DNA of 63,942 nucleotides, counting the filler, from an uncultured bacterium (GTDB lineage: Bacteria > Hinthialibacterota > Hinthialibacteria > Hinthialibacterales > Hinthialibacteraceae), in the NCBI GenBank assembly GCA_964449065.1. It is 3 parts of 3 records of this genome, joined end to end, with 100 filler letters (N's around TTAATTAATTAA, not from the genome) between each part and the next. Parts side by side here need not be neighbours in the genome. Positions count along the whole stretch, not along the records: positions 1 to 22,090 come from CAYVAZ010000042.1; 2 more parts are not named here. The stretch is one strand, 5' to 3'. Position numbers and translations under genes: made by a program. Positions 1 through 63,942 of the stretch are shown here, piece by piece (position 1 is the stretch's first letter; each line of letters starts with the position of its first letter). Below the pieces are notes generated by a model, which worked only from the letters and a program-made list of their open reading frames with translations, was not told the origin of the DNA and searched no databases.

Positions 1-171
1 GCCCCTCCCCCTCCCCCTGCCCCCGGGGCACCCCCTGCGCCCGCCGCTGCGATGCAGGAGCGAAGGATGACGGACGGGGGGTCCCGCAGGAAGAAAACTG
101 CAACCGGAACCTCTGCGCTCACTATCAAGCGCAACAACCCCACCAAGACCGGGTTGCAGATCAGCCGCTAA
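1..171 (+). CDS. 5'-truncated small virion protein (T7 gp6.7/gp7.3-like position)
   Basis: Frame 1 is open from base 1 to TAA 169-171: APPPPPAPGAPPAPAAAMQERR...RRKKTATGTSALTIKR...GLQISR. Pro-rich with a basic K..G.S.L.I motif, directly before the portal. Confidence 0.55.
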   Translation, partial: APPPPPAPGAPPAPAAAMQERRMTDGGSRRKKTATGTSALTIKRNNPTKTGLQISR

Positions 172-200
172 GAGTTCCTTGAAGGAGGATGAAACCAAAC

Positions 201-1778
201 ATGGAAGTCAACACCAAAAGTCCTCCCAAGGCCCCCGAAGGAGGCACTGCCAAGAGCCGCTATGAGATGCTCGCTCACAAGCGACAGCCTTTCCTTGATC
301 GTGCTCGCAAGAACTCCGAACTCACCATACCGACCCTCATCCCGCCCGATGGCTATGATGGAATGTCGAAGCTCTACCAGCCCTATCAGGGTCTCGGTGC
401 CAGAGGCATTCGCAACCTCGCAGCCAAGCTGGGCCTCGCCCTGTTCCCCCCGAATGTTCCCTTCATGAAGACTCAGGCGACTGAGGAAGTTCTCATGGAG
501 GCAGAGCAGGAGAACGGACCAGAGCAGCGAGCGATCATCGAACAGGAGCTTTCACGCTTCGACAAGATGGTGAAGGACAACATCGAGGCTACCGCAGATC
601 GTACCATCATCGACGAGATGGGTCGACACCTGCAGGTTGCAGGCAATGCTGCCCTCGATCTCACGGACAATGATGCACGCCTGTTCAAGCTGGACAGCTA
701 TGTGGTCCTCCGATCCCCTCGCGGGTTGGTTGTCGAGGCGATCCTCAGAGAAGAGGTGGCCTTCGCAGCGCTCCCTGACGACCTTCGAGAGCACATGCAG
801 GAAGCCTCAGAGGAAACCTATGAGCGCCATTCGGTGCTTGAGATGTTCACTTGGATCGTCCTCAAGGGTGGGAAGTATCACGTCCACCAAGAGGTGAACG
901 GTTTCCGCGACCCTCAGTCCGAGGCTCTCTACAAGAAGGAGAACCTTCCGTACCTGTTCCTCAGGTTCAATCGAGTGGATGGCGATCACTATGGTCGAGC
1001 CTTCATCGATGAACTTTACGGTGACCTCGTGGCGTACGAGACGATCTCTCAGGCGCTTATTGAGGCTGGAGCTATCGCCTCCACAGTGAAGTTCGGGGTC
1101 AACCCCAATGGAACCACAAAGGTCTCCGAGTTGAACAAGGCTCGCAATGGAGGCTACTTCACCGGCAATGAAGGTGATGTGTGGACCATGCGGGTCGACA
1201 AGATGGCTGACCTGCAGTTCACCGAACGTCTCGCAATCTCTCTCGAAAATCGACTTGAAGAGCAGTTCATGCTCAACTCGTCAGTACAGAGGCATGCTGA
1301 GAGGGTGACTGCTGAGGAGATCAGGTATCTCGCAGAAGAACTCGATGCTTCTTTGAGCGGTATCTATACACTTATGGGCCAAGAGTTCCAGAAGCCGTAT
1401 GGCCTGCTCAAGATCAAAGCGTTCATTGAGAAGAAGCTGATACCCAATCTCCCGAAAGAGTCTGTCAAGTACACTGTGTTGACTGGTCTGGATGCTTTGG
1501 GTCGCAGTACCGATCTTCGTAAGCTCGACGCCCTACTTCAGGGTGTTGCAGAAGTGTTCGGGTCTGAGGCGCTTGCACAGGAAGTCAACGTCCAGAACTA
1601 CATTCAGCGTCGTGCAGCGGCACTTGGAGTGGACCCTGAAGGTCTCTTTAAGTCCGATGAACAGAAGGCCGAAGAGCAGCAACAAGCTCAGATGGTTGGT
1701 GTCCTGCAAGGCGCAGCCCCCGGTGCAATTCAAGAGGTAATCAAGCAAAATGGTGGACCACAAGCCGCCCCGTCGTAG
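201..1778 (+). CDS. head-tail connector (portal) protein, T7 gp8-like
   Basis: Motifs YQGLGARGIRNLAAKL, DHYGRAFIDE, ERVTAEEIRYLAEEL, TGLDALGR. AGGAGG at 183-188 suits ATG 201 better than the ORF-track start at 189. Confidence 0.95.
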   Translation: MEVNTKSPPKAPEGGTAKSRYEMLAHKRQPFLDRARKNSELTIPTLIPPDGYDGMSKLYQPYQGLGARGIRNLAAKLGLALFPPNVPFMKTQATEEVLMEAEQENGPEQRAIIEQELSRFDKMVKDNIEATADRTIIDEMGRHLQVAGNAALDLTDNDARLFKLDSYVVLRSPRGLVVEAILREEVAFAALPDDLREHMQEASEETYERHSVLEMFTWIVLKGGKYHVHQEVNGFRDPQSEALYKKENLPYLFLRFNRVDGDHYGRAFIDELYGDLVAYETISQALIEAGAIASTVKFGVNPNGTTKVSELNKARNGGYFTGNEGDVWTMRVDKMADLQFTERLAISLENRLEEQFMLNSSVQRHAERVTAEEIRYLAEELDASLSGIYTLMGQEFQKPYGLLKIKAFIEKKLIPNLPKESVKYTVLTGLDALGRSTDLRKLDALLQGVAEVFGSEALAQEVNVQNYIQRRAAALGVDPEGLFKSDEQKAEEQQQAQMVGVLQGAAPGAIQEVIKQNGGPQAAPS

Positions 1779-1911
1779 TCAACCCAAACCGCCCAAGGTG
1801 CTTGAGGATGCGATCTCGTTCGACCCTCAACCCCAGCCTGACGTGAAGCTTCCCCCCAAACCTGAGAAAGAGATGCGTGTCCTGTTCGGCTGCATCGTGA
1901 AGGAGAATTAA
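1750..1911 (+). CDS. small hypothetical protein (53 aa, Pro/Lys-rich) overlapping the portal 3' end
   Basis: ATG 1750 to TAA 1911, MVDHKPPRRSQPKPPK...LFGCIVKEN. GAGGT upstream. Fills the portal-scaffold gap and is below the ORF-track cutoff. Confidence 0.5.
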   Translation: MVDHKPPRRSQPKPPKVLEDAISFDPQPQPDVKLPPKPEKEMRVLFGCIVKEN

Positions 1912-1914
1912 GAT

Positions 1915-2679
1915 ATGGCCGAAGTCACTGTGAGTGAAGGCGTAACCGGAGCAGAGGCTCCTGTCGTCGAGGACCAGACCGCTCGCCCCGAATGGCTCCC
2001 CGAGAACTTCAAAACCCCGGAAGACTTGGTGAAGTCCTACAAGGAACTTCAGAGCAAGCTTTCCGCGAGTGGCGGTGAAGACAAGGGTGAAGAGCAGCAG
2101 GAAGACGCAGAGCCGCTTGCCGCTGAGGAAGAGGCCCCGAAGGAAGAAGAGGGTCAGTCCATCGAGGACTTCCCCGAGAACCTTCAAGAGTTCGCCAAGG
2201 AGTTCTCCGAGACTGGTGCCCTGACCGAAGACAGCTATGCGAAGCTGGCCGAGATGGGCTTCTCGAAGTCTGTCGTGGACTCCTACATCAGCGGGGTCGC
2301 TGCTGCTGCTCAGGACGTGACCGACGATGCGTTCCTCTCGGAAGTCGCTGAGGGCTATGGCGGTGTCGAGAAGCTGCAGGAGATGATGGCTTGGGGTGCC
2401 GAGAACCTCACCGAGGCTGAACTCGAACTCTACAATCAAAACGCTGTCAAGAAGTCCACCGCCAAGATCGCTATCGAGATGCTCAAGGCCAAGTTCGAAG
2501 CAGCCGAAGGGTTCAAGCCCGCACGTCGCCTCGAAGGTCTCGGGACGCCTCCGACCAAGGGAGCCGCCTACGAGTCTTGGCAGGAAGTCCAGCGGGACAT
2601 GGCCGACAAGCGCTACAAGGAAGGCGATCCCGCCTTTCATCGGAAGGTCGAGGAGAAGCTTCGGCGTTCCAACCTGTAA
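1915..2679 (+). CDS. capsid assembly (scaffolding) protein, T7 gp9-like
   Basis: Acidic protein with RPEWLPENFKTPEDLVKSYKELQSKL and C-terminal MADKRY...DPAFHRKVEEKL; lies between portal and capsid. Confidence 0.92.
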   Translation: MAEVTVSEGVTGAEAPVVEDQTARPEWLPENFKTPEDLVKSYKELQSKLSASGGEDKGEEQQEDAEPLAAEEEAPKEEEGQSIEDFPENLQEFAKEFSETGALTEDSYAKLAEMGFSKSVVDSYISGVAAAAQDVTDDAFLSEVAEGYGGVEKLQEMMAWGAENLTEAELELYNQNAVKKSTAKIAIEMLKAKFEAAEGFKPARRLEGLGTPPTKGAAYESWQEVQRDMADKRYKEGDPAFHRKVEEKLRRSNL

Positions 2680-2698
2680 GAAGGAGAACCCAAACCCA

Positions 2699-2767
2699 AT
2701 GACTCGTTTCCCAACGTGGTTCTATTGGAAGGAGGTGATCCAGTATCTCCCTGCAGGGCACTGCTAG
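2699..2767 (+). CDS. candidate 22-aa micro-ORF (MTRFPTWFYWKEVIQYLPAGHC)
   Basis: AAGGAG at 2681-2686, ATG 2699, TAG 2765-2767. Translation is not demonstrated. Confidence 0.45.
   Translation: MTRFPTWFYWKEVIQYLPAGHC
2729..2750 (+). promoter_or_regulatory. extended Shine-Dalgarno element (15-nt complement of the 16S rRNA 3' end) in a small hairpin
   Basis: AAGGAGGTGATCCAG (2729-2743) is the reverse complement of CTGGATCACCTCCTT. GGAGGT (2731-2736) can pair with ATCTCC (2745-2750). No start codon follows at RBS distance. Confidence 0.6.
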
Positions 2768-2801
2768 GGTTACCAAAAGTGTGCTCGTGTCTAAGTAGGC
2801 T

Positions 2802-2969
2802 GGCTGCTACGAAAAGGCAGTCCCCGGATGACAGTAACCGGGAATATCTTTTGAAATTAACGTGAGGTCTTACTTGATAGACCCGCAGACCAAAAGCAAT
2901 ACAGCTAATATACGCCTCGACCCGATACGTCGGATAATCTTGGAAGGTAGTTACGGTATTTCGAAGGTC
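2802..2969 (+). promoter_or_regulatory. structured 5' leader of the major capsid gene
   Basis: Consecutive stems GGCTGC/GCAGTC (2802-2822), CCCGG/CCGGG (2823-2842), GGTCT/AGACC (2866-2883) and a long imperfect stem 2888-2969 capped by CCGA-TACG-TCGG. Confidence 0.5.
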
Positions 2970-2999
2970 ATCTTTTCAATAGTTATATAGGAAAGCAAT

Positions 3000-3968
3000 A
3001 TGGCTAACGCAACTCCGAGCCGCCTTGGTATTATCAATGGCGTCTCTCCCTCCAACTATGAGCAAGAGAACGCCCTCTTCCTCAAGAAGTTCTCCGGTGA
3101 AGTCCTGACTGCGTTCAACGAGACGAACGTCATGAAAGACCTTCATCTCATTCGCACCATCGAGTCGGGCCGGTCGGCTCAGTTCCCCGCGACGTGGAAG
3201 ACCGGCGCCGGTTACCACACTCCGGGCAACCTGATCACGGGTGCCCAGTCGATCAAGCATAATGAGCGCACCATCGTCATCGACGATCTGCTCATCTCGG
3301 ACGTGTTCATCGCGAACATCGATGAGGCCAAGAACCACTACGATGTCCGCTCGATCTACTCGACGCAGGTCGGCGAGGCTCTCGCGCGTGTCTTCGACCA
3401 GAACACCATGCAGGTCGGTGTGCTCGCCGCTCGCGCTTCGGCGACGGTCAATGGTGGTTTCGGTGGCGGTGAAGTGACCGAAGCGGACGCCCGTACGGAT
3501 GGCAACAAGCTGGCCGCTGCGATCTTCGGTGCCGCGACCCTCATGGACGAGAAGGACGTTCCCGATACGGATCGTGTCGCCCTCGTCAAGCCCGCTCAGT
3601 ACTACACGCTGGTGCAGGCGAAGGACACCATCAACAAGGACTGGGGTGGTTCCGGTTCCTACTCGGATGGTTCGATCACCCGCATCGCCGATGTGGTCCT
3701 CCGCAAGACCAACCGTGTTCCCACGGCGAACGTCTCCCCCAAGCCGGGTGAGAACAACACCTACGGTGGCAACTTCCAGAACGTGGCCGCACTGGTCATG
3801 CACAAGAGCGCAATCGGCACCGTCAAGCTGATGGACCTGACCATGCAGATGACCGGCGAGGAATACGCTGTCATGTATCAGGGCACGCTGATGGTCGGCA
3901 AGTACGCGATGGGTCACGGCATTCTCCGTCCCGAGTGTGCGGTCGAGATCAACGTGACGGCCAACTAA
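3000..3968 (+). CDS. major capsid protein, T7 gp10-like
   Basis: ALFLKKFSGEVLTAF, RTIESGRSAQFP, HYDVRSIYSTQVGEALA, KYAMGHGILRPECAVEI; strongly biased codon usage. Confidence 0.97.
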   Translation: MANATPSRLGIINGVSPSNYEQENALFLKKFSGEVLTAFNETNVMKDLHLIRTIESGRSAQFPATWKTGAGYHTPGNLITGAQSIKHNERTIVIDDLLISDVFIANIDEAKNHYDVRSIYSTQVGEALARVFDQNTMQVGVLAARASATVNGGFGGGEVTEADARTDGNKLAAAIFGAATLMDEKDVPDTDRVALVKPAQYYTLVQAKDTINKDWGGSGSYSDGSITRIADVVLRKTNRVPTANVSPKPGENNTYGGNFQNVAALVMHKSAIGTVKLMDLTMQMTGEEYAVMYQGTLMVGKYAMGHGILRPECAVEINVTAN

Positions 3969-3990
3969 GGCTCTCTTTCAAAGACACTTT

Positions 3991-4022
3991 AGGGTCACCC
4001 TTAATTGGGTGGCCCTTTTTTT
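3991..4022 (+). terminator. intrinsic terminator after the capsid gene (T-phi position)
   Basis: AGGGTCACCC-TTAATT-GGGTGGCCCT followed by a T run. Confidence 0.9.
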
Positions 4023-4045
4023 CCTCCCAATACTTGGAGTATAAC

Positions 4046-4648
4046 GTGGTTCAACACAATACACCCCTCGACGAACTTGCAGCGGTTAACATTCTTCTTT
4101 CGGTGATTGGTGAACCGCCTGTGAATACTCTCTCCAATAGCACTTCTCCTGATGTTGTGATGTCCCGAGCCGTTCTCGGTGAGATCAGCCGCTCGGTTCA
4201 GGCACAAGGCTGGAACTTCAACAAGGAGTTCAATGTCGAGTTCACCCCTGACATCAACGGTGAAATGTCCGTGCCAAACGATGTCCTCAGGATCGAAGTC
4301 CGCAACAACCGATATGGCGTTTGGGACGTGATCCGCAGAGGGTCTCGCCTGTACGACCGTGGGGGCCACACATACACCTTCGATAAACCGTTGTGGGCCG
4401 AAGTGGTGTACCTTCGAGACTTTGCGGAACTCACCGAGAGCGCTCGTTATTACATAACAATCCGTGCAGCCCGCACTCTCTCGAACCGCGTGTCGCCCTC
4501 AAAGGTGGTCTACCAGTTCACCAAGGAGGATGAGAACTACGCCCGCGCTGCCTTCCTCGAAGAGAACGGGGACACTGCGAACCTCTCCATGCTCGATAAC
4601 GCCTCTTCGGCAAGGGTGATGGCTGGTCGCACAAGCAGGTGGACGTAA
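4046..4648 (+). CDS. tail tubular protein A, T7 gp11-like
   Basis: ELAAVNILLSVIGEPPVNTL, VQAQGWNFN, RLYDR, YYITIRAAR. Start placed at GTG 4046 (GGAG at 4036-4039), downstream of the terminator, not at 3935. Confidence 0.93.
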   Translation: MVQHNTPLDELAAVNILLSVIGEPPVNTLSNSTSPDVVMSRAVLGEISRSVQAQGWNFNKEFNVEFTPDINGEMSVPNDVLRIEVRNNRYGVWDVIRRGSRLYDRGGHTYTFDKPLWAEVVYLRDFAELTESARYYITIRAARTLSNRVSPSKVVYQFTKEDENYARAAFLEENGDTANLSMLDNASSARVMAGRTSRWT

Positions 4649-4650
4649 TC

Positions 4651-7017
4651 ATGCTCATCCAAGATGACATCCCCTCCTTCATCCAAGGCATCTCCCAGCA
4701 GACCCCGGCGCTGCGCCTTTCGACCCAGCTTCAAGAGCAGCTAAATGCTGTCCCCGATCCGGTGGATGGACTGCGCAAGCGTGGGTCGCTCCGCTACCTC
4801 AACACGCTATTCCATGAGACGGGTGGACAATACGCCACCCATTTCATCAACCGAGATCGCTCCGAGCAGTACCTTCTGGTTGCCTCTTATGGAAACCTTC
4901 GAGTGTTCGATAGGTTCACGGGAGCTGAACAGACTGTGATCTTTCCCTATGGGAAGTCCTACTTGGAGTGTGTGAATCCTGCCAAGCAGATCAAGTTCAC
5001 CTCCATCGCAGACTTCACGTTCATCTCGAATGAGAGTGTTAAAGTCTCTATGAGTGGTAATATGTCCAGTGTCGATGACAAGAAGGCACTGATCAATGTC
5101 AGGCAAGGAGCCTACAACGCTCGCTATACGATCTACATCAATGGCACGAAGGTAGCCGATCACGTCTCTGACCAGACCGATGTCTCGAAGATACAGACCG
5201 ACTACATCGCCGAGCAGATCGTGACTGAGATGAAGACCTTCGCGTTCATCTCAAACAACTACACGGTGACCTCGTTCGGTCCCACGATCTTCATTGAGAA
5301 GACCTCAGGAGGATCGTCAGACTTCAACATCTCCAGCTTCAGTTCGGTGAATGAAAGCGCCCTGACTGTTGTGACAAGTAAGACCCAGCGGTTTGCCAAC
5401 CTCCCCACAAGAGCACCTGATGGGTACATTGTGGAGATCATGGGTGATCTTGGGAACACGAAGGATGGCTACTACGTCAAGTTCGTGGCGACCAACCCCG
5501 ATCTCGATCTCTCCGAAGGGTATTGGGAAGAGACTGTCAAGCAAGGGCTCGACAATGAGTTCGATCCTAACACCATGCCCCATGTCCTTGTTCGCGAGGC
5601 AAACGGGTCGTTCACATTCAGGAAAGCTGAATGGACTCCTCGCCGAGTTGGTGATGATAAGTCGAATGTCGAACCATCCTTCGTAGGTCAGACCATCAGC
5701 AACGTGCTGTTCTACCAGAACCGTCTAGGGTTCCTCTCAGGCACCAACATCATCCTCTCCCGATCTGCAGACTACTTCAACTTTTGGGTAGGGACTGCAC
5801 AGGCTGTCCTCGATGACGACCCGGTGGACATTGGTGCAGCACTTTCGAACGTCACCAAGCTCTATCATTCTGTCGCTTTCAACGAGCAGCTTCTCCTGTT
5901 CTCGGATCAGGCCCAGCTTTCCTTGCGGGGAGGTGAGACCCTCACGCCTGCCAATGTGTCCCTGACAGTGCTCTCGCAATACGAGAGTAACCCTGATGTG
6001 GCACCTACGAGTGCAGGTGATAGTGTCTTCTTTACCACAGGGAGAGGACAGTGGGTAGCCGTCCAAGAGCTTCTGGTCGATGAAGCTGTGGCGCAGAACG
6101 CCAAGGCCGACCCTGTGACTGAGCATGTCCCTCGATACATCCCCAAAGGTGTCCGAGCGCTCACTACAAGTGACAGTGAGAAGACACTAGTGATGACTTT
6201 TGAGTACAAGACGGACAGGGTGATCGTCTACAACTGGTATTGGGCTGGTCGAAAGCGAGAGCAATCCGCTTGGCATGAGTTCCGTTTCAGGGAAGCGAAC
6301 GTCGTTGCTGCTCACTTCTTCGAGTCGAAACTTTATGTGATCGCAGAGAAGCGTGGGAGCACTCACCTGTTCTCAATGGAACTCGCACCGGGCCACATGG
6401 AAGATGGTCAGAGCTTCGAGACCTACCTCGACTATAAGATGACCGAACAGGATTGCATGGTCGACGACTCGGTTCCGGGTCAAACCACAATCATCTTCCC
6501 AATGAACTTGAGGAACCCCGTGGTGTATGGCCGAGGAGTCAACTACGGCGTGCTATACTTCAAGGCTGATGAAGACATAGCGACCAACACTGTCATCATC
6601 GATAAAGAGATCACCAGCTTCTATGTTGGTGAAGAGTTTACATACAGTTTCACTTTGTCAGAACTCTTCTATCGTCGAGGGGAAGACCAGAAAGCGATCC
6701 GCAATGGTCACCTTCGATTGAACACAATGGAACTTCGCTACTACAACACAGGGAAGTTCGATGTGACCTCTAAGGTTACTGGTTATGATCCCTTCTTTAG
6801 GATGGCAAACGTCTCTGGACTGCCTTTCGTAGGGAGCAATGTGGGTACCGTGTCTGCAACGACAGGTATCATGAACCTCGCTTCGGGGAACTTCAGGTTC
6901 GTTGTGAATAGTCACAGTGATCGGACCATGATCACCATCTCGGACACTTCAATTCTACCCGTCAATATCCTATCGGCCACATGGTTTGGCCGGTATATTG
7001 ATCGACAACGAGGATAA
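4651..7017 (+). CDS. tail tubular protein B, T7 gp12-like
   Basis: IPSFIQGISQQ, DGLRKR, WEETV...TMPHVLVR, RVGDD.SN.EPSFVG, FYQNRLGFLSG, QSAWH. ATG 4651 preferred over GTG 4639. Confidence 0.95.
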   Translation: MLIQDDIPSFIQGISQQTPALRLSTQLQEQLNAVPDPVDGLRKRGSLRYLNTLFHETGGQYATHFINRDRSEQYLLVASYGNLRVFDRFTGAEQTVIFPYGKSYLECVNPAKQIKFTSIADFTFISNESVKVSMSGNMSSVDDKKALINVRQGAYNARYTIYINGTKVADHVSDQTDVSKIQTDYIAEQIVTEMKTFAFISNNYTVTSFGPTIFIEKTSGGSSDFNISSFSSVNESALTVVTSKTQRFANLPTRAPDGYIVEIMGDLGNTKDGYYVKFVATNPDLDLSEGYWEETVKQGLDNEFDPNTMPHVLVREANGSFTFRKAEWTPRRVGDDKSNVEPSFVGQTISNVLFYQNRLGFLSGTNIILSRSADYFNFWVGTAQAVLDDDPVDIGAALSNVTKLYHSVAFNEQLLLFSDQAQLSLRGGETLTPANVSLTVLSQYESNPDVAPTSAGDSVFFTTGRGQWVAVQELLVDEAVAQNAKADPVTEHVPRYIPKGVRALTTSDSEKTLVMTFEYKTDRVIVYNWYWAGRKREQSAWHEFRFREANVVAAHFFESKLYVIAEKRGSTHLFSMELAPGHMEDGQSFETYLDYKMTEQDCMVDDSVPGQTTIIFPMNLRNPVVYGRGVNYGVLYFKADEDIATNTVIIDKEITSFYVGEEFTYSFTLSELFYRRGEDQKAIRNGHLRLNTMELRYYNTGKFDVTSKVTGYDPFFRMANVSGLPFVGSNVGTVSATTGIMNLASGNFRFVVNSHSDRTMITISDTSILPVNILSATWFGRYIDRQRG

Positions 7018-7021
7018 CACC

Positions 7022-7489
7022 ATGGAATATAAAGGCTACACGCTTCGTACTGCCTCCCCTTTCGATGCTCTCGACGTGGAGTGCGAGGACATCGACCGCA
7101 AGGAGATCGAGGGTTACTTGGGAGTAAACCCGAAAGAGGCTGCTCTGATCGGCATCGACATGTCCATTAAGTGCTTCTCTCTGCTCACCCCTGAGAAGCG
7201 TGTGGCCTTTATCTCCGGGCTTTCTCAAAGTCACCTCGACCCCCGCGAAGCCGGATGGGTGTGGATGATCTCAGGTCAACGAGAGTTCTTGCACCCTATC
7301 CGTAAGAAGATATTCGAAAATAGTCGCAGGGTCATCGAATACTACCACATGTATTTCAAGAGGCTCCACACGGTTCTCCTTATGGAAAACCAAGTTCATG
7401 TCCGATGGCTTCTTGCTCTCGGGTTTGAGCCTGTGAGCTATTTCACGAAAAGCAATATGACATACATCGAAATGGAGAGGACAGCTTAA
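7022..7489 (+). CDS. internal virion protein A, T7 gp13-like
   Basis: Position after tail B; motifs D..EIE, G.VWMI, N.VHVRWL.ALGF. ATG 7022 follows GAGGA. Confidence 0.75.
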   Translation: MEYKGYTLRTASPFDALDVECEDIDRKEIEGYLGVNPKEAALIGIDMSIKCFSLLTPEKRVAFISGLSQSHLDPREAGWVWMISGQREFLHPIRKKIFENSRRVIEYYHMYFKRLHTVLLMENQVHVRWLLALGFEPVSYFTKSNMTYIEMERTA

Positions 7490-8097
7490 TGTGCCCACCG
7501 GCGGCTGCTGCACTTCCGGCTCTCGCGATTGGCTCTTCGTCCCTTGCAACTGCTCAGATGGGGATCGCGGGTCTATCGGCGATTGCCGGGGTGGCGAGCG
7601 CAATAAAACAGAGTTCCGACACAAACAAGCAGGCTGCGGAGACCGAGACGGAAGCCCTCAAAAGCTTCTTCTTCGAGACTGAGCGCCTTGGTGTGCAGGA
7701 CATGCAGAGTGATGATCAGGTCACTCAGAAACTCGAAGACAATCGAAAGAAGCGGATGCGTTCGGTTGGGTCGGTTATCGCAGCATCGGCTGCAGGCAAC
7801 GTGCAGGGCGTCTCTGTGGACCGCCTCGTGGGCGACTACTTCCGCTCCGAAGGTGTGATCGGAGACCGGCTGGCCCTTCAACAGGAACAAGGGAGCGACC
7901 AGCGGCAGGCACAGGCGAAGGGCAGTCAGTCCAAAGCGAAGGATCGCATCAACTCGGCTCCTCGATCCGATGGGACCGAAGTGTTCGGGGCTGCAATCAA
8001 TGGGGCGGCAGGTCTCTTCTCAACCTACGCAAACGTCCGCAAAGACCTTTTAGATACCAGTAAATCAGGAGCAAGCAAGCAATGGGCAGACCAGTAG
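7489..8097 (+). CDS. internal virion protein B, T7 gp14-like ejection protein
   Basis: MCP- start, hydrophobic N-terminus, AGNVQGVSVDRL motif, and gene position. Confidence 0.8.
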   Translation: MCPPAAAALPALAIGSSSLATAQMGIAGLSAIAGVASAIKQSSDTNKQAAETETEALKSFFFETERLGVQDMQSDDQVTQKLEDNRKKRMRSVGSVIAASAAGNVQGVSVDRLVGDYFRSEGVIGDRLALQQEQGSDQRQAQAKGSQSKAKDRINSAPRSDGTEVFGAAINGAAGLFSTYANVRKDLLDTSKSGASKQWADQ

Positions 8098-9728
8098 TAG
8101 GTGACATGCTTCGAGACGCAGCGCCCACGGTCGCTCCTCAAGCTGCCCCTGTCGATGTCTTTTCGCGTCCATCTCAGAAGTCTTCCCGATCAGCCGCCCT
8201 TCTTGGTGCGCTCGGGAAGCTCGATAAGGTGGTCAATCCACTTCTGGAGGAATACTCCAAGGAAGCCAGAGAGCGTGAGTTCTCCGAAGGCCAGCAGGCG
8301 TTCAAGGCAAACCGAAAGGCGTTCAAGGATGCTGTCAGGGATGGAGACCTCCCTGCGGGTGCTTCCCCTTGGGTCAATCGAGGCTACCGCACATCGCAGT
8401 TGAAGGCTCAGGCAGGCAACTATGCGGTGATGCTTTCGAGGGCGCTCGACCAGTCCAACCTTGAAGAGACTGGAGACCCTCAAGAGATCGAGCAGTTCAT
8501 GCAGGAGTTCTACTCAGACTTTGCTGAGAAGAACGGCATCGCTGACTACGACCCGGTGGAAGTGCAGGATGCGTTCCTACCGACAGTCACGCAGGCCCAT
8601 GAAGGTTTCCGAAAGGCCCACATGCAGCGCCATGTGAAATGGGTCGAGGACAAGCGCTTCGAGGCTTATGGGGCCGAGTTGGTCACGAACATCGATGTGC
8701 TCGGAATACAGGGCGGGTTCGCCATTGAGGGTAACCGCCAGCAACTCAACCAGACCATCATGCAGGCCGCTGCAACCCTCGATGCTGAAGGGTTGGATCG
8801 CACGAAGATCACCAAGGCCACCATTGACATCATCACGAATGCTGCAGTCAACCGCTCCGACCTGAGCATCCTGCAGTCTCTCAAGGAAGTGAACCTCGGG
8901 ACCGCCCCTTTGGGCAACACCGCCTATGGTCGAAGCCAGATGGCCCGCGCCCGCGAGACGATCCTGAACAAGCAGGAAGCTGCAGCGCGTCGTCGGGCGG
9001 CTGCGGAGAAGCGCCGTAGAGGCGATATGATCAAGAACGTCGAGAACATGGTCATGAACTCCATCATGGAGGGTGATGAGCCGATGGTCGAAGAGGGCAT
9101 CCAGTTCCTTCGAGACAATGGCGAGGCCCTCGCAGCTTATACCCTGATGGGTAAGTCGCGTGAGTTCGACCAGTGGACCGATGAGGAAGCCTTCGAAGAG
9201 AACTATGCGGTCTTCCGTGCAGCGATCTTCGATGAGGCTTACGTTGCGGATCGCCGGGAAGCTGCAGGTATTCTCGTGAGGGACTATGGTGTTCCTGTCC
9301 AATACGTTGAGCAGTGGACCCGAAGTGCTGATGATCTCTACGAGACCCCCGATCTCCTAGAGTTTCTTCGTAGTGCTCCCATTAAGGAGACCAAGCAGAA
9401 CCTCGATAAGGCGATCAACGGTAGTGGCGTCTTCAAAGACATCACAGGCGAGCAGAAGAACAACGTCGTTCGCGCTCAGACCGAATTTGAGGAGAGGATG
9501 CAAGAGTACTACTTTGCAAACGAACTCGACCTCAACACGAACGCTGGTCGTGCGCAGATGCTCGCAGAAAATAGAAGGCTCTACAAAGAAATCTACGAGA
9601 AATACAAGTCCGATGGTATTGGTAGTGGATTTGGGGCCAACCCTGACTCTTCTTCAAGCACCCCGAGCGGTGCCCAGCGCCAGACAGATGGTGATGGAGC
9701 AGGCTCTTCAATAGTTCCAGACTTTTAA
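8082..9728 (+). CDS. internal virion protein C, T7 gp15-like ejection protein
   Basis: Gene position; PQAAPVDVF N-terminus, LLGALGKL, PAGASPW; largely helical composition. Confidence 0.7.
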   Translation: MGRPVVGDMLRDAAPTVAPQAAPVDVFSRPSQKSSRSAALLGALGKLDKVVNPLLEEYSKEAREREFSEGQQAFKANRKAFKDAVRDGDLPAGASPWVNRGYRTSQLKAQAGNYAVMLSRALDQSNLEETGDPQEIEQFMQEFYSDFAEKNGIADYDPVEVQDAFLPTVTQAHEGFRKAHMQRHVKWVEDKRFEAYGAELVTNIDVLGIQGGFAIEGNRQQLNQTIMQAAATLDAEGLDRTKITKATIDIITNAAVNRSDLSILQSLKEVNLGTAPLGNTAYGRSQMARARETILNKQEAAARRRAAAEKRRRGDMIKNVENMVMNSIMEGDEPMVEEGIQFLRDNGEALAAYTLMGKSREFDQWTDEEAFEENYAVFRAAIFDEAYVADRREAAGILVRDYGVPVQYVEQWTRSADDLYETPDLLEFLRSAPIKETKQNLDKAINGSGVFKDITGEQKNNVVRAQTEFEERMQEYYFANELDLNTNAGRAQMLAENRRLYKEIYEKYKSDGIGSGFGANPDSSSSTPSGAQRQTDGDGAGSSIVPDF

Positions 9729-9743
9729 GGGATACGTCTCGAT

Positions 9744-12700
9744 ATGGATGAACAGACCACCACAGCGGAGGATACGTCCTTCCAGCAACTTCAAGACCCG
9801 GAAGCAGCCCGTCAATGGCTGAAACAGAACCCCTCCCAAGCCCCTGCCTTCGACGAGAAGTATGGACCGGGCAAAGCTGCGGAACTCATAAGTGCCCCTG
9901 AGAAGACCGCAGAGCCGTCAGGAGGGGGCATCCTAGACACGGCTGCTGACATAGGTAAGGGGGTCGTTTATGGCGTCACGGACGGCCTCAGGGAGGTTGA
10001 CAGGTTCACCAGTTCGATCAACCCGGTCAACATGGTGACGGACTATCTCGGGGTGACAGACGCAGACGAGCGAAAAGCCCGCGATGAGGGCATCCGTGAG
10101 AGAGCGAACGAAGTCCTTGAATCCGTTGTGGATCGCCCTGATGGCATCGCAGGTGCCCTCGCGAAGGGGATCACGCAGTTCCTCACCGGATTTGCTATCG
10201 GTGGTGTTGCGATCAAGGGCGCGGGTATGGCTGCGGGTCTCGCTAAAGGGGCCTTCGCCGATGCTGCCGCCTTCGACCCGCAGGAAGGCAACCTCTCGGC
10301 TTTCCTCGAAGAGAACAACTGGGCTGTCCCTATCGTCACCGACATGCTCGCAACCGACCCCGATCATCCCGAGTGGACGAACCGGGCGAGAAACGCCATT
10401 GAGGGCATGGGTCTCGGGATAGCCGCTGAGGCGCTCATCAAGGGCGTGAGGGCGGTTGCTCTCGGTCGAAAAGCCAAGGAGACCGGCAGCGAAGAGGCCG
10501 CTCAGGAAGCCGCTGAGGCTGCTCAGGAGGCTGCTGAACAGGGTGCCAAGGTTGATGAGGCTGTTGACGCTGGTCAGCCCCTAACGCCCATGCAGGAAGC
10601 CTCCGAGCTTGCCTCGCAGGTGTCCTCAGGGAAGAAGCCTGAGAGCGCTGCGGGTGATCTCGTGGACATTGACGCTCTCAGGGAGTTCGTGGACCTTCGT
10701 GGGGCTGTCGACCCCGAAGACCTCGGAACGCCCCCACAGACAGCCTTCAACTACGACAAACTCGGCCCGGAGATGGATGCGAAGAGCATCATCCGGGTGG
10801 TCGAAGAGGCTCACAAGGAGGCTGGCGTTCTCTCGCGGGTGAATGCAGATCAGCCTGAGTCTCTCAAGACGACTGCGAGGAAAGCTTCGAGGCAGGTCGG
10901 GGACATCCTCGGTCTCGAAGGTAGGAGCATGGACCAGTTTCATGCTCGCATCGAGAAGCAGGCCCTCGAAGGGAAGGATATGGCCGCGACCCTTGTGGCT
11001 GGCAGGACTGTGTTGGTCACTCTCGGGGATCGCATCTCCACCCTCGCCAAGCAGATCGACGATGCAGCCGCGAAGGGCAACACAAACGCCGAGATGGAAG
11101 AGACCTTCCTGCGTCTTCTCCAGAAACACAGCGATGTTCAGCTTCACCTCAAAGGCATTCAGACTGCCGCTGCGAGAGCAGTGTCCGCTGGGCGCATCGG
11201 GGTGAAGAATGACGCACAGAAGGCGATGATCGAGGACGCCGCCAAGCAGGCGTTAAACAATGCCGGTGGGTCGAAGAACATTCGCAGGATGGCGAAGAGA
11301 CTTGCAGGTGCCAACAACAGCTCCCAGCAGGCTCAGGTTATCCGCGAAATGACCAAGCCTCGCGTCATGGACTATGTGAACGAGTATTGGATCAACGCGA
11401 TCCTTTCCGGTCCTCAAACCCATCTCACGAACATCATGTCGGGTGTTTACAATGTGGGTCTTCTTCCTGCCGAGAGAATTGTCGGTGGAATGTTGAGTCT
11501 GAATGGGTCGCAAGTCAGGACTGGTCTCAAAGAGTATATGTATATGACGACCTCGATTGGGGATGCGGCGAGTATGGCTGCGAAGTCCTTCATGCGAGGC
11601 GACAACATGCTCGATACGGTCAGCAAGATCGAAGGCCCCGAGAACCTACGCGCGATCTCTTCAAAGAACCTTGGAGGGGGTACCGCTGTGGACATCATGG
11701 GGAACACCCTTCGACTGCCTTCGCGCTTCCTCACGGCTGAGGACGAGTTCTTCAAGCAGCTTGTGTTCCGGTCGCACCTGAAAGCCTCTCTCAGCGAGCG
11801 AGTGGCTGCGATGACCCCGGCACAGATCAGGAAGGCCGGTTACAACTCCGCTGGAGAGATGATCCAAGGTGAGTTCCAGAAGGGGTTTATGACGACCCAG
11901 CAGGCCGAGAACGAGTTCCTCAAGCTACTCGACGAGGGCAAGGTCACGGATGCACCGGGCGAGCGTGAGGCGTTCATCCAGCGATCCATCGGCACCGCCA
12001 TGCCGGGGAACCATCAGGCTCTCGAAGCGCTCAGAATGGCCCGTGAGGCTACCTTCACGACGCCTTTGAGTAAGCAGAGCAACGACCCTCTCATCCGTTT
12101 CTCAGCGGGTGTGCAGGAGATGACGAACCGTCACCCGACCTTGAAGCAACTTCTCCCGTTCACTCGAACCCCCACGAACCTCATCAGCGTGGCATGGGAT
12201 CGAGCACCGGGTCTCAACCTCGTGAGGAAGCAGTTCCGAGAACAGCTTGCAAGCCCCGACCCTGCTATCAGGGCAGAGGCCAGAGGTAAGCTGGCGACTG
12301 GTGTGGTGATGGCGGGTGGGCTACTGATGTTCGCCCTACAAGGTCGGATCACAGGAAGTGGCCCAGTAGACGCCAAGATGCGTCAGACCTACCTTCAAGA
12401 CCCCAACTATCAGCCAAGCTCGATCAACTTCGGTACCGCTGAGGAACCTTATTGGGTGTCGATAGACCGCCTCGACCCTCATGCGTCACTGTTTGGTGTC
12501 ATTGGGGACATTCAGGAGATGATCGAAATCTCTGGCAATGACCCCAGCCTCGATCAATCGAATTGGGCTGCGATGGTGTCTCTGTCTATCGCCAACAACA
12601 TCGTCAATAAGACCTACATGCAGGGCCTCGCTGAGTTCTTTGAGATCATGAATGCGGGGAACCAGCCTTGGGTTGTCGATGCTTGGTTGAAGAACCGAGC

Positions 12701-13415
12701 AGCGTCCTTCATGCCCTTCTCTGGTGCTGGCTCGCAGGTTAGCAAGTACACCACGCCGGAACTCCAAGACACTCGCGAGATGGTCGACAAGATGCGGCTT
12801 AGGCTTCCGGGAATCGCCCCGGACTCTCCGACCCGCTACTCATGGTTGTCCGGTGAGAGTGTCGAGCGTCCTGACTTCCTTCTCGGCTACATCGCCACGA
12901 AGGGAGGCAAGCGCGATCCTGTCGCTGAGGAGCTAGGAAACCTGCAATATGGCTTCTCTGGCCCTGAAAGGACGATGGAAGGGGTGAAGCTTTCCTCAGA
13001 GCAATTCCAAGAGTGGAACAGGCTCATGGGGTCGGTGAAGCTCGGAGGTCGCACTCTCAAGGAAACCCTTTGGGAAGTCATGCAGAGTGAAGCCTACGAC
13101 CTCGACCGCAAGAGAATACCCGATGGTCTTGCAAGGCCCGCCGAGTCGTCTCGCGTGGACATGCTTCGAGGGATTGTGAGTGAATACAAGTCCGCTGCGA
13201 AGGACATCATGCTTCGTCAGTCTTATGAAAGGCTGGTGCGGGGTGAAGAGACCCCTGACGAAAGCCTCTTCGAAAGCTACCGGAAGGCTGAGAACTGGAA
13301 GGCTCAAGTTGAGGCCGGGGCTGTGCCGTCATATAATGATGGAACTCCCGTACAGCGTGATGACCTCAAACTAGACTTCCGAGAGGGTGTTGGGACACTC
13401 TTCAATCCCCAGTAA
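9744..13415 (+). CDS. internal virion protein D, T7 gp16-like ejection protein
   Basis: 1223 aa directly before the fibre. Motifs EYWINAILSGPQTH, LPSRFLTAEDEFFKQL, LPFTRTPTN, NKTYMQGL resemble gp16 of marine autographiviruses as I recall them. Confidence 0.8.
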   Translation: MDEQTTTAEDTSFQQLQDPEAARQWLKQNPSQAPAFDEKYGPGKAAELISAPEKTAEPSGGGILDTAADIGKGVVYGVTDGLREVDRFTSSINPVNMVTDYLGVTDADERKARDEGIRERANEVLESVVDRPDGIAGALAKGITQFLTGFAIGGVAIKGAGMAAGLAKGAFADAAAFDPQEGNLSAFLEENNWAVPIVTDMLATDPDHPEWTNRARNAIEGMGLGIAAEALIKGVRAVALGRKAKETGSEEAAQEAAEAAQEAAEQGAKVDEAVDAGQPLTPMQEASELASQVSSGKKPESAAGDLVDIDALREFVDLRGAVDPEDLGTPPQTAFNYDKLGPEMDAKSIIRVVEEAHKEAGVLSRVNADQPESLKTTARKASRQVGDILGLEGRSMDQFHARIEKQALEGKDMAATLVAGRTVLVTLGDRISTLAKQIDDAAAKGNTNAEMEETFLRLLQKHSDVQLHLKGIQTAAARAVSAGRIGVKNDAQKAMIEDAAKQALNNAGGSKNIRRMAKRLAGANNSSQQAQVIREMTKPRVMDYVNEYWINAILSGPQTHLTNIMSGVYNVGLLPAERIVGGMLSLNGSQVRTGLKEYMYMTTSIGDAASMAAKSFMRGDNMLDTVSKIEGPENLRAISSKNLGGGTAVDIMGNTLRLPSRFLTAEDEFFKQLVFRSHLKASLSERVAAMTPAQIRKAGYNSAGEMIQGEFQKGFMTTQQAENEFLKLLDEGKVTDAPGEREAFIQRSIGTAMPGNHQALEALRMAREATFTTPLSKQSNDPLIRFSAGVQEMTNRHPTLKQLLPFTRTPTNLISVAWDRAPGLNLVRKQFREQLASPDPAIRAEARGKLATGVVMAGGLLMFALQGRITGSGPVDAKMRQTYLQDPNYQPSSINFGTAEEPYWVSIDRLDPHASLFGVIGDIQEMIEISGNDPSLDQSNWAAMVSLSIANNIVNKTYMQGLAEFFEIMNAGNQPWVVDAWLKNRAASFMPFSGAGSQVSKYTTPELQDTREMVDKMRLRLPGIAPDSPTRYSWLSGESVERPDFLLGYIATKGGKRDPVAEELGNLQYGFSGPERTMEGVKLSSEQFQEWNRLMGSVKLGGRTLKETLWEVMQSEAYDLDRKRIPDGLARPAESSRVDMLRGIVSEYKSAAKDIMLRQSYERLVRGEETPDESLFESYRKAENWKAQVEAGAVPSYNDGTPVQRDDLKLDFREGVGTLFNPQ

Positions 13416-13424
13416 GAAACTTTC

Positions 13425-13454
13425 AGGGCGCATCCTTTAGTTAGGGTGCGCCTT
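13425..13454 (+). promoter_or_regulatory. 12-bp hairpin between gp16 and the tail fibre (pause, processing site or weak terminator)
   Basis: AGGGCGCATCCT-TTAGTT-AGGGTGCGCCTT with no U-tract. Confidence 0.5.
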
Positions 13455-13485
13455 ACCTAAAATTATTATCAGAAGAAAGGTTAAC

Positions 13486-16400
13486 ATGTCTCGTTCATTC
13501 GTTCGTTATGTAGCCTTCGGTGTTATCCGAGACTACCAGTTTACATTTGATTACCTCTCCAAGGACCATATCGAAGTCTTCCTCAACGGTGAGCAGACCG
13601 ATGACTTTTCGTTTGTGACACCCTCTGTTGTCAGGTTCGATTTTGCGCCTAACAGCGGCGACCTTGTAGAAATTCGCAGGAATACGCCTGTCGACCCTGA
13701 GACTCGTTTCACGGATGGGTCGATCCTGTTCGCCAACGACCTGAACACTGCTGACCTGCAGGCGCTCTTCATCGCCGAAGAAGCTCGCGACCGGGCGGAT
13801 GACGCCCTCTCGAAGCGGCCTGATGGTCATTGGGATGCAGAGGGGCGCCGCATTACGAACCTCGCGAACCCGGTGGAAGACTCCGATGCAGCGACCCGAG
13901 AGTTCGTGCTCACGAGAGCGACGGGCAAGGATTTCGATTTCTCGGAGTTCTTCCAGACCTACAAGGATGACTTTCTCGATGAGACTCGGCCATTCATTGT
14001 GTCCGAGATCGACATCAAAATTCCTCAGATACTTTCGTTGACCCAAGACTATGTGAATTTGAATTTGAATTTGGAAATCCAAAGTGTCCAGCAGGATATT
14101 ACAGCGACCTTAGAGGCTTCGAAGCAGTACACGGACACCACAGCGTCTCTCCAGTCAGCGCAGATCACAACGCTAGAGAACTCCATAACCGCCTTTGGTG
14201 AGAATGTAAATACGATCAACGGGCAGCTTGTCAACTTCACAACCACAGTGGACGTGGAGTCGATTGCAGACGCTCGGCTGACGAGTGCGACCAATTACAC
14301 GGACTCACAGATAAGTGCTGTTTCCGAGGATATCACGACGCTAGAGAACTCCATAACCACCCTTGGTGAGGGTGTGGATACGATCAACGGGCAGCTTGTC
14401 AACTTCACAACCACAGTGGACGTGGAGTCCATCGCAGACGCTCGACTGACGAGTGCGACCAATNNNNNNNNNNNNNNNNNNNNNNNNNNNNNNNNNNNNN
14501 NNNNNNNNNNNNNNNNNNNNNNNNNNNNNNNNNNNNNNNNNNNNNNNNNNNNNNNNNNNNNNNAACCACAGTGGACGTGGAGTCCATCGCAGACGCTCGA
14601 CTGACGAGTGCGACCAATTACACGGACTCGCAGATAAGTGCTGTTTCCGAGGATATCACGACGCTAGAGAACACCATCTCGGTGATGCAAACCAGCATCA
14701 CTGATCTTGGGAATGAGGCGATCACAACCTTCGATGTGGAGTCGATTGCAGACGCTCGACTGACGAGTGCAACCAACTACACGGACTCTCAGATCACCGC
14801 TGTGTCTTCTGATGTGACCACGCTCGAAAATAATGTGTCTGCCCTACAAACGGCTGTTGACGATCTTGGTAATGAAACTCTGACGACTGTTGAGGTTCAG
14901 TCGATTGCCGACGCCGCGTTGTCGAGTGCGGTCGACTACACAAACACTCAGCTTTCCTCAACGGCTTCCGATATCACGACCCTAACAAACACGCTGACCG
15001 GCCTACAGATGACTGTTGATGATCTCCAAATCATTGCCAGCAGTGTTGATAGTGTTATCACCCTCACAGAAGTGCAGGCTATTGCAGATGCGAGGCTCAC
15101 AGGCGCAATCAACTACACGGATGGTGAGCTTGTTACAGTCAATGAGGATATCTCTACGCTCTCGACTGACATCTCGAACCTCAATCTAAAGGTCGAAGGC
15201 CTTCCAACCTTTGCCGATGTCAATTCGGCTGCATCTTCGACGCTGACGAATTCGACCACCTACACTGACAACCTGATTGGGATCATCAACAATGATATCA
15301 CGACACTGACGAGTGACCTTTCGGGTATTCAAGCGACGGTTGGGAGCCTACCGACAGTTATCGAAGTGGAGTCCATAGCGGATGCTCGACTGACGAATGC
15401 GACCATCTACACTGACAGCCAGATTGGGATCGTCAACAATAATATCACGGCACTAGAGACCTCCATCAACGTCCTGCCGACGACCTCCGAAGTCAACTCG
15501 ATAGCAAACAACGCCCTCACTCAATCGACCTACTACACGGACGATCAGCTTGTCACTGTGAGTGAGGCCATTGCGACCCTTCAAAGTGATTTGAATGATG
15601 TCCAGGCAGAGGTTGATACCCTTCCGACAACCGTTAATGTGGAGACCATCGCCGATAACAGGCTCGGTCAAGCTCAACTCTACACGGATAATCAGGTATC
15701 CTTGGAGGCAACGGAGAGATCGAACCTTGAAGTCAGGGTTACGGGTATCGAGACAGAGCTTCCAGCGTTCCTGAAAGAAGACGACCTTCCGCCTTACATC
15801 ACACCCACAGAGCTTCAAACGACTGCCGATCAGACTTTGAATGCCTCTCAGTTGTATGTGGATAATGTGGTCTTTCTAGAGGCGCAGAACCGCACCACGC
15901 TGGAAAACTATGTAAACAACCTCCCAACCATGACGGATTTGAATAATCTGGGGGTCGTTCCATACGCTACTATCCAAAACATAGCGGATCAAACGCTATC
16001 GTCTTCGCAATATTATACGGATAATCAGGTATCCTTGGAAACAACGGAGAGATCGAACCTTGAAGTCAGGGTTACGGGTATCGAGACAGAGCTTCCAGCG
16101 TTCCTGAAAGAAGACGACCTTCCGCCTTACATCACACCCACAGAGCTTCAAACGACTGCCGATCAGACTTTGAATGCCTCTCAGTTGTATGTGGATAATG
16201 TGGTCTTTCTAGAGGCGCAGAACCGCACCACGCTGGAAAACTATGTAAACAACCTCCCAACCATGACGGATTTGAATAATCTGGGGGTCGTTCCATACGC
16301 TACTATCCAAAACATAGCGGATTACACGCTATCGTCTTCGCAATATTATACGGATCAAAAAGTCGGTTTAGAGTCGATACAGCGCACAACTTTGGCAAGC

Positions 16401-18491
16401 ACGCTATCCACTGTATCCGATGACCTCAATGCTTTGTCAAACACGCTATCCACTGTATCCAATGACCTCGATGCTTTGGAGTTAGCTGTCGGTGCTCTTC
16501 CGAATACCATTGAGGTTGAGAGTATCGCAAACGAAGCTCTCACTTCTTCGACCCAATACACTGATGATAAGATAGAGGCGGAAGCCGCGAAACGGGTCGA
16601 ACTCAAAGCGACCTTGAAGGGAGATATTGAGTCTCAAGCGGAGACTCGGTACATCAACCCCGGTGTAAGGTTCTTTGAGGAAGGTTTAAGCGACTACGTC
16701 TTTTATGGTGATGCGTCTGTCGCAACATTCTACGACACTTCAAACGGTAAGAAAGACCTACGATTTGTTGTCCCAGGGGAAGTCTATAATGGGCTTAGGT
16801 TTTCCTCTAACTCTTCCGATTGGGTAGGCTCAATCAACTCAGACCACTACAAAGTTGTTATCGAGTACACATTGCACAGCGGTAACCGCGAAAGTGGTGG
16901 TTTGCTGTGTGATTGGGTCAACACGAGTAGCACTCAATTCCGGGAACAGGTTAGCTGGGCCGATATCCCTACGATTACCAAGAAGAATGGGAGGTCTAGA
17001 GCTACCTTTACGTTCACCAAACCATCCAACTTCTCGGGTACATTCTACCGAAATGATATCTACATTCTACCATCTTCAGGTATCTTTGGGATTGCGACAA
17101 CAGACATCGACATCACAATCCACGAGTTCTCTGTCATTGAGGTAGAGCCTCAGGAGGTTGGTGAAGGGTCTTGGGCTCCTGCTCTATCAGCGGCGGTGAC
17201 TGATGCTTTTGACGCCTCAGTGGTCTACACCAACGATAAGGTAGCGGCCGAGGCAACACTAAGAACCCACCTGGAGTCCTCGATCAATACTGAGTTGTGG
17301 AACCGTAGGGACACTACTGAGTGTATTGCAGATAGGTTCTTCCAAAAACCAACAAAATGGTATGAATGGCAAGGATCGCCTGTATACGATCAAAATGGGC
17401 TAACTTTTAATACGCCAGATACTAGCAACCAAGGGATATATGTACACAGCTACAACAATAGTAGATGGATTGGTGTTGAAAATGAAGAAGCATATGTTGT
17501 TGTCGTTGAATACTCGTTGCTAAGTGGTGGGTTAGGTGGCGCAGGAATTTTGTTTGATTGGCGAAACACTGATAATCAAACCTTTCGTACCCAAAAAGCT
17601 CTATCGAATGACTTCGATGTGACGAAAGTTGCCAATACAACAAACCGCTATCGAGCAGTTGCTATCTGTAAGAGACCTGAAGCTTGGTATGGAACCTTCC
17701 AACAGAATGTCGTGTACGTCATAGGTTCCTATGCCGGTTTGGGCCTCATCCAACCTAAGCACATTATCTTCCACGAGATTTCAATAAAGCCTGCAAAGAA
17801 TGCAGACAAAGATATCGGCCCTCTAAAGGCTACTGTGGATGTGCAAGGGTCGACCCTAGCAACCCTGCAGGGTGATCTGACTGCGAAGTATGGGATCAAG
17901 GTCCAATCAGGGAACCGTCTGGCGTTCATCGATCTGCTGTCGAACAATGTGCTTGGATCAAAGCTGAAGATCGGTGGTGACGTTGTAAAGATCGAAGCTG
18001 ATAGCATCACCCTTTCTGGTGATACGAATGTCGAAGGGACTTTTAGTCTCAACGGCGTGCAGCTTTTCGATGAGTCTATTGATACTCTGAAGTTAATTCA
18101 ACACTCGATTTCAGAGAGTCTTGTAGTCGCCAGCGCTATTGACTATGGTGCTTTTAATAGTGACTGGACTACTGTAAAGTCTTATACGTTTCCACCCGGT
18201 TTCACGTTATTCTCGCGAGTGGTCGGTGAGTGGAAGACGGCGGTTTATAACTATGATAGAGGAGGTGTTCGTATTCAAGTTGGTAATACTACGATTGCGT
18301 CGTATACACTGCCCGATGACGACTTTGACGATTACAAGATTTTTAAAAGGCAAGAGTCTCTAAGTCGCGGATTCTTTTCGAACAGTCCAATCACCCTAAA
18401 GTTCCAGTGTTATAAAAAATACAACGCCGGGGCTGGGCGAGAACTCATATTGAACTGGCACAAAATCGAAGCTATTACGTTCAAGAGGTAA
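13486..18491 (+). CDS. tail fibre protein (T7 gp17-type N-terminal adaptor, YxD-repeat coiled-coil shaft, two CBM-like domains, gpJ/DUF1983-like C-terminus), split by an assembly gap
   Basis: N-terminus FTFDYLSKDHIEVFLNG...IRRNTP...FTDGSIL.ANDLN...QALFIAEE. ORFs 13486-14604 and 14571-18491 carry the same repeat on either side of the N gap, so they are one gene. Confidence 0.88.
14164..14670 (+). repeat. 168-nt (56-aa) tandem repeat in the tail fibre, copy number unresolved
   Basis: CTAGAGAACTCCATAACC at 14173 and 14341; the repeat continues after the gap. Confidence 0.9.
14464..14563. other. scaffold gap (100 N)
   Basis: The 55 nt before the gap (14409-14463) are identical to the 55 nt after it (14564-14618), typical of an unresolved repeat in a k-mer assembly. 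Confidence 0.95.
15684..16355 (+). repeat. 333-nt (111-aa) near-perfect tandem duplication in the tail fibre
   Basis: ACGGATAATCAGGTATCC at 15684 and 16017. The copies differ only at EA/ET and DQT/DYT codons. Confidence 0.95.
16400..16478 (+). repeat. 42-nt (14-aa, two-heptad) tandem duplication in the tail fibre
   Basis: CACGCTATCCACTGTATCC at 16400 and 16442 (TLSTVSDDLNALSN / TLSTVSNDLDAL). Confidence 0.9.
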
Positions 18492-18494
18492 TAT

Positions 18495-18944
18495 ATGAAA
18501 TATGCACTATGCGCTGACGACGGGAAGCTGTCGTTGGTGGACATCCAAGTTACTGCGGACAACCTGCAGGAACGTCTGGATGTGCTAACAGCGGACAGTC
18601 GGATTGTCCATGCAGAGCCGTTGGCTGAGTACGACCAAGCTGTAACTCCCGAAACGCACTACTACACGGGCAGTTACATCACCAACCGACCCTCTCTTCC
18701 TGTCGTTCCGACACCAATCGTCGTGGGAGCTTTGACTTCAAGCTATAAGTTCCCTGCGGAGACGGTTGTCGAGTGCTACTACGAGGGACAGTTCGTAGAA
18801 CGCTGGGAGATCGCTCAGGACAACCTTCTTGAGTTCGAGCTGGGAGACACCGGGGAGTGGGAGTTGAGGCTCCTGCCCCCCTTCCCGTGGCTCTCAAAGG
18901 ACGCCAAGATAACAGTGGTGGAACCCGAAGATGCCGAAGCTTAG
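18495..18944 (+). CDS. hypothetical protein, probable tail fibre accessory or assembly protein
   Basis: Immediately follows the fibre; PETHYY...RP and LEFEL...GEWELRL.PPFPW resemble genes that follow gpJ-like fibres. Confidence 0.55.
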   Translation: MKYALCADDGKLSLVDIQVTADNLQERLDVLTADSRIVHAEPLAEYDQAVTPETHYYTGSYITNRPSLPVVPTPIVVGALTSSYKFPAETVVECYYEGQFVERWEIAQDNLLEFELGDTGEWELRLLPPFPWLSKDAKITVVEPEDAEA

Positions 18945-19221
18945 AAAACCCGCACCGCAGACCGTTTCCCGCCTGAAATTCTGGACATTCGTTCTCCTTA
19001 TTCTGGGTCTATCCAGAAGTGACATTTTAAGTGAGATCGATGAAGCACAGGCGGCGGGAGCGCTCACCGCAATCGAGGCCGAAGCCCTCAAGCTCCGTGT
19101 CACAGACGCGGTTGAGTATGAAAGGACTGATCCAGATGTCCTTGAAGTGGCTTCGCTCCTCGGTGTCGCCTCCTCGCAAGAGGAAATTGACGAGTTGTTT
19201 CGTCAAGCAGGCGACTTGTAA
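18931..19221 (+). CDS. hypothetical protein, probable tail fibre chaperone
   Basis: P..VSRL.F...L, A.EYERTDP.V, EEIDELFRQA pattern seen in small fibre-associated phage proteins. Confidence 0.55.
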   Translation: MPKLRKPAPQTVSRLKFWTFVLLILGLSRSDILSEIDEAQAAGALTAIEAEALKLRVTDAVEYERTDPDVLEVASLLGVASSQEEIDELFRQAGDL

Positions 19222-19238
19222 CAACCAGCAGGTAACCT

Positions 19239-19481
19239 ATGAAGAACTTTCCATCAACCCCGATACCCGTTGAGGCATTCCGACTACCCGACCTCGTAAA
19301 AAATGGAGCAGATGTATTGTCACTGGGGGTAGTGTTAGGGTCTCTGACTGAATTTCTACCAGCCATTGCCGCCTTGTTTGCGATCATATGGACTGCAATC
19401 CGTATCTTTGAGTGGTTTAGGGTGCGTGTTCTTAGCAAGCGCCCTATCAAGTTCTTGGATATGGAGAAAGAAGAGGAATAA
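19239..19481 (+). CDS. small membrane protein, holin-like
   Basis: Hydrophobic core VLSLGVVLGSLTEFLPAIAALFAIIWTAIRIFE with a charged C-terminus; T7 gp17.5 position. Confidence 0.6.
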   Translation: MKNFPSTPIPVEAFRLPDLVKNGADVLSLGVVLGSLTEFLPAIAALFAIIWTAIRIFEWFRVRVLSKRPIKFLDMEKEEE

Positions 19482-19486
19482 GTACG

Positions 19487-19930
19487 ATGAACCCTGTGAC
19501 TGCAATCACCGGGGCTATCCCAAGTGTCGTTGATAGCGCCTTCAAAGGTCTCGACAACCTTTTCACGTCCGATAAGGAGCGTGCTGAGGCCAAGCTGAAG
19601 GTCATTGAGGAACTCGCGAAGCCCCATCATTACCAAGCTCTAACCAATCTGGAAGAAGCCAAGCACGCCTCGATCTTCGTGGCTGGGTGGAGACCCGCTA
19701 TTGGGTGGGTCTGTGCGGCTGGCATCGCTTATGCGGTGCTGATCTATCCATTTTCGGGTATGATCGCCACATTCATCGACCCCTCGATCCAGCTTCCAGA
19801 GATCGACTCCTCGATCCTGATGACCCTCACCCTAAACCTTCTAGGCCTTGGGGGTCTTCGGACATACGAGAAGCAGAAAGGGATCGCTCGTGAGTCTCTT
19901 CCTCCTCTCAAGAAAGGAAACCTCTACTGA
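19487..19930 (+). CDS. 3TM holin family protein (GTA-type holin)
   Basis: LFTSDKER, SIFVAGWRPAIGWVC, LLGLGGLRTYEK.KG signature. Confidence 0.85.
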   Translation: MNPVTAITGAIPSVVDSAFKGLDNLFTSDKERAEAKLKVIEELAKPHHYQALTNLEEAKHASIFVAGWRPAIGWVCAAGIAYAVLIYPFSGMIATFIDPSIQLPEIDSSILMTLTLNLLGLGGLRTYEKQKGIARESLPPLKKGNLY

Positions 19931-20163
19931 TGGCTGCGAAAACGGAGACTGTCCACAAGCTTCATGAGCTTCTGGCGAGGACGCTGGTCGATAAACTCCA
20001 AGGTGACCCCGCCGAGCTCACTGCAGCGGAACTTGGGGTGATCCGCCAGTTCCTCAAGGACAACGACATCACGGCGATGGCCAAGGATGACAACGCTATC
20101 GGCCAGCTTGCAAAGAGCCTCGCCGATCTCCCTGAGTTTGGTGACGATACCACCATCAACTAA
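19930..20163 (+). CDS. terS: terminase small subunit (DNA maturase A, T7 gp18-like)
   Basis: LHELLA...TAAELGVIRQFLKDNDIT motif; directly before terL. Confidence 0.88.
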   Translation: MAAKTETVHKLHELLARTLVDKLQGDPAELTAAELGVIRQFLKDNDITAMAKDDNAIGQLAKSLADLPEFGDDTTIN

Positions 20164-20183
20164 CACGAAAAGAGACCCTTCCA

Positions 20184-21992
20184 ATGATCGAAGAACCCAG
20201 TGGTCAATTACGACCGCTATTCGAAGGAGTCACCAGCAGGGGGTTGTCCATCAAGGATGATCCCCTGTCTGATTTCAGGCGGTTCCTGTACATGGTGTGG
20301 AAGCATCTAGGGCTTCCGCCTCCGACCCCGATCCAATACGATATCGCAAACTACCTGCAGAAGTGCGCCTTCTCAGCCTCGTCGGAAGACGACATGCAGC
20401 GCATCATCATCGAGGCTTACCGTGGGGTCGGTAAGTCGTGGATTACCTCAGCGTTCGTTGTGTGGCTCCTCTATATGAACCCACAGTTGAATATCATGGT
20501 CGTCTCGGCGAGTAAGGACCGTGCAGACGACTTCACCACATTCACCCTCAGACTGATCTACGATATCGCGATACTCAATCACCTGATCCCTGAGAGGGAC
20601 CAGAGACAGTCGAAGATCGCTTTTGACGTAGGACCGGCCCGAGCCTCACATGCCCCCTCAGTGAAGAGCAGAGGCATCACAGGGCAGCTTACGGGTGGCC
20701 GTGCGGATATCATCATTGCGGATGACATCGAGGTTCCCAACAACTCTGCAACCCAGCTTATGAGGGACAACCTCTCGGAGCGGGTGAAGGAGTTCGATGC
20801 TATCCTCAAGCCGGGTGGTCGAGTGATCTTCCTTGGCACCCCGCAGACCGAGATGACCATTTACAATGTTCTACTCACTCGTGGGTACAAACTTCGAGTG
20901 TGGCCTGCAAGGTATCCCGACGATGACAAGCTGTCGAACTACGGGCTTCACCTTGCACCCTACATCATGGACAAGATCGAGCGTGGGGCCAAGAAGAACA
21001 CCTCAACAGACCCCGACAGGTTCTCTGATATAGACCTGATGCAACGAGAGTTGTCTTATGGTCGCTCAGGGTTCGCCTTGCAGTTCATGCTCGATACCCG
21101 TTTGAGTGACGCTGAGAAGTTCCCTCTCAAGCTCAACGATCTGATCGTGATGGATATCCCGGTCGACCAAGCTCCAGCCACAATCGCATGGGCAGGATCG
21201 AGGGACTACATGATAGGTGATCTCCCTGCGGTGGGCCTTACAGGGGATATCTACCACAAGCCCATGATGCTCTCTACCGAATGGCTTCCCTTCACGGGGT
21301 CAGTCATGTCTATCGACCCATCAGGGCGAGGAGCCGATGAGACGGGTTATGCCGTGGTGAAGATGCTCAACTCCAACCTCTATGTACCTGAGGCTGGTGG
21401 GCTGTCTGGAGGCTACTCAGCAGAGACCTTGAAGGAACTCGTCGAGATCGCCAAGCGCCAGAAGGTGAACATGGTGGTCGTCGAGGATAACTTTGGGGAT
21501 GGCATGTTCGTCGAGCTAATCAAGCCCTACTTCCGACAGGCAGGTTACCCTGTAACAATCGAGGGTATCCGTAGCTCCAAATCGAAGGAGCAGCGGATCA
21601 TTGATGTGCTGGAGCCTGTGGTCAATCAGCATAGGCTTGTGGTGTCTCGGAAGGTCATCCAGCAGGACTTTGACTCGACCCGAGACCTCCCACCCGAGAA
21701 GGCTCTAGCCTATCAACTGTTCTACCAGTTCACCCGGATCACCCGTGAGAAGGGAGCCTTGGTGCATGATGACAGGCTGGATGCTCTGGCGATGGCTGTT
21801 GCCTATTGGGTCGAACAGATGGCTCTGGATCAGGAAGAGCAGCTTGGGAAGCACCGAGAAGACCTCTTGCAGGCTGAGATCGATAAGACCAAGAAGGCTA
21901 TGGAAATGGGCCTCGCAGTCACTATAGGGGCACTTTCAGGTAGCCTTGAAAGGCATGAGAATTTAGCTGGTGTGAACACTAGATTTCGATAA
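20184..21992 (+). CDS. terL: terminase large subunit (DNA maturase B, T7 gp19-like)
   Basis: Walker A AYRGVGKSW, Walker B IIIADDIE, LGTPQ coupling motif, nuclease SIDPSGRGADETG and HDDRLDAL. Confidence 0.97.
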   Translation: MIEEPSGQLRPLFEGVTSRGLSIKDDPLSDFRRFLYMVWKHLGLPPPTPIQYDIANYLQKCAFSASSEDDMQRIIIEAYRGVGKSWITSAFVVWLLYMNPQLNIMVVSASKDRADDFTTFTLRLIYDIAILNHLIPERDQRQSKIAFDVGPARASHAPSVKSRGITGQLTGGRADIIIADDIEVPNNSATQLMRDNLSERVKEFDAILKPGGRVIFLGTPQTEMTIYNVLLTRGYKLRVWPARYPDDDKLSNYGLHLAPYIMDKIERGAKKNTSTDPDRFSDIDLMQRELSYGRSGFALQFMLDTRLSDAEKFPLKLNDLIVMDIPVDQAPATIAWAGSRDYMIGDLPAVGLTGDIYHKPMMLSTEWLPFTGSVMSIDPSGRGADETGYAVVKMLNSNLYVPEAGGLSGGYSAETLKELVEIAKRQKVNMVVVEDNFGDGMFVELIKPYFRQAGYPVTIEGIRSSKSKEQRIIDVLEPVVNQHRLVVSRKVIQQDFDSTRDLPPEKALAYQLFYQFTRITREKGALVHDDRLDALAMAVAYWVEQMALDQEEQLGKHREDLLQAEIDKTKKAMEMGLAVTIGALSGSLERHENLAGVNTRFR

Positions 21993-22090
21993 GGATATTA
22001 AGGGGTTGGGGTGGGTTACCCACAGGTTGGGTTGCAGATAGAGAATAAACACTCCCCCCCCCGGTACAACACCCCCCCCAATACCATAAC

Positions 22091-22190
22091 NNNNNNNNNN
22101 NNNNNNNNNNNNNNNNNNNNNNNNNNNNNNNNNNTTAATTAATTAANNNNNNNNNNNNNNNNNNNNNNNNNNNNNNNNNNNNNNNNNNNN
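22091..22190. other. artificial contig-joining spacer
   Basis: 44 N + TTAATTAATTAA (22135-22146, stops in all six frames) + 44 N. Confidence 0.97.
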
Positions 22191-22217
22191 CCCCCCTTAA
22201 TAAGGGGGGATAACAAC
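22191..22217. repeat. REP-like palindrome, family A (C-run/TTAA/G-run), at the contig start
   Basis: CCCCCCTTAATAAGGGGGGA; related copies at 34258-34297 and 62240-62279. Confidence 0.75.
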
Positions 22218-22368
22218 GACAGTCTCTTCGTTGCGTAACATGAGTAATTATTTTATATAAATATTATTTGGGGTTTACAACAATCAATTGTTATGCAATA
22301 TTAACTTATGATAAGCATATGATTTCTCGTTGTATCGTGAAAATCTTTTCAAAAATGGAGTTGCCATT

Positions 22369-22920
22369 ATGAACGTACGGATAAACGGTAAGGTCGTAGG
22401 AGGCATAACAGTATTATTTCTCGCCTTTTTGGTGTGGAACGCCGCAATCCTTGTTTCCAGCAATGACAGCGAAGCTCAACTCACGGTAACAGGAGATTTA
22501 GAACAAAACGGCAAACTCAACCGGGATGATCTTCAAAAACTACACGTAGAGACAATTGATTGGAATCATGATGGGGTATCTCATCAATTAACGGGGGTAT
22601 CACTCGATACCATCCTCATTCATTTCGGTTTTACAGAGGGAAAAAGCCGAAAAGACGTTCCAGCCAATGAACGGCGCAGCGGCTGGAGAAAAGTGATTAT
22701 CGCAACAGATAATACCGGATATCAAGTTGTATTCAGTTGTGCAGAAGTATCCGAAATGATGGGCACAACAAAAGCGTATGTCGTATGGGAAAAAGATGGT
22801 CAACCTTTATCAACAAAAGAAGGTCCCTTACGGTTGGTCGTGTTAACTGACAAAAAAGGGGCTCGGTCTCTTCGACAACTAACGGAATTAAGAATTGTTG
22901 ATGCACGTAAATTACTGTAA
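22369..22920 (+). CDS. exported molybdopterin-dependent oxidoreductase-like domain protein
   Basis: N-terminal hydrophobic segment, LTVTG, LTGVSL, GYQVVFS.AE, GPLRLVV..DKKGARS.RQL. ATG 22369 follows GGAG (ORF track starts at 22330). Confidence 0.7.
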   Translation: MNVRINGKVVGGITVLFLAFLVWNAAILVSSNDSEAQLTVTGDLEQNGKLNRDDLQKLHVETIDWNHDGVSHQLTGVSLDTILIHFGFTEGKSRKDVPANERRSGWRKVIIATDNTGYQVVFSCAEVSEMMGTTKAYVVWEKDGQPLSTKEGPLRLVVLTDKKGARSLRQLTELRIVDARKLL

Positions 22921-22967
22921 CCAAAATCCATAATCCATAATCAAAATACAATAACGTTCCTAGGGAG

Positions 22968-23678
22968 TTGATCATGTATGCAAAGTATTTGATTGTTTTA
23001 TTCGTATTTGTGGGCACAGCTGTATTATCGGTGCACTCGCAAACCAATGTTGATATTCAAGGGGAAGAAACCACCATTGATTCAACCATATTTTCCGAAA
23101 ATTCAACGGGAAATTCCGGCGGGTCGGATTTTATGCGGGCCGGGCTAAATGGGAAAGGCGATATCAGAAGAACGTTAATTCGATTTGATTTAAGCGATAT
23201 CCCTCCGCAATCTGTTATTTTAAGCGCGATGCTTGAAATCGTGGTCGTGGATTTTGCCGGGAATGGACCTTCTGAAACGGCACAAACGCTTCACCGCCTC
23301 AATCAGGTATGGACGGAAGGTTCGGGTATCGACGAAAGAGGTGAATTTGTTGATAATGCCGTGAGTTGGAACTCAACACAAGAAGGGGTGCAATTGTGGG
23401 ATACCCCAGGCGGCACATTCGAATCACAAAGTAGCGCGGAGGCAATTATCCCGGCAGAAATGAATGCTTCAATTATCTGGAATGGATCAGGAGTAGTGCA
23501 AGATATCCAAAACTGGGTTAACGGCGATGTTCCCAACTATGGATGGATCATCGTTGGTGATGAAAACACTTCAAGATCAGTGCGTGCCTACGCGACATCT
23601 GAATTTGGGGAAATAGAGCCAAAACTACACATTGAATATACGATGAATTCATCCATTGAAATATGGAGTTTGTATTAA
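22968..23678 (+). CDS. secreted DNRLRE-domain protein
   Basis: Signal peptide; D.TI..EN, RRTLIRFDLSDIP, W.TPGG.F, DIQNWV...PNYGWII, PKL.IEY. Confidence 0.75.
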   Translation: MIMYAKYLIVLFVFVGTAVLSVHSQTNVDIQGEETTIDSTIFSENSTGNSGGSDFMRAGLNGKGDIRRTLIRFDLSDIPPQSVILSAMLEIVVVDFAGNGPSETAQTLHRLNQVWTEGSGIDERGEFVDNAVSWNSTQEGVQLWDTPGGTFESQSSAEAIIPAEMNASIIWNGSGVVQDIQNWVNGDVPNYGWIIVGDENTSRSVRAYATSEFGEIEPKLHIEYTMNSSIEIWSLY

Positions 23679-23745
23679 ATCAACAATAATTCAATTAGCA
23701 ACCTTGGGGCGCTTTGTACCAACCCACCGCTCGCGAATCAAGTCG

Positions 23746-23767
23746 TGGTAGGGCGAGGCTCCCGCTG
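23746..23767. repeat. REP-like element, family B
   Basis: TGGTAGGGCGAGGCTCCCGCTG; inverted relatives at 34184-34217 and 34301-34334. Confidence 0.65.
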
Positions 23768-23806
23768 TTATTCGCACACATTCGCGTTCATTCGCGGTTA
23801 ACAAAC

Positions 23807-24616
23807 TCATCGGTATGACAAATGCACCATCGCGCGGAAGGCGTCGATGATGACGTTGTAGTTGGTATGCACATATTGCAATGTATACCCGTCTATCCGT
23901 TCCGCCAGCGGTACCACAGATGCTTCATCCGCCTGGCGGGTGTGTTGAAACTCTACATTTAGGGTGTAGGGCGACTCAAACCTGAATACCTTGCCGGGCG
24001 AGGTGATCGCGTCCTTGGCTGCTTCTTTTATTTCTTGCATAACAGTCTGCAACGGTTTCGATAAGGCGGCTCTGCGGGAGACGCTTTTTTTGACGGCTAC
24101 AGTTGCGATATCCCCAAAATACTCTTTCGCGAGGGCGCAGGTGGTTTCATCCCCCGTCACCAGTTTGATAGGAACACCGCATTCACCTGCCACCGCCCCA
24201 AACAGCAGCATCTCAGGCGCTTCGATTCCATTGACGAAAACCCGGTGCGTGGTGCTGGAGTAGGTGTGATCAAGAATGCTGCTCGTCGTCCCGGCAGGCG
24301 CGTGATAACCGGTGAGGAAAACGCCGCTGAAAGTGGAGTCAATTCCTTCCATCATCGATGAACGTTTTGGATTGCCGCTCAGCAGCGATGCTTTGGGGTG
24401 CAGATGTTCGATGAGAATATTCTTCATGCTGTCGTGTGAATCATTCACCACAACACCGGTTGCCCCGCCCTGCACCGCGCCTTCAACGGCGGCATTGACT
24501 TCATCGGTCATGATGCGGCGAAAGCGGTCATAATCCGGATGCCCGGATTCCGTCTCCGGCCAGTCCACCACCCCGGCCACACCTTCCATATCGGAAGAAA
24601 TGTAGATTGTATCCAT
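23807..24616 (-). CDS. dppA: M55 family D-aminopeptidase
   Basis: IYISSDMEGVAGV, VNDSHDSM.N, SMMEG, GYHA, LDHTY, VTGD. Start MDTIY at 24616 (ORF track extends to 24655). Confidence 0.92.
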   Translation of the reverse strand: MDTIYISSDMEGVAGVVDWPETESGHPDYDRFRRIMTDEVNAAVEGAVQGGATGVVVNDSHDSMKNILIEHLHPKASLLSGNPKRSSMMEGIDSTFSGVFLTGYHAPAGTTSSILDHTYSSTTHRVFVNGIEAPEMLLFGAVAGECGVPIKLVTGDETTCALAKEYFGDIATVAVKKSVSRRAALSKPLQTVMQEIKEAAKDAITSPGKVFRFESPYTLNVEFQHTRQADEASVVPLAERIDGYTLQYVHTNYNVIIDAFRAMVHLSYR

Positions 24617-24827
24617 AGCAGGATTGTATCCGCCAAGGCAATAATTTGAAAGCATCTCAAGCAGGCGGTATAATCCTAAAAACAGGGATGGGTGACCAGA
24701 GATTCATGATTCGTTATAGTGATTATCAAAAATGCGTTTTGATTACAAAGCGTTTTATCATGTACCGGCTGGAAGCCGGTGCTACCCGGCTATTCAACTC
24801 TGAAACGCTCTAGTCCTTCGCCCTCAC

Positions 24828-24853
24828 GGTGGTATGTGTGCGGTTTCCGTTTT
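24828..24853 (+). repeat. 26-nt direct repeat, left copy, flanking the TA pair
   Basis: GGTGGTATGTGTGCGGTTTCCGTTTT, 23/26 identical to 25450-25475. Confidence 0.8.
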
Positions 24854-24912
24854 AGGGCGAACGGATAATAAAAAACCTATGCCAAGTTTCAAGCAGCGGT
24901 TATGATACATTA

Positions 24913-25149
24913 ATGGTGGAGCATCCTAACAAACACATTCGAGAGGCTTTGCGTTTTGCCGGATCTTTCGGTTGGACAATCAAGAAGGCTGGTTCAAGGG
25001 CTCATGCATGGGGCATCATTCATTGCCAATACGGACATCGAGACTGCCGTATGTCGATTTGGTCTACTCCCCGTAATCCGGAAAATCACGCCAATGCCAT
25101 TCGCCGCAAAGTAAACCGTTGTCCCGGCCCAACTGAGAATGGCTTCTGA
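24913..25149 (+). CDS. putative HicA-like type II toxin
   Basis: 78 aa, basic; HPNKHIREAL...GW...H.WG...SIWSTPRNPENHA; upstream of an acidic partner. Confidence 0.65.
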   Translation: MVEHPNKHIREALRFAGSFGWTIKKAGSRAHAWGIIHCQYGHRDCRMSIWSTPRNPENHANAIRRKVNRCPGPTENGF

Positions 25150-25163
25150 AAGGAGTTTGTTTC

Positions 25164-25442
25164 ATGACCGAATATCACTTTCGCTTGATCCTGAGTAAAC
25201 CATTTGCAGGACATCTATCCGATGAAGCATTGTTGGATGCGACCGATGCACTGGGGGATGCAGGATGCAATGATTGTTCTATTGGTGTCTGTAGTAAAGG
25301 ATTAGAATTGGAGTTCGATCGAAAGCATCTGTCACTGCAAGAAGCCATTGCCTCCGCGATTCGTGATGTGGAAGGGGCGGGGTATCTTGTCGAATCGGTG
25401 CAGATGGACCGGGACGCTGTGATTCCAGTTGGATTTCGTTAA
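25164..25442 (+). CDS. putative HicB-like antitoxin (short form, no HTH visible)
   Basis: 92 aa, acidic; Y.F.LIL...DAL..AGC.D...LEFDR...SL.EAI.SAI.DV; strong AAAGGAG RBS. Confidence 0.65.
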   Translation: MTEYHFRLILSKPFAGHLSDEALLDATDALGDAGCNDCSIGVCSKGLELEFDRKHLSLQEAIASAIRDVEGAGYLVESVQMDRDAVIPVGFR

Positions 25443-25449
25443 ACCCCGT

Positions 25450-25475
25450 GGTGGTGAGTGTACGGTTTCCGTTTT
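25450..25475 (+). repeat. 26-nt direct repeat, right copy
   Basis: GGTGGTGAGTGTACGGTTTCCGTTTT. Confidence 0.8.
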
Positions 25476-25588
25476 GGATTGCAGAGTAAGCGCGGCGATA
25501 AGCCTCAGCGAAAGAACGACTTAGCGTTTTCTTTTCCGAACAATCTTAAATAGAATCAGTATAAGAACATTTGGGGTATTCACAAGTA

Positions 25589-26743
25589 TTATTCTTTCTG
25601 ATCCGAATCAATTATTTTTATAGTAGAATGAACCGTTTTTAATCCAGAACCATTAACGGATTCATGGCTTTCAATGACATCTATTTCTTCTTCGATCATA
25701 TTGTCTTCATTTAATTCTATTTGCAATCCGGTCTCAATCCGGTCAATTTCCAAGACGGATTGGCTTCTTATTTTATTGGCTTCCGACTGCTCATCTTTGG
25801 GAAGGTAAGAAACCGTTTCCACACGGTAGGGAAACCAAATACCACCCTGCCGCTTAAATTTGGAGGCGTGAAATTCCGTATCCAATTCATTTTGCAAATA
25901 AAAATACCCTTCCGTCCAACAATATCCCTTGCTTGCATCAACCAGCATTTCACCTTGCTGCGGCGTATAATACATACTGCCGGTCCCCATAAAAACAGTG
26001 TAAAGATCACCTTCTTCCGCATGAGAACGCTTGGATTTCACCATTTTCTTTACTGGAAGAAACGACAATCCCCGTCCGAATTTGTGAGCGCTAAAACTCA
26101 AAAACAGATTGGTTGGCTTTTCTTTTTCTCTCACTTCTTTTCGAGGGATGGTATACGGCTTCAGTTTGGGATCATCAGTCTTTTCATATTTTGGAATCGT
26201 GATGGAAACATCCCGATTGGATTCACGTAAAGTAATCTCCTTATACCGCATATACTTTCCCTTGCCCGCAGAATCCGGCTCCCGGTCAATGGTTACGAGC
26301 GTTTTGCCATTTGCATAGATGACCTGAAAATCCCAAACCCGGGTAACATCTTCTTCCGCTAAGGGAAATACCTCTTCCGGGTCGCGATGGTTTCTTCCTA
26401 CGCTCATAAAATTACCGAATTTCTGAAAATCAAAATTGGCAATTTCACTGGGATCATTCATAGTTTTATTCAAATGATTGCTGACCATTCGCCTCAGCAA
26501 ACCATTGGTTCTATCTTTTTGCCTGTCTTGCCTTTTCTTCGTCCTTTCCCGGTACATAACAGCCTTTTTGTTGTAATACTCTTTCGGGGTAAAGGTGGTC
26601 ATGGTTCCTGTAATGGAAACGCCGGAAATGGATTGATCCGCTTTCTCGAAAATAGCTTTAATATCATCTACCTGCGGGAAGGCACAGACCTCTGCAAGAA
26701 GAAATAGTGGAAGAATAGACAGGAATACCGCACGATTATTCAT
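25589..26743 (-). CDS. hypothetical exported protein
   Basis: 384-aa ORF with a signal peptide. C-terminal F....GIWFP.R motif loosely resembles LolA-like or outer-membrane-sorting folds; family not firmly recognised. Confidence 0.7.
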   Translation of the reverse strand: MNNRAVFLSILPLFLLAEVCAFPQVDDIKAIFEKADQSISGVSITGTMTTFTPKEYYNKKAVMYRERTKKRQDRQKDRTNGLLRRMVSNHLNKTMNDPSEIANFDFQKFGNFMSVGRNHRDPEEVFPLAEEDVTRVWDFQVIYANGKTLVTIDREPDSAGKGKYMRYKEITLRESNRDVSITIPKYEKTDDPKLKPYTIPRKEVREKEKPTNLFLSFSAHKFGRGLSFLPVKKMVKSKRSHAEEGDLYTVFMGTGSMYYTPQQGEMLVDASKGYCWTEGYFYLQNELDTEFHASKFKRQGGIWFPYRVETVSYLPKDEQSEANKIRSQSVLEIDRIETGLQIELNEDNMIEEEIDVIESHESVNGSGLKTVHSTIKIIDSDQKE

Positions 26744-26939
26744 GATAGAAATTATTATCCCATTTCAATTTAATTTTGATTGTGTCTCCTTTTAAGGAAC
26801 AAGGGGCATGAAAGTTGAAAACTCCAACCATTTAACCCCACCCAGCTTCCCCCATTGCATTGGGGGAGGAGTATGTGACTCATCATTATTTATTTGAATC
26901 CGTATTAGTATCACAGAAGTGCGTTAACGTCAAATTCGT

Positions 26940-27081
26940 AAAAAAAAATCCCTCTGGCGGAGGGTAGAACCAGAGGGAAAACGGTTCGGGAGGAACCGCA
27001 GCAGTTGGGAATGTGTGGTGTATGGGTTTTAGGAGAGATCACTTGATTGCTGGGAAAACAATCAATTGAAACCATACGCCA
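26940..27081 (-). ncRNA. candidate structured small RNA or leader ending in an intrinsic terminator
   Basis: Three stem-loops (27016-27081, 26982-26998, 26949-26978), then T9 on the minus strand; loops are CU-rich on that strand; no ORF. Confidence 0.45.
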
Positions 27082-27277
27082 TGTAGAACGGTTAATTATC
27101 TCTAGTGTAACGCTTCTCCTATGGGAAGTTTTGAATCAATTTCGTAATCTTCATACCGGATGTTTATAGATTTTAAAACTGATATAATTAAGGATTATCG
27201 AGAAAGAAAAGCGATAAGTCATTCATTCGCTTAGTCTTATCGTAACGCTAATTTAACAATCCTAATTAGTGGCCATG

Positions 27278-27309
27278 GTGGGCTACGCTTCGCTTTGAGC
27301 CCACCCTAC
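27278..27309. repeat. GTAG-type REP-like palindrome
   Basis: Minus strand reads GTAGGGTGGGCTCAAAGCGAAGCGTAGCCCACC; followed by a 13-nt tandem repeat GTTCATCACCCCA x2 (27313-27338). Confidence 0.55.
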
Positions 27310-27599
27310 AGGGTTCATCACCCCAGTTCATCACCCCATATGGTTGCATAAAAGATAACTCACTTTTTATATGTAACTTGGTATAACCACCAAATTTATC
27401 ATTAGAATTTACGAAAATGTTTTAAACTTATTTCTGCTTATAGTATATCACACTACAATTCCACAGCAAAAAGGGATTATGAAAAATGATGTCATAAGTT
27501 GTAAAACTCTGATAAATATTGGGTTCGATGAATTTCTATGTGCAATAATATGAGCGGGTTAACGCTGAATATAAATAGACAAATAACCCGGAAATTTCT

Positions 27600-30518
27600 T
27601 CAGCGTATGGGGCGGACGCAGCGGAAGCCGACAAAATTTACATTGCTATCAGGATCGAGGGATTGGCGGGAAGCGTTGCGGGCTTTTGATTGTCCGTCTC
27701 TCCACGAACCGCCTCTTATCACCCGTTCACTGCCGGTTTGGGGGCCTTGGGGGTCTAAATCAGGTGATTCCTGATAGTAATTTGGGGCATACCAATCCAA
27801 GCACCATTCGGCGGCGTTACCGGCCATGTTGAAAACGCCTAACGGGGATTGGCCTTTATCATATTCCATCACGGGGGCAAGGAATTCGTAGCCGTCTCCT
27901 TCTCCGTTTAGGTTAGCGAACTGCGACATCGGCAAGGGCGCACTGTCGCCCCAGGGGTATGGAACATCTTGATTGAAGCTGGCGGCGTATTCCCACTCGG
28001 CCTCGGTGGGGAGGCGGTAGAGGATGCCTTCCTTGGCGGAACGCCAGCTGCAGAATGCTTGGGCGTCAGCATACGTGACCTGCACAACGGGATTATTTGC
28101 ACTGGAAGCTAAGATGGGGTCATCAATCGAACCGATGCCTTCGTGACTGGTTTCATTTACAAATTGGCGGTATAGATCGACGGAAACTTCAAAGCGGTCG
28201 ATGAAAAATTCGGTGATGGTGATATTGCGTTTGGGGCTTTCATCGGCTTGGGCGTTGCCGAAATCATCCCCGGGTTCGCTGCCTCTGGCATACGTGCCGG
28301 ATGGGACGTATGCCATTTCGATGCCTAAGGGGGATTCTATGACGGCGCCAGGGTCTGGTTTTGGGGTAGGCGTGGGCGGCAGAATGGGGGTGTTGGTTGC
28401 CGTGGGCCGCGGGGTTGGGGTGTTGGCTGCTGTTGGGGTCATGGTGGGTGTGGGCATATTTTTGGTTGGTACCAATACACAGCGGAAGCCAACGGACTCG
28501 CTTCTGAGTTCGGATGCGGGTACGCGGTGGGCAGAGCGCATGTCTTCAACCGAACGGTCCCAGCTGCCGCCGCGAATGACACGCTGCCCGCTTACGGCAA
28601 ATTCCGGCCCCATCGGATCAACACTCGCAGATTGCGCGTAATAGTTAGAGTCATACAAATCCAAACACCACTCGAACACATTGCCGGATAAGTTTAATAC
28701 ATCAAAGGGTGAGGCGCCGGAGGGATACTCATCTACCGGGGCTGTAAATTCATAGCCGTCTATTTGTACACCATCAATTTTCGGCGATTGATAATTCGCG
28801 GGCGGTTCCGGTAACTTCGATGGATCTCTCGATCCCCAAGGATAGGTTCGGGGCTGTTCGCCTGCTTGTGTTGTGCCTCGTGCCGCATATTCCCACTCCG
28901 CTTCGGTGGGCAGGCGGTAGGCTTGGCCTACTTTTCCTTCGAACTGCGTACGCCATTCACAAAAGGCCATGGCATCGCTCCATGTGATGGATACGACCGG
29001 ATGATTGGGGTGGTTTCGCAACGCGGTTTCAAAATCCTCGCCTCTAATATCCACATCCGTAATTGAATTTCTACCCGGTTTACGGCGCTCTTTTTCCTCT
29101 CCGGATAAAGTGCTCCAAAATTGATTGTAGAGCTGATTGGATACTTCAAAGCGGTCTATTTTAAAATTGTAAGTAATTTGAATTTCACGCTGGGGCAGTT
29201 CATCCAGCCGTTCTTGGGGATTGTCTGCCGGCACGTCTCCACCAAAGGTCGTGAGTGTGCTGCCGCGAATAAATCGGCCCGCGGGGACATCGATAACCGG
29301 CTGAATGGGATCACGTGTGGGACGTGGTGTTGGGGTATCGGTTGGGGGTGCCGGGGGTAAGGTTGGCGACGGCGTTGGGGTGTTGGTGGGGATGCTGCGG
29401 GTGCCGGAATCCCAAAAGTAGGGGGATTCGCGGCGGACGTGCAGGGAGACGTCATCCACCAGGATGGCTGCCGCGCCATCACGGATTTGCAGGATCAACA
29501 CCAGCGAACCGGTGGATTGCTTGAGGAATTCCACCGGGGTTTGGATTTGCAGCCACTCATCACCCGAAGGAATGGATGCGATGGTATGTTGTGTAAACCC
29601 CCCGCTACCGCTGACACCGCTGAACAATGCTGCTGTAAGAATCCCTTCGCTGCCGCTTTGGCGATTCACATGCAGCCTTGCATAAACACGAATGTGCTCC
29701 GCGTTGTTGTTGAGTTCAAGTTCTAACCGTTCGAGGGGGATGGATACTTGAATCAGATCGGATGGGGCAGTCGTGCTCAAGAAAAGGGAAGCAGCGTTCG
29801 AATTTGGAAACTTGGTACGATTTATGGGAAAATCATCTACGACTCCACCAGCGGTGCTGATTTGCTCATCTTTGACGACAGAATCAATTCCATTACCGAA
29901 GTGTTCGACCATGGAGATATTGGTGACGCCAAGGGAGAAGTCTTGATCGGTATAGCCATCCAACACGCGCAGGCGTTCTAAGGTGACAACCGAAAAGCCG
30001 TTTGCGGGTCCGACCAGCTGAATCAGCAAAATGACTTGACCGGATTTGGGCTCGTATTCAAAACTGTACGCGCGTCTTTCGTTGGGGATATCTTGCGCTT
30101 GGGAGATTGCGGCGCCTATGTTATTGGTATCGTTGAGATCGATGAGGGCCAATGCGGATTGCTGCAGTTCACTGCCTTCGTTTTGTGCCATGCAGGAAAA
30201 ATAGGCTTTTGCGGAAGAGATCGATAGGGGCGCGCTTTGGATTCGTACCGCTTGCCCGGGTTGCAGGGTGATTTCCAGCTTATCTTCGGAAGCGTTTACC
30301 TCTGCTATTTCGTCAAAACCAGGGACCGGATTCACGGATAGTCCCATTTCGGATACCGTGGAACCGGAGAAATTGGCTCCTGACGGATTGGAGGATATCC
30401 CGACGGGGATGGAGATGACATCGAAATCGCCATCCGGATAGGGCGGGTCTTGCGCGAGGGCAAAGGCGCTCAAAGCTGAGAGAAAGAATATGTGAATGAG
30501 AGTCTGTTTCATCATCAA
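27600..30518 (-). CDS. secreted protein with two SUMF1/FGE-sulfatase-like domains and Pro/Thr linkers
   Basis: Signal peptide; two copies of P.V..T..DA.AFC.W...[12 protein letters not shown]...N..GN..EWC.D...RVIRGGSW...VGFRC. Confidence 0.88.
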
Positions 30519-33500
30519 CGCTCACGGTTTTCCAACGTTATTACATCATTAAACAAACTGCGGGTGAAGATGATATCGAGGTCATCGTCGCCGTTGAGAT
30601 CCAACAGCCGGAGATGGTATTGCTGGCCGGCCAGAACAAAGTTTTGAACGCGAATGAGTTTACGTTCGGTAAATTGGAGCGGGTCGTTTCCGCAGATGAG
30701 GAAGAGATTGAGGCCATCTTGGTTTTCGTGCAGGGCCGCGATATCGATGTCTCCGTTGCGGTCTAAATCTCCAGAGGTGATAGCCAAGACCACACCGGGC
30801 GGGAAGGGACTGGATTCGCTTAACAGCGTAAAGAGGCCGTCATCCTGTCCAGTGTTATCCTGCCCAGCATTATCCTGTCCAGCATAGATGCGGATGGCGT
30901 TGCTGAAGGTTAAGAGGCCGATATCCATTCTGCCGTCGAAATTGAAGTCGTTGAAGAAGACATCGCGGGGGAAGTTGCCTTCGAAATCGGTATCGACCCG
31001 GATGATTTGAGAGAGGGTGTAATCATTCTCCGCAAAGCGGTAGACAAACAATTCTTCGTTGGCATTGGGGCGGCGAACTGCAACGATTAAATCGTTGTCT
31101 CCATCGGCATCTAAATCCGTGGATTGAATGAAACGGATAAGGCCATCAACCGGGATGCGGGTCAGAACGTTCATTTGGCTGGATTGAATTTGGACGCGCA
31201 ATAGTGATGAACGGGAGCGGACCACAACGACAGCGGAATCTTCTGAAGTTTGCTCTAATGTCATTCCACGGTAACGGGAGCCGTTGAGGGTTGCATCGAA
31301 TTCCACGATATTTTCACCGTTCAGCGGTAAAGCGGCGCTTTGCTGATAGGTCCCTTCCGGGGTTGAGAGATAGAGAATCAGGCGTTCTTCGAAGACGTTT
31401 AGGGTTATGACATCCTCTATGCCGTCATTATTTATATCAGAAAGAATTGTGTTTGCGGTACCGGGTTGGGATGGAATGACGCCGGTTTCTTGAATGCCGC
31501 TGTTGCCGGTATCATAGATGCCGATACTGCCTTCATCCAAATGGGTAAGCAGCAATTGCTGGCTATCGCTTTGGTTGTTTTTCGAAGCCGTGATTTCCAC
31601 CGGGCCGGTCATGACGGCTGTGCTGATGAAGTCATCAAAATTAAACGCGAGCGAGCAGCCGAGGGTTGGTGTTGGCGATGGGGATGGAGTGACGGACGGC
31701 GTATTGGTCGCGCGCGGTGTTGGGGTACCGGTTGGCGTGTTGGTTGGCAGCGGGGTATTGGTTTGCGTTGGTGTTGGGGTTTGGGTAGCCGTAGAGGTTG
31801 GCGTATCGGTCGCAGTGGGCTCGACAGTCGGTACCGGCGTTGGTGTAAATGCCGGTTGCGGTGTATTGGTAGCGGTTGGGGTAGCGGTTTGTGTGTTGGT
31901 GGAAGTTGGGGTAAATGTCATAGTAGGTGACGGCGTGTTTGTTGCCGTGGGGGTAAAGGTTGCCGTTGGCGGCGGGGTGTTCGTATTGGTCGCGGTGGGG
32001 ACGGGCACGTCTCCACGCTGGGCTATGAATGGGATGGACTGAAGATTTGTGGATGCGGCGCCTGTGGATGTTATCGTAAAGCGGTCATCCGCTAATATTG
32101 TTACATCATAACCGGTGTTTTCATCAACCGGTTCCCAAATGATAGATTGGTCTCCGCTTTTGGCGAAAACCAAATCATCAAGTGAAAATGTGCTTTGATA
32201 TACTTCTCCGGGTTGGAGGATGATGGGCGGTATTTGGTGAAATGTTTTTGTTATAACGGATGATACTTTTACGCGGATGTTTTGGGCGATGGTGGCGGCG
32301 CCGTCCGAGGCTTGGACGGTTATGAAACCGTAGTCACGGGGTTCGGAGACTTCACCGAAGGATAGACGATTTTCTTCATCGATGGTAAACGGCAGATTTT
32401 GCCCGGAGATGATGCTGTATGCGAGTTCGTTTTGGGGGGTATCGGGGTCGAATACATACTCATCCAGATCGAGCACGTTGGGCGCAGTTTGGTTTTGCAG
32501 AAAGCGTAAATCGGGGATGCGTTTGATCCATCGCGGTGTTTGGTTTCCTGGTATTGGTTCTGCCGTTGTGGGGGTTGGTGATGGAGTTATGCCCGGCGGC
32601 AGCGTTGGAACCATGGGTGTTGGAGTGGATGTTTGTATGGGATCCGTGGCTTGCAGAACAACGCTGGGGCTGGAGAATCCCCAGGTGGTGAAGAAGGTGA
32701 TTTCGGCTTCGGTGGTTCCGGCGGGGATTTCGATGCCGAGCAGGAGGGCGGCGTCGAAGCCTTTGCCGGGGTCGGTAATGCCGTCGTTGTTGGTGTCGAA
32801 TTCAGATGGAATTTCGCCAAACCGTTCCGGTTCATAGATGTTTAAATTTTCGCGGTGCAAAACAACAGGAAATTCTTCCCCAGTCTGCCACTCTTTTATT
32901 TGGAAACCAAAAAGAACGGCGGTATCACTTTCAAACGCGATATCGAGAAATGTGCTTTCTTCTTGAATGGATTCATTTAACTCATTAAAGATGGTTAACG
33001 AGCGGACAGAACCGCTTTCATCCATATTTAAAGCGGGGTAATTGCTATTGCGGGACGGATCAAGTTTTGAATTGAGGTAACGGCTAATGATATAGGGTTC
33101 ATCCAAAGGGGAATTAAATTGAAAGGTGTATTTTTGCACAAGAGTAAAATCGTACGTCGCGCTTCGAATGGTTTCCTGGATGAGCCGTACGTTACCTTTT
33201 TGAATCTGAAATTGGCTGCCCCATTTATTATTCGCAAAAGACAAAGGGACCGGCTCTTTTTTGTTACCGGGATACATATCCAAGCTGGACAAAAATTCGT
33301 TTTCGCCGTGAAGATACATAGTAGAATGAAAGACCGTATTGTCAGTCCCGATATCCGGATTGGGCTGATATTGAGCGCCTATATTGGTACCGAAACCTTG
33401 ATCGCCAAAGCTGCCGTATCCGTCTACTTCCAGTTGGAGAAATTGATTGGAATCACCGATGTTAAAGTCTTCTGTCAAAGCGGGTTCAATGGTGATGTTC

Positions 33501-33955
33501 CAAAAATTGAGTTTGCCGACATTGCCTTCTTTTTCATCTCGAAACCGCAATGTCCATTTTCCGTTTGCTGTAAGGGCAGTCAAATCTTTGAGGGATGGAG
33601 TATTGCTTGAAAGAAAGGTTTTGTTGATGTTGGGAGGCAATCCGGTTTGATTGGCAGGAAATAATAGAGTTGAAAGACCATTGGGGGCAATCAGGATAAT
33701 TTGTGCTTCGGAGGGATTGGGATGATCCGCGTTGACTTGAATTTCGATGCGCGAAATCAGTGCGTTTTTATCGTCCGGTGAGATATCTATGGGAAAATCA
33801 TAATTTGCCGGCAGGGGCATTCTTTGATTGGGGAATACCGCGCCGGTGATTGTGTTGTTTTGGGCAGGGCTATATTGTGAAGCAAAGGTATACAACATAA
33901 GACTGCATAATATTACTTGAAAAAAACGTGGTGTATTCAGCATGCACAATTTCAA
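30515..33955 (-). CDS. secreted multidomain protein: proprotein-convertase P domain, beta-sandwich/Ig-like region, Pro/Thr linker, FG-GAP repeats
   Basis: HP...A.I.L.APNG...NGKWTLRF.D...[10 protein letters not shown] (P domain); C-terminal [33 protein letters not shown] repeats. Confidence 0.8.
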
Positions 33956-34055
33956 CCCGATATCATTCTGACAATAACAATATCTTAAGAAAGGGAAATC
34001 ATCAAATAATTATGCCAAATTTCATAAATGTGTACGAATTGAAGCTTAAAGATTG

Positions 34056-34334
34056 ATGTACCGGCTGGTAGTCGATGCTCCCCGGTTTTTATCAAACATG
34101 GCCGTCCCCCTCTGTGTCTTCCCCAGACTTGGGGGAGAAGATGTTGCGTTTTCGAGTTTGGTTGCTTCAATCTATGACATTGCGTGCTTCCGGCTCGGCG
34201 GGAGCCTGGCCCTGCCAGGGTTGCGCTTCAAGAGAGGGTGGAGTGCGTTGATTCTTTAATCCCCCCTACCCCCCCTTAATAGGGGGGGCAACAACGGCGG
34301 GTGCTTCCGGCCCGGCGGGACCCTTGCCCTCCTA
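34056..34334. repeat. cluster of REP-like palindromes from several families
   Basis: Family C 34056-34085 (sister at 24760-24789), D about 34107-34141 (sister at 26841-26871), B 34184-34217 and 34301-34334, A 34258-34297. Confidence 0.7.
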
Positions 34335-34359
34335 AAAATAAATGGAGTTGAATTCTTAC

Positions 34360-36507
34360 TTAATCGGCGCCGTAGCCCAGTGAATTGAGTTGATCCTGTA
34401 CGGTTGGGTCTGTTATGTTTCCGCTGCGCCATTCCAGTTCATTTTCAAAGGAAGTAATGCCGGGGATTTTGACCAGTTTGTCCTTGATATCGGCGCACAT
34501 TTGAGCAAGGATTCTCTCTAAAGCAAAATGGACTTCTTGATAAAATTCCTCATCATTTTTTAACGCGGGGTCGATGTGATGATCAGTTTTGCCAGATGCC
34601 AATCGTTGCTTTAACTCAGCGATTGTGGGTGCTTTTCTTTGGCAGGATTCATCCCGGATAATCATCAACTTGTCGTCCAATTCCATATCCTTAAATCCAT
34701 CTGGCCGGGGTTGGGGTTCCGCATCCCATATAAAAGACGCTACCGGAGAATTTTCTTCCGGATCGTTGATTAAATCAAAAACTCTTACTTTATCTTTGGT
34801 AAGGACAAGATGCTCTTCATTGTAGATCGCGCCGCGGATATACCAATTTACTTTGTATCGTTCACCGATAGAGGCGGTTTGAATGTAGTTTAGCGAATTG
34901 GCGAAGATGTGATCTCTACTTTCAATCGTTTTGTTTTGTTTCCAATAGGGGGTAAGAGAGATGCCGTCGAATATATTTTGGTTAAAGAAGTTATCTTCCT
35001 CGCCCAAGACATCGAGGAGCGTGGGCGCGATATCGATAATACTTACCCGGTCATCAATTCGTTTTCCTTTGGGGAGTTGTTTTGGATAATATAAGATCAA
35101 CGGAACGGCGATTTCGACATCGTGTAGGCTCCAATGGTTGAAATAGATATCGTGCTCACCAAGACTTTCGCCGTGATCCGCGGTAAAGGCGATAATGGTA
35201 TTGTCATCGATGTTTAGCCGATTTAACGCTTCAAGAACCCGACCGATTTGATCGTCGATATAGGTAATTTCGGCGCCATACTGCCGCTTGAAAAAATTAA
35301 TATCCCGAATGCCGATCATCCATTGTTCATTGTTTATATTAAACAGCCGGTCAAAGAACGCATCGTTCATGGAGTTGAATTCCGGGCTTTTTGGGTTTCC
35401 GGAATAGTACATATAGTCGTAATCCGCAGTGGGGATATACGGCATGTGAGGGTCATAAACGTGGAGCCATAAAAAGAATGGGTTGTTGTGATTCTCATCC
35501 ATGAATTCGATTCCCGCGCTGACAGTCGAATAGCCGGAATTGGTCAATTTCCATTTGTCGGTATCGGTGGTATCGATAGGCTCATGATAGGTATCAAAGT
35601 AGTTACCTAATCCGCAGATATTTTTTTTGAGATGGACGATACTAACAGCCGCTCCGGTTTTGTAGTTCATCTCACTCATAATTTGCGTGAAGGTAGGGAT
35701 TTTATCCGCTTTGTAGTAAATGTTACCAATAACACCGTGATTGTATGGATATAAAGAAGTGAAGATGGAAACATGAGAAGGACTGGTTGTGGATGAGGTG
35801 GCGTACGCATTTTCAAAGAGAATGCCGTTTGCGGCTAGAAAATCAATATTTGGGGTATCGATCCATTCTTGTCCATAACAATTGAGAAAATCTTTTCGAA
35901 GGGTATCGATCGTAATTAGAATGACGTTGGGTTTTTGTGAATCATAATGGGTTTCTTTAGTGCCATTCATTATTATTTTCGGTTCAGCCCAATACGCCCA
36001 ATCACTCGTTGTGGAATTGCCGGATTTTGTTTTAAGGGTTAATTCCCGGAGGGACTCAGCGCTATAGTTGCTAATATCCACACTTTCTTTAATCCATCCT
36101 TTATCCATTGGATTTTTAGCAGGATTTAAAAAGCGGCTATAAATTTCTTCATCTTTGCTGTTAAAAATCGAGAACTCTACACCATCCGTTTTTGTTGTTG
36201 CTGAGTCATTCCAAGCTTGTTCATCAAGGCCAATAAAGAAGTTGAACGCGAGAGGATTTGTGATGTTTAAGTTGGAATAGTTGATTTCGCTGTTTGGATG
36301 CGAGAACAATGACCACCGTCTATTTTGATCGAGCGTAATGGATTTAAAATCCTGCCGAACAAATAGTTCTGGAGATGAGGATTTTATGTTGGCGTATTTA
36401 AATTTATGAATTAAATCAATTTCTGTATTAACCAGCGAAACTTCTGTATCGGGCTGGCTGCAAGTGATAAATAAAAATACCGGAACGAATAGAAATAAAT
36501 TTCTCAT
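34360..36507 (-). CDS. sulfatase-like hydrolase/transferase, probable lipoprotein
   Basis: PNVILITIDTLR.D, TPNID, TSPSH.SIFT, PFFLWLH.YDPH.PY, TADHGE; lipobox-like FITC. Confidence 0.88.
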   Translation of the reverse strand: MRNLFLFVPVFLFITCSQPDTEVSLVNTEIDLIHKFKYANIKSSSPELFVRQDFKSITLDQNRRWSLFSHPNSEINYSNLNITNPLAFNFFIGLDEQAWNDSATTKTDGVEFSIFNSKDEEIYSRFLNPAKNPMDKGWIKESVDISNYSAESLRELTLKTKSGNSTTSDWAYWAEPKIIMNGTKETHYDSQKPNVILITIDTLRKDFLNCYGQEWIDTPNIDFLAANGILFENAYATSSTTSPSHVSIFTSLYPYNHGVIGNIYYKADKIPTFTQIMSEMNYKTGAAVSIVHLKKNICGLGNYFDTYHEPIDTTDTDKWKLTNSGYSTVSAGIEFMDENHNNPFFLWLHVYDPHMPYIPTADYDYMYYSGNPKSPEFNSMNDAFFDRLFNINNEQWMIGIRDINFFKRQYGAEITYIDDQIGRVLEALNRLNIDDNTIIAFTADHGESLGEHDIYFNHWSLHDVEIAVPLILYYPKQLPKGKRIDDRVSIIDIAPTLLDVLGEEDNFFNQNIFDGISLTPYWKQNKTIESRDHIFANSLNYIQTASIGERYKVNWYIRGAIYNEEHLVLTKDKVRVFDLINDPEENSPVASFIWDAEPQPRPDGFKDMELDDKLMIIRDESCQRKAPTIAELKQRLASGKTDHHIDPALKNDEEFYQEVHFALERILAQMCADIKDKLVKIPGITSFENELEWRSGNITDPTVQDQLNSLGYGAD

Positions 36508-36522
36508 TGAACATCCTTACAT

Positions 36523-36555
36523 AAAAAAGGCGGAGAACCGAAGTTCTCCGCCTTT
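36523..36555 (-). terminator. intrinsic terminator of the giant surface protein gene
   Basis: Minus strand AAAGGCGGAGAAC-TTCG-GTTCTCCGCCTTTTTT (cUUCGg tetraloop). Confidence 0.9.
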
Positions 36556-36574
36556 GTACTGAAAGTTAACAACA

Positions 36575-39500
36575 TTACTGACGAGCAGTATGGTTGGCTG
36601 CTTCCACATTTACCGCACCACTTGTTGGATTGAATTGTTCCAAGAATGCAGGTCTTGTGGTTGAGAAGTTGTTAGGCGGTCCGATCAGGAAGGTTGCGCC
36701 TGTTACATCCGTACCATCAAAACTTAGTTTTACAATACGGAAGAAGGATTGTGGAGCACCGCTACCCGATCCAAACAGAAGTTCTGTTCCGTTTGTATCA
36801 TCACCGTCAAACTCACCAGCAGCAATGCTAAGACCACCACCTGGATTCGCATCACCAGCAACCAATTGCAGGGTAGAGCTTCCACCAGGACGTTCAAAGC
36901 CGGAGATTGAATTGTCGGTTAGGACAGGACGAACAACCGTTACCAAACTACCCAAAGTTCCGCCTTCGGCAAGACCAGTAGTAGTGAATACGAGTTCAAT
37001 GACTCCATCACCGTTGAGGTCTGTGCCAGCAACATCAACACCACCGTCGATACCGCCACGGAAGTCTGCGGTAAAGGCGACGAAGTTGTTGCGAACATGG
37101 TTACCATCGGCGGCAACATCAACAACTGTGAATTGTGTCAGCGATGATGCGCTTCCGGTTTGTCCGACGATCAGTTCCGCTAAGCCGTCACCATCAACAT
37201 CAACTGCATCAAGCGATACTCCACCATTTGCATTGTTGTTGTTTGGTACGTCATCCAGCGGCTGGAATTGAGATACAACGGCCCAGCCATTAGGTGCCGG
37301 TTGACCAGTTGTTTGGAAGAGACGAACAAGACTGTCTTGGCTTCCAGTACCTTGTGCAACGGCGACTAGGTTTTGGCCATCGACTAAGAAGTCACCGATT
37401 GCGGTAGTCAATTCACCTGAAGCATACTGAACAGTGTTGGTGGCATTATTGCCATTCGGGAACGCTTGTCTTGCATGAGATACCAGGCTCTTATCACTGA
37501 CCTGACGTGCAATGAACATATTCGGGAACGTTGCTGGAGTAATGACTTCACTGAATGAAAGTATGTAATCAAGATCGCCATCATTATCAACATCGCCAGT
37601 GGAAATGTTAGTACCACGACTATCGCCACCGCCCCACGTTTGTAAGGCAACATCTCCGATGGAACGGAATTGATCAATAATCGCTTCTACTGCTTCAGAT
37701 GACCCTTCGTCAAAGTTTCTGATGTTGACTAAGTTGCTGCCACCAGGACCTTGAGCGAGGATTAACTCGTCAACTTGTACGACTGGTACTGGAGGTGTGG
37801 ACGAAGCAACCACCGTGTAGGTAGCAGTTGTGATCAATGCATCCAAGGTATCTTCTTGAATGGTGTACGTAATTACAGCAGTTGAATCAGCCGCAACGGT
37901 TTCAGCGATTTGAACCGTAATGATCGTATCGACATTTGATCCGCTTTCGGCTACGCCGCCGAGTTCATCCGAGACGGTGAATACAGAGCTGTCACCTTCG
38001 AAGGAAACTTGTGGGAAGTCAAACTGATCGTTGTCCGGATCATCCGCATTGACGTTAATAACGGCTGTATCACCAGCGCTGCGTGTGGTTGAACTGCTTG
38101 GTGGGAAGTTTGTGGCTTCTCCACCGTTCACACTTAGCGTTGAAGTAATATCAGCATCTTGACTTGTGTTGACTACATCCATGATTTTGGTAGCCGTACC
38201 AGTCTTGCTGCTGTTCGCCGCTTGGAAGGTGAACAATGTGGGATCGAATGGGCTGTTGTTATCCAATGTATCCGCGTCGAATAGACCTAAGGTAAACGCG
38301 ATTGTTGCGGTTACAACACCCGGTGTATCCGTAGCGGTAGCAATGCTAGATGTAATTGCCAAGGTTGTATCAACAATTGCATCAAATGTCAGTGCTTCTT
38401 GGCCTGCATCGGATGCGACCACCACGATCTCAACATTACGGTTTTCAGGGAATTCACCCGTATCGTTTTCGCTTGGCGGTAATATTTCATCGTTACCAGA
38501 TCTTAGGTCATTAAGGTTAATTGCAACGATATCAACATCCGGTACAGCGGATTCAGCTGTTACGGTGATACGAATGGTAACAGAATCGCTAACAGGATGT
38601 TTGCCATCGTTTGCGGCAAAGACTGCATCGAATGTAGCCGTTGATTGTCCATCGGCTACAGCCAAGAATCCAGGCTTGAATGTGAAGGTGTTTGCCGCGG
38701 CATTGAACGTAGTATCTTCAACGTTACCGGCGCTTAATGCTGATCCGGTTGCGCTGATGACTACTGTGTCACCGCTGTCCGCATCGGAAGCAGCTAGAGC
38801 CACTTCTAATGTTGAGCCTTCCGGAATAGTAATTTCACGAATATCGCCTTCTTCTTCAAGCGATCCGGAACCGCTAATTACGGTTGCTGGGGCGATATCT
38901 TCACCGGCAGAATTTACCGCGGTTAGACCGAAGTCTGCTGCGAACAATGCCGGACGGTTAATATTGACTGTTAAGGCTGCTTGGTTGGTTGCGCCATCAA
39001 TATCAACTGAATCCACAGCCAAGATAAAGAATGGAGTAGTATTCACACCTGGAATTGACGTTACGGTAATCGGTACAGCAAGGTTTTGAACACCAGAGCC
39101 ACCGGTTGCATTCAGCGCGGAATCAATGGTGATGCCGTCTGCTGCAAGGTCGGATACAGATGGACTTACTGTGACCGTAACATCTTGTACGCCGCCAACA
39201 TCGAACGCACTTGCATTCAAGGATAAAGCAGCGCCAGCGTGAAGTGTTGTGCTGTCTGTTTCAATGCGTGTACTAGTTGAATCAGTGAAGAACACATCCG
39301 GACGAGCGTCAAATGCGAATTTAGCGTTTGACAATCTGCTGGTTGTGTTGCCGATGGTATCGGTTGCTGATATTAAGAATTGAAATTCAGAAGTACTGAT
39401 ACCCGAAGTTACTTCAGGGATTACAACTTCAAACGGTACCAATACTGAGTTACCGGACAACTGGGCATTTGTGGAATCTAACAGAACGTCATCGGCATCT

Positions 39501-42500
39501 AATTGAATACCAATTGCAGTAAGAGCCACGCTGCCGAAGTTCGGGTTGTTGAGAACATCAATCGGACTATCAACCGAATCATTGACGGATGCCTGAATTT
39601 CTAGAATCGATCCGCCAACAATCGCACTGCCATCACTCAATGTTGCGCCTTGGTTGGGACCTTGTTGTACAACAACATCAAGTACTCCACTGATGGTTGG
39701 TGGACGGTTGTCAACACCAACACCAGCAGGACGGATCAATTTTTTGATTTGGTTAGCAGATGGAACACTTCCGAGCGTTTGGAATCCATCGACTGGTTTA
39801 TTACCGGCATCGTCAACGATTGTGAATGTCGCATCACGCTGATTTCTTGACTCAGAAGCAGTATCACCTACTTCTCCACTGATTGTTACTTTGTAGGTCG
39901 CGCCAATAACATTGGCTTTGCCAGCAAAGTTCTGACCTACGGTCAAGAAGTTGAAGGCTGGAGATTGATCTTGGCCGATTGTAGTAGACAAGATACTTAA
40001 GCTGGATGCTGATTCACCGGCAAATTCTGATAGATCGGCAACGATATCCAATTTATCCGAATCATTGATGGTAAAGATTTCTGATGCGTTGAATTCATCA
40101 CCAGGATTTGGTCTGAAGTTGTCGTTGGCATTACCGCTGATGTTGGCATTGGTTACGTCAACAACAATGAAGACGCTGTCGTTTTGACGAACACGAGCCG
40201 GAATTGATGTAATCGCTATGTTGTTTGAAGAAAGAACCGGTGTTGTTGGGAAACCAATTCTCGGATCATTTGAATTTGGATCCACTGCATTATCTTCTGA
40301 ATTGAAGCCAGTGAGTCCTGAGGCACCAACCGGTAAATCTCTAGTGATGAGTTCCCAAGGTACATACCATGCTGCTAGAGGTTTTTGCGTATCGACTGCG
40401 AACTTAGAAGATTGTGTAAATGTTTCACCGAAGAGGTTAACCGGAGGTTCTTCATCTACACGGACTGTAATTGTTGCTTCCATATTTGCTGCCGCATTCG
40501 GTTGGACTTTGATTAAAGGTAACCCTTCTAAGTTAGACAGTATCGTGTTTGAGATACCTTGAGAGTTAATTGCACCGGCTGTTGTAACAGCGGTTGCCGT
40601 TTCTAACGTTATGTTGGCAATTAAACCATTCTTGAATTGAGTTGTTAATCCAGGGGATACAATATCAATATCATTAAAAGCAATCGCATTTTGTTGAAGA
40701 ATATTTCTGTAATCCCCTAAAATGTGTGTCCAACGGGCAAGAACGGTTCCATCCGCTGTCACCTCAGTCACGCTCGGAACAATTTCATCAACAGAATTTA
40801 GAACTTCTGGAGGATACAAACTTGAGAAGTTTGCGGTGATGAATTGCGGTGCACGACCTTCAGCAACAGAATTGACGATTGCTTCGAGTTCAACGAGATC
40901 ACCAGGAGCAATTTCAAAGGCTGCTGAGGCGGAATCCGGACCGTTGTTACCGATACCCAAGTTTGATGAACCGGTGTCTTGTGAGATTCCGTTGACAAAG
41001 AGGGTTAATTCAGTTGCGCGTGGACCGGCTGCGCTAACGGAAACAGAATCTGACAACGTTGTCGTTTCATCGTTTCCGAAGAAGTCACCCAATTTGATGG
41101 CCAAATCACGAGCACCACTTGGAGAAGCAGTGGATTTCAACTGAATCGCATGGGTTACGAAACGTACCGCACGGGCGGCCGGTGTAACAGACTCAACGAT
41201 AACTTTGGAGCCTGAGGTTACTGAACCAGCAATCGTACGTGATATATCCGCATCCAACGCGGCAGTCCAATCAACCTCTAGGGTTGGAAGGTGTAGAGCA
41301 TCTGTACCATCTACAACAACAGAACCTGCAACAATAATCCATTGGCTAGTGCTTAGGTTCTGAACCTTATTGCGCTGTGTTCTGGTTTCTTCGGTTGATA
41401 TTGATACCGCATTTACATCATCGAGTGAATTTCTACCGAAAACGGCAACTTCATTGCCGCCACCGACATCTTGTGTCCATTCCGGCTCTTCTTTGTCATA
41501 GTCCAGCCTGATTGAGTTGGTGATTGAATCATTGCCTTCAGTATCTGTGGCTTCAACAATGACTCTTGCACCATTGGCAAAGCTGAATTTTTGGTTGTTT
41601 GAATCTAATAATTGTCCGGAGTAGTCGAAATCGAGGATTAACGCATCATTGCCATTCGATTGAGGAATATCATCCTGATCGATATTGAATGAGTTGTTTC
41701 CACCATCACCAGCGGTAAAGGTTACGGTAACGATTGAATGCTTACCGTTTTGTGGTGTGACAGTAAAGGCAACTTCATCACCATCAACCGTTACATTGGT
41801 AATGTCATTGATATCGGTTGCGGATACCGTGAATCCTGCACCATCAAAGTCGATGGCTTTGAAGACGGTTTGAATCGCTTCTGACGCATCAGGGCTGTCT
41901 TGGATTTGGAAGGTTGATACCAATTGAGAACCGTTTCCGACGCGTGTGACCGTAACGATGTGGCCATCGGCGGCGAAGGTAGCCGGTATGTGTTTGGTTC
42001 CTTCAACGATTTTGAGGTCGAATGGATCGTTGCTGGTGTTTGGTCCAGCGGAATCCAGTTCTACTTCACTGGTGCTTGCTGTACCGACATTACCAACACT
42101 GTCAGAAACATTGGCTACAACATTAGCAGCTTTGACATTTGACTTGCTGATCGCAATAGTTGCCGCGTTTACTTGCGCGATACTCGGTACCTTGCCATAC
42201 CACGCGGTTAGAACTGTTGCGGTCGTCCGTTCGATTTCAGCGGCAGTAGAGCCACTTTTTACGAGAGGAAGAACTGCATTGTCAGCCGTTGAACCAGTCC
42301 GGTCGCTTAGAGTCCAGAAAGCCGGTTCAAGATTGACTGCGGTTGCTTCCGACATGAAATCAGAAACATTGATTGAAATTAAACTTTGCAGAGAAACAGC
42401 GGAGCCGAGCGCGTGTCCATCATTAAGGGCACCCGCCAGGGCTGAGCCAGCAAAGCCACGTAAGGTGTCCGCATCCGGGAAGGTCGCGTAGACAACGACC

Positions 42501-44184
42501 GCGGCAGTAGCACCTGAAGGATTGCTACTAAATAAGCTTTCGGGGGTAATGGTTGTTTTGCCGCCGTCTTTTGACCATTCGACGTCAAGTGATACTTCCG
42601 GTGCGATGTTGTCGATGACAATTGGTATGGATCGAGTTGCATTACCAATAGCGGAAAATGCTTCCGTAGAACCTACTGTCGCATTTACAATAATTTCCGC
42701 GTTGGTTGCATTGTCTAGACCACCGGCTAATTCGAATTCCCATGTTACGTCAATATCAGTTCCTACGGGTTTGTTTGTTGGGAATACAGTAGTTACACCC
42801 TGATTGGTTAAACCAGCAGGTACAGAATTGAGAATTTGTGAGAAGTCAGCACTTGCGGATATATCAGAGAAAGCAGAATCGCTGATATTCAATTCCGCAA
42901 CCAGTTTAATTCTATCTCCATTTTTATATACCATTGCTTCGCGAGGAGATAAAGAATTGTTGAGGCTATTGTCATTGTTTCTTCTTCCAACTTCAAAGAA
43001 GCTTTGGAGTGCCGGTAGCGTTGTGTTGCTAACGTATCCAACGATTTTGGACGCACTTAGAACATTACCAACAACCAAAGGACGCGCGGATTGAACAAAT
43101 ACAGATTCTGTATTTATGGTGTTAGCGTTTCCTGCTGGATCTGTAGCACTGATTATCGCTTTTACGCTTTTGGTTGGTAAATCAGATGGTACGGTTACTT
43201 GCCAAACAGCAACTGTCTGACCGAGCGTGTTTGAACGAGATGATGGAAGAACTTTCTTATCCAAATTAAAGTCAGAAAGATCAGCAGTGAATTCCATATT
43301 AGCGCCGTTGTTATCACCATCTGTACCATTACCAGTATTGGTGGTAGTTGCGGCAAAAATGAATACCTGACCAGGGCGAAGAATATCATCACCAAAGGTA
43401 TCAAACGAACTATTTGTTTGTGTACCCCCAAGGTTAAATTCAAGGATTTCTTCTTCCGCTTTATCGAATACAGGATTCTTTTGATCTACATCGATTTTTG
43501 AAGTTTCTTTATCTGTTTTTGCTAAGGAAGCACCAACCGCGGAGACTGTAATCTTACCATCTCTTTTCACATTACCTGCATTATCGATCGGTCCAATGCT
43601 CCAGGTTGCAAAAAGAACGGTACCGCTAGTAACTTCACTTACAGACTTACCTGCAGGAAGTGTTGACGTTGAGTCTTGCACAACTGAACTACCGCCACCC
43701 ACGTCAGATAGATCGGCAAATATGGGGGCTGAACTGGTGCGCAAAGCGCTGCCAGTGATCTTGGCCACCAATTCCATTGTCGCGTCATTATTGTTGAAGG
43801 TTGCGGCGCTGATGCTTTGGGCGCTGGTTTCTGATCCACTGCCTTCAATTCTAAGATCCGACTGATTGCGTTTTGGTATGCTAATCTTCAGGCTTTCAAT
43901 TGTGACTACCGGAACGGCAAAGTCAGCTGTACCAATTGGGACAACATCGAAGGTCACGTTACCGGATAGGTCACGGGCGTATAAGGTTACGGAACGTACC
44001 TGTGAAGTCGGTATTGTAGTATTGACACCGCTTTGGGAAATTGTGTAGAACCAAGTTGCTGAAACAACTGCTTCAGCATCTGCTCTACCTGTACCGCCTG
44101 CTGTACTTGTGAATGATACATTTGGTAATATTGCTTTTGCTGAAGTATTAAAATCACTGAAATCAGCAGAAACAGTATTAAATA
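36575..44184 (-). CDS. giant (>2530 aa) acidic beta-rich surface protein with tandem Ig-like repeats and a C-terminal FG-GAP-like propeller; 5'-truncated
   Basis: The frame stays open from 43957 to the contig edge (FNTVSADFSDF...ARDLSGNVTF). Recurrent ADLS/ADFS...W...D.AGN...VD...P units; rich in Thr/Ser/Ala/Gly/Asp. Confidence 0.85.
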
Positions 44185-44284
44185 NNNNNNNNNNNNNNNN
44201 NNNNNNNNNNNNNNNNNNNNNNNNNNNNTTAATTAATTAANNNNNNNNNNNNNNNNNNNNNNNNNNNNNNNNNNNNNNNNNNNN
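44185..44284. other. artificial contig-joining spacer
   Basis: 44 N + TTAATTAATTAA (44229-44240) + 44 N. Confidence 0.97.
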
Positions 44285-44360
44285 ACAACAAAAACCATTT
44301 TTTAAGCAATCGTCAATCATGGATTGCGTAACATCAGTTAATGATTTTGATAGATAAAAC

Positions 44361-45473
44361 CTATTGATTTGATTTTAATTTTGATTTCGCAAGATTTAAA
44401 TTGCTTTGTGTTTGGGAACTTGTGTTCCCTTTTTGGATGGAAGCGTTGAAGGCTTGAATTGCTTTTTCATACTGTTCTGTCATGATATAGCATACACCAA
44501 GATTATTCCAATCCTCCGCGGTGTCTGGATTGATCTCCAATGCCTTTTGGATAAACAAAATGGCTTGCGAGGGCTGCTTCAACTGGAGAGCAAGTTTCCC
44601 CGCCAAACTCTGAATTTTGGCTTGCGAGGGATCAAGTTCCAATCCCCTTTGCAGATGAGAGAGCGCATCCTTGAGTTCATGACTGGAAAGAAAATGAAAC
44701 CCGAGTGAAAACCACCTTGAAGCATCGTTGGGATTCAGCCTTACCAACTGCCGCAATTTCTTGCGTTCGTTTTCAACGCGAGTTAATTCTTGAAACTGTT
44801 CTTGATGCTTCTTTGCCTGTTCGGGCATGTTTTTTTGATGGCAGATTTGGGCAAGAAATCGGTGCAATTCTGTTGACGTATAGCCTTTTTGCAGCGATTG
44901 TTGGAATGCCGCGAATGCAGGTTCGATATCGTGTTGCAGAAAAGAGATCTTGCCCATCAAGAAATCCACATATCCATCCGGGTGGGGTGCGGGAGACATT
45001 TGTTCGATAAACTCGAAGGCCGGTTTCAGTTCGCGTTGTTCTATCAGGTTTTCAATATACAGTTTTTGTATTTGCGCGTGGTTGGAGTGATGCCGCAGGG
45101 CTTTTTTTAGCAACCGCTCGGCTTCCGGGTAGTCCTGTTTTTCATCCTGATAATAGATTGCAAGAAACAGCAGCGCCTCTGCATGACGGTCATCCAGCTG
45201 CAACGCGTTTTGCAATGCATTGTATGACTCTTCTACATCACCTGCCCCAATCCGTAGTTTGCTGATTTCCACATAATGATCCGGATTTTGGGGTTCCAGC
45301 TGGATCACTTTATTATACAACGCTAGGGCTTCTTCAAACTGAAACCGGACTTTTGCCTCATGGGCTTTTTGAATGTACTCAGCGATATTTTGTTTGTCAA
45401 TCTGGCCCAATGCAGTAATACACACCAACATGTAAGCGGCGGTCAAAATCCCTATTTGTATGAACACTCTCAT
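44361..45473 (-). CDS. exported tetratricopeptide repeat protein
   Basis: Signal peptide; repeated A...Y..A..L.P and WNNLG.CY TPR units. Confidence 0.88.
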   Translation of the reverse strand: MRVFIQIGILTAAYMLVCITALGQIDKQNIAEYIQKAHEAKVRFQFEEALALYNKVIQLEPQNPDHYVEISKLRIGAGDVEESYNALQNALQLDDRHAEALLFLAIYYQDEKQDYPEAERLLKKALRHHSNHAQIQKLYIENLIEQRELKPAFEFIEQMSPAPHPDGYVDFLMGKISFLQHDIEPAFAAFQQSLQKGYTSTELHRFLAQICHQKNMPEQAKKHQEQFQELTRVENERKKLRQLVRLNPNDASRWFSLGFHFLSSHELKDALSHLQRGLELDPSQAKIQSLAGKLALQLKQPSQAILFIQKALEINPDTAEDWNNLGVCYIMTEQYEKAIQAFNASIQKGNTSSQTQSNLNLAKSKLKSNQ

Positions 45474-45476
45474 TTC

Positions 45477-47546
45477 TTATTCCTTGGCTAATCGGTTTAA
45501 CGCGGTACGTGCTTTGGTCAAATTTGGATTGATTTGCAGCGCTTTATTGTACCACTCTGCGGCCTGCCGGTTGTTTTGCTCCACCGCATAACATTGTCCC
45601 ATTAAATAATACAAATTGGGATCGTTGGTTTGTGTTTGCAGTAACGATAACAATAGTTCACGAGCTTCCGCGGCTTGGTTTAAACGCAATTTCGCGACCG
45701 CCAAACTGTATGTGGCTTTGAAATGATCCGGGTTGATCTTCAGCAAGCGTTCTAACGTTTCTATAGACCGTTCGTATTGACCGGTAATGCCATAACAAAA
45801 ACCTAAATTGTATAAGAGATCGGGCTGCCCGTTATCAAGCTCAACGGCTTGTTCAAAATGGTGAATGGCTTGACTGAATTGCCGCAATTGAAAATAGGCT
45901 TCACCCAAATGGCTGTAGACAGTCAGTAGTGATTGCTTCATGGCAGTAATTTTGTTGTAGTCTGATGATGAAAGGGCTTGTTCATATTGATTGATTTGAA
46001 GTTCACGCAGCGGCTGCAAATAGCGCAATGCTTCTTGATACTCTCCGTTTTCCATCGTTAGCGCGGCGATATGCTCTAACACTTTTTCGTGGTTTGGATT
46101 GAGTTCATAAGCGGCACGGGCTTCTTGCAGCGCTTTCCCGGTTTGGTTTTGTTCGTGATAAAACACCGCTAAGTTGAGGTGGTCTTCCACACTCATTCCA
46201 CCCTGCGAAGTGATTTCATTTGCGTTGCTGCTGCCGGTGGAATAGCCCAACGCTTGCAGGCGCTCAATTTCTATTGGATCAAGAAATTTGGTTTCCGGCA
46301 GCTCCGGCGGAGTAAAGGTATGATCCCAATCCTCAACCTTTTGAAGCGGTTCTTGATTATAGATTTCTGGAAGCACATTCCCCGGCATTTCGTTGGAGGC
46401 TGGAATCCCCAGCAAGGCCAACAAGGTTGGGGTAATATCCATCACGGTGGCATCTTTGATGGATTGAGGTTGTATGCCGCCGCCAAAAGCGATGATTGTG
46501 CCCTGAATGTCATGCCACAGTACAGCATTGCCCTCTGTTGTCTCTGCCGTATAAACCGGGCGTTCATTGCCGGAGAGGAATCCATGATCGGATATGACGA
46601 TCAGTATGTCGTTTTCGTTGAGCCGTTCTAAAACGGACCGCACCATGGAATCCGCGTAACGGTAGGTCTGTGTTACAGCGGTTCGGTACCGTTCAAACTC
46701 TTCCTGTAAAATATGGTCTTGTTTCGGCGGATGATACGGCATAAACAAATGAGCGGCGGTATCGGTGCAGTCGATCAATGCCAGAGTTAATCTGGTCGGC
46801 TGTGTATCAAGCAAGTGCAGTAAAACTTCATGATAAGTATTCGCTCTTGCCATGATTAACCGTAAGTGTTGAATGGAATTGTTTAAATCAAACGGGGTGT
46901 TCATCAATTCTTGACATTCAGTATCTGTGAACGATATAAACTGCTGCAGGGTATCACATTTGATGAGGGAATATTCCTGCCGGAAATCGTAAAGCGAATA
47001 TGCCGTTTCTTCCGGATAGGTAACCTGAGGAAGGGTTTGCGACATGGTTCCGGCATCCGCGACATGAATGGATTGGACAAACCGGTCCGAAACAATCACG
47101 CCCTCCACTGGTTCAGAAGGCCAGGTCGCATACCAGCCGATTACGCTTGTTGAAATGCCTTTCTGCTTGGTGATGTTCCAAATGGCGGCACATTTGCGCT
47201 TGCTGGAGGGGATGGAGATTGTGGTATTGTTGTTTTGCCGGTAAGAAAAACCCAATATCCCATGATCGGATGGCATTCTTCCGGTCGCGATAGACGTCCA
47301 AATCAATGGGGAAATCATGGGGCGGTAGGATTGCAGTTCACCGTACGCGCCTTCTTCCAACAATTGTTGGAATGCGGGTAACTCGTTCTGCTGAATCAAA
47401 TCTTGCAGCAGGTCCAAATCCAAGCCGTCCAATCCCAACACAACAATTTTCGGCTCTTCAATCGCAGGTTGTTTTGAACAGCATACAAGAAGCAATACCG
47501 CAAACAAAACGGGAATAATTTGATGACGTCTTTTTATCATGTTCAA
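45477..47546 (-). CDS. alkaline phosphatase superfamily (type I phosphodiesterase/nucleotide pyrophosphatase) lipoprotein with C-terminal TPRs
   Basis: VLGLDGLD, SPLIWTSIATG..P..HGI, ISDHGF, DITPTLL; TPRs after residue ~450. Confidence 0.88.
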   Translation of the reverse strand: MNMIKRRHQIIPVLFAVLLLVCCSKQPAIEEPKIVVLGLDGLDLDLLQDLIQQNELPAFQQLLEEGAYGELQSYRPMISPLIWTSIATGRMPSDHGILGFSYRQNNNTTISIPSSKRKCAAIWNITKQKGISTSVIGWYATWPSEPVEGVIVSDRFVQSIHVADAGTMSQTLPQVTYPEETAYSLYDFRQEYSLIKCDTLQQFISFTDTECQELMNTPFDLNNSIQHLRLIMARANTYHEVLLHLLDTQPTRLTLALIDCTDTAAHLFMPYHPPKQDHILQEEFERYRTAVTQTYRYADSMVRSVLERLNENDILIVISDHGFLSGNERPVYTAETTEGNAVLWHDIQGTIIAFGGGIQPQSIKDATVMDITPTLLALLGIPASNEMPGNVLPEIYNQEPLQKVEDWDHTFTPPELPETKFLDPIEIERLQALGYSTGSSNANEITSQGGMSVEDHLNLAVFYHEQNQTGKALQEARAAYELNPNHEKVLEHIAALTMENGEYQEALRYLQPLRELQINQYEQALSSSDYNKITAMKQSLLTVYSHLGEAYFQLRQFSQAIHHFEQAVELDNGQPDLLYNLGFCYGITGQYERSIETLERLLKINPDHFKATYSLAVAKLRLNQAAEARELLLSLLQTQTNDPNLYYLMGQCYAVEQNNRQAAEWYNKALQINPNLTKARTALNRLAKE

Positions 47547-49223
47547 TTATGGAACGTGCTTTATTTTCGATGCACCGTTTTCTTGTTGTATTACCGTAAT
47601 CCGTTTATTAACCGATGAAAAGTGGATTTCTTCTTTTTTTCCATTTAACCATTGAATTTGAATCGTCTTGATATCCTCTTCTCCTAAACCAAAATGCAGC
47701 CATGCGCTGCTTTGGGAACAAAAGCTGTCTGTTGAACAAAGCACCTGCTGCAAGACTCGTTTATTTGTATGCACTTCAATGACCGAACCATAGGCGGGCA
47801 TCCCTGTTTTGGTTGCGGCCTTGATCTGCAGCCAATGACCGGTACGCGCAGTTTGGTTTTCTAACAGCGAAGGGGTGCCGTCGAGATTGTTGACGATGAG
47901 GTCTAACTTTCCATCCCGGTTGAAATCCGCTTTTGCCGCCCCTCTTGAGACGGCATGTATCTTTAAACCAGGGCCGCATGATTCCGAAACGTCTTTAAAG
48001 GTATGGTTCTGATTGTGTAGTAAAATCTGATTCGGTTGGGCGTATCCCACATGATTGGCAACCCCGTCCATTTGCGGATACACATGGCCGTTGGCATAAA
48101 AGATATCACGGAAGCCGTCGTTATTCCAATCACCAAATAACGCACCGAAGGTTACATACGGTTTGGTTTTGTCTCCTGCATTGCTGAAGGTTGTGATGTC
48201 AACAAACATTCCATCCTCGTTACGGAACAAGGTATTGATTTCGCCTTCATAGCCGGCAAGCAGGATGTCTTGGTCTTGGTCCAAATCAAAATCATTAACC
48301 GCGATGCCCATGGTTGCAAGCGCTTGGCCGTTGCCGTTGTATCCCAATCCAATCAACAGAGCCTGTTCGTTAAAATGCCCGGTTCCATCGTTAATGTACA
48401 TACTGTCGGATGTCATATCGTTGCCGGTAAATATGTCTATATCGCCATCCTTTTCAATATCCAGCATCACGACCCCCAACCCTCGACCTTCTTCCCAGGT
48501 TTGGATTCCCCGTAGGCTGGTTTCATCCGCAAACGATCCGTTTTTTTGGTTGATAAATAACACATCGTCCTGCGGGTGAAAAGTGAGTGGGCCTAAAAAG
48601 ACGTCTTGCCCTAATAAAGAAGTCATTCCACCGAACGCTTGTACGATTTCGGTTGAAATATCCGCGTAATTGCACACAAATAAATCGGGATAACCGTCTC
48701 CGTTCACATCTCCCCACGCGGCTGCTGTGCTCATTCCAGAAGAAACCACGTTTGCTTTTATAGATACATCGACAAAAGTACCATTGCCCGTATTTTGGAG
48801 GAGTTGATTATCTCCTACTTTGCAGACATATACATCCAAATCGCCGTCGTTGTCATAATCGCCAAACACGGCACTGACGGATTGTCCTGATATCCCCAAC
48901 CCCGACTCTTGGGTATAATCACGAAATGTGCCGTCTTTCTGATTGAGAAAGAATTGGTTTTGAGGAGCGGGATGTCCACTTAAATTAGAAGTTCCATTGC
49001 AAAAATAGATATCGTCCCAACCGTCTTGATTAACATCCGCCACCGAAACACCGGCTCCTTTGGCTTCATACAAAATGGTTTTTTCTAATGATCCATTTTG
49101 TTGGGTAAATGTTAATCCTCTTTCTTTGTGGACGTCCAAAAAAAATGGAAGGCCGGTATCAGATATTGAATCAGAAACCATACACAACAAAAAGAAAAAT
49201 AATAGAAGAATTGTATTGTTCAT
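47547..49223 (-). CDS. CRTAC1 / ASPIC-UnbV family FG-GAP protein
   Basis: GAGVSVADVNQDG.DDIY, DYDNDGDLD, SRGAA.ADF..DG.LD, SQSS..LHFGLG. Start placed at MNNTILL (ORF track extends to 49289). Confidence 0.9.
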   Translation of the reverse strand: MNNTILLLFFFLLCMVSDSISDTGLPFFLDVHKERGLTFTQQNGSLEKTILYEAKGAGVSVADVNQDGWDDIYFCNGTSNLSGHPAPQNQFFLNQKDGTFRDYTQESGLGISGQSVSAVFGDYDNDGDLDVYVCKVGDNQLLQNTGNGTFVDVSIKANVVSSGMSTAAAWGDVNGDGYPDLFVCNYADISTEIVQAFGGMTSLLGQDVFLGPLTFHPQDDVLFINQKNGSFADETSLRGIQTWEEGRGLGVVMLDIEKDGDIDIFTGNDMTSDSMYINDGTGHFNEQALLIGLGYNGNGQALATMGIAVNDFDLDQDQDILLAGYEGEINTLFRNEDGMFVDITTFSNAGDKTKPYVTFGALFGDWNNDGFRDIFYANGHVYPQMDGVANHVGYAQPNQILLHNQNHTFKDVSESCGPGLKIHAVSRGAAKADFNRDGKLDLIVNNLDGTPSLLENQTARTGHWLQIKAATKTGMPAYGSVIEVHTNKRVLQQVLCSTDSFCSQSSAWLHFGLGEEDIKTIQIQWLNGKKEEIHFSSVNKRITVIQQENGASKIKHVP

Positions 49224-49413
49224 AATGAAAAACAGCATAATCACATTTCGTAATCGGTCAGCCGTTTGAAGAGAGATTTTCCCACCCAAGCCTGGGATGG
49301 GTTAGAGGAGGGTTGATCATACTGTGTGAGAAAATGCCATATCCCCCTCTTAAGTATTGCACGCTAACATCATTTTGCTCTTACCACAACAATATGTCAA
49401 TTCTGAAAAGTCA

Positions 49414-49512
49414 GTCCGCGCCATCCGCCTGCTGGTCCGCGCCAAAGCTACCATGGAAGGCAAGCGCAGCCGCATCGACATCGAAGACGAAGACGAACGA
49501 AGCGGGGATTAA
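49414..49512 (+). pseudogene. khpA: orphan 3' fragment of a KH-domain RNA-binding protein gene (KhpA/UPF0109-like)
   Basis: GC-rich patch translating VRAIRLLVRAKATMEGKRSRIDIEDEDERSGD*, matching the KhpA C-terminal pattern AKAIRT.V.AAA...GKRV.VEI. The GxxG half is missing. Confidence 0.55.
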
Positions 49513-49542
49513 TCAATTCGCAGATGCATCAAAGAGAGTGAT

Positions 49543-49572
49543 AAAGCAAGCGGATTCAGTCCGCTTGTTTTT
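49543..49572. terminator. intrinsic terminator, possibly bidirectional
   Basis: AAAGCAAGCGGA-TTCAG-TCCGCTTGTTTTT. Confidence 0.7.
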
Positions 49573-49595
49573 AATTTAATGTCATTCTCTTTCAT

Positions 49596-52064
49596 CTAGT
49601 ATGTAATTGGTTCTAATCGAACAGTTTCGTTAATTTGAGCCGTATTGCTATTCAGTTGCATGGGAAGAGTATATTTCTTATAATTGCTATGGTTTATTTC
49701 AACATAACCTGATAAATTCGGGAGTTTATTAAATTCCGTTTGTCCTTCAAAATTTGTAATGGAACTCTCAGAAATAGTTTTAGGTATATTATATGCACCC
49801 ATTGTGATCCCTAATAATTTACATGTCACAATAGGGACGGGATCATCAGTTGAACTGTCTAAAACCGTAAGTAGAAGATTGTGGTCGTTTTGTATTGGAT
49901 TCAGTTCGATTTGAGTAGAAGCCGTGTTCATCGGGTACTCTGTTAAATCAATCTCTTCGGATTGACCGAAATAATTCTCATTACCAGCAACGACAAAAAA
50001 TAGACCATCTTCTGGATTCAGCTTAGTAAACGTATAAAGCGAGCTATTAATATTTATCACTTCCTTTAAAGAAGACATCGTCTGTTTTTTATACAAATAC
50101 ATGTTTACACTTGAAGCCTCTTCCAAATTATTGAGGGATACACGTAACTTGCCAAAATATTCATCTAAATTAATTTCAATATTTTGAATATCTTCAAATT
50201 GCTTTAGGAAAATAGATTTTGTTTGATAGGAAGGATGTTCAATTTCTATTTGGGGAGCCCGCTCTAATAACGATAAAGGAATTTCCATCTGAAAGGAACC
50301 GTCCGGAATAGATACCGTACTTCGCCCTACTCTTTTATCGGATAGATCGGTGGAATTGATACGCAGATATGCGTGATGAATAGGCGCGCCTTTTTGGTCT
50401 TTGACTATACCTTTTACAAGGATCGTTTCTTCTTTTTTCCTAACACGTATATTATGCTCTTTTGTTTCTTCGGGTACAATCTGAATTTCATCGGGATATT
50501 CCACGCTATATTCATCATCAAATATGATATAATTCCCTTCCGGTAAATCCAATTGATAATGTCCAGCGTTACCTGTCACTATTTTTTTTATAAAATGATC
50601 ACGAAACCGGAAAGCATATTGTGCTATATGTAACGAGATATCGGGCACTGGCTCCCCTGTCTGTACATCAATCACTTTGCCTTTCAACCGCCCCATCACT
50701 TGAGACAATATCAATTTTATTGGTTCCGGTTTGGTTTCCCAAGCAAAACCGGTGATGGTTTTTGTGCTGTATTTATGGTCCGGATGGATAGCGCCAATCC
50801 TTAATTGATTCCGGCTGCGTATTTCTGTCGTTAGCGGCAGTCTAAATTTACCCTCTTCATTTGATAACGTTTCGATTTTGGTAGGATATACCGCCGTACC
50901 GCGTGCACCACCTTGAATCGCCAGTTTAATGACCGTTTTAGGAATCGGTTGATCTGTTTCATCAACAACGATGCCTTCCAATATAACCGCTTTTTTCGTA
51001 TGAAAATCGATTTGCTGATAAGGATTGCTTTGATCCAGGTCAACAGTTTTCAATAATATGTTTTTATTTTTATTTTCACCATAAACAATATTTCTTTTTA
51101 CATATTCATCGCCTGGATCAATACCAACTTTATACTTACCATACCGAACATCAAACAAATGATATTGCCCGGATTCATCTGTTTTCGAACTCAATATCGT
51201 AGGGATACTATCAGCATGTGATAACGTAACGGTTATATTAGACAAAGGAGTATTTTTTTCATCGTATACATGACCGGAAATGCTACCGCTTTGGCTTCGT
51301 AAACGAATCGCAATTTGATTTGGATTATGATGGAGTAATACCCGCTTCTGTGTATAACTATTATAGTTTGTATGGGATACGGTGATGAAATATTCTCCTA
51401 GATGCGGTAAAGAAGTTTCTAAAGTACCCGATGCATCTGTCTGAAAAGTTTTGGCAAATATCCCCTCCGTTACGGAAGTAATCTTCACTTCCGCATCCGG
51501 GACGGTTTCACTCCAATCCGACTCAACTTGTAAAGATAAGTGGACGGAATCATACAAATCCACATCAATTAGACTCGTTGCTTGATCTTCAGTAATGGGA
51601 ACAACACTTGGAATATAGCCGCTCGCTGATGCCGTAATCATAGTTGAAGATATTTGCCGATGTACGGCAATCGCAATAGGATTTGATGAAGCATTTCTGC
51701 TATACGATTCTAAATCGTTTTTATTTGAATCGAAAAGTCGTACTTGAACGGGCACATTTTCTTGAAAAGGATTTAAATGCACACGAATGAATGCTGTTTG
51801 ATTTTGACTGCTGGTGTCAGCCACATCACCATCTTGCGTGTCAGAAACAGAGGAAGACTGCGGTGCAAAGTCATGCAACCCGGTACGCTTCGATGATTCA
51901 CGGTCCGGGTTCGGATTAGCGATATCTCTATCAATCGATATCAAATCTCTGGAATCTGTATTTCCGTCAGGTGATAGATCAAATAAGCCGGAAAGCATAA
52001 ATGCGATTCCCGCTAAAAGAAGTATTCCGATTGTTGCATATAAAATATTCTTATTCATTTTCAT
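49596..52064 (-). CDS. membrane-anchored protein with tandem carboxypeptidase-regulatory-like (CarboxypepD_reg) domains
   Basis: N-terminal TM helix; repeated I.G.V.D....P...V.L...TD..G.Y/F units. Start placed at MKMNKN (ORF track starts at 52109). Confidence 0.8.
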   Translation of the reverse strand: MKMNKNILYATIGILLLAGIAFMLSGLFDLSPDGNTDSRDLISIDRDIANPNPDRESSKRTGLHDFAPQSSSVSDTQDGDVADTSSQNQTAFIRVHLNPFQENVPVQVRLFDSNKNDLESYSRNASSNPIAIAVHRQISSTMITASASGYIPSVVPITEDQATSLIDVDLYDSVHLSLQVESDWSETVPDAEVKITSVTEGIFAKTFQTDASGTLETSLPHLGEYFITVSHTNYNSYTQKRVLLHHNPNQIAIRLRSQSGSISGHVYDEKNTPLSNITVTLSHADSIPTILSSKTDESGQYHLFDVRYGKYKVGIDPGDEYVKRNIVYGENKNKNILLKTVDLDQSNPYQQIDFHTKKAVILEGIVVDETDQPIPKTVIKLAIQGGARGTAVYPTKIETLSNEEGKFRLPLTTEIRSRNQLRIGAIHPDHKYSTKTITGFAWETKPEPIKLILSQVMGRLKGKVIDVQTGEPVPDISLHIAQYAFRFRDHFIKKIVTGNAGHYQLDLPEGNYIIFDDEYSVEYPDEIQIVPEETKEHNIRVRKKEETILVKGIVKDQKGAPIHHAYLRINSTDLSDKRVGRSTVSIPDGSFQMEIPLSLLERAPQIEIEHPSYQTKSIFLKQFEDIQNIEINLDEYFGKLRVSLNNLEEASSVNMYLYKKQTMSSLKEVININSSLYTFTKLNPEDGLFFVVAGNENYFGQSEEIDLTEYPMNTASTQIELNPIQNDHNLLLTVLDSSTDDPVPIVTCKLLGITMGAYNIPKTISESSITNFEGQTEFNKLPNLSGYVEINHSNYKKYTLPMQLNSNTAQINETVRLEPITY

Positions 52065-52764
52065 CTTTATTTGTGAGGAGTTTCTTAGAATAAAGCAACC
52101 GAATTTCAACTTCGACGAGTGGACGAATCTCAGAGTCTAATTCCACTTGGATGGTTTCATTTTCAAGTTGCGAGTGTAATGGATGCAGTTCTGTCATCTT
52201 TATGCTAACTTCATACGAACGAATGATATGATGCTGTATGTTATCGGGATGATTCGGGTCTTCCAACTCCACATTAACATCAAAGATGGTTGGATTGTAT
52301 TGAATACGTTTTACATTAAATACTTCTGTATGAGACCATATATAAAACTTTTGTACCTGGTTGCCGCTATCATCTTTGGCGAAAATAAGCGTTGACGGTG
52401 CGGATTTTACATCTTCTAATACTTCACCGTATATTTTTGTCTCAAACTCGCCGGCACTGCTTTTGATGTACAACGTTTGGGTGGTAGCTCCCACACGCCT
52501 TGCGGTATCAATCCGTATTGGAAAGGGAATACTTTCACCCGGTGCGCAGGTTTTAGGGTAATCCAGCAATTCGAAACACGGACATGTCGTCCGTGCTTCG
52601 TGTATCTCAATTGTTTCTTCGCTGTTATTTGTCAGCTCGGGTGCCACATATACAATTTCTCCGGATTGAACAATGCCGAAATTAGTAAATATATCATTGT
52701 TTTCGATTTCATTAATTATTTTTATAACAAAAACGAGATGAAATAAACAAACCATAATATTCAT
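52051..52764 (-). CDS. DUF1573 domain protein
   Basis: FG.V..GE...LTNNS...IEI...TTCPC......APGES..F.I.IDT. Confidence 0.75.
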   Translation of the reverse strand: MNIMVCLFHLVFVIKIINEIENNDIFTNFGIVQSGEIVYVAPELTNNSEETIEIHEARTTCPCFELLDYPKTCAPGESIPFPIRIDTARRVGATTQTLYIKSSAGEFETKIYGEVLEDVKSAPSTLIFAKDDSGNQVQKFYIWSHTEVFNVKRIQYNPTIFDVNVELEDPNHPDNIQHHIIRSYEVSIKMTELHPLHSQLENETIQVELDSEIRPLVEVEIRLLYSKKLLTNKDENE

Positions 52765-52775
52765 AACAGGTAATT

Positions 52776-53612
52776 CTATTGGTATTCTCTATTTCTCGAA
52801 TTACGGCTAGATTGTAAATTTTTCTCATTATCTTCACTCAATGCATTTGGAAGATTTCTTTCTTTTATCAATCCTCTTTCATGTGCAAACAATTCATATC
52901 TTCCTTGCACCCATCCTTCTTTGAATGTGTCTGATAAATAAAATTTACACATATTGACTACAACCGGATCATTCGATTCTTTTAAAAAAGAGATTCTGTT
53001 TTTGTATTTCTCATTTCCAGTCGCTTGATAAAGATTAGCAGTCAAACTTAAGTATCCTAGAATAAGTCTTTGAGGCATCCCTGAATACTTGTTCGAATTG
53101 ATAGTTTTTGTCCTATCAAGAGAGTGATTATCATTAAGTTTATACCCATTTATACTCATTCCTTCAAAAGTTCTAGTATAAAATGAAGTTATAATTGGAA
53201 TCACTTCTTCTTTGAATAAATGCGGCCCAACCATCTTTGAAATATGATACAAACATGTTTTTGACACATATTCTTCCCCAAGAATTAAAACAGTGTTTTG
53301 ATAATAATCCGTTAAGATATTCGCTAAGTGTCCCGGCTCTTTTTCATATTTTTCCGCTGCCAATAAAGTAATTGCATCAGATTTATAGTCTACTAATTCT
53401 TTTTTATTTAATACTTCTACACAAAATGGTTCGACTTTCACGCCGTGTTTTTTTAAGGTATTGGAAATATCAAAGATAGATATACCATGATTATGTTTTG
53501 ATTTCTCCTTGGCGATTATATTTAAGGCATCAAGTATGCTATTATTATCCTGTGAAATACCAAATTGAATTACGAACAAATGAATTACTAGAATAGTGAT
53601 TATATTATTCAT
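52776..53612 (-). CDS. hypothetical exported protein
   Basis: 278-aa AT-rich ORF with a signal-peptide-like N-terminus and an AAAGGA RBS. Confidence 0.7.
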   Translation of the reverse strand: MNNIITILVIHLFVIQFGISQDNNSILDALNIIAKEKSKHNHGISIFDISNTLKKHGVKVEPFCVEVLNKKELVDYKSDAITLLAAEKYEKEPGHLANILTDYYQNTVLILGEEYVSKTCLYHISKMVGPHLFKEEVIPIITSFYTRTFEGMSINGYKLNDNHSLDRTKTINSNKYSGMPQRLILGYLSLTANLYQATGNEKYKNRISFLKESNDPVVVNMCKFYLSDTFKEGWVQGRYELFAHERGLIKERNLPNALSEDNEKNLQSSRNSRNREYQ

Positions 53613-53656
53613 CGTTTTTGTATCCTTTCAGTTATTTAAAATGATTTAAATGATAT

Positions 53657-53912
53657 TTAATTCTCAAACATTTCATTCCAGCGATTTGAATTCCACCAAT
53701 TCGGTCCAATCCACGGGTAATCTAAACGTTTAAAATTCCAATCTCCATCAAATCCAGCTGTCGCTGCACTAGGAGTCTTTATATTTAAGTCTTGATTTGG
53801 TGGTTGAGGTCCAAGTGGTTCAGCATAATGAGTTTCTTTAAACCATTGATTGAAACGCTATAACCAAAACGAAACCAAAAGTCACCCTAAAGACCTTGTT
53901 GTTATACTTCAT
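53657..53912 (-). pseudogene. frameshifted or internally deleted small secreted-protein gene
   Basis: Purine-rich RBS region plus MKYNNKVFRVTFGFVLVIAFQSMV* (53912-53838) overlaps a start-less frame QWFKETHYAEPLGPQPP...WIGPNWWNSNRWNEMFEN* (53848-53657) at CAATCAAT. Confidence 0.6.
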
Positions 53913-54372
53913 TCCTTTTCCCCTTTGCAAATATGTGGATTTTCTTACTGATACACACAAATACTTTAGTCCATTTCAAATAAAAAAAACAAGAAAATAT
54001 TTGTTAAAAATGTGTTATAAAACGAATTATTTTGTTCAATCCCTGCCGATACCTCTATATATATGATACAGTCTATTTATGCGATGCAATTATTTATCTT
54101 CCAGTATACAGTGCTGTCACGCTTCTTGAATGTGTTTTCATATTCCTCAAACTCTTCTATATATATTCAATAAAAAATATTTTCAAAAAAATATCTACGA
54201 GCTAACCTGTAGATCGTATTTTCTCTCGTTCCCCTTCCTCATATCTCACCCAATCCCCAATACTTAATCCTCAAAAACCCTAAATTTATCTCGTCATTTT
54301 TCAAATTTGCACTATAGTATATCTTGTAGAACCAGTGCCTTTCGGCATAAATCCAATTGAATTGTCCCGCAA

Positions 54373-57300
54373 ATGAAGAACCGCTTTTCCTTGCCCGTCT
54401 TTTTGATCCTTACTGCTCTATTCAACCCGTTTGCCCATGCCAGTCTGGAACCGTGGGAGAATCTCAATATCTCCCCGGTGCCCCCGGCCCGTGAAGGCCA
54501 CGCGATGGTCTACCACGCCAGCCGCGAGACCATTATCCTCTTCGGCGGCCAGCAAGACGGCACCCTGTTTAGCGACACATGGGAATTCGACGGCGAAAGT
54601 TGGACGCAACTTGCCTCCACCGGCCCCGATCCCCGCTCTCAGCACGATATGGTATACGACGCTTCGCGCGGTCAAATTATTCTCTTCGGCGGGTGGGATC
54701 AATTCAATATCTTTGACGACACCTGGGCTTGGGACGGCGGGCAATGGGCGGAACTCAGCGTTTCCGGTCCTTCTATGCGCCGCAATCACAAGATGGTGTA
54801 TGATTCCGTCAGCAACCGCGTGGTGCTGCACGGCGGCGAGTTCACCGGCGGCGGGATAGCGGAAACCTGGATATTCAGCGCCTCGCAATGGACACTCGCG
54901 CAAACCGGCGGGCCTTCGGGCCGCTCCAATCACGGGCTCGCGTTCGATAAAAACCGCAACCGCGTCGTTCTTTACGGCGGCAATTCCGGAAGTGTGGAAC
55001 TTAGCAATACCTGGGAATGGGACGGCTTAACCTGGACGCAAACTGCCACTGGAATACCCTCGGCCCGCAATCATCCCATGATGGTCTATGATGAATCCCG
55101 GCAAAAGGTGGTTCTATTCGGCGGTTTTAATACGCCCACATTCTTCCAATCCACCTGGCAATGGGATGGCTCTAATTGGGATTTGGTCACGACCGAAGGC
55201 CCTGTTGGAAGAGAACGTTCACGAATGGCGCACGACCCGCTGCGAAGACAAAGCATCGTATTCGGCGGTTCTAACAACGGGTTCTTAAACGATACCTGGG
55301 CCTACCGCAATCCCAACGAAACCTTTTCACTTTTTGAAGTGATTAACCGCGGCGGACCCGTTGAGCGAACCGCTCACGATATAATTACGGATTCCTCCGA
55401 GGGTGTGCAAATACTATACGGCGGGTTGAACACCGCCGGCTCACGGCTTAGCGATGTGTGGATTCGGGAAAACAACAATTGGACTCAATTTACGCCTGCT
55501 AACTCCTTCACCGCGCAAAACCCCGGCAGCCGCGCGGGACACGCGATGGTTTATGATGCGTCGGATGATATCATGATCATGAACGGGGGAACCATCCTTT
55601 CCGGTACCGAGATCCTTCCCGTCAGCGACACCTGGACCTTTGATCCATTGCTGGGAGCGCCGAGCGAATGGTTGATTACCTCATCCACCGAACCCGCCCC
55701 CCGCGAACATCACACCATGGTGCATGACGCCAGCCGCAGACAAACACTGCTGGTAGGCGGTTTTGCCAAGCATCCTACCGAAACCGTGTATTATGCGGAT
55801 ACCTGGATTTGGCAGGCCACCCAGTGGAAGCATTTCGCGGATACGTCCAACTTTGCCCGTTCCCATCTGGAATCGGTTTATGATCCGATCCGCAACCAAG
55901 CCGTTATTTTTGGCGGAACCAACGGCTCCAACCTGTTAGGCGACACTTGGGTATGGACCGGCTCCAATTGGTCTCAAGTCGCCACATCCGGGCCCTCTCC
56001 CCGCATCGATCACGGCATGGCCTTTGACCAACAAACCGGACTAGTCTTTCTGTACGGCGGATGGGATGGCACCCAAATGCTCAAAGATTTATGGCAATGG
56101 GATGGGACCCGGTGGAAAGAAATCCAGTCGCTTGCGCCTCATCTTCGCCGGGGACACGTCATGACCGAAACCGCCGATCCGAAGGGCTTTCTTCTTTTCG
56201 GCGGCGAATTCACCAATCCCCCGGAAACCATTTCTCTTGATCAAACCATCCTTTTTCACGCTATGAAATTCGCCGGCTCGGTCCCCATCCCCAATCAACA
56301 TGACACCGCAAGGGATATCATCATCAAAGCCTCCATGGATGAAGAAATTCAAACACCCAACCGGCACAATGCATTCATCTACAGCCAATATTCCGGAACG
56401 ATATCCGGGCAATATAGTAAAGACAACGCCAGCTCGTTTTCCTTCAATCCAAGCGCGAATTTTCATCCATCTGAACTGGTAGAAACGGCAATCACACAAA
56501 AGATTAAATCCGCCAGCGGCCACTCCTTGTTTATTCCACAGGTCTTTCGATTCCGTACTCAAACCGGTTTAAGTGTCGCTACGTATTTAGAAACCGATAC
56601 CATCCCCTTCGGTACCGGTAATGACCAAACCGAAGCCATGGTATTTGGGGATATGGATGCGGACTCCGACCTCGATCTCATCGTTGGCAATAACGGGCAA
56701 AACGCTGTTTATGCCAATGATGGAAGCGGCAACTATACGCTGCTGACTCTTTTCGGCGCGCCGGACAGCCAAACTTTTGCTATAGCCGCTGGAGATATCA
56801 ACCGTGACGGCCATCTGGATTTTGTCGCGGGAAACAATGGAACCAACTACATCTATTTAAATAGCGGCACTGCCATTCCCAGCAGTACAATCGCTTTAAG
56901 CACATCGGTTGCCGATACCCAATCCCTAGCCATCGGAGACCTCAACGGTGACGGCTTTCAGGATATCGCTGTTGGGAACAACGGCCAAAATCTTGTTTAT
57001 TGGAACAATGGCGATGGAGAGTTTCCTTCCAGTACATTCATCGGCACGGAAACCTTCAACACCAAATCCATTGCGTTGGGAGATATGGATAACGATTATG
57101 ATCTCGATATGATCGTTGCCAATAGCGACGGAGAAAATGCCGTCTATTTCAATGAAGGCGATGGAGAATTTCTTACCTGGACCACATTCGGCGGCAGCGG
57201 CGAATCGACGTTCGCAATCGATGTGGGCGACCTTAACAACGACGGCCTGCCCGATATCGCCGCCGGAAACTTCGGTCAAAACAATATCTACATTCAAAGC

Positions 57301-60300
57301 GCGACCGGAAGTTTTGCGGGGGCAACACCATTTGGAGAATCGTCATCCAATACGCAGTCTCTCGTACTGGCCGATGCCGACGGTGACAGCCATTTGGATA
57401 TCTATACCGGCAATGTTGGTGAAAATCTTCTATTCTTAAACGATGGTTCCGGCTCTTTCACTTCCACACGCTTTATCGCGGAAGACACCCATTCTTCCCA
57501 AGCAATAGCGGTAGGCGATGTTGACGGAGACACCGATATTGATGTCGCGATCGGCAACGCGGGCCAACAAAACCGAATCAGTATCAACCGCGATGCCTTA
57601 GCTGTTGTCAGCGCCGATCCACCGCAGAACGCATTCCATGTCCCAACGGATAAGCGCATTGATGTCATGTTCAACAACGACAACATGAAATCTCCACCTG
57701 AAAACAGTTTTACCGTGAAAAGCCCGCTTTCCGGGTTTTATACCGGTGGATTCAGTATCAGCGATGACCGCGCCACGGTCGAATTCAACTCCAACGATCC
57801 ATTTAAAGCCGGAGAAGAAATTGAAGTCACATTAAACCGTGCCGTATCCACCTTCGAAGGATTCACGCTGAAAGATCCATTTGTGTTCCGGTTTACGGCG
57901 GCCGTTTCTCCTACCGAACCGAACTACACTTCCGCTTTCCGCAATTTGGGATTGCTGGATCAGTTTTCCACCGATATCGCCCTAGCCGATATTGATCAAG
58001 ACGGTGACTTGGATATCATCGCCGCGAACTTTCAGCAGGATGCCATACATTTCAACAACGGCGAGGGCCGCTTTTTAACGGATACCACCTTCGGCAACGC
58101 GGATGAATCCACGTCTTCCATCGCAACGGGAGACATCGACAATGACGGCGATATCGATATTGTCGCAGGCAGCGAGACGCAAAGCCGAATTTACCGTAAC
58201 AACGGTTTAGGAGAATTTACTTTCGATCAAAATTTGGGTGCCTCCAATCGTGCCACCCTTGTGGTGGAGATGGGCGATCTTGATGGCGACGGTGATCTGG
58301 ATATCGTCACCGGCAATGAATCCCAGCCGAACTTTGTTTACTTCAATGACGGCAACGGCAACTTCACCGGCGAGTGGATGATCGGCACGGAATCTGAAAA
58401 CACGCAAGACGTTGCCTTAAAAGACATGGATGAAGACGGCGCGCTGGACTTGATCGTAGGGAACTTCAACCAGCCCAGCCGGATCTATTTGAACACCAAT
58501 CTCGATGGCCGCTTTTCTTCCAACTTCACGTTCGGAACCGGGAACGAACCGGTGCAGGGCTTGGATGTTGAAGACCTGGACGGTGACGGGGATATGGATA
58601 TCGCTGTCGCCAACGGCGATGGAGATGAAAACATAGTCTTTCTGCAAATTGCCCCGTTGAATTTCAGCGGGGTACGCTCGATCGGTTTATCCCGGCGCGA
58701 TAGTACGGATTTGGAAATCGGCGACGCGGACGGCGACGGCGACCCTGATATCTTTATTACCAACAACGGCAACAGCTTCGGCGAAATAAGCCAAGTGCAT
58801 TTCAATGACGGCAGCGGCGTGTTTGATCTTTCTCAAACAATCGCCAATCAAGTGCTCAATACCCACGCCGTTGCGCTGGGCGATGTAGACAATGACGGTG
58901 ATTTGGACGCGGCGCTGGCAATCCAGCGAATCCTGGATCAGGATAACTTTCAACCCGGCAGCGGTATCAACCGGGTTCAATTAAACGCCCTCCCGCCGGA
59001 AGTGATCAGCCGTTCCCCTTCTCCATTCCAAGCAAACGCCAATCCAAAAAGCAATATCGATGTAGTATTTGACCGCGCTATTGCGTTCCCCTCCATCGGC
59101 GATGTGGTCGTGCACGGCAACCAAACCGGCAACCGGACGGTATTGCTTACCTTAGACGATCAAACCGGTTTAACTCTCAATCCCTCACTCAATTTTTCTC
59201 CCGGTGAAGAGATCGAAGTATCGGTGACGGAAAATATTATCAGCACCCAAGATATCAATCTCGCCAATCCAAAAGTGTGGCGCTTCCATACCGAATCCGC
59301 CGCCCGCAGTTTGAACTTCACCAACAAATCTCAATCCATTAGCGAAGACCAAGGCAATTCCCAGACGGCTGTATTCGGAGATGTAGACCGCGACGGTGAC
59401 CTCGATCTGCTACTGGCACGATATATGGGACAAACCACAATCCACCTCAATGACGGCGGCGGCAATTTGGATGCAGCCGGAATCCCCATCATTGATGCCG
59501 CTTCTCCCACGCGCCATGCCCTCTTCGCCGACTTCGATTTGGACGGCACCTTGGATATCCTTACCGCGCAAGAAGGGGAAAACAACGCGCTCTTTTTTAA
59601 CGACGGCAGCGGTGGTTATTCCGCCTCCAATATGCGGCTGATCGGCGATGCCACATCCACCGCCACCATCCTCGCTTTAGGAGACCTGAATGGCGACGGC
59701 TTCCCCGATGCCGTATCCGGCTCGAATGAATACAACAGTATCTATCTCAACAGCGGCACAGGTTCTTTGATTTTGAGCGCCACCTTCGGCTTATCCAATA
59801 CCCCAACAACCGGATTGGCAATCGGCGATACCAACAACGACGGCGCGCTGGATATCATTGTTGGGTATGACCAGCAGCAAAGCAACGTTTTCATCAACAA
59901 CGGGAAAGCGGGGTTCTTTTCAACGTCTAATATCGGGCCTTCTTCCTTGCAAACACGCTCGCTTGCCACCGGCGATGTTGATCAAGACGGCGATCTGGAT
60001 GTCGTGCTCGGTTTATGGAACAGTCCAAACCGTATCTACCTCAATTCCAGCCAGGGATTGTTTCAAACGTTTACCGAATTCGGTTCGGTAAGCAACACCA
60101 TCCGCGTTCTTGTGAAAGACATGAATGGAGACGGTTTCCCCGATATCCTTACCGGCAACGAAAATTCAGCCAATCAGGTTTACCCAAACGACGGCAGCGG
60201 AGGCTTTAGCAACTTTGTGTTTTTTGGGCCACCCTTAGAACAGCCGCGGGGCTTTGATACCGGAGATGTGGACGGCGATTTTGATATCGATGTAGTTATC

Positions 60301-62115
60301 GCTAATTTAGACGCTTCTGACATAATCGTTTTTAACGGACAAACCGAACCCACACCAACGATCACGCAAACCCCGACCATCACACTCACGCCCAGCAACA
60401 CGCTGACACCTACGCCGACCTTACCGCCGGGTGTTACGCCTTCTCCAACACCTACGTTCACGAATACACCATCCATTACCAATACACCGACGAACACAAA
60501 CACGCCCACAAATACGCATACGCCTACCCATACGCATACACCAACACAAACACCGACTCATACACCCACACCTACACCAACGGTTAATCCGGCACCTGAA
60601 ATCTCTATCAACCCCAGCTCAGTGAGTTTAAAAAGCGGGGAATCCGCAACCATCAACATAACCGCCAGCGACCCCGATGGCGACAACATTGCCTTTTCTG
60701 TCACCCCAGCCAATGCGGGAACCTTTTCGCAAATCAACCAAAGCGGGAACACCTTTACCGCCGTCTTTACCGTCACCGCTCAACCCAGCCAAGTCGGTAC
60801 CGGTTCGATATCCATCATGGCGACAGATGATGGTTCTCCCGCGCAAACCGCTACAGCAACACTCTCTTTAATTGTCGAAGGCCAGCCGGTTCAAGAAGTG
60901 GTTACTGCCCAAGGCTCTCTTGGCCAAAACTTTGTCAACATCCGCAATTTTGATCCCACCGCTGGAGTCTTAACAAGCATTCTCCGCTCTTTCCGCGCGA
61001 TGGGAGGATCGTTTCTCGATCAAGTAGGCGGCGGTGAAGGCCGGGCGACCTTTCTTTCCAGCGGCAATATTTCCGGTGTCACCAATCCGGTTATTGCTGT
61101 TACTTACGGCCCCATTCGCGCATCCGTTCGCCATCCCAATGTCGTGGTACCGCGGGATTCCGTGACCCTGGAAGTTGTGGGGCATTCCTTCACCGCCTTC
61201 CCCCATACCGGCAGTCTACCCGTTCATTACCGCTGGGGAGAAATCCGCACAGCAATGGGTGACTTTGGCGGGTTGGGAACAGACCAAATCGCAGCCGCGC
61301 AAGGCGGCGGCGGCAATGGCATTGTCCGGCTATACAGCTACACGGGCGAGCCGCCTCCCAACGGCTGGATCGTTACCGGACAATTTAACGGGTTGGTGGA
61401 TGGCGCTCAGGCAACCAACCTCAACGGCGGTATCACGATTGCCGCCGGCGATATTGACAATGACGGCATCGATGAACTCATCGTCGGGCAAACCAATAGT
61501 ATAAGTTCCAACACCATTTGCCATGTGTTGGATATCAATGCCTTTGGTATCATCACTTCACGCTTGTCATTCGTCGCCTTCCCGCGGAATTTGCAAGGCA
61601 ATGGGGGTGTTGAAATTACTATTGCGGATCTAAACGGAGATGGGCTCAAAGAAATTATTTGCGCCAGCCAAGGCAATAGCAGAACACATAATGATGAGCG
61701 CGATGAGGCTCCCCTCAACTTAGTTTCCGTCATCCGGCCGATCTTGCAAGATAACCAGGCCGTGGGCTTTCAACGGGTGAACCGTGGCGTCTTCAATGTA
61801 TTCAGTGAAAGCGTAAATCCCTCCGGCTCTGTGACCATTGCTGGAGGCGAACTGGACGGCAATCCTTTAAACGGAGAAGAACTCGTTGTCGGCACCAACG
61901 CTATCCGTATTTCCAATGGAGTCACAGAACAACTGCTTGAAGTTGCTCCTCAATCCCGCTACCGCATCATTAAAGTTGAATACGATGGAGAGTCCGTCAC
62001 CGGTGTCCGCAACGTTGTTGGTTCTTCCCGTGGATTTGAAGCCTTTCCGGGGGGGACGAACCCTATCAGCGGAGCCGTCTACCTCTCGACTGTTGAATCC
62101 GACTTGAACCAGTAG
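54373..62115 (+). CDS. giant secreted multi-propeller protein: two Kelch-like propellers, three (Ig-like + FG-GAP propeller) units, Pro/Thr linker, Ig-like domain, C-terminal FG-GAP-like propeller
   Basis: Signal peptide; about 12 P..R..H.MVYD....LFGG....DTW.WDG..W repeats; about 20 GD.D.DGDLD...N repeats in three blocks, each preceded by an F.PGE.IEV...F.F.T domain. Confidence 0.9.
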
Positions 62116-62172
62116 TCTGTCAACAATGAAATGAATGGGATCCGTCATTCACAAGCGTTCGCGCAGTGTTAT

Positions 62173-62279
62173 ACCCCCTTGCATAAGGGGGTGGAGCCGT
62201 AGGCTCCGGGGGATTTTGCGTAGTTGGAAGCGTGCTTCGATCCCCCCTAGCCCCCCTTAACAAGGGGGGGGACAACGGA
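62173..62279. repeat. paired REP-like palindromes, family A
   Basis: CCCCCTTGCATAAGGGGG...GGGGGAT followed by the inverted ATCCCCCCTAGCCCCCCTTAACAAGGGGGGGG. Confidence 0.75.
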
Positions 62280-62357
62280 TAGCCAGCCGTCATTTTTTGA
62301 TTGACAGACTACTAGTTTTGGCAACGGCTCGAATTGTAAAAGATATAAGGCAAAACC

Positions 62358-62394
62358 AAAAAAAAACGCTTCCCCGATTTGAGGAAGCGTTTTT
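62358..62394. terminator. bidirectional intrinsic terminator
   Basis: A-run, AAAAACGCTTCC-9 nt-GGAAGCGTTTTT, between convergent genes. Confidence 0.85.
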
Positions 62395-62424
62395 CAGTGG
62401 ATTGTTAATGTGTTGATATTATTA

Positions 62425-63846
62425 TTAAATCGTCCAGCCGTTGTGGTAGATTGGTTTGATGTATTGATCGCATTTACCGGTGTTGGTGGCTTTCATGTTT
62501 TTTCCATCCCAATAGAGTACTTCGCCGGTGCGGATCGCGGTGTTGCCCAGCATCCCGATTTCTGTCAGATGGCCGGAGTAATCGAAATTGGAACTGGCCG
62601 GGTCGCCGCCTTTGCAGGCATCCACCCAATCGCGGTGATGGCCTTTCACGCGCTTTAAGGTTTTTGCGGGGCGTTTGTAGGATTCATCCAATTCTTTCGG
62701 AAGGATGATAGGATCGCCGGCCCATCCCGCGCACATGATTTTGCCTTTGCTGCCGACGAACAGAATGCCGTTGCCGCCGCCGACCAGTTCTTCATCCGGC
62801 CCAAGTTCTTCGGGCTTGTTGGGCATTAAACCGCCGTACCAAGTCATCTTGACCGGCGGCATATTGCCCCGTGCCGGGAAGTCAAAATAGATGAGCGCCG
62901 CGAGCGGCGGCGTGTGTGATGTATTGCCGTGTTGGGTGGCTTCGACGCGAGTGGGGTGACCTAAATCCAGCGCCCAAAATGCGGGGTCGGCGTTGTGGCA
63001 GAAGAAGTCGCCGATGGCGCCGGTTCCGAAATCCCACCAGCCGCGCCAAGTGTAGGGACAGTAATCCGGATGGTAAGGACGTTTTTCGGCAGCGCCCAGC
63101 CATAAATCCCAATTCAGTCCTTCGGGCACAAGCGGGGTATCTGCCGGAAGGTGATCGCGGCGGCCTACCCGCGAACCGCCGCTATGCCAGGAATGCACTT
63201 CGGTCACATCGCCGATGACGCCGTCGCGAATCCATTCGACGCAATCGCGCAAACCGTCGTTGCTGTGGCCTTGATTGCCCAGCTGAGTTGCTACACCCGC
63301 TTTGTGGGCGGCTTCGGTGATCTTGCGGCATTCGTAGACCGTGCGCGCCAAAGGCTTTTCGCAGTAAACATGCTTGCCGCGTTCAATGGATTCCAAACAT
63401 GTGATAGTGTGGTTGTGATCCGGCGTGCCGACGACGACAGCATCGATGGCTTTCTCTTTGTCCAGCATTTCACGGAAATCGATATACTCTTTGCACTTCG
63501 GCAAGTCTTTACGGCTTTCATCGTCCGAATAGCGAACATCGACGATATCCATCGCCGGGCCTCTGCCCGCGATGCCGCCGTAATAGAAGCGGCTGTAATC
63601 GGCTTCTTCCATGACATCGCAGATGGCCATGACATGGGTATCATCCTCGCGCATGAGTTCTTTCATGTTTTGGGTGCCGCGGCCGCCGGTGCCGATGATG
63701 GCGATATTGAGTTTATCGCTGGGGGCGGTATGGGATGCCCCGCCTAGAACATAGCGCGGCATAAGCATAAAAGATGTAACGGCAGCGCTGCCGGCCGTTA
63801 ACGCGCCGCGTCTGGATAGGTTTGTTTTGGATTTCTCTGTACTCAT
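62425..63846 (-). CDS. Tat-exported Gfo/Idh/MocA family oxidoreductase
   Basis: SRRGAL twin-arginine signal, IIGTGGRG, TPDH.H, GKHVYCEKPLA, WRGWWDFGTGAIGD. Start placed at MSTEK (ORF track starts at 63861). Confidence 0.95.
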   Translation of the reverse strand: MSTEKSKTNLSRRGALTAGSAAVTSFMLMPRYVLGGASHTAPSDKLNIAIIGTGGRGTQNMKELMREDDTHVMAICDVMEEADYSRFYYGGIAGRGPAMDIVDVRYSDDESRKDLPKCKEYIDFREMLDKEKAIDAVVVGTPDHNHTITCLESIERGKHVYCEKPLARTVYECRKITEAAHKAGVATQLGNQGHSNDGLRDCVEWIRDGVIGDVTEVHSWHSGGSRVGRRDHLPADTPLVPEGLNWDLWLGAAEKRPYHPDYCPYTWRGWWDFGTGAIGDFFCHNADPAFWALDLGHPTRVEATQHGNTSHTPPLAALIYFDFPARGNMPPVKMTWYGGLMPNKPEELGPDEELVGGGNGILFVGSKGKIMCAGWAGDPIILPKELDESYKRPAKTLKRVKGHHRDWVDACKGGDPASSNFDYSGHLTEIGMLGNTAIRTGEVLYWDGKNMKATNTGKCDQYIKPIYHNGWTI

Positions 63847-63942
63847 TTCATTTCTCCCCAAGTGGATATAAATCTTTTTTATATTAATATCTCATGTTAC
63901 GCACTACATTATGATATGCCCGTTTTTCTCATCGTTCGCTGA

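Follow-up and report, generated by a model that had tools for sequence, protein, structure and literature searches.

The window analysed here is a stretch of 63,942 nt from the assembly of an uncultured bacterium. Its first part (C42, window 1-22090) is a standalone phage contig in this metagenome-assembled genome, and the remainder (22191-63942) consists of other contigs of the same assembly with N spacers between them. The phage contig may be misbinned in the assembly. It carries a T7-like structural module in which a portal gene (189-1778) is followed by the scaffold and major capsid genes (Table 1), and the best named match of the capsid protein was Roseobacter phage CRP-125 (63%), with Roseobacter phages overall at 61-63%. 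No tRNA or tmRNA was found in the window and a sigma-70 promoter scan of positions 2500-4100 found none, while the search for a phage RNA polymerase (PF00940) gave no match in the assembly and likewise none in its control. A contig from the DNA run X2 covers 2692-3247 with zero differences and is possibly from the source sample; no RNA run carrying the window sequence was found.

Table 1. Coordinates of the features at the scaffold-capsid junction, in positions of the window.
Feature	Position	Strand	Remarks
Head scaffolding (capsid assembly) gene	1915..2679	+	ORF; phrog_1052 head assembly, E 6e-45
AAGGAG (2681-2686) and 22-codon micro-ORF (2699-2767)	2681..2767	+	Not a conserved part of the element
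Extended Shine-Dalgarno	2727..2743	+	15 Watson-Crick pairs (2729-2743), 17 with one G.U, to the 16S 3' end
3' strand of predicted cage hairpin	2744..2750	+	Holds conserved AUCU (2745-2748); 2749-2750 shared with pseudoknot stem 1
Pseudoknot stem 1	2749-2753 paired with 2765-2769, then U	+	Stem 1 covaries in the family
Pseudoknot stem 2	2756-2761 paired with 2781-2786	+	Loop 3 is 2770-2780; arm-pair diversity in the family
Separate conserved hairpin motif	2919..2939	+	About 60 nt 5' of the capsid start; loose pattern in relatives
T7-like major capsid gene	3000..3968	+	phrog_267, E 7e-81
Intrinsic-terminator-like hairpin at the end of the capsid unit	3991..4016	+	Position alone

Several further features surround the capsid start. 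The motif upstream of the capsid gene has a 4-pair stem whose arms co-vary among relatives, a 4-nt loop and a fixed tail, and its loose pattern was present in 25 of the 37 loci with a recognisable capsid start, window included (among them L001, L002, L021, L027 and L796-L798), with a similar one in the T7-like phage LUZ100 (L902, about 1394-1428). No Rfam model matched this motif, which is a candidate promoter or processing site. Two more hairpin-like inverted repeats lie 3' of the pseudoknot (2795-2853), and at the matching place LUZ100 has a hairpin ending at its mapped RNA 3' end T15. Marine T7-like relatives (L003, L007, L011, L014, L047 and others) have a conserved lysine/glycine-rich micro-ORF just after the scaffold stop, with its own ribosome binding site (RBS), between the scaffold and capsid genes and unrelated in sequence to the micro-ORF of the window. 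Position is what argues for the terminator-like hairpin behind the capsid gene, one such hairpin being found against 1.6 expected in shuffles.

The initial annotation placed upstream of the capsid gene a start-less, hairpin-caged Shine-Dalgarno (SD) of unusual length inside a micro-ORF, and every coordinate given for it proved right when re-checked. The 15-mer forms 15 Watson-Crick pairs with the 3' end of 16S rRNA, and 17 contiguous pairs, one of them G.U, were read by eye (2727-2743). No 16S gene was found in the window's own assembly, and the 16S 3' end was taken from a relative of the same order (L905), which may not belong to the lineage of the phage host. The 15-mer is single-copy in the window, with about 5e-5 copies expected in the 22-kb contig from base composition. 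Its core lies 51 nt past the scaffold stop and 269 nt 5' of the capsid start, and no ATG, GTG or TTG follows at RBS distance in the window.

The hairpin said to hide the GGAGGT core was recovered as a weak predicted structure (2731-2737/2744-2750, -7.6 kcal/mol against -27.2 for the perfect 15-mer duplex), but the 131-nt region folded no better than its shuffles (z 0.11) and the predicted partner of the SD differed in two of three folding contexts. An alternative bulged register, in which AUCU would be explained by perfect pairing, was rejected at -0.5 to -0.8 against -7.6 kcal/mol.

The 22-codon ORF is present as described: its ATG follows AAGGAG at a spacing of 12 nt, and it terminates 21 nt past the motif. 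According to the initial annotation, its translation would melt the cage, park a ribosome and tune capsid output in this phage. AAGGAG stands right after the scaffold stop, the ORF ends inside stem 1, relatives likewise carry a micro-ORF behind the scaffold stop codon, and the 12-nt spacing recurs at a possible ATG of the portal gene, all of which speak for such a device. It is nevertheless very improbable, as an RBS and start reading through the SD in frame were found in 2 of 95 non-redundant members of the motif family, the window being one of them; the micro-ORF of the relatives is unrelated in sequence and lacks the motif, and translation through the element would unfold the conserved knot described below. 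In LUZ100 a tRNA stands where the window has the micro-ORF, which, by its distribution, appears incidental to the element.

Motif family, pseudoknot and start-codon avoidance

The element of the window spans 2727-2786, beyond the extent first described, and includes after AUCU a pseudoknot (2749-2786) that was absent from the initial annotation. On comparative evidence it is one copy of a compact phage RNA element with a constant order of parts, namely the extended SD GGAGGUGAUCCA, a spacer of 1-4 free bases, AUCU and a predicted H-type pseudoknot.

A blastn search with the intergenic region matched only a 30-nt piece, in Pakpunavirus tRNA clusters, besides three Thermus records. The exact pattern AGGAGGTGATCCANTATCTC was found in 55 viral stretches against 4 for a tail-permuted control, and the set built on it, to which the window and two GenBank loci belong, comprised 58 sequences with 41 distinct contexts. 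With the SD part alone fixed, 29 of 112 distinct contexts had ATCT within the next 0-4 nt (a few of them are coding matches), against 18 of 896 background windows further downstream (among the matches listed). When this stretch was left free and a CCC...GGGT stem was required, ATCT was found directly 5' of the stem in 56 of 68 contexts and GTCT in 4 of 68, again among the matches listed. The wider pattern searches behind the family counts are samples of matches and not censuses, and the counts ignore the kinship of members, which are related to one another. Carriers include prophage-like contigs of gut bacteria, Streptococcus phages, the Pseudomonas myoviruses PAK_P1, PAK_P3 and PAK_P4 and the T7-like LUZ100, with variants in a roseophage and a Klebsiella phage, and plasmids gave no match to the motif.

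The Rfam comparison foreseen in the initial annotation was carried out, and no model covers the window element at its gathering score, CC2171 reaching 20 bits. With Rfam 15 at gathering score there were no matches in the window, and in 20 member loci the matches were confined to tRNAs and a single GP20-b. Known riboswitches and self-cleaving ribozymes were discarded, no Rfam 15 covariance model for them reaching threshold. A full-text literature search returned no description of the motif, although the supplementary lists of Weinberg 2017 and PMC10690425 (three files) lie outside its coverage and could list it; the consulted parts of PMC5737381, PMC10690425 and PMC5563952 do not describe it.

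The pseudoknot score of the window was equalled or beaten in 2 of 200 shuffles. In the family, stem 1 has mostly 3-4 pairs starting at the base after AUCU, with a U 3' of its second arm, loop 3 has mostly 3-5 nt and stem 2 has 4-9 pairs. A strict descriptor of this fold, composed after the exact-pattern contexts had been inspected, fitted 50 of 81 viral and 25 of 116 genomic contexts among the matches listed, against 5-6% of shuffles, and many of the remaining genomic matches without a knot are plainly coding. Among the matches listed, the 145 members have 103 different arm pairs in stem 2.

The covariation check suggested earlier was run on the pseudoknot stems. A whole-family MAFFT alignment left the stems unaligned, and counts were restricted to one length class of 25 rows, chosen on the first stem-1 pair and the U only and not on stem 2. 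In these rows two-sided changes were counted in 40 cells, where shuffles gave 17.5 (none of 500 reaching 40; the rows are related, so these are not probabilities), and covariation was 0.44 against at most 0.26 for slid partners, all slid registers being beaten. The whole structure exceeded 500 of 500 shuffles on three of five measures, the exceptions being the counts of pairs and of types. The second and third pairs of stem 1, in which 96% of cells are paired, alternate between C-G, G-C and U-A. Stem 2 has 60% of cells paired in a fixed register, and four of its five pairs change on both sides. The stems covary. The first C of stem 1 was present in 141 of 145 members among the matches listed, a near-invariance due in part to selection of the sample, since most search patterns fixed that C. 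A -1 frameshift signal would place a slippery sequence in a coding ORF between the SD and the knot; this candidate was rejected, as GGAGGU and stem 1 are only 11-14 nt apart and long ORFs do not contain 54 of the 62 members.

Variation within the SD mostly appears compatible with pairing to 16S, most changes keeping a wobble pair, although A-to-G is also the mutationally favoured change. When the extension was left free, nine matches were obtained from 8 of 251 genomes of one family, against one in the control: six restore the extension with A or G at position 12 (three with G), two are near variants from one genome, in which a U-to-C change breaks one 16S pair, and one is chance-like. At SD position 8, in the loop of the cage, the pseudoknot accompanied 18 of 35 matches with G, 2 of 15 with C and 2 of 24 with T; G is thus tolerated there, C and T hardly, as pairing with an outside partner would predict. 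The 16S tail of Bacteroidota has a variant form; matches with the corresponding T stayed at background (the 2 of 24 just given), and none of the 11 matches in 401 Bacteroidota genomes had a strict knot. One duplex prediction pairs AUCU with helix 45 of 16S. In Pseudomonas, helix 45 differs at the place where AUCU would pair, and Pseudomonas phages keep AUCU.

The conservation of AUCU, of the first C-G pair and of the U behind stem 1 is stricter than pairing with 16S would require. This strictness, together with the finding of no variant that tracks a divergent host 16S tail, is what would be expected if the 16S match were incidental and the motif served as a site where a protein or nuclease binds or cleaves, or as an RNA fold in its own right. 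Such an origin is scarcely probable, because a 12-13-nt match to the 16S tail, the avoidance of starts and the mostly wobble-compatible changes are most simply explained by ribosome binding, and no ribozyme or riboswitch model matched at threshold.

Canonical starts in the spacer of 145 members numbered 2 against 12.3 expected, among the matches listed, and none of 2000 shuffles came as low. The AUC frame has no conserved length or peptide: its median is 13 codons, and the medians of the other frames are 16 and 14 (n=95). A fixed-frame start at AUCU was discarded, the spacer varying by 0-4 nt with no conserved ORF. It is improbable, though less so than the two explanations weighed above, that the element is a weak real start or a peptide-less attenuator, in which the SD would put AUC (or GUA/AUA) in the P site, or 30S occupancy would cover stem 2 and so control a terminator. 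In most members AUC does lie 7-10 nt past GGAGGU, non-canonical starts behind extended SDs are used with about 10% efficiency in S. aureus (consulted part of PMC13009471), the related CC2171/rre RNAs initiate there, and stem 2 with its U-tract is terminator-like in 11 of 96 members. The AUC frame, the avoidance of canonical starts and the lack of a U-tract at stem 2 of the window all weigh against it.

Genomic placement and cultured carriers

Placement was examined in a flank sample of 85 of the 145 members with long flanks, reduced to 62 by removal of near-duplicates and including a few chance fits. The element was on the coding strand in 56 of 62 members and inside a long ORF in 8 of 62. An upstream ORF of at least 70 codons stops within -15..+10 of the SD in 29 of 58 members, 21 of these within -3..+1, and the next start lies within 42 nt of the knot in 15 of 56. 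A hairpin followed by a U-tract was found within 110 nt 3' in 13 of 96 non-redundant members, and stem 2 itself runs into a U-tract in 11 of 96; in the window no U-tract follows stem 2. The link to translation drawn in the initial annotation is therefore lost in its micro-ORF form but retained in another, that of the upstream stop codon.

A neighbour scan covered 52 annotated loci, the first set of which was unfiltered for the knot, and a head, packaging or lysis gene adjoined the element in 30 of them. The association with head genes was borne out, the scaffold gene lying directly downstream in 13 of the 52 loci and LUZ100 having the element at the same position as the window. A capsid-specific device, or one setting the scaffold-to-capsid ratio, proved too narrow, because the element is also found next to genes for holin/endolysin and for terminase/portal, within tRNA clusters and in one region free of genes, and is missing from closer relatives. 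None of 160 capsid-bearing loci (53-67% identity, some without upstream DNA) contained a 9-10-nt piece of the motif. Conservation at this position in related phages therefore failed among the closer capsid loci and held in LUZ100, and the absence from all 160 indicates that the element is dispensable for this phage group. In one locus (L125, 1556-1626) an Rfam GP20-b lies directly 3' of the element, before the scaffold gene.

LUZ100 is a T7-like Pseudomonas phage whose capsid is 51% identical to that of the window. Its variant lies 271 nt before the capsid start (269 in the window) and 14 nt after a tRNA-Asn, and has by eye a 3-pair stem 1, a 6-pair stem 2 and an A after stem 1. According to the consulted part of PMC10134795, the element is on the transcript that runs from promoter phi7 through the capsid gene. 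The consulted parts of PMC10134795 and PMC10204088 map RNA 3' ends just before the tRNA (T14) and shortly past the element (T15); T15 is given as 21029 in one paper and 21001 in the supplement of the other, was not predicted as intrinsic and shows a 74% coverage drop. As this drop falls about 66 nt 3' of the knot, many LUZ100 transcripts end before the capsid gene. Those parts of both papers contain no mention of the element.

In other cultured phages the setting differs. Pakpunavirus and PAK_P3 have the element in clusters of tRNAs and non-coding RNAs, and in PAK_P3 a putative promoter precedes it by about 45 nt and tRNA genes follow it. In the Klebsiella phage PCCM_KpPS2 a variant is antisense to both flanking genes, in a gene-free stretch ending in a terminator-like hairpin. 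The variant of roseophage DSS3phi2 lies between a stop and a terminator-like hairpin, and by eye an unannotated ORF ends on a UGA inside the SD.

Some of these records hold more than is annotated. Unannotated tRNA-like and other non-coding DNA adjoins the element in Pakpunavirus/PAK_P3 records (L081 1143-1556, L082 1143-1557, L903 810-890), and none of the tRNAs found with Rfam is annotated in the PAK_P1 record. The gene-free stretch of PCCM_KpPS2 (590 nt; L904 830-1390) has promoter-like and terminator-like signals opposite to both flanking genes and probably contains other structured RNAs besides the element.

The stop codons at the SD would fit an element that catches a ribosome just stopped upstream, with the knot blocking its scanning to the next start, so that the downstream gene is uncoupled or the ratio of late proteins is set. 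The 29 of 58 members with an upstream stop near the SD, the UGA in the SD of DSS3phi2 and the 15 of 56 with a nearby next start all argue for this role. It is unlikely as the general explanation, since no stop adjoins the element in the window (51 nt past the scaffold stop), in LUZ100 (after a tRNA) or in the tRNA regions of Pakpunavirus and PAK_P3, and the 5' extension of the SD by itself tends to create stop triplets.

The tRNA-associated copies could instead reflect a small RNA acting in trans: an RNA of about 60-130 nt, released by processing or termination, would bind 30S subunits (or maturing 16S at its 3' end) and, late in infection, take them away from host mRNAs. Such a role would suit the LUZ100 element, flanked by the 3' end of a tRNA and a mapped RNA 3' end, the Pakpunavirus and PAK_P3 copies, the antisense PCCM_KpPS2 copy and the 13 of 96 members with a terminator-like hairpin just 3'. 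However, most annotated members are inside late operons, late sequestration of ribosomes would be costly to the phage too, and rreB, when overproduced 20-fold and bound to 30S, did not slow growth, which its authors credit to an excess of ribosomes (consulted part of PMC5711450). A trans role is considered quite unlikely.

Proposed function and related RNAs

Beyond the motif, the predicted pseudoknot, the avoidance of start codons and the sense-strand intergenic placement, which the comparisons demonstrate, the start-less extended SD probably holds the small ribosomal subunit on the late transcript without making protein. That the element binds 30S is very likely by analogy with known RNAs. 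That it acts as a non-initiating 30S dock whose main purpose is the 5' protection of late RNA is put forward tentatively, at a little short of an even chance. Docking is suggested by rreB, which shows 30S docking, and shielding by STAB-SD. In the consulted part of PMC5711450, the 17-nt SD of rreB co-sediments with 30S, and a GUG to UAG change raises the half-life from 10 to 37 min; reviews (PMC7509114, PMC3997798, consulted in part) describe start-less SDs that stabilise transcripts and ribosomes that impede RNase E scanning.

In the proposed mechanism, a 30S subunit that is free or has just terminated would seed on the hairpin loop with its 16S 3' tail and displace the weak cage. Opening of the cage would free the C's of stem 1, so that docking and pseudoknot folding would favour each other. 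With no start codon, and with the pseudoknot at the place of A-site or entry-channel mRNA, the subunit would stay bound without initiating. The bound subunit and the knot would then block decay that depends on the 5' end (RNase J exonucleolysis, RNase E scanning), and downstream RNA, here the capsid message, would outlive the upstream part of the late operon.

A 5' shield of this kind agrees with the location of members ahead of genes for scaffold, protease, capsid and endolysin, or just past an excised tRNA, and we give this reading slightly less than half of our confidence. In some members there would be little downstream RNA to protect, because of a terminator-like hairpin (13/96) or a stem-2 U-tract (11/96). 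The RNA 3' end T15 of LUZ100, the antisense copy of PCCM_KpPS2 and the absence from the 160 closer capsid loci count against the shield as well. The location of half of the members at a stop codon argues against a 5' shield alone, fitting a role in 3'-UTRs equally well, and the keeping of AUCU over a perfect cage has no account in the shield reading. The dock or shield, insulator, small-RNA and weak-start roles are not mutually exclusive.

A bolder proposal, rather doubtful, is that the element is an RNA-only clamp of the ribosome: the SD would anchor the subunit, and the knot (AUCU, the first C-G pair and the U) would dock in the mRNA channel or the decoding centre, where it would mimic a codon-anticodon pair. 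It would lock 30S in a defined state that does not initiate, acting in cis where genes adjoin and in trans in the form of a small RNA excised from tRNA clusters. If this were true, phages would gain a protein-free handle on ribosome recycling. A comparable use of SD pairing and a pseudoknot is known from rpsO mRNA, where entrapment by S15 keeps 30S non-accommodated, the knot flanks a real start and a repressor protein is needed; the phage element differs in having neither a start nor a known protein.

The rreB/rreR small mRNAs of Alphaproteobacteria (consulted part of PMC5711450) and CC2171 (RF01867) resemble the element in having an extended 16S complement partly hidden in a predicted hairpin, and CC2171 is inferred to be the Caulobacter rre RNA. 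The CC2171 consensus agrees with window 2727-2749 almost letter for letter (E 0.031, 20.1 bits against a cut-off of 75). Against the 16S complement of at least 16 nt that defines rre RNAs, the window has 15 Watson-Crick pairs, or 17 with one G.U, to a 16S taken from a relative of the assembly that may not be the host's. In contrast to the element, CC2171 has a canonical start at a fixed position in 10 of 10 matches (an eleventh being off-pattern), where the window has GTA, and rre/CC2171 RNAs have an ORF of 14-30 codons (21-30 in the 10 CC2171 matches) on their own transcript, whereas the phage element lacks a conserved small ORF in any frame. The strict pseudoknot occurred in 1 of 10 CC2171 matches, while the phage element has the knot, a variable spacer and an avoidance of starts. 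Judged from these sequence differences, the window element is not a member of rre/CC2171. Expression of CC2171 has been validated, with no function given in the consulted part of 10.1101/2022.01.24.477521. In CC2171-like RNAs of Brevundimonas/Caulobacterales (L883, L502, L540, L549, L500, L508), two extra bases lie between GTG and the conserved UCUCAUUGUC; this two-base insertion shifts the peptide frame, which suggests that the RNA sequence may matter more than the peptide in these RNAs.

STAB-SD of Bacillus thuringiensis cry3A and other start-less SD stabilisers appear in the consulted parts of PMC7509114 and PMC3997798. STAB-SD is, like the element, a strong start-less SD upstream of a highly expressed gene and a proposed 30S roadblock against 5' decay. 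The window likewise has a strong SD without a start at RBS distance. As for a place in the leader of a protected mRNA, the LUZ100 copy is on the capsid transcript and some members have a terminator-like hairpin right behind. The phage element differs from STAB-SD in its much longer 16S complement, its cage and its conserved pseudoknot, and its carriers include phages with Gram-negative hosts, some copies lying in tRNA clusters; any stabilisation by it is proposed by analogy. The GP20-a and GP20-b motifs and other candidate RNAs (RF03003; consulted part of PMC10690425), upstream of phage GP20 genes, share the neighbourhood of the element; GP20-b is separate from it, as the L125 match begins past the element and no GP20 model matches the window.

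The element is thus widespread in phages and apparently uncatalogued, of the start-less SD kind and with the conserved pseudoknot as its new part. It defines a small, testable RNA family, with cultured carriers for which published transcript maps exist. If the element holds 30S, it would show how phages set late mRNA levels after transcription, and it would provide a start-less relative for the rre/CC2171 RNAs and a 60-nt stabiliser or insulator part.
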